Assembly: GCF_018977255.1 (NCBI RefSeq)
Contig: NW_024704742.1
Location: 85,562,001-85,626,000, forward strand
Reading direction: 5' to 3'
Length of the DNA: 64,000 nucleotides
Origin: Callorhinchus milii
Lineage: Eukaryota
Shown here: in pieces, positions 1-64,000 of the stretch
Position numbering within the stretch: position 1 is the stretch's first letter
Layout of the letters: every line of letters begins with the position of its first letter
The notes under the pieces: generated by a model
Told to the model about the DNA's origin: nothing
Database searches by the model: none
Seen by the model: the letters and a program-made list of their open reading frames with translations, nothing else
Translations under genes and position numbers: made by a program

Positions 1-1
1 G

Positions 2-100
2 TCTATCATGGCTTCCCTCAAGTCCTTCCAGCAGCTTTGGGTTCGCAAAAGGGATTACGATGAGCGTGGGCCTTTTGTTATTTATCGCAAATGTTTCTGA
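2..100 (+). CDS. ACTL7A: C-terminal end of an actin-related protein, ACTL7A-like (5' part outside window)
   Basis: Frame 2 reads [32 protein letters not shown], an actin-fold C-terminus. The GPF..YR.CF ending resembles ACTL7A, which lies tail-to-tail with ELP1 in mammals. Paralog identity is less certain than the actin-family call. Confidence 0.7.
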
Positions 101-251
101 GACCAATGATTCAGACAGTACTGTATCCCCCCCCCCACCGGCCCCTTCCGATCTTTTAATACTCGAAGTTTTTTTTTGTCTTTTAAGGATGTCACTCACT
201 TAACTTTATCATAGTGATTTCCACCAAGGGTCAGATTATACTGACTTGCAT

Positions 252-257
252 AATAAA
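252..257 (+). terminator. candidate polyadenylation signal of the actin-like gene
   Basis: AATAAA about 150 nt after the stop codon. Confidence 0.4.
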
Positions 258-3200
258 GCCTTTGACAAATAATTGCCGCCATGCCTGCTTCCTAAAATGC
301 ATGCTCACAACTTTTAAAATTAATAATCCTTGCATTTGATATAGCACCTTTGATGCGAGCGTGCTTTTTAAAATGAATGCAAATGACACTATATTTTCAT
401 GTTTTTCATTTATAAACAGTTTTTCCAGTTTTTATTGAAAACATCAGGATTCAGCACAATATAAACACTATAATCGCCCTCAGGCGTGAAAGGCGCTATA
501 TAAATGCAAGTTGTTGTTGCGGTGTGCAAATTGTCTGTCACTGTGTGTCACAGAAATGTTGTGAAATACTGAGATTATATATGCACTATTTCAAATGCAA
601 GAATTATTATATAGCTGTAAACTATTGGTCTCACCTGCTTTTCCAGCCTTATAATGTCATCTGAACCCCTCAATTGTGACATCCTTATAGTTTATAAGGA
701 TAAACTCCCCTATCAGTGGAAATAGCTTTCTCTATTTACCCTGTCAAAACTCTTGTTACTATGAGGTAAATTTACAAAATTTCTCATTGACCCTGAAGGC
801 AATTGAAGAATCCAGGGTACTACACGGAGTATAATATTGGTGTCAGTACTCCATAGGGTATTTAATTTTATTACTTTCTTCAACCAACTCTAGGGTGGCT
901 TTCAAAACCAGACTTGTTGATTTTGAAGGAGACAGGAAAGAGTGTCAGAATACCCTCTTAGCCAATCCTTATGTATGGGTTGACTTTTCTTTGGTCAACC
1001 AGGTTTCTGATCCATTACCATACTTAAGAAGATCCAAACCAAGCTGAGATTTCCATGCATCCTACTTACACATGGAAATTCCAGAGATAGATTGTTGGAA
1101 GGGGATGCACTTTCTCCCTGGAGGTGCACATCCTCTGGAACTATCAGGTGCAGGATGGCAAGAGCCAAGGCTTGGGGACCCCAGAGTGTGTGTGGGGTGC
1201 TGCTGGAATCCATCCAGCTAAAACCGTATAGCTTGCTATTGACAGCTCTGTATGCTTTCCTTTTTGCTTGACTAGCAATGAACACCCAACTCATTCATTA
1301 CAGCTTTGGCTTGCAGGGTTAATAGGAGCTGAGTGGGAAAAATCTCTGACCAGTGATTGGTTTGTCCTTCCAGGTTCTGCCGATGAGCAAGGATGGCTGT
1401 GCTGTCATCAGCAGTGCCTTGGAATACTGTGTGGCTCAGGAAACAGTTGAACAAAGCACATGTCTAAAGCAAAAGAGGTGGATAAACAGTTTGTATTGCC
1501 AAGTTTAATACATTTATTATTACTATACCAAATGTATAGTGACACTACACTATACATTTGGTGTAGTGTCATTCACGTTGTCTCAATGCACTTCACAGTG
1601 AAGTGGAGAGACTGTTTTGTGGATGGTCCTAGGTTTATGTAGGTTTAATGAGTGAAACATGATTTAACCACATCTACAGCTTTTATGTCCTTCACTTCTT
1701 AAGCTCATTAAAAGACATTATTTTACTATTATTAATCTATGTAGTGATTCAATACATGGAGATGTGTAATGCAATATTTTATTTTAAATATATATTACAA
1801 ATAAAGGCACTGGGCCATAGCATTTATAACCAGATGTACACTTAAAAATGGCAGCAAACTCCAAAATATCAGTCATAATTTATAGAAGATAAAAAGGTTG
1901 AGTGGCAGAACAATTATCAAAACAAGATTCACAAAGGTTTTATCATTGCTTTAAAAATGCACATTTAATACCTTCACCTCATAATGACTATAATATATAT
2001 CTCCCAGTGCCTTCGCCTTGCCTCCTCCCTTTCCTCCTTCAAGGCCGGTCTCAAGACCTCTCTCTTTGACCGTGCCTTCAGCTCCCCTCTCGACTCTCTA
2101 CCCCCTCCTCGCTCCCTCCCTCCCCTCACCCTGACCATTTCCCCTCTGCTCGGGTCCTGACCCAACTGTACAGCACCTTGGGACGTCCTCCTGACGTGAA
2201 AGGCGCTCTATAAATGGAATCTTTTGTTGTTGTTGTATTTGATATAGCGCTTTTCAGAGTCTTCTAGATGTCTCAAAGTGCTTCACAGAATATACTGGAA
2301 AGTGTATTGATTGTATATTTTGAGGGAGAAATGTGGCAGCCAACTGCGCACAACAGTATCTCACAAACAGTCGTGGATTGAGTGACCAAATTTTTTTTAA
2401 GGATTAATATCCCTGGAAAAGTGATCTGCCAATTGAGTAACAACCAGGTTGGCTCTTGAACTCAGGTTCCAATTAAAACCCATGCTCTGAGAGGCTGAAA
2501 TTTCAGTGAATAGCTTTGCAGTTTGCACTATGGGAAAAGAATGACGTGTTGGAGCCTTTAGTGGAGCAGTAGGATCTAGATAGAGAAATATCTCTACTCA
2601 GTGCCCAGGGTTAAGTGAAAGACAAGGGTTTTCATGATGATGTATTATGAGGCAGTTTCAATTTTTCTTTTGTTGCTGTGAACTAGGGATGTTTTTTTCC
2701 CTCCCCCCTCCCACACCAAATAAATCCATTACATTATTTTACCAGTAATAGATTTTGTCAGTGTGCGAGGCAATGAACGGTCTCTGTGACAAATGCATTT
2801 CAAGGCTGCATGCTTGGATAATTATCCCAGTTCACATAGGGAAGAAATCAATTCCTTTCCTTTGGTATTGGTATTCAAAGATGTACATCTATTCAGTTTT
2901 TCACTGGGACATGCAATCATGGAGAATTCCTTGGATATGAACAGGAGGCACGAAACAAAGTATTTGTGAAAAGATGAGTGCTTTACAAGAAATCATGTTT
3001 TGCACCATCTTCAAGAAATTTACCATAATGGTTATATTCCTCCAACTGTCCGCAACAAACCACTAGCGTGCTTGTTTATTAACAACAACAAAATTACATT
3101 TATTGAGCGCCTTTCACGTCAAGAGGTCATCCCAAAGCGGTGAAACCTAAATTATTAAATTATTATTTATTAAACTTAAAGTCATTGATTAATCATGATG

Positions 3201-3366
3201 GCGTGCTTATGTAAACACTCTTACACTAGGTGCCAAAGATCCCACTGTGGCAGCAGCAATGGCCAGTCAATGTGGTCCTGCCCCCTCCTTTCTTTGATTC
3301 CTCTGTGCTTTCAGCAATGGGACCAGTATAGTAATAAATAATGCTACTCATTGGCCTTGCTTTCCT

Positions 3367-39861
<36,495 letters not shown>

Positions 39862-40639
39862 GGCAGGTATTGCAACAGCTTGCTGGATGAGCAGAGAGAA
39901 ACATGAAGCAAATTAACGACCAGATTCAGAAACAGATCCACCAGTTAAAAGTTTATAATAATAATCCCTCCAAAACCAAAAACAATAATTAAATTGGTCA
40001 TTTTCAATCTATGACTGTTTGCTGTGCGCAATTGGCTGCCGCGTTCGCCCACAAATATACAGTCAACTCACTTTACAGTATATTCTGTGAAGCGCTTTGG
40101 GACGTCCTCCCGACGTGAAAAGCGCTATATCAAATGCAAGGATTATTATTATTATTATTATTATTATTATAATGTGTATCCTGTAGCTCGGCGATTAGAG
40201 CACTCGCCTCGCAAGCGAGAGACCTGGGTTCAATTCCCTGCGGGGCCAAACCTTGGGCGAGTTTCCTTATTCCACACGCCCGATAATAATCCCTCAAAAT
40301 AAAAGAAAAACAATAAATTGGGTCACTTCAACCCACGGCTGTTTGCGGAGACACTGCTGCGCGCAATCGGCTGTGCCGCGCTTCGCCCGCAAATATACAC
40401 ACAGCCAATTCACTTTTTTACAGTGCGTTCCGTGAAGCGCTTTGGGACGTCCTCCCGACGTGAAGAGCGCTATATCAAATGCAAAGGATTATTATTATTA
40501 TTATTATTATTATCATTATTCTGTGAAGCGCTTTGAGACGACAAGAAGACGCGACGCGATATCAAAGGCGAAGATTATTACTGTTACTATATTATTACCC
40601 GATGACTGACTGTGTAGTTTGTGGGCGACACTGTAATAA

Positions 40640-41060
40640 CAAGACCCTGACCCTGACCCCCCCCCACCCTCTGCCCCCCCTCTGCCCCCCTCTGCCCCCA
40701 CAGACCCCACAGACCCCACTCACCCCCACAGTGGGAATCAGCACAAACGGCGTTACACCCCCACACCACCCGCACCCCCTGACCGCCCGCCAGGAGCTGC
40801 CCAGGGCCCTGACAGGGGTCCCCCCCACACCCTGACCCACCTCCCCGAGGTGACCCCCTCACCCCCCGCGGCCGCCGACTCTCGGGGTGACCGTCTCCCC
40901 CTCTCTCTCTCTCTCTGTCTCTCTCTCTCTCACGTGTTGGCTCCTCGCCACCGCACCGCAGCCTCCGCTGCCCCGGCCCCAGGCCCTGCGCCCCCTACTG
41001 CCGGGAGGCCTCCAGCACAGCCCCTCCGCGCACCGTCGGGGGAGACTCTCTTGACCCCCA
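40640..41060 (-). promoter_or_regulatory. ELP1: CpG-island promoter and probable non-coding exon 1 of ELP1 (candidate donor |gtgag at 40862)
   Basis: CpG-rich unique sequence ~1 kb upstream of the exon-2 acceptor; CACGTG E-box at 40931-40936 beside a (CT)n tract. The TSS cannot be determined from sequence. Confidence 0.65.
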
Positions 41061-44000
41061 ACAACAACAACTTACCATTTACGCCTCTCCACGTCAGGAT
41101 GGGGCGGGGGGGGGGAGTGGGGGGAGTGGAGGGGGGTCCCGCGGTGCTGGACGGTTCAGGGTCTGCACCCGGGGTGGGGGTTGGAGCCAAGAGGGGCGGA
41201 GGGCGGAGGCGGGAGGATGACCGGAGGCACGGTCGAAGGAGGAAGGTGCTCCGGCCCGGGCGAGGGCGGCGAGGGGGGCGAGGGGGGTGAGGGCGGCGAT
41301 GGCGGCGAGGGCAGGCGAGGGGCGGGCGAGGGGCGGTGAGGGCGGCGAGGGCAGGCGAGGGGCGGCGAGGGCGGCGAGGGGGGAGCGAGGGCGGCGAGGG
41401 GGGAGCGAGGGCGGTGAGGGCAGGCGAGGGGCGGCGAGGGCGGCGAGGGGGGAGCGAGGGGCGGCGAGGGGGGAGCGGAGGGCGGCGAGGGGCGGGAGGG
41501 GGGGGGGGGTGAGGGCGGCGATGGCGGCGAGGGCAGGCGAGGGGCGGCGAGGGGCGGTGAGGGCGGCGAGGGCAGGCGAGGGCGGCGAGGGCGGCGAGGG
41601 GGGCGAGGGCGGCGAGGGGGAGTGAGGGCGGCGAGGGGGCGAGGGGGGTGAGGGCGGCGATGGCGGCGAGGGCAGGCGAGGGGCGGGCGAGGGGCGGTGA
41701 GGGCGGCGAGGGCAGGCGAGGGGCGGCGAGGGCGGCGAGGGGGGGCGAGGGCGGCGAGGGGGGAGCGAGGGCGGGAGGGCAGGCGAGGGGCGGCGAGGGC
41801 GGCGAGGGGGGAGCGAGGGCGGCGAGGGGGGGCGAGGGCGGCGAGGGGGCGAGGGGGGGTGAGGGCGGCGATGGCGGCGAGGGCAGGCGAGGGGCGGGCG
41901 AGGGGCGGTGAGGGCGGCGAGGGCAGGCGAGGGGCGGCGAGGGCGGCGAGGGGGGAGCGAGGGCGGCGAGGGGGGAGGAGGGCGGTGAGGGCAGGCGAGG
42001 GGCGGCGAGGGCGGCGAGGGGGGCGAGGGCGGCGAGGGGGAGCGAGGGCGGTGAGGGCAGGCGAGGGCGGCGAGGCGGCGAGGGGGGCGAGGGCGGCGAG
42101 GGGGGCGAGGGCGGCGAGGGGGGCGAGGGGGGTGAGGGCGGCGATGGCGGCGAGGGCAGGCGAGGGGCGGGCGAGGGGCGGTGAGGGCGGCGAGGGCAGG
42201 CGAGGGGCGGCGAGGGCGGCGAGGGGGAGCGAGGGCGGCGAGGGGGGAGTGAGGGCGGCGAGGGGGGCGAGGGCAGGCGAGGGCAGGCGAGGGGCGGCGA
42301 GGGCGGCGAGGGGGGAGCGAGGGCGGCGAGGGGGCGAGGGGGGTGAGGGCGGCGATGGCGGCGAGGGCAGGCGAGGGCGGGCGAGGGGCGGTGAGGGCGG
42401 CGAGGGCAGGCGAGGGGCGGCGAGGGCGGCGAGGGGGGAGCGAGGGCGGCGAGGGGGAGCGAGGCGGTGAGGGCAGGCGAGGGGCGGCGAGGGCGGCGAG
42501 GGCAGGCGAGGGGCGGCGAGGGCGGCGAGGGGGGAGCGAGGCGGCGAGGGGGCGAGGGGGGTGAGGGCGGCGATGGCGGCGAGGGCAGGCGAGGGGCGGG
42601 CGAGGGGCGGTGAGGGCGGCGAGGGCAGGCGAGGGGCGGCGAGGGCGGCGAGGGGGGAGCGAGGGCGGCGAGGGGGGCGAGGGGCGGTGAGGGCGGCGAG
42701 GGCGGCGAGGGCAGGCGAGGGGCGGGCGAGGGGCGGTGAGGGCGGCGAGGGCAGGCGAGGGGCGGCGAGGGCGGCGAGGGGGGAGCGAGGGCGGCGAGGG
42801 GGGAGCGAGGGCGGTGAGGGCAGGCGAGGGGCGGCGAGGGGCGGTGAGGGCGGTGAGGGGGGGGGGGCGAGGGGCGGTGAAGGCGGGCGAGGGGGGCGAG
42901 GGCGGGCGAGGGGCGGTGAGGGCGGCGAGGGGGGCGAGGGGGCGAGGGCGGTGAGGGAGCGAGGGCGGTGAGGGGGGGCGAGGGCGGCGAGGGGGCGAGG
43001 GCAGGCGAGGGCGGTGAGGGGGGCGAGGGCGGGCGAGGGGGCGAGGGGCGGTGAGGGCGGGCGAGGGGGGCGAGGGGGGGCGAGGGCGGGCGAGGGGCGG
43101 TGAGGGCGGTGAGGGGGGCGAGGGGGGCGAGGGGGGCGAGGGGGGCGAGGGGGGCGAGGGGGCGAGGGCAGGCGAGGGCAGGCGAGGGGGGGCGAGGGGC
43201 GGTGAGGGCGGCGAGGGCAGGCGAGGGGCGGCGAGGGCGGCGAGGGGGGGCGAGGGCGGCGAGGGGGGCGAGGGGGGGAGGCGGCGATGGCGGCGAGGGA
43301 GGCGAGGGGCGGGCGAGGGGCGGTGAGGGCGGCGAGGGCGGCGAGGGGCGGCGAGGGCGGCGAGGGGGGCGAGGGCGGCGAGGGGGGAGCGAGGGCGGCG
43401 AGGGGGCGAGGGCGGCGAGGGCAGGCGAGGGGGGCGAGGGGGGGGGCGAGGGCAGGCGAGGGGCGGCGAGGGGCGGCGAGGGGGGGCGAGGGGCGAGGGC
43501 GGTGAGGGCAGGCGAGGGGCGGCGAGGGGCGGTGAGGGCGGTGAGGGGGGGGGGGGGGGGGCGGGGGGGGCGAGGGGGCGAGGGGGGCGAGGGCGGGGGG
43601 CGGTGAGGGCGGCGAGGGGGCGGGGGGGCGAGGGCGGTGAGGGGGCGAGGGCGGTGAGGGGGGGCGAGGGCGGCGAGGGGGGCGAGGGGGGGGGGCGGTG
43701 AGGGGGCGGGGGGGGGGGGCGGTGAGGGCGGGGGGGGGGCGAGGGGGGGCGAGGGGGGCGAGGGGCGGTGAGGGGGTGAGGGGGCGAGGGGGGCGAAGGG
43801 GGCGAGGGGGGCGAAGGGGGCGAGGGGGGCGAGGGGGCGAGGGGGGGAGGGGGGGTGAGGGGGGGGGGGGGCGAGGGGGCGAGGGCGGTGAGGGGGGGGC
43901 GAGGGGGCGAGGGGGGGGGGGCGAGGGGGGCGAGGGGGCGGGGGGCGAGGGCGGTGAGGGGGTGAGGGCGGGCGAGGCGGTGGGGGGGTGAGGACGGTGA

Positions 44001-44150
44001 GGGGGCGAGGGCGGGCGAGGGCGGGCGAGTGAGGGGGGGCGAGGCTCTGGAGGATGAGGGGTCTGAAAGCTCGACTGCTGCCGGTGGGGCGGGCGGGCGG
44101 GGGGGGCGGGGGCCACGGAGCAGGCCGGGCCGGTGCCCGCGGATCATAGG
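41058..44150 (-). mobile_element. L2 LINE 3' fragment split by the satellite
   Basis: (CAA)n tail and L2 3'UTR at 41058-41265. L2 homology resumes at ~44041-44150 and is colinear with the copies at 5335-5640 and 14620-14971. Confidence 0.7.
41265..44045. repeat. ~2.8-kb G-rich complex satellite (GAGGGCGGC / GAGGGCAGGC / GAGGGGCGGT / GAGGGGGGC units) with ~140-270-bp higher-order blocks
   Basis: Directly visible tandem array. The marker GCGGCGATGGCG recurs with its ATG at 41299, 41521, 41660, 41871, 42144, 42355, 42573 and 43287. Confidence 0.95.
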
Positions 44151-44157
44151 GAGTGGC

Positions 44158-44410
44158 AACAACGACAAATTGCCTCCTTTCACGGCAGGAGGACCTGCCA
44201 AGGCGCTGGGCCGTCGAGGATTTGGACGCCAGCCGGGCGTTGGGATCAGGAGGGGCGGAGGTGAGGGGCAGGAGGGTGACCGAAGGCACAGTGGAAGAGG
44301 AGGGTCTTGAGACGGGCCTCGAAGGCGGCAACGGAGGGAGCGAGGAGAAGGGACTGGGGTGGAGTTCCAAAGGGAGGGGCAGAGAGGCTGATGGTGGGGC
44401 AGGCAGGTGG
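44158..44410 (-). mobile_element. L2 LINE 3' fragment, GC-enriched
   Basis: caacaacgacaaattg...ggcacagtggaagaggagggtcttgagacggg matches the other L2 tails in the window. Confidence 0.8.
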
Positions 44411-45223
44411 GGTGGGGTGAAGCCGGCCAGTACCTGCTGCCACACGGTGCGGACAGGTTGGTATAGTTTTAGTGGTGCCCCTCACGCAGGGCAGCATCCC
44501 AGAGAGCTTAAGTACAGTCACTACATTTTACATCCTTTACATGCTATATTTACCAGATGTAAGTTAGGATTATTATTAACCCTCTACGGCATTAATAATA
44601 ATAAACACTGTATTGAATAATAATAGTATTGTAGTTTATGGGAATGGATCCTTCCTATAAATTAATGTCCCCTCCCTGTGGTTTTGGCGGCTGACAACTG
44701 TCTATAATGACAGGGGCTGAGATCAATAGTTCAGGTCTAATAATTACAAAACATTGTATTGTCACCACATTTGTTTTTTTTTGTTACCTATATATCTGAA
44801 GCAAGTGATAGACAAATGTTGCATATTATGATACCTTATCAGAAGCAGCCAGAAGTGAGTTTTAAAATAATAATAATAATAATCCTTGCATATTGTGTCA
44901 TTGAGAGGGCTCAAAGCACTTCATAGAATATATCGTAAAGTATTCTGTGGGTGAAACGTGACAGCCAATTGAGCATAGCAGTGAATTGTGAACGGATTAT
45001 TACCTCCTGAAAGCGATCCGTCAATCGACTAACAACCGGGTTCCTAGGTTCCTACTTACTGCCAGTTAAACAGAGGCAAGTGGAGTAAGGAAAATTGTGC
45101 GCGCACTATTCATTCCACTCAGGGATTCCACAATCTGACTGATCAGAATTGGGAAACTTTTGAAAATGTATTAAATCTAAACCTAATTCAGAACAGCAAG
45201 CTAATGTGTTAACCTAAAAAAAG

Positions 45224-45369
45224 GCAGATGCTGGAAACCTGAAATAAAAACAGACGTAGCTGGGAACACTCTGATGAAAGATTATTTACCAGAAACGTTA
45301 ACTCACTTTCCTCTCTCCATAGATGCTGCCTGACCTGCTGAGTGTTTCTGGTGACTTCTGTTTTTATTT
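45224..45369 (+). mobile_element. Penelope-type terminal-repeat remnant with degenerate hammerhead ribozyme core
   Basis: Inverted arms at 45242-45271 and 45340-45369 enclose CTGATGA-N14-GAAACGTTA-ACTC. Confidence 0.6.
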
Positions 45370-45935
45370 TATATTAATGTGTTAACCTTTCTTTTTCAAA
45401 TGCAGATTGATCCCTTGTGGATGTCCTGCGTTTCTGCTTCGGATTTCCAAAACTGTTATTCATTTTCCAAATACTGCACAATATAAAAAACATCAAAAAA
45501 CCAAACCCAATAGACCAGGAAGGGAGGCTCAGTTCTGAGCCTAGAATCCTATACAAACATCAGTTACTGCATTTAGTCAAGAAAGTAAGGTCTGTTCATC
45601 AAATACAACGCTTTGTGTAGATAGTTTGTTAGGACTTTGGTTTACAGGGTTAATAGGAGATGAGTGGAATGACTCCCTGCCCCCAGTGACTGGTCTGCCC
45701 ATCTAGGTCATGCCAATGAGCCAGGCTGGCTGTGCTGTTATTAGCAGTGCCCTGGAGTACTGCGGACTCGCCTGGCTCAGGAACTGGACTACTGAGACCA
45801 CCACAGAGGGCTGGCTTGATTCCGAGTCACCTCATAGCTAATTCAGATTCAAGGAGACCCCGCTTAGTCACTCATACAACTGACCAATGTTATTTGGGAG
45901 ATTGTAGGCCAAGACACCAGGAGAAACTGATCTTC

Positions 45936-46283
45936 ATAATAATAATCCTTGCATTTGATATAGTGCCTTATCACATCTTCGAGACGTCTCAAAGCGCTTC
46001 ACAGAATATACTGTGAAGTGAATTGACTATATTTTGTGGGCAAAATGTGGCAGCCAATTGTGCACATAGTGCCTCACAAACATTCGTGGATTGAGTGACC
46101 ATATTTTTAAAGTGATTATTACCCCCAGAAAAGTGATCCGCCAATCGACTAACAACCGGGTTCCTACTTACTGAGGCATATGAAGTAAGGAAACTTGCCC
46201 AACGTTTTGCCCCACCCGCGAATCAAACTCAGGTCCCATCACTTGCCACGCGAATTCACAAACCACTAAGCTACAGGACTCCC
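45936..46283 (-). mobile_element. tRNA-derived SINE, long form. Other copies: 11600-11971(-), 22665-22998(+), 2236-2475(-), 44866-45095(-)
   Basis: Same head and body plus an extra segment AGTAAGTAGGAACCCGGTTGTTAGTCGATTGGCGGATCACTTTTC. Confidence 0.85.
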
Positions 46284-47879
46284 CGAATAGCGCCATGAAT
46301 AGTGTCACGTCCCTCGCCCTGCCTGCTCCACTATTGGTGGTCGGGCCTTCAGCCTTTCTGCCCTGACCCCCTGGAACTCCATCTGAGGTGGAGGGGCTGA
46401 AGGCGCGCTACCTTGCCTGCTCCCATGCCTCCTTCAAGGCCCATCTCAAGACCTTCCTTTTAGACTGTGCCTTTGGTCATCTTCCCTCCTCCATTCCCTT
46501 CCCTCCACCTCTCTCTGATCCCATCCCGCAGCTTGGATGTAAACCACACATTGTCATCCTTGGGACATCCTCCTGATATGAAAGGCGCTATATAAATTCA
46601 ATTTGTTGCTATTGTTGCTATGAGATCTTTAATATCCACTTGAATAGTATTGGAGCCTCAACTGTGGGTCCTGAAGTGCAGCTTGAACCTACAGCCTGCT
46701 GAATCAGAGCTGAGAGTGATATCAACTGAGCCAAGCTGATAATTTATGTGACCAAAGGTAGAGCAGATCCTAAAATGATCAACCTGCTTCTCTACAGAGA
46801 AGCTTGCTCTTGTTCAGCAGAATCTGGAAACGATGCCGATCTAATTTAATAGCAAGTAAATGATTAAAAGATCAGATATGTCCCTGAACACATAACAGAA
46901 GTTTATTATTCTTATAAAAGTCGCAGATCCAAATGATAAGGAATTAAAAACCAAAAGTAATGGGCACAGATAATTGAGCCTCAGTTTCCGGAATAACACA
47001 CCCACCTAATGTATTATTTATTCTCCAAGTAGTTAGCTTATCGCTGTTACTTCAGACTAGGTATTGTTTGTCGTATATTCACAATGAAGCTTTACACGTG
47101 TATTAGTAAATTTCAAGTAACAACCTTAGAAACACAGGAAAATAGGATCACGAGGAGGCCATTCAGCCCATTCAGGCTGTTCCAAAAGTTTATTACATCA
47201 TGGCCAATATTTGTCTTTTTGTCACACCCCTTAACACCACTGCATCCACCTGACCATCTAAACCAGACCTTGGTTTACAGTCTCATCAAAAGGATGACAC
47301 CTCTAATAATGCAGTGTTCATCCAAAGTTTGCCAAACAGTGATATCAATGGCAAGCTATGCAGTTTCAGCCGGTTAGACTCCAGCAGTATCCCAACGCAC
47401 ACTCTGGGGTCCCCAAGCCTTGGCCCTTGCCAACCTGCGCTTAATACTTTCCGGAATTATGTAAACAGGATGTGTCCCTCCAGGGAGAGAGTGAGCATTG
47501 CATTCCAACAATCTCTCTCTGGGATTTCCACGTGGAGATGGGACGCATGGAAACCTCAGCTCGGTTTGGGTACTCTTTAAGCAGAGTGATGGGATTTCGC
47601 ATGGGTCAGACTGACCAAATAAAAATACATTTCTACGGTTGCACTGTAGGATTGGCAGATAATGTTGTCCTCTTACTCCAACCACATGAGATTGCAATTA
47701 CAATTCACGATTACCCAATACATCCACAGGCTATTTATTCACTTATTGCAACTCTTAAAAAAAAAAACTTTTTGGCAATGCAGTGGAGCCGCAGTGTGTC
47801 CTGGCCGCACCCTCCCTGCGATCACACTGTGTCGGGCTCGGGTTGTGGGGTAACGAACTCACTGCCTTTGCTCCACTTT

Positions 47880-48630
47880 TCCGGGTTTCGCACCAATGGG
47901 CAGAGCTGCGCCCTCCCAGCGGGCGGCCGCGGAGGCAGGTGGGGGGGCGGGTTTCACGCCCAATCGGGCGGGTTTTTTTTTTTTTGGCGTTGCCCTTCGC
48001 GCGGACGACAAAGGTGTTTTAAAAAAAAAGGTCTGAAAAAAAACTTAAATCTGCAAAATGTGTTCGGCCTCGATAGACCTTTCATGACACCGGTTTTTTT
48101 TTAAAAAAAAAGCGCCGACTTAAATTGGCCGCTCAGCCACCTCGAGCGGGCGACTTTTGGGGCTACTTTTGGGCAATATTGAGCTGCTTTGGGGGCTGGT
48201 GTTTGGGCTACTCCGCTTTGCACCGAGAGAGAGAGAGAGAGAGGGGGGCAGCGGGGGCGCTGAGCCGGGAAACTCCTCAACTCAGTCACCTCTCACACCC
48301 TCAGTTATTCTCAGCGTGTGAGACCCAGAGAGAAGTTCCCGCAAATGTTTTGCAATGCACGACATGATTGCTGATGGGAACAGAGCGGGCGGGCGGGGCG
48401 GGTTGGGCGGGCTGGGCTGGGCGGGTGGGGTGGGGCGGGTTGGGCGGGCTGGGCTGGGCGGGTTGGGGCGGGTTGGGCGGGCTGTTGCAGTTGCTGCTCA
48501 GAGAGAGAGAGAGAGAGAGAGCAGCAGAAAGACAGCACAGGAGCGTCAGCTGTTAATGTAACGCTGAAGGGGTGACAGCAGACACACACCAGGCACAGAG
48601 AGGCAGAGAGAGAGAGAGAGAGAGAGGTAG
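47880..48630 (+). promoter_or_regulatory. TBC1D2: CpG-rich promoter and probable non-coding first exon of TBC1D2
   Basis: Tandem GGGCGG GC-box array at 48385-48482; CCAAT at ~47893 and ~47960; (GA)n tracts; candidate donor GAG|gtaggc at 48627; ~0.9 kb upstream of the ATG. Confidence 0.55.
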
Positions 48631-49258
48631 GCAAAACTCTTGACAAGCCAGATCCTTGCAAATCCTTTTTCATTCGGATCAGGACAGCCTGAGGATTGAA
48701 GCGCCCCCTTCCTTTTTTTTTTGCAACTTTTTTCAGACCTGACTATTCCCTGACGAGACTATTATTTCCTGTTGATTGTATACAGTGCAATCTTGTTGAT
48801 CAGGAAACAGATATTGCTTTCTTCTTGTTTTAACTGTTTGCTTCGAAAGACTAATATTACTATACACCTGAAATAATAATAATAATAATCCTCGCATTTG
48901 ATATAGCGCTTTTCACGTCGGGAGGACGTCCCAAAGCGCTTCACAGTAGACACTGTAAAGTGAATTGACTGTATATTTGTGGGCGAACGCGGCAGCCAAT
49001 TGCGCACAGCAATGTCCCACAAACAGTCGTAGATTGAAAATGATCAATTTATTATTGTTTTTGGTTTTTTGGAGGGATTATTATTAGGCTCTGTGTGGAG
49101 TAAGGAAACTTGCCCAAGGTTTCGCCCTCTGCCTGGAATTGAACTCAGGTCTCTCACTTGCAAAGCGAGTGCTCTAACCACTGATCATTGTGTCTGTCTC
49201 CTCCCCCCCCCACCCCACCTCCCACCACCCAAAGAATATTAAAAGTTCTCTGAGAAAT

Positions 49259-49477
49259 TTGGTGGATTTCAATACAGTACTGCTGGAATTCAGTACAACA
49301 CTGGTGGATTTCATTACCACACAAAATACAGTCAGTCCACTTTACAGGATATTCTGTGAAGCGCTTTGAGACTCAACAACGCTATATCAAATGCAAGGAT
49401 TATTATTATAACACTGCTGGATTTAATTGCAAAACTGCTGGCTTTCATTATAGCATTGCCGGATTTCAATACCAGCA
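49259..49477 (+). repeat. 21-bp minisatellite (6 units, consensus ~CTGCTGGATTTCAATACAACA) interrupted by a SINE tail
   Basis: Units at 49259, 49280, 49301, 49414, 49435 and 49456; SINE tail at ~49322-49410. Confidence 0.75.
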
Positions 49478-49891
49478 ATGGCAGGCGAATTACTAGTGGG
49501 TAAATCTGGTCAGACTGAAGGTTGCCCAGCAGCTCAGACAGATCACCAGTGCCACAGTGATGTGGACGAGGAAATGCAGTTACTAAGACTGGATAACTTG
49601 GACGATCAGTCAGACCCCTCGTATTTGAAACCCTCGAATGAAGAGCAGGAGGTGCCCACTAAACTGTGCGGCTACCTGAACAAGCTGGGAGGGAAAGGAC
49701 CGCTCAAAGGTTGCAAAACACGCTGGTTTGTGTACAACGAGAAGAATTGCCACCTGTATTACTTCCGAACCGCCCAGGATGTCAACCCGCTCGGGAGCAT
49801 CGACCTGTCGCACGCTGCATTCATTTACAGCCTGGAAACCGAGGAAGGAACCTTCGAAATCAGAAGCCCAGAAAAGGATTATACTCTGAAG
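49478..49891 (+). CDS. TBC1D2: TBC1 domain family member 2 (Armus), first coding exon with PH domain (138 codons)
   Basis: KLCGYLNKLGGKGPLKGCKTRWFVYNEKNCHLYYFRTAQDVNPLGSIDLS...EEGTFEI..P...YTLK|gtgagt matches the TBC1D2 N-terminal PH domain. No later exon was recognised in the window. Confidence 0.9.
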
Positions 49892-50679
49892 GTGAGTGCG
49901 ATTATACAGGGGAATCGTAAGTACACTCCTGACCCTGATTTCACCGTGAACTGAGAATAGAAATTTGCACATTTGCAAAAAAGAATGTTCATTTAATTCA
50001 TTCATACATTTTTTTCATGACTCGGCATTAACACATTGAGCAATTTTATTGCAGCTGCGAATTGTAGTTTCAAACCCCACCTTGGGACTTGGAACCCATA
50101 CAGTCTATGTTGATGCTCTTGTGCAGCGCTGGGGGTACTAACCTTCAGATGAGAAATTAAACTGAGGTCTCAATTGCCTCTCCAGGTGGATGTTAAAGAT
50201 CCCATGGGACTATTCGAAAAGAGAAGGGAATTTCTCATGCTGTCCTTGACATTTACTCATTGACATTGGTGACTTGATCTTGTTGCAACAAATTCATTTT
50301 GTGCAGTTCGGAGCAGCAGAATCTCACTGCGGCTGGCAGACCGATAGATTAGCTAGGATAGTAATAATAGTAAGACAATATCTGTGATCATTGTTTATCC
50401 AGGATATTTGTCACAGATTAAAGAAATCTACTGTGAGTACACCGGGGCATTCAATGCCAATGTCCACTGTCTCCCTCCCAGGATAAATACAATTAATATA
50501 TTGTTTGAACACATCACGTCCTCATGGACAGGTGGGTTTGTATGTGAGAAGAAAAAATATTTTCAAAGGCAGACATTGACAATTAATCAGTCTATCTCGC
50601 TCATCGGAGACCCTATATTCTTTAAAATTCTCCCCTCCTCCACTATTCATAAAATTCATCCAAAACCCCACATTCTCAC

Positions 50680-51122
50680 CCGCACTAAACTCCGCACCCC
50701 GATTACCCCAGTCCTTGCCAAACTCCACTGGCTCCCTGTCACAGAGCGGATCAATTTCAAGATCCTCACTCTGGTGTTTAAGTCCCTCCATGCCTTGGCA
50801 CCCCCCTATCTCTCCAAACTCCTCTCTCCTCGCAGCACTATCTGCTGCCTCTGCTTTACTGGCTCCGACTTCCTCCTTATCCCTCGAATTCTCCACTACA
50901 CCATCAGCAGCCGTGCCTTCAGTCACTACGCCCCGAAGCTATGGAACTCTCTCCCTCAATCCTTTGCCTTGCCCCCTCTTTCCCCATTTTCAGGTTGCGC
51001 CTTCCTCTTCTACGCGTCTACGGTGACCTTCCCCTTCCCCCTGGCTCGGCATCAGGCTCCACCATTGTTAAGCGCTCTGTGATGCCGGCGTGGAGGGCGC
51101 TATATAAATGCAAGTTCTTGTG
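50680..51122 (+). mobile_element. L2 LINE 3' end
   Basis: PITPVLAKLHWLPVTERINFKILTL...RAFSHYAPKLWNSLP; tail gcgctatataaatgcaagtt. Confidence 0.9.
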
Positions 51123-51687
51123 AATAAACAGAGAATCACAAGATCAAAATATTGGTTTGGGTGAAGAAGGCACTTTGGGCCATCAGATCTCATCTTTCCC
51201 GAATACCCACCCTTCCCAAACCTCTCAACACATAGCAAGCTGATGTATTAAATAAGTCTAGTGTCCTGACTTCAACCATTCTTCATGGCAACCTGTTCCA
51301 GGTATTAATTGCCCACCAAGTAAAGAAAAACGTTCTGGTGTATGTACACCAGAAAGTTTGTGGTGTCCTGTAGCTCAGCAGTTAGAGCACTCGCCTTGCA
51401 AGCGAGATGCTGCCGCGTTTCACCCGCAAATATACGGTCAATTCACTTTACAGCATATTCTGTGAAGCGCTTTGAGACGTCTAAAAAACATGAAAAGCGC
51501 TATATCAAATGCAAGGATTAATATTATTATTCCATGAAGTTGCTCTTCATTGCAACTCTTAAGTTGCAACTGTAAACCCTATGTCCTTTAGTTCTGCTAT
51601 CTCACTGCATCCAAATGTATTGTTTTGGGTTTACTAAGTGGGTTTTCCTTGGAGCTGAACTGACTTCAGGTGACATGTCTGACAATA

Positions 51688-52205
51688 GAATGGCGGAATC
51701 GAGCCAGCCCTCTGTGGCGGTTTCGATAGTCCGGTTCTTGAGCCAGTGGATCTGCAGTATTCCAGGGCACTGCTGATAACGGCACAGCCTGGCTCATCGG
51801 CAGTACCTGGAAGGGTAGACCAGTCACTGGGGGCAAGGAGTCCACTCAGCTCCTGTTAACCCTGTAAGCCAAAGCCCTAACGGATAGGGGGTCCTATCTG
51901 GACAAGCAGCGGGAAAGCTTGCCAGGCAAGCTATGCGGTTTTAGCTGGTTAGACTCCAGCAGTACTCCAACGCACATTCTGGGGTCCCAAGCCTGGCCTC
52001 TTGACAACCTGTGCCTAACACTTTACGGAATTAGGCAAGCAGGATGTGTCCCTGAATGAGAGAGAGTGTGCAGTCCATTCCAACAATCTATCTCTGGGAT
52101 TTCCATGTATAGGTGGATGGAAATCTCAGTTTGGTTTGGACACCCTTAAGCGCAGTGGTGGGTTTCTGCATGTGTCAATCACCCAGCTGACCCCCCCAAA
52201 AAAAA
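51688..52205 (+). mobile_element. unclassified ~520-bp A-tailed interspersed repeat (family B). Other copies: 985-1445(-), 26860-27366(-), 45628-45824(-), 47322-47625(+), 56493-57191(-)
   Basis: Six mutually alignable copies with a shared 5' end GAATGKCRRAATCSAGCC and 3' end TGACC(C)nAAAA. Confidence 0.85.
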
Positions 52206-54564
52206 TTTGGGTTTACTTTCTCAAATCCACTAAAAATATTATATACCATTAAAAGATCAGCCACATTAAAGGTGTGGATCAGTACACATATCCTTGCAAT
52301 GAAGAGGCTCAGAGAATCACAGGACAGAAAAAGTAATTTGGTCCGAGTCTTCGCTGGTGTTTCTCTTTTTAAGGCTGAAGAATTGTAGCTTTTCTAATTG
52401 TTGCTCATAGTAGCTTCATTCCTGTAATAATGGGAATGATCTTTGTTGCTATCCTCTGCATCTAGGAAGCATCTAGGAAGTCCCAGTTATGTTCCGGTAA
52501 TTCTTGTAAAAGAAGAATATTTAAGGGTATAGACAGCAAGGAGTAAAGTGGGATTACGTTAGGTGGCTCAAGTGGAGAATATGTGTAATTATGATCAAAC
52601 GTTGCACCGAACATGTGTGATTGGTATTGATGTCAGTCGGGACTTTGGACCCTATTGTCAGAAACATTCCTGCTGAAAATAAGCTGGGTTATCAATCTTA
52701 TATTAAGTTTACTCTGTAGACATTACTTTAAATATACGTTGAAGGCACTCCTTTACTTCAACTCTAATAATCCACTCTGTTTTGGACATTTTTTTTGTTG
52801 ACTGACTCCTAACCTCATCTAGCCACTGCAGTTCCAATGGGGAGGAATGCATTACAGTGCTATCCGTAAGACATCTCTTTTCCTGTAAATAATGACTAAT
52901 TTCCCATTCCAACCACAATACTGAATTCCAACTCCCATTGACGCAACAAATGCCAGAATCAACAAGTTATTATTATGTTGCCTACTCCCTCAAGTGATAT
53001 AAAACATGATTCGACTTGCACAAAAAAGTGTTTTATGATGTTTACAGTACAAATAATATTTAAATGTTGGGGGCATTTTTGGCGCTGGCTTGTAACGAAC
53101 AATTTCAGGACAGATACCAGGGAGTTTTTCTCCATGTAGGAAGAAGGTAATCAATGATTAGAATAGGTTGTCAGGAAGTGTGGATGCGGCAAAGAGACAG
53201 GACTCGTTTAAAAAGCAGCTTGATACTGTGATGGGGGGGATGGTAGAATGGGCGTTCTGGAGGGATGAGATCAGAATGGGCTGAAGGCCTTCTTCATCCA
53301 AACCAAACTTGTGATTTTGTGACACAAATTATGAGTAGCAGTCCTGCTTATCCTTCTGGCAGTGAGTGTCAGCAGGTTGCTCCAGGTCTGGACATTCCCT
53401 TTATGTCCTGATGATCAGAACTGTATGGTGTACTACTCTAGGTGCATCCTAATGGCATTAGTCCAGTGGCATTTAGGTATACCTCAGAAACTGCAATTAT
53501 ACATAGCATTGCTGCAATACGCATTCATAAACAAACGGTTGTCCTCTCACATTGAACAATAAAACCACACAACATCTTTGTTACAACACCACTCCTCATT
53601 GCTTAGCATCATTGCCTTGCAGAAAGAGCTAAGCTTCTTTTTAAAACTTGTCTCTAACAGTAGATGTAGGCTAATGAATGATATGTTGCATAGCCTTCAA
53701 AACATTGCACTACTTAGTGTGGCCTGTGGCAGCAAACCTCTGAGTGTTTATTTCAGATATGGACAAATCGCAGTGTGGTTGGGGCTTGAAACGGAAACAT
53801 ACAGGAAAGATTAAAGGAGTCGAAACAGGCCATTGGATTGCAGGCTACATTTAAACTGCTACATCCACTAAAAGCATGAAACTGCTGTTTACTCTATAAC
53901 TTCAGTTAAATATAGCTTTAGAAACAAAACCACTGAAATTAAAGAATATGCAATCAGTCTGAGCAAATCCTTGAGTATGGAGGTGTGTGTGTGGTGGGGC
54001 GAACAACTATATTTGTAGCTTTAAAAACATAGAGTTAGTATTGCAAATTCGTATTTTAAAACGCAGCACACGTATAAATGGAAATGTAGCTGGACCCTTG
54101 GGGTTTTTTTTGGTTGTGACTTTATCAACTCTGATGGGAACACATTGATCTGATTCTGTTAATGTGTTATTGATTGTGGTTTCAGCTTTTAACAAATTTT
54201 TTAATGTGTTTTAATGCATTCTTTCTCAAGCTCACATTGGCAAGGTTGGTAAGCTATACTGACAATAGAGAATTCACCCTTGTGATGTGCTGATGTTTTG
54301 TTCATTCTATTTCCCTCTACACCACCCCCCCTTTCTTTCTGAGTGTAGTGACTTATCCTGAGAGTTAATCCACTGGCACTTGAAATGCAAGGAACAGCAC
54401 ACAAAAAGTAGATTTATGAGGCACAGGTGGTCAAACGACTGTTTGTGGGACACTGCTGTGTGCAATTGGCTGCCACGTTTTGCCCACAACATGTACTGCC
54501 AATTCACTGTACAGTGTATTCTGTGAAGCACTTTGAAACATCAAAAAGATGTCATAAGGCACAA

Positions 54565-55400
54565 CAACAAAATTACACTTGTATAGTGCCTTTCACGTCG
54601 GGAGGACGTCCCAAGCGCTGGACAGTCAGAGTTTTGGACCCGAGCTTGGGGTCAGGATTGGGGAGGGTAGAGCGCAGGGGGTAAGCAGGGTGATAGAAAG
54701 CACGGTCGAAGAGAAGGGTCTTGAGATGGGTCTTGAAGGAGGCAAGGGAGGAGGCGAGGTGGAGGGACTGTGGGATGTCATTTGTCACTTTGACCAAAGC
54801 TGTTTCTGTGAGGTGGGCGGCACGGAAACACGATTGGAGGGATTGGTGGGAGAAGAAGGAGTGAAGCTGGGAAGCAACAACTTGTTCCAGGACCTTGGAG
54901 AGGAAAGGGAGATTGGAGATGGGGCGGTAGTTTGAGAGCAGTGATGGGTCCAGGGTTTTTTTAAAGGATGGGGTCATGACGGTTGTTTTTAATGGGGTGG
55001 GAACAGTACCAGTGGACAGGGAGAGGTTTATGATGTCTGTGAGTAGAGGGGCAAGGGTTTAGGGTTAGGCCCTTGGCCTCCAAAATTGTCTTGGAGTAGA
55101 ACGACGATTTAGCGAAGGTGAGGGCAGAGCGGTAGGATTTGATAAGGTCCAGCTAGATGTGTCGATGGACCATTAAGTTCAATTTAAACCAGGTGCATTC
55201 AGCGGCACACACCTGGGTTTTAAGGGAGCGGAGGTGGCTGGTGTACCAGGGTGACTTATGTGAGTAGGAGATGGTTTGGGAAGTGAGGGGAGCAAGGGAA
55301 TCAAGAGTGGAGGAGAGGGAGCTGTGGAGAAGAGTAACCGAAGAGGATAGGTCATTGCGGGAGAAAACGCAGAAGGGAAGGAGTTCAAATGATTCCAAGG
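54565..55400 (-). mobile_element. L2 LINE with internal deletions
   Basis: LDPSLLSNYRPISNLPFLSKVLEQVV...TETALVKVTNDI fused directly to the 3' tail region. Confidence 0.88.
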
Positions 55401-57665
55401 TAGCCGAGAGGGAGACTGTTGCTCACAATGTAAAAATGTCAGATAACAGTACACAAGACAAATAGGATATTTAGTTAAATTGCCACAATAGTTGAATTCA
55501 GATCCCCGGGTCATGCTTTGGTAAGGGCGTATCCATTACCTAGAGTCATGTGTACTTTTCTGATCTCTGCAACATAAAGGAAAATTCAGACATTAGAAGC
55601 TGTGCAGCGGCTATGGTCAATGTTATTAATAATAATAATCTTGCATTTGGTATAGCACTTTATCACATCTCAAAGTGCTTCACAGGATATACTGTAAAGT
55701 CTATTGACTGGATATTTTGTTGGTGTAACATGGCAGCCAATTGCACACAGCAGTGTCCCACAAACAATCGTGGATTGAGTGATGAGCTATGAGGAAGGAA
55801 TAGATAAAACAGCCTTGACCCATTAATAGAGACTTATCAAAAGGGGACTCCATGGCGCTGTGGTCGATGCTGCAAGGCATAGAAAATTAAACCTAGATTA
55901 ATACTTGCAGACATAGGCAGGAGGAAAAGAGATATGGTTTAAGGTTGTAAAGGGGACAATTGAGGACAGATTGGCAGCTGGAACCATTTACCGGGAGGGT
56001 GGATGACGGCCAGGTCACTAGATGTATTTAAGAAACAACTTGATATTGTAATGGGAAGCCAGTAGAATTGGTATTCTGGAACAATGAGATAAGTGGACTT
56101 CTTCATCTCAATCTATGTGAGTTTATGGCAGTCAATTGGTCTGTCAATCAGTGGTCATTCTTTATGTTATTTGATCGTGAGAGACCTCACAGCCTAACCT
56201 GATCACGTGCACATCATTTATTAATATAACCTTTTCAGGATATAGTTATCAGAAAGAGAAAGATCGTATGTTTTATTTTCAAGCCTTCTCTGAGGGCCTC
56301 AATTCAGCAGACACAAGAACTTGCAGCCTCCAGAATCCGTGTGGTTTTGTATACTTTGACACCGAGCTGTTGGGACCTCTACATTTTTAAATGTCAAATT
56401 TGTAGTTAGTTAGAAAAGCAGAAAAAACAGAATGAATGTGACACAGTCCTGAAACTCTTTGCATCTACGTGCATTGATGTGGTCTTACCACATTTTTGGG
56501 GGTCAGCTGGGTGTCTGATACATGGGGAAACCCATCACTATGCTTAAGAGTATCCAACCCAAACTGAGATTTCATGCATCCCACTTACACATAGAAATCC
56601 AAGAGATAGATTGTTGGAATGGAATGCGCACTCTCTCCCTGAAGGGACCCATCCTGTTTACTTAATTCCAGAAAGTATTAGCTAAAACCACATAGCTTGC
56701 CATTGATAATATTATAATAATCCTTACATTTGATATAATAATAATCCTTGCATTTGATATAGTGCTTTTCATGTCTTCTAGAAGTCTCAAAGCGCTTCAC
56801 AGAATATACTGTAAAGTGGGTTGACTGTATATTTGAGGGCGAAATGCTGCAGCCTGTTGCGCACAGCATTGTTCCACAAACAATCGCGGAGAGTGAATGA
56901 CCGAATTATTTTTTTTAGTCGATTGATTGATTGATATCGCTGTCACGCAAGCTTTCCTACTGCTTGTCCCGCTAGGACTACCCTACCCGTTAAGGCTTTG
57001 ACTTGCAGAGATAACAGGAGCTGTGTGGGATCACTCCCTGCCCCCAGTGACTGGCCTGCCCTTCCAACTTCTGCCGATGAGCCAGGCTGGCCGTGCTGTT
57101 ATCAGCAGTGCCCTGGAATACTGCGGACCCGCTTGGCTCAGGAACCGCTCTACCGAGACCACCACAGAGGGTTGGCTGGATTCCGACATTCCATTGCAGC
57201 ATTTCACCTTGGAGCCACTTCAGCTCCAAGGAGACCCCACTTACCTGCCCCCCCCCAAAAGAGGGTAGTTACTAGTTGGTCAATCGACATCCGAGAAGCA
57301 CAAGTTTGCGCCCTCACTAGGAGGATACTAGGTACTTAGAACTTAGATGGTAGCACTCTCACCTCTTTGTCAGAGTGTGTTCTGAAAGAGGAAGGAGGGG
57401 GAAAGGTGGAGAGATTGATGGAGAGAGTTCCAAAGTTTCAGGGCAGAGTGCTGAAAGCATGACTGCCGATTGTGGAACGGAGAGAACGAGAGATAAGCAG
57501 GAGAGACCTGAGGCTCCCGCCACTCGGCAGACTCTGGCCTGCTCCATATCCCCCACCCTGTCTGCCCTACCATTGGCGACCGCCTTCAGCTTTTCTGCCC
57601 CCACCCTTTGGAACTCCAGCCCACAGACCCTTCACCTTGATCCCTCCCTTGCCTCCCTTGTTTTA

Positions 57666-59384
57666 TGTACGGTGTGATGTGGGACGCTGTGGGAAAGAAT
57701 GCTTTCTTACTGTTAACTCTCGCAGGGCTGCTTAGAAACGATACACTCAAAACTCGGAGAGCAATGGTTGTTTAACAGAGTTTATTAAGTTTCCAAATAT
57801 ACTTGAAAATATACTGATCAGTACAATATTAGGTTAAAGGTTATACAGTTAGGAATGCCAGGTTCAACAACACCCGATTAAAACAGGAATGCACTTAAGA
57901 GTCAATATAGTTAACAAATATGTTCACAGACGACTATCATAATCATGATTACCTCAACTGGCTCACAACACTAATTTATGGGGAAATCATAGCATCCCGA
58001 TCGCAAATACTATCAAAGAAAAGTATACTAATAATAAAATCATATAAGATTAACACAGTGGGTACAAGAAGGAAGGTGTGTCATGTACAGATGCGTGCGT
58101 ATCACTATACTACCGGTAACTAGCAGCCGCTTTGGTAGGGTCACAATAGGATACTTCGGCAACGAGTCTTGGACTGGTATGCAGTGTGCAATCTGTCAGT
58201 CCCCAGCTCTTGTAGGCAGGATCTCGCTCTCTCCCTCAGATACTTGGCTCACTCATCTACCCATCTTGGAATGTGCATGGTGCCTTTCTCTGGTCGGTCG
58301 AGTAATCGTCTTGAAGGACATTCTCAGCCTCTCTTCTCCTGCTCTCCTGAGTCACCCAGTGATCAGCTGACAGACTGCCTGCTTGCAGTGAAGGTTCTTC
58401 CCCTTTCAGCCTTGCTGCTCTTTCTCCGAGGAGTTGTTCTCACTTGCTACCTTTTGACTTCCTATATTTATACTTCTAGCAGTGTCCGTACAAAGGCCAG
58501 GTCTTGTCTGGCCATTGTCCTCATTTCCTTATCTCCCTGACCTTTTAGTCTCCTGATTCACGTTTTTTTAATTCAATCAGTTCTTCCCTCGAATGGTCTC
58601 ATGTCAGCATTTTCTTCTCTTCCTTACTTATAATAATAATAATAATAATCCTTGCATTTGATATAGTGCTTTTCACGTCGGGAGGACGGCCCAAAGCGCT
58701 TCACAGAAGACACTGTAAAGTGAATTGACTGTATATTTGTGGGCGAACGCGGCAGCCAATTGCGCACAGCAATGTCCCACAAACAATCGTAGATTGAAAA
58801 TGACCAATTTATTATTGTTTTTAGTTTTGGGAGGGATTATTATTAGGCGTGTGGAGTAAGGAAACTTGCCCAAGGTTTCGCCCTGACCTGCCTGGAATTG
58901 AACTCAGGTCTCTCGCTTGCAAAGCGAGTGCTCTAACCACTGAGCTACAGGACTCCAGAAAGTCTTGACTCCAGCTACTTGACCTCTGCCTATTGTTAAA
59001 CTAGTTAAATCAAAAGAGTGCTGGCACGGGATGGTACCATGACCCTCGGATGTTCCTAACCGCCCCTTCGCATCCGTCCATCATTCTTTGGGCTGTCTTA
59101 TCTGATGTGTACCAGCCTCCCTCCCTCGGACCTTGAAACTGCCACTCTGATAGATCAGTCTATTCATTATTGTTTTTATCTTCCTGTCCTTCGAGCGCTC
59201 TGAGATCCATTCTGTCCTGGTCTGTGACCGGCATTTTGGTACTTACTGCTGTGTCTGCATATTCTCAGACTTACCTTCCCCCTTCTTAGCATTTATTCGT
59301 ATTTCAATGGACTCACAAAAGTGAGTCCTTTAAATCAGTGATATTCAGATAAATATTCGGTTAGTATTCTTACCCCATTTTACA
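57666..59384 (-). mobile_element. possible solo LTR with a SINE inserted at 58631-58956
   Basis: TGTA...TACA termini; on the minus strand TATAAATA (~58464-58471) precedes AATAAA (57781-57786); no clean TSD. Confidence 0.35.
58631..58956 (-). mobile_element. full-length tRNA(Ala)-derived SINE, short form, with L2-type tail. Other copies: 48872-49184(-), 40179-40513(+), 39955-40170(+), 19068-19340(+), 51365-51530(+)
   Basis: Head GGAGTCCTGTAGCTCAGTGGTTAGAGCACTCGCTTTGCAAGCGAGAGACCTGAGTTCAATTCC has A and B boxes and a TGC anticodon loop; (TTA)n tail. Confidence 0.9.
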
Positions 59385-59799
59385 TTACTTTGGGCCTCTA
59401 GTGTCTGCAACTATCCCTCCGAGAAGTGGATAAGTGATGGTTAGCTGTAGAATAAAACCTCCACCACTCTGAACTAGCAATGAGTTTACAAGTGCCAGAA
59501 GGACAGTCCCTCCCTGCTGCACCAGTTTGATGATCTCCCCTTGTCTTCTTGTGAGTCATAATAACAGCAATTGAGTGAGCAGGTAGTAAGGATTGCATGC
59601 AACACAGACTGAATCCTACAGTTATGATCTTACCAATTTTGAGCGAGTCTTTTCCCCATCTACACACAGCGGTCCCACTACTATGAATAACTCCCCGGAG
59701 TTTACGTCTTTCAACCAATTTGATCTCATCTTTGCAAAATATACACCCTATTGTGCTCCTATTACAACTTCATGCTGTTCTTTGAATACACCAACAGTT

Positions 59800-60480
59800 A
59801 AAGAGTGAGGTCTTTAGACGGATTTTGAAAGCAGAGAGGGAGCACAGCAGGGGGATTGAAGTTGTGAGTTCCAGAGAGTGGGGGCAAGGAGGCTGATAGC
59901 TCCTCTGCTGATTGTGGGGCGGAATGGGTGGGAGACGTGGAGGGAGTGACTGAGAGAGTAGGATTGCAAGAGTTCACGGATGATAACATCCATGGAGGCA
60001 TTCAAAGGTGAGGACAAGGATCTTAAAGGGGATCCACTGAGGGATAAGGAGCCAGTGGAGACAAGAGAGTTTGGAGTGATGGACTCGCGGAGCCTGGTAC
60101 AGGAGAGGATACAGACTGAGAAGGTCTGGATGGTCTGGAATTGGTGGAGCTGGGATGGCTGTCAATCAAGACATTGGAGAAGTGAGGCCTAGAGGTGACA
60201 ACGTTGTGGAGGAGGGTTTTGGCTGCGTTGAGGTAAGGGAATGGCGGTGGTGGGTGATGTGGAGGAAAGCAGAATTGGCCAGAACCCAGATTGAAGGTTT
60301 GACGGAGATCTGAGGGTGGAACAGAACACTGAAGTTCCACACAGTCTCAACAGGCGACGTGGAGGGAGTAACTGTGGAGGTCAATACAGTCAGTCCCTGA
60401 GGTGAGGAGGTGATGACAGGAGCTGAGATGGAGAAAGTTGGGGCTCATTCTGAACTTGATACCTGACAGACAGTGTGACA
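59800..60480 (-). mobile_element. older L2 fragment
   Basis: CLHWLLIPQWIPFKILVLTF; AISLLAPTLWNS. Confidence 0.8.
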
Positions 60481-61489
60481 TCAAGACCCCAAGTTATATT
60501 GGGTCCACAAAATAAAAAATGGCTGTGAGTCCCACTTCTAGATGGTCAGGTCACTGCTGATGTCACTTCTGGCATCCAGTGCTGATTATCTCGCTTCATG
60601 AGCACATGTGCAAGAAGTCAGTCAGTCACAGCAGAAGAGTAGTGTGGGTTTAGTGCAGCTGCCATACTATAAACAGACTCGTGCTGTAACGATTTGCATT
60701 ATAATGGGGTTGGACTTAAATATTGTACTGTATTTCTGTCAGCTCAGAGCGAATTGTAGACATCTAATTGTGTCGACAATTTGAGAAAAGCCTCTGTTTT
60801 TGGACACCCAATAAGCATCCAATTTATAAATGTACAGCGAGTTTTGATCTCGGACCGTTTAATTACCCGTCTCTGTCTATCTGTGGATTTCCAGCGTCTG
60901 TTTTTATTTTGCAGTTGCAAATTTTAATTTACTAACTTACCGTAGTTACTTAAATCAAAAGTCCTTGCTAAGGCATGGGCAGATTTTAGAGTTTTTTTGG
61001 GGGGGGGGATAAAGGAATTTTAAGACATACTCTTTATTCACAGAAACCAAGCACTTTCTTTTAAAAAAAGAGCAAAAAAAAGACTAGTTCCCCTCTGCCT
61101 TTTGTTCTCTGTCTCTTTCACTTTTTCACTCTCTATTTTTCTCTCTGTCTCACTCTATCACTCCGACTTTATTTTCTTACTCTTATCTCTCTGATGTTTT
61201 TGACTGTGAGTGTGTCTGTATGTGTCTCTTCACCCTATCTGTAACTACACCATACCTATTACAAATTGGGAATATGATCTTCTGTATAATAAAACCACAA
61301 TGTCTGTCTGCGTTTCAGGAAGGATCTCAATAACTGATTGATGCAGAGACATGATTTATACCTAATCGGAAAGGTCTTGCATCTGGCAGTGACATGGGCA
61401 TATTTGTTTTCGGGTATCTCCTATCGTTATTTCAGTCTTGCATTTTTCGCTGCAGTTACACCTGGTGGCCGCCAAGTCAAAGTAGCACT

Positions 61490-61990
61490 GTGGTGGGGCG
61501 GGTGAGATGGGTGATATGCAGCAGGCTGGAGCCCACTGAGCGGAGGGAGTGAGCAGGTTGGTAGAAGGATAGGAGGTCGCAGAGGTAGATATGAGCAAGT
61601 CCATGGAGGGCTTTGAGGGTGAGGACCAGGATTTTGAACTGTATGCTCTGTGTGATGAGAAGCCAGTGGAGTCGAGCAAGGATGGGGGTGATGGGGTCAC
61701 GGAGATTGGTGTGGTAGAGAACATGGGCTGCAGAGTTTTGGATGATCTGCAGCCTATGGAGGGAGGAGTTAGGAAGGCTGACAAGCTGGGGGTGTGCGTA
61801 GTCGAGCTTGGATGTTATGAGGGTTTCGGTGGCCTGCGGTGTGAAACAGTGGTGGAGCCGGGCAATGTTGCGGAAGTGAGGCAAGGTGGGACATGGCACA
61901 GATGTGGGGTAGAAAGGATAGTTGAGGGTAAAACAAGATGCCAAGGTTCTGGACTGGCATAGTAAGGTGGAGTGTGCATCCTTGGATGGT
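61490..61990 (-). mobile_element. L2 fragment
   Basis: LQIIQNSAAHVL...PITPILARLHWLLITQSIQFKILVLTLKALHGLA. Confidence 0.88.
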
Positions 61991-62574
61991 GCACACTCCA
62001 CCAAAATAAAGAGCACAGACGAAGCTAAGCCATGACAACAATAGCAAAATTACATTTTTAAAGCGTCGAGTCCTCCCACTGAGTCCTTTCAGATGACTAT
62101 AGATAAAGGTGAAATGTGTGTCTGTCTGCATGTCAATCTATATTCCATATTGATCCTTTGGTTGCAAGCGTAGCTGCAACGGGTATAGCTAGTAATAAAT
62201 AAAAGTATTCCTTTCATTTGATATAGTATCTTTTTACAGTGAGAGTATGTCTTGAAGCGCAGGATATACTGTAAAGTGGAATAGCTGTGTATTTTGTAGG
62301 TGCACATAGCAACAATATCTCACAAACAGATATGAAGTGAATGACCAATTTTATTTAGGGAATTGTTGGCGAGGATACTTGTAGAAACTCTCTATTCTTT
62401 GAATAGTTTAATGAGATCTTTAATGTCTGCCTCATCAAACAGATGGGACCTAGGTTTGACATCTCATCTGAAGGATGGCATCTCTGACAATGCAGCACTC
62501 CCTCAGCACTACACTGGAGTCTCAGCTAAGACTGTGAATTTCAAATTCTGACATGGGGACATTCTAACATTCTG

Positions 62575-63370
62575 AACAAAAGTTGCATTTGTATAGCGCC
62601 TTTCACATCGGTAGGATGTCCCAAGGCCCTGGATAATGGGGGTTAGAATCAAGCGGGGTGGAGGTGGGAGGAATGATCAAAGGTGTGGTCAAAGAGCAAG
62701 GTCTTGAGACGGGCCTGGGAGGCAAGGGAGTGGGCGAGAAAGAGGACTTGGAGTTCTAGAGGATGGGGGTAGAGAAGCTGAAGGCCCCACCCCCGATGGT
62801 GGAGTGGGCAGGGTGGGGGACGTGGAGCAGGCCAGTGTCTGCCAAGTGGAGGGAGCAGAACAGGGTGATAACGTTTTAATAGATCGCAGCAGGAGAGAGA
62901 AGCAAGACCATGGAGGGCTTTAAAAGGGAGGGCGAGAATCTTGAACTTGATCCTTTAGGGGAGGAGAGATAGTGAAGCCGAGTAAGGGTGGGAGGGGTGA
63001 TAGGCTCATAAAGCTTAGTGCGGGAAAGGACATGAGCTGCAGAGTTCTGAATAATCTGCAGCTTGTGGAGGGAAGAGTTGGGAAGTCCAGCAAGCAGGGA
63101 GTTAGCATAGCCAAGCCTGGACGTACCGAAAGCACGGATGAAGTTCTCGGCAGCCTTAGGGGAGAGGAAGCGGCGAAGCTGGGCAATGTTGTGGAGGTGG
63201 GGGAAGTTAGAGTGAATCAAGGCACAAATGTGGGATTTAAAAGACAGTTGAGGTTCGAACAAAACACCAACGTTCCTTACTGGCCCAGTGAGGTGGAGAG
63301 TACATCCATGAATAGTGATACTAGGAGGCATCCTTGGGAGACAAGCAGGAGGGCCTCAATCTTGTCGACA
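62575..63370 (-). mobile_element. L2 3' fragment
   Basis: VRNVGVLFEPQLSFKSHI...LQIIQNSAAHVL; L2 tail at 62575. Confidence 0.88.
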
Positions 63371-64000
63371 TTCAAATGGAACCCACGATTTCTGACTCAC
63401 AGGCGAGAGTGCTATTAACTGAGCCAGGCTGATTCGCAATCGTGCAGCTTGGCTAAAATTATGTGCGTGGGAACCTTGCAGTCATGTTCGCAATTCCTGA
63501 CATCGGGGCCCTTTATGTGTATTTCAAGCAGTCTGACACGCTGTCTGGTGTGAAGGGCGCTATATAAATGCAAGTTGTTGTAACCCTTAATTTTGTGGCC
63601 GCTTATCTGAAGAAGCAGGTGAAGCTTACAAATTGTAAGGCGCCATCGATTTTAAAGCGTCATGATTTTAGAGGTAACTTTCAAATTCTGACATGGGGCT
63701 TGAACAACACCAACAAATTGTATTTATACAGCTTCTTTCACGTCAAGCGGATATCCTAAGGCACTGGACAGTGAAGGTGTGGGAATCAAGTGTAGGGGGG
63801 GGTCGAGGTTGGAGCCCAGTCAAAGAGGAAGAATTTTTGGCATTAAATCTAGAAGAGCATCAAAAGCTTTGAAACCACCAACATAGATTGCTGCAGAACC
63901 AATTAAGCTGTCAAGCTGCAACTAAAATAAGTTTGGTCTTTTATCTGAAAGTGAAGCCATAGCAGAGGAATGGCTTAACCTTTACTTGCATTTTAGGATT

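Follow-up and report, generated by a model that had tools for sequence, protein, structure and literature searches.

A G-rich minisatellite of about 2.8 kb was found inside the 3' fragment of an old LINE, beside the likely promoter of ELP1 in Callorhinchus milii. It probably grew in place by slippage and block duplication, unselected and with near-neutral effect. The main features of the window, which is the whole stretch of 64,000 nucleotides analysed, are as follows.

3370..39861, minus strand: coding region of ELP1, from 33 tblastn pieces of C. milii ELP1 (residues 1-1334).
39712..39882, minus strand: first coding exon of ELP1, with the ATG at 39861 and a splice acceptor before it; its splicing to the following exon is seen in an RNA-like run.
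40600..41100, minus strand: GC-rich, CpG-rich region with 62-77% GC, its sense strand for ELP1 being rich in G; putative ELP1 promoter or 5' region.
41058..41258, minus strand: 3' end and tail of the host LINE (L2-type), in the same sense as ELP1; GC-shifted (AT>GC 23, GC>AT 9).
41259..44045, plus strand: G-rich minisatellite of 9-10-bp units, the commonest being GGGCGGCGA, with about 277-298 units; the plus strand is the G-rich strand and the template strand of ELP1.
41259..42760, plus strand: young part of the array, with higher-order blocks of 139-273 bp and exact repeats; 54-73% of 31-mers recur.
43360..44045, plus strand: degenerate array end, rich in G runs of up to 17; the share of recurring 31-mers declines from 21% to 0%.
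44046..44154, minus strand: continuation of the host LINE past the array (profile positions 238-338); a weak match, above all shuffles.
44156..44472, minus strand: second, separate LINE 3'-end copy directly behind the host copy; GC-shifted (15:11).
47800..49891, plus strand: second CpG-rich region with the first coding exon of a TBC1D2-like gene (49478-49891), 3.7 kb past the array.

As shown by TRF and by base composition, the array is real in the assembly. TRF called it at 41259-44029 (period 9, 297.7 copies, 80% matches) with a score of 2740; the runner-up array in the window scored 156. The 2787 bp from 41259 to 44045 comprised 1961 G, 421 C, 344 A and 61 T (70% G). The observed/expected ratio of CpG was 1.26-1.34 in the array versus 0.47 for the window, and the array held 388 of the window's 1476 CpGs. 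An earlier note, made from the sequence without database searches, had described a G-skewed, CpG-dense array of 2.8 kb, and TRF, base counts and CpG ratio bore this out. According to G4Hunter, 84% of the 25-nt windows within the array scored at least 1.5 versus 1.4% elsewhere, and the mean motif score of the array was 1.92. The array also contained 76 minimal G3 motifs, 144 GGGCGG boxes and 138 GGG per kb over its 2787 bp, with the longest G runs at 17. Motif scores and composition agree with the same note in placing a kilobase-scale, G4-capable and CpG-dense block against the CpG-rich region upstream of the ELP1 coding start. One higher-order block folded into a hairpin no better than shuffled sequences (z 0.65; 147 of 200 as good). 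The array was rejected as protein-coding; the open frames on both strands were of low complexity, as expected at 85% GC.

Splitting of the array at the GA boundary gave 277 units. The commonest was GGGCGGCGA (63 of 277), followed by GGGCAGGCGA (31 of 277), and the basic unit was 9-10 bp long instead of the 24-mer proposed earlier. A rare 14-mer marker was present at eight places in the whole array, seven of them within 41259..42760. Its spacings of 222, 139, 211, 273, 211, 218 and 714 bp correspond to higher-order blocks of about 210 bp, and exact repeats of up to 140 bp were found (41301 and 42701). The proportion of recurring 31-mers was 54-73% in 41259-42758 and went down to 5% and 0% past 43659. 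The block repeats and the decay of recurring 31-mers from left to right indicate that amplification is more recent in the half facing ELP1 than at the far end. Block copies differed chiefly by one G in homopolymer runs. Two recurrent unit variants were of the CpG-deamination type, CGA>TGA (51 units) and GCGG>GCAG (32 units); they reveal little about methylation, as they may go back to only two or three founding events.

A profile of the LINE 3' end, built from 12-13 other copies in the window, was used to place the flanks of the array. The left flank matched profile positions 72-175 with 33.5-34.8 bits. The right flank matched positions 238-317 with 7.3-7.6 bits (E about 0.014), a weak match alone, and both flanks in one colinear alignment scored 39-41 bits. 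The observed score was reached by none of 200 dinucleotide shuffles for the left flank and by none of 200 for the right flank. When the profile was rerun over the whole window, 41058-41246 corresponded to model positions 15-173 and 44048-44154 to positions 239-338. About 60 LINE positions are replaced by 2.8 kb of array. As the flanks lie in order on one LINE 3' end, the alignment places the array within a single L2-type copy. The earlier note had read 41058-41265 and the sequence resuming at about 44041 as colinear L2 flanks, and had given two unrelated L2 copies as the competing case; the profile and the shuffles side with the colinear flanks. Within the left flank, a G-run insertion of about 32 bp was located at 41099-41136. 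The second LINE 3' end (44156-44472), oriented like the host copy and directly next to it, is CpG-rich with 66% GC.

The LINE copy at 5330-6700, which has the same 3' end as the host, contained an RVT_1 match at 6178-6471 (E 2.4e-08). Two of the five frames tested gave an RVT_1 match, the other one being in a different element. The host belongs to a family of non-LTR retrotransposons in which a reverse transcriptase precedes this 3' end. We take the family to be L2, following the earlier note and typical motifs; CR1 is the alternative clade. With the majority base taken as ancestor, changes of AT>GC versus GC>AT numbered 23:9 in the left flank and 10:8 in the right flank (33:17 together). The pooled ratio in the 12 other copies was 126:329, GC>AT being in excess in every one, and the two flanks differed from these copies with a Fisher p of 1.7e-7.

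The derivation of the unit from a particular L2 segment, as suggested earlier, fared less well. Of 21 probe-by-copy tests, just 3 had the missing interval ahead of all windows outside it, and these came from a single one of the seven LINE copies; in the other 18 tests other G-rich LINE windows matched the array probes equally well or better. The 3' part of the LINE is G-rich throughout. A seed in the named segment is plausible from its position and was not singled out by sequence comparison.

The neighbouring gene was ELP1 on the minus strand, near-identical to the C. milii ELP1. Many of the tblastn pieces showed 95-100% identity, most of the differences falling at exon edges, and three of the four ELP1 exons tested matched Pfam PF04762. 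The fact that a splice acceptor precedes the ATG exon indicates that a non-coding first exon exists. The array is 1,377 bp from the ATG exon (start 39882), not a few hundred base pairs upstream of exon 1 as previously stated, and the non-coding first exon was not located. The GC- and CpG-rich region begins at about 40600 and reaches into the LINE flank; the GC skew flips at about 41100. The composition of 40600-41100 fits an ELP1 start site nearby. The right-hand skew is no independent evidence of a start site, since it is inherited from the LINE. Over the 9.6 kb that precede the ATG exon, the best splice-donor-like site was in the host LINE tail on the minus strand (intron start 41075). About 20 bp further upstream of this donor, in the region 41058-41100 on the minus strand, is a TGACGT which we take to be CRE-like. 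The interval 39960-40600, which separates the ATG exon from the GC-rich region, holds a cluster of SINE and LINE-tail pieces of very high copy number, with an unusually high CpG ratio of 1.2-1.4. This cluster includes a good GC-type donor at 40207 and could be exonised.

Four of the 24 public sequence runs listed were then compared with the region 38980-41300. All were contigs from short reads; none of the listed runs is on record as RNA, and the RNA nature of X5 and X9 is a guess. A contig of X9 joined 39709-39883 to 39036-39185 and ended at 39883; the junction indicates that ELP1 is spliced as predicted. A contig of X5 matched 39709-39884 and carried 68 further letters, not displayed, and two shared letters at its edge indicate that the upstream exon ends in AG. 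The ELP1 first exon was sought through the X5 and X9 contigs and through donor sites upstream of the ATG exon, and was not placed. The depth of X5 was 0 over 40696-41007 and 0.57 over 41008-41085 (40887-40938 being skipped in the alignment). The depths expected for donors at 40840, 40933 and 41075 were 5.5/29, 34.5 and 5.0, respectively. With depth below expectation, these donors were discounted for the X5 contig only; missing cover proves nothing. The first exon may lie inside the LINE flank and end at a poor GC donor at 41084. There the summed depth fits about 68 letters, provided that the G run is shorter in that allele, but the depth may also stem from repeat pile-up. It may also be an exonised SINE ending at the GC donor 40207, or the start may lie beyond the array.

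Two DNA-like runs covered the junction. X1 carries the same species label and X15 comes from a second organism. Depth over 41242-41300 was 7.3 in X1 versus 5.4-9.5 in unique sequence, and 37.3 in X15 versus 36.5 in unique sequence; over SINE and LINE tails it was 10^5-10^7. Such near-single-copy cover of the junction speaks against an array that is purely an artefact or belongs to a dispersed satellite, although contig depth is no copy number. Both X1 and X15 had two records over an end of 38980-41300, only one of which accounts for the first bin. The record counts, deduced from binned depth, indicate that the junction and the first array units exist in both runs. X15 differed from the window over 38980-39877 by 96 other letters and 28 gaps (about 89% alike), and single-copy-like depth was also seen in 40696-40773 and 40930-41007. 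These deductions give only a hint that the LINE flank and the repeat seed are older than the split from the second organism. The similarity of X15 spans the first two coding exons of ELP1 with their intervening intron, and towards the promoter its contig continues for another 688 letters. Contigs from within the array did not pile up at 41259-41300, though 45 places of the array match this segment within six errors; GC dropout, filtering or a shorter allele could each account for this.

We propose that the array arose as follows. A LINE 3' end upstream of the ELP1 coding start has had some 60 of its positions swapped for the array, as its two flanks show. The host copy and its neighbour, as counted above, have shifted towards G/C, opposite to the 12 other copies of the window, possibly because they lie in a CpG island free of methylation or where gene conversion is GC-biased. 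A G-rich LINE stretch would then have given rise to a few GGGCGGCGA-like units, which expanded by slippage into a long array, possibly aided where G-quadruplexes stalled replication or repair. The ELP1-facing half is newer and was amplified as blocks of about 210 bp, with the far end left degenerate. Turnover would thus be polar and is probably ongoing, in which case the length would vary between animals. ELP1 may tolerate the array because it likely lies outside the core promoter and because its G-rich strand is the template, so that no G-rich repeat RNA would be produced in the ELP1 direction. This last step could fail, since the array may be in intron 1 if the start lies beyond it.

Two points about the LINE tell against this history. 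The LINE could be an incidental host, as the seed was favoured in 3 of 21 tests and LINE 3'-end matches cover 9% of the non-array window, and the LINE match of the right flank amounts to a weak 7-11 bits. If the LINE is host and not seed, the array would have arisen by G-run slippage in a CpG island, or would have been copied in from another G-rich locus, replacing about 60 bp of LINE. The 18 of 21 tests in which outside G-rich LINE windows matched equally or better agree with such an origin, as do nearby G-run expansions unlike the LINE consensus. However, the array starts and ends at the GGAGGC-rich stretch of the LINE, which is unit-like by eye in the alignment. Furthermore, two 12-13-mer array motifs tested had no copy elsewhere in the 64-kb window, and the depth of the junction was near single-copy. 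We regard a host-only LINE as unlikely. That a shorter real repeat was lengthened or corrupted in the consensus is quite improbable. The differences of one G in homopolymers, by which the block copies mainly differ, resemble long-read errors, and no run spanned the array. Yet mis-assembly would hardly produce variant units in order and blocks of distinct lengths (139-273 bp), and two runs each had a record apparently continuing past 41300 into the array, as deduced from the count of end records.

The neutrality of the array may likewise be questioned, since a promoter could be affected by 388 CpGs and 144 GGGCGG boxes next to it. The array might be a functional promoter VNTR like the insulin ILPR, which would bind GC-box factors or fold into G4 and i-motif structures and whose length or methylation would tune ELP1 and perhaps the TBC1D2-like gene. 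It directly adjoins the CpG-rich region upstream of ELP1, and its 138 GGG per kb and GGGCGG boxes would suit such a function. Variants of the ILPR regulate an insulin-promoter reporter, according to the available part of PMC12852952, and methylation at the TSS is inversely related to expression in the elephant shark (available part of PMC5437953). The analysis of contigs and donors did not, however, place the ELP1 TSS, and we consider a regulatory VNTR doubtful. It is very improbable that an exapted LINE 3' end forms the ELP1 promoter or first exon in holocephalans, common to a second chimaera-like lineage, and that its segment grew into a multi-kilobase G4/i-motif VNTR tuning Elongator expression. 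If true, one retroelement copy would have given an essential housekeeping gene both its promoter and its rheostat. Growth by slippage and block duplication in the LINE 3' fragment is the explanation that we prefer.

Both parts of the preferred explanation have parallels, since TE-hosted minisatellites (PMC9659126) and long G4 regions (PMC7293029) are common in vertebrates, as far as the available text of these sources goes. In the accessible portion of PMC9659126, 7276 human minisatellites are derived from TEs, and in the mouse (GGCAGA)n came from SINE B1 and Ms6-hm from MaLR. The array resembles these in that a short G-rich unit was amplified in one retroelement copy and the element resumes on both sides. 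It differs in that its host is the 3' end of an L2-type LINE and its seed was not singled out. Long G4 regions (LG4) are defined by at least 80 GGG per kb over about 1.5 kb; 301 human loci of 199-4973 bp are given, and among those associated with genes about 12% are found upstream of the TSS (PMC7293029, available part). The array passes this density rule (138 versus at least 80 GGG per kb), and its 2787 bp fall within the size range of the same source. Its G-rich strand serves as template for the gene downstream, which is how upstream LG4 are more often oriented in the available text of PMC7293029 if "transcribed strand" there means template. Unlike the human LG4, the array is in a cartilaginous fish, and its G4 capacity is taken from motif scores.

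By analogy, the closest functional model for the array is the insulin promoter VNTR, which it resembles more than FMR1 or C9orf72. The INS VNTR (ILPR) is located 363 bp upstream of the insulin TSS in the available part of PMC12852952. Both are mosaics of variant G-rich units near a promoter, with G4 potential on one strand and a C-rich other strand. The ILPR is polymorphic and regulatory in the same part of that source, whereas the ELP1-side array is CpG-dense, LINE-hosted and a candidate only. The repeats at FMR1 (CGG), C9orf72 (GGGGCC) and CSTB (dodecamer) are rare pathogenic expansions of single units in a 5'UTR, first intron or promoter (PMC11006399, available part). Like the array, they are repeats rich in GC and CpG at a gene's 5' end, and CSTB is the nearest of the three. 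In contrast to them, the array is heterogeneous, is present in the reference genome and would not have its G-rich strand in the ELP1 RNA. The comparison with FMR1 and C9orf72 made in the earlier note is weak. Those loci have short-unit repeats inside the transcript, to judge from the available text of PMC11006399, and the array is a mosaic with a G-rich template strand. A repeat of that type would have a single short unit and a G-rich RNA. Here the top unit made up 63 of 277 units, and the G strand of the array was plus with ELP1 on minus. No description of the array locus was found among the matches listed, judged by title and the beginning of the abstract.

The locus joins three known processes, namely a retroelement-hosted minisatellite, a GC-ward drift of repeats in CpG islands and polar block amplification. 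If the LINE supplies the ELP1 start or the length of the array alters ELP1 output, a kilobase-scale CpG/G4 block would be tolerated beside an essential gene without silencing. Methylation at the TSS is linked to silencing in the elephant shark, as described in the available part of PMC5437953. The point of most interest is the position of the ELP1 start, since the LINE flank may hold it.

The TBC1D2-like exon beyond the array encoded a PH domain (PDB 2DHK, E 1.6e-28), and this gene and ELP1 are divergent, in a head-to-head arrangement. In the interval from the array to the exon, none of 78 frames of at least 40 aa matched Pfam, a search that short exons would escape. In human the head-to-head neighbour of ELP1 is ABITRAM. 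Four smaller G/C-run expansions were found in the same two CpG-rich regions (40645-40735, 41099-41136, 44086-44112 and 48385-48484), which indicates that local slippage is general in these regions. Those at 48385-48484 (a 37-bp unit of 2.8 copies) and 40645-40735 (a C-rich unit of 10-11 bp) look like the same process in miniature.
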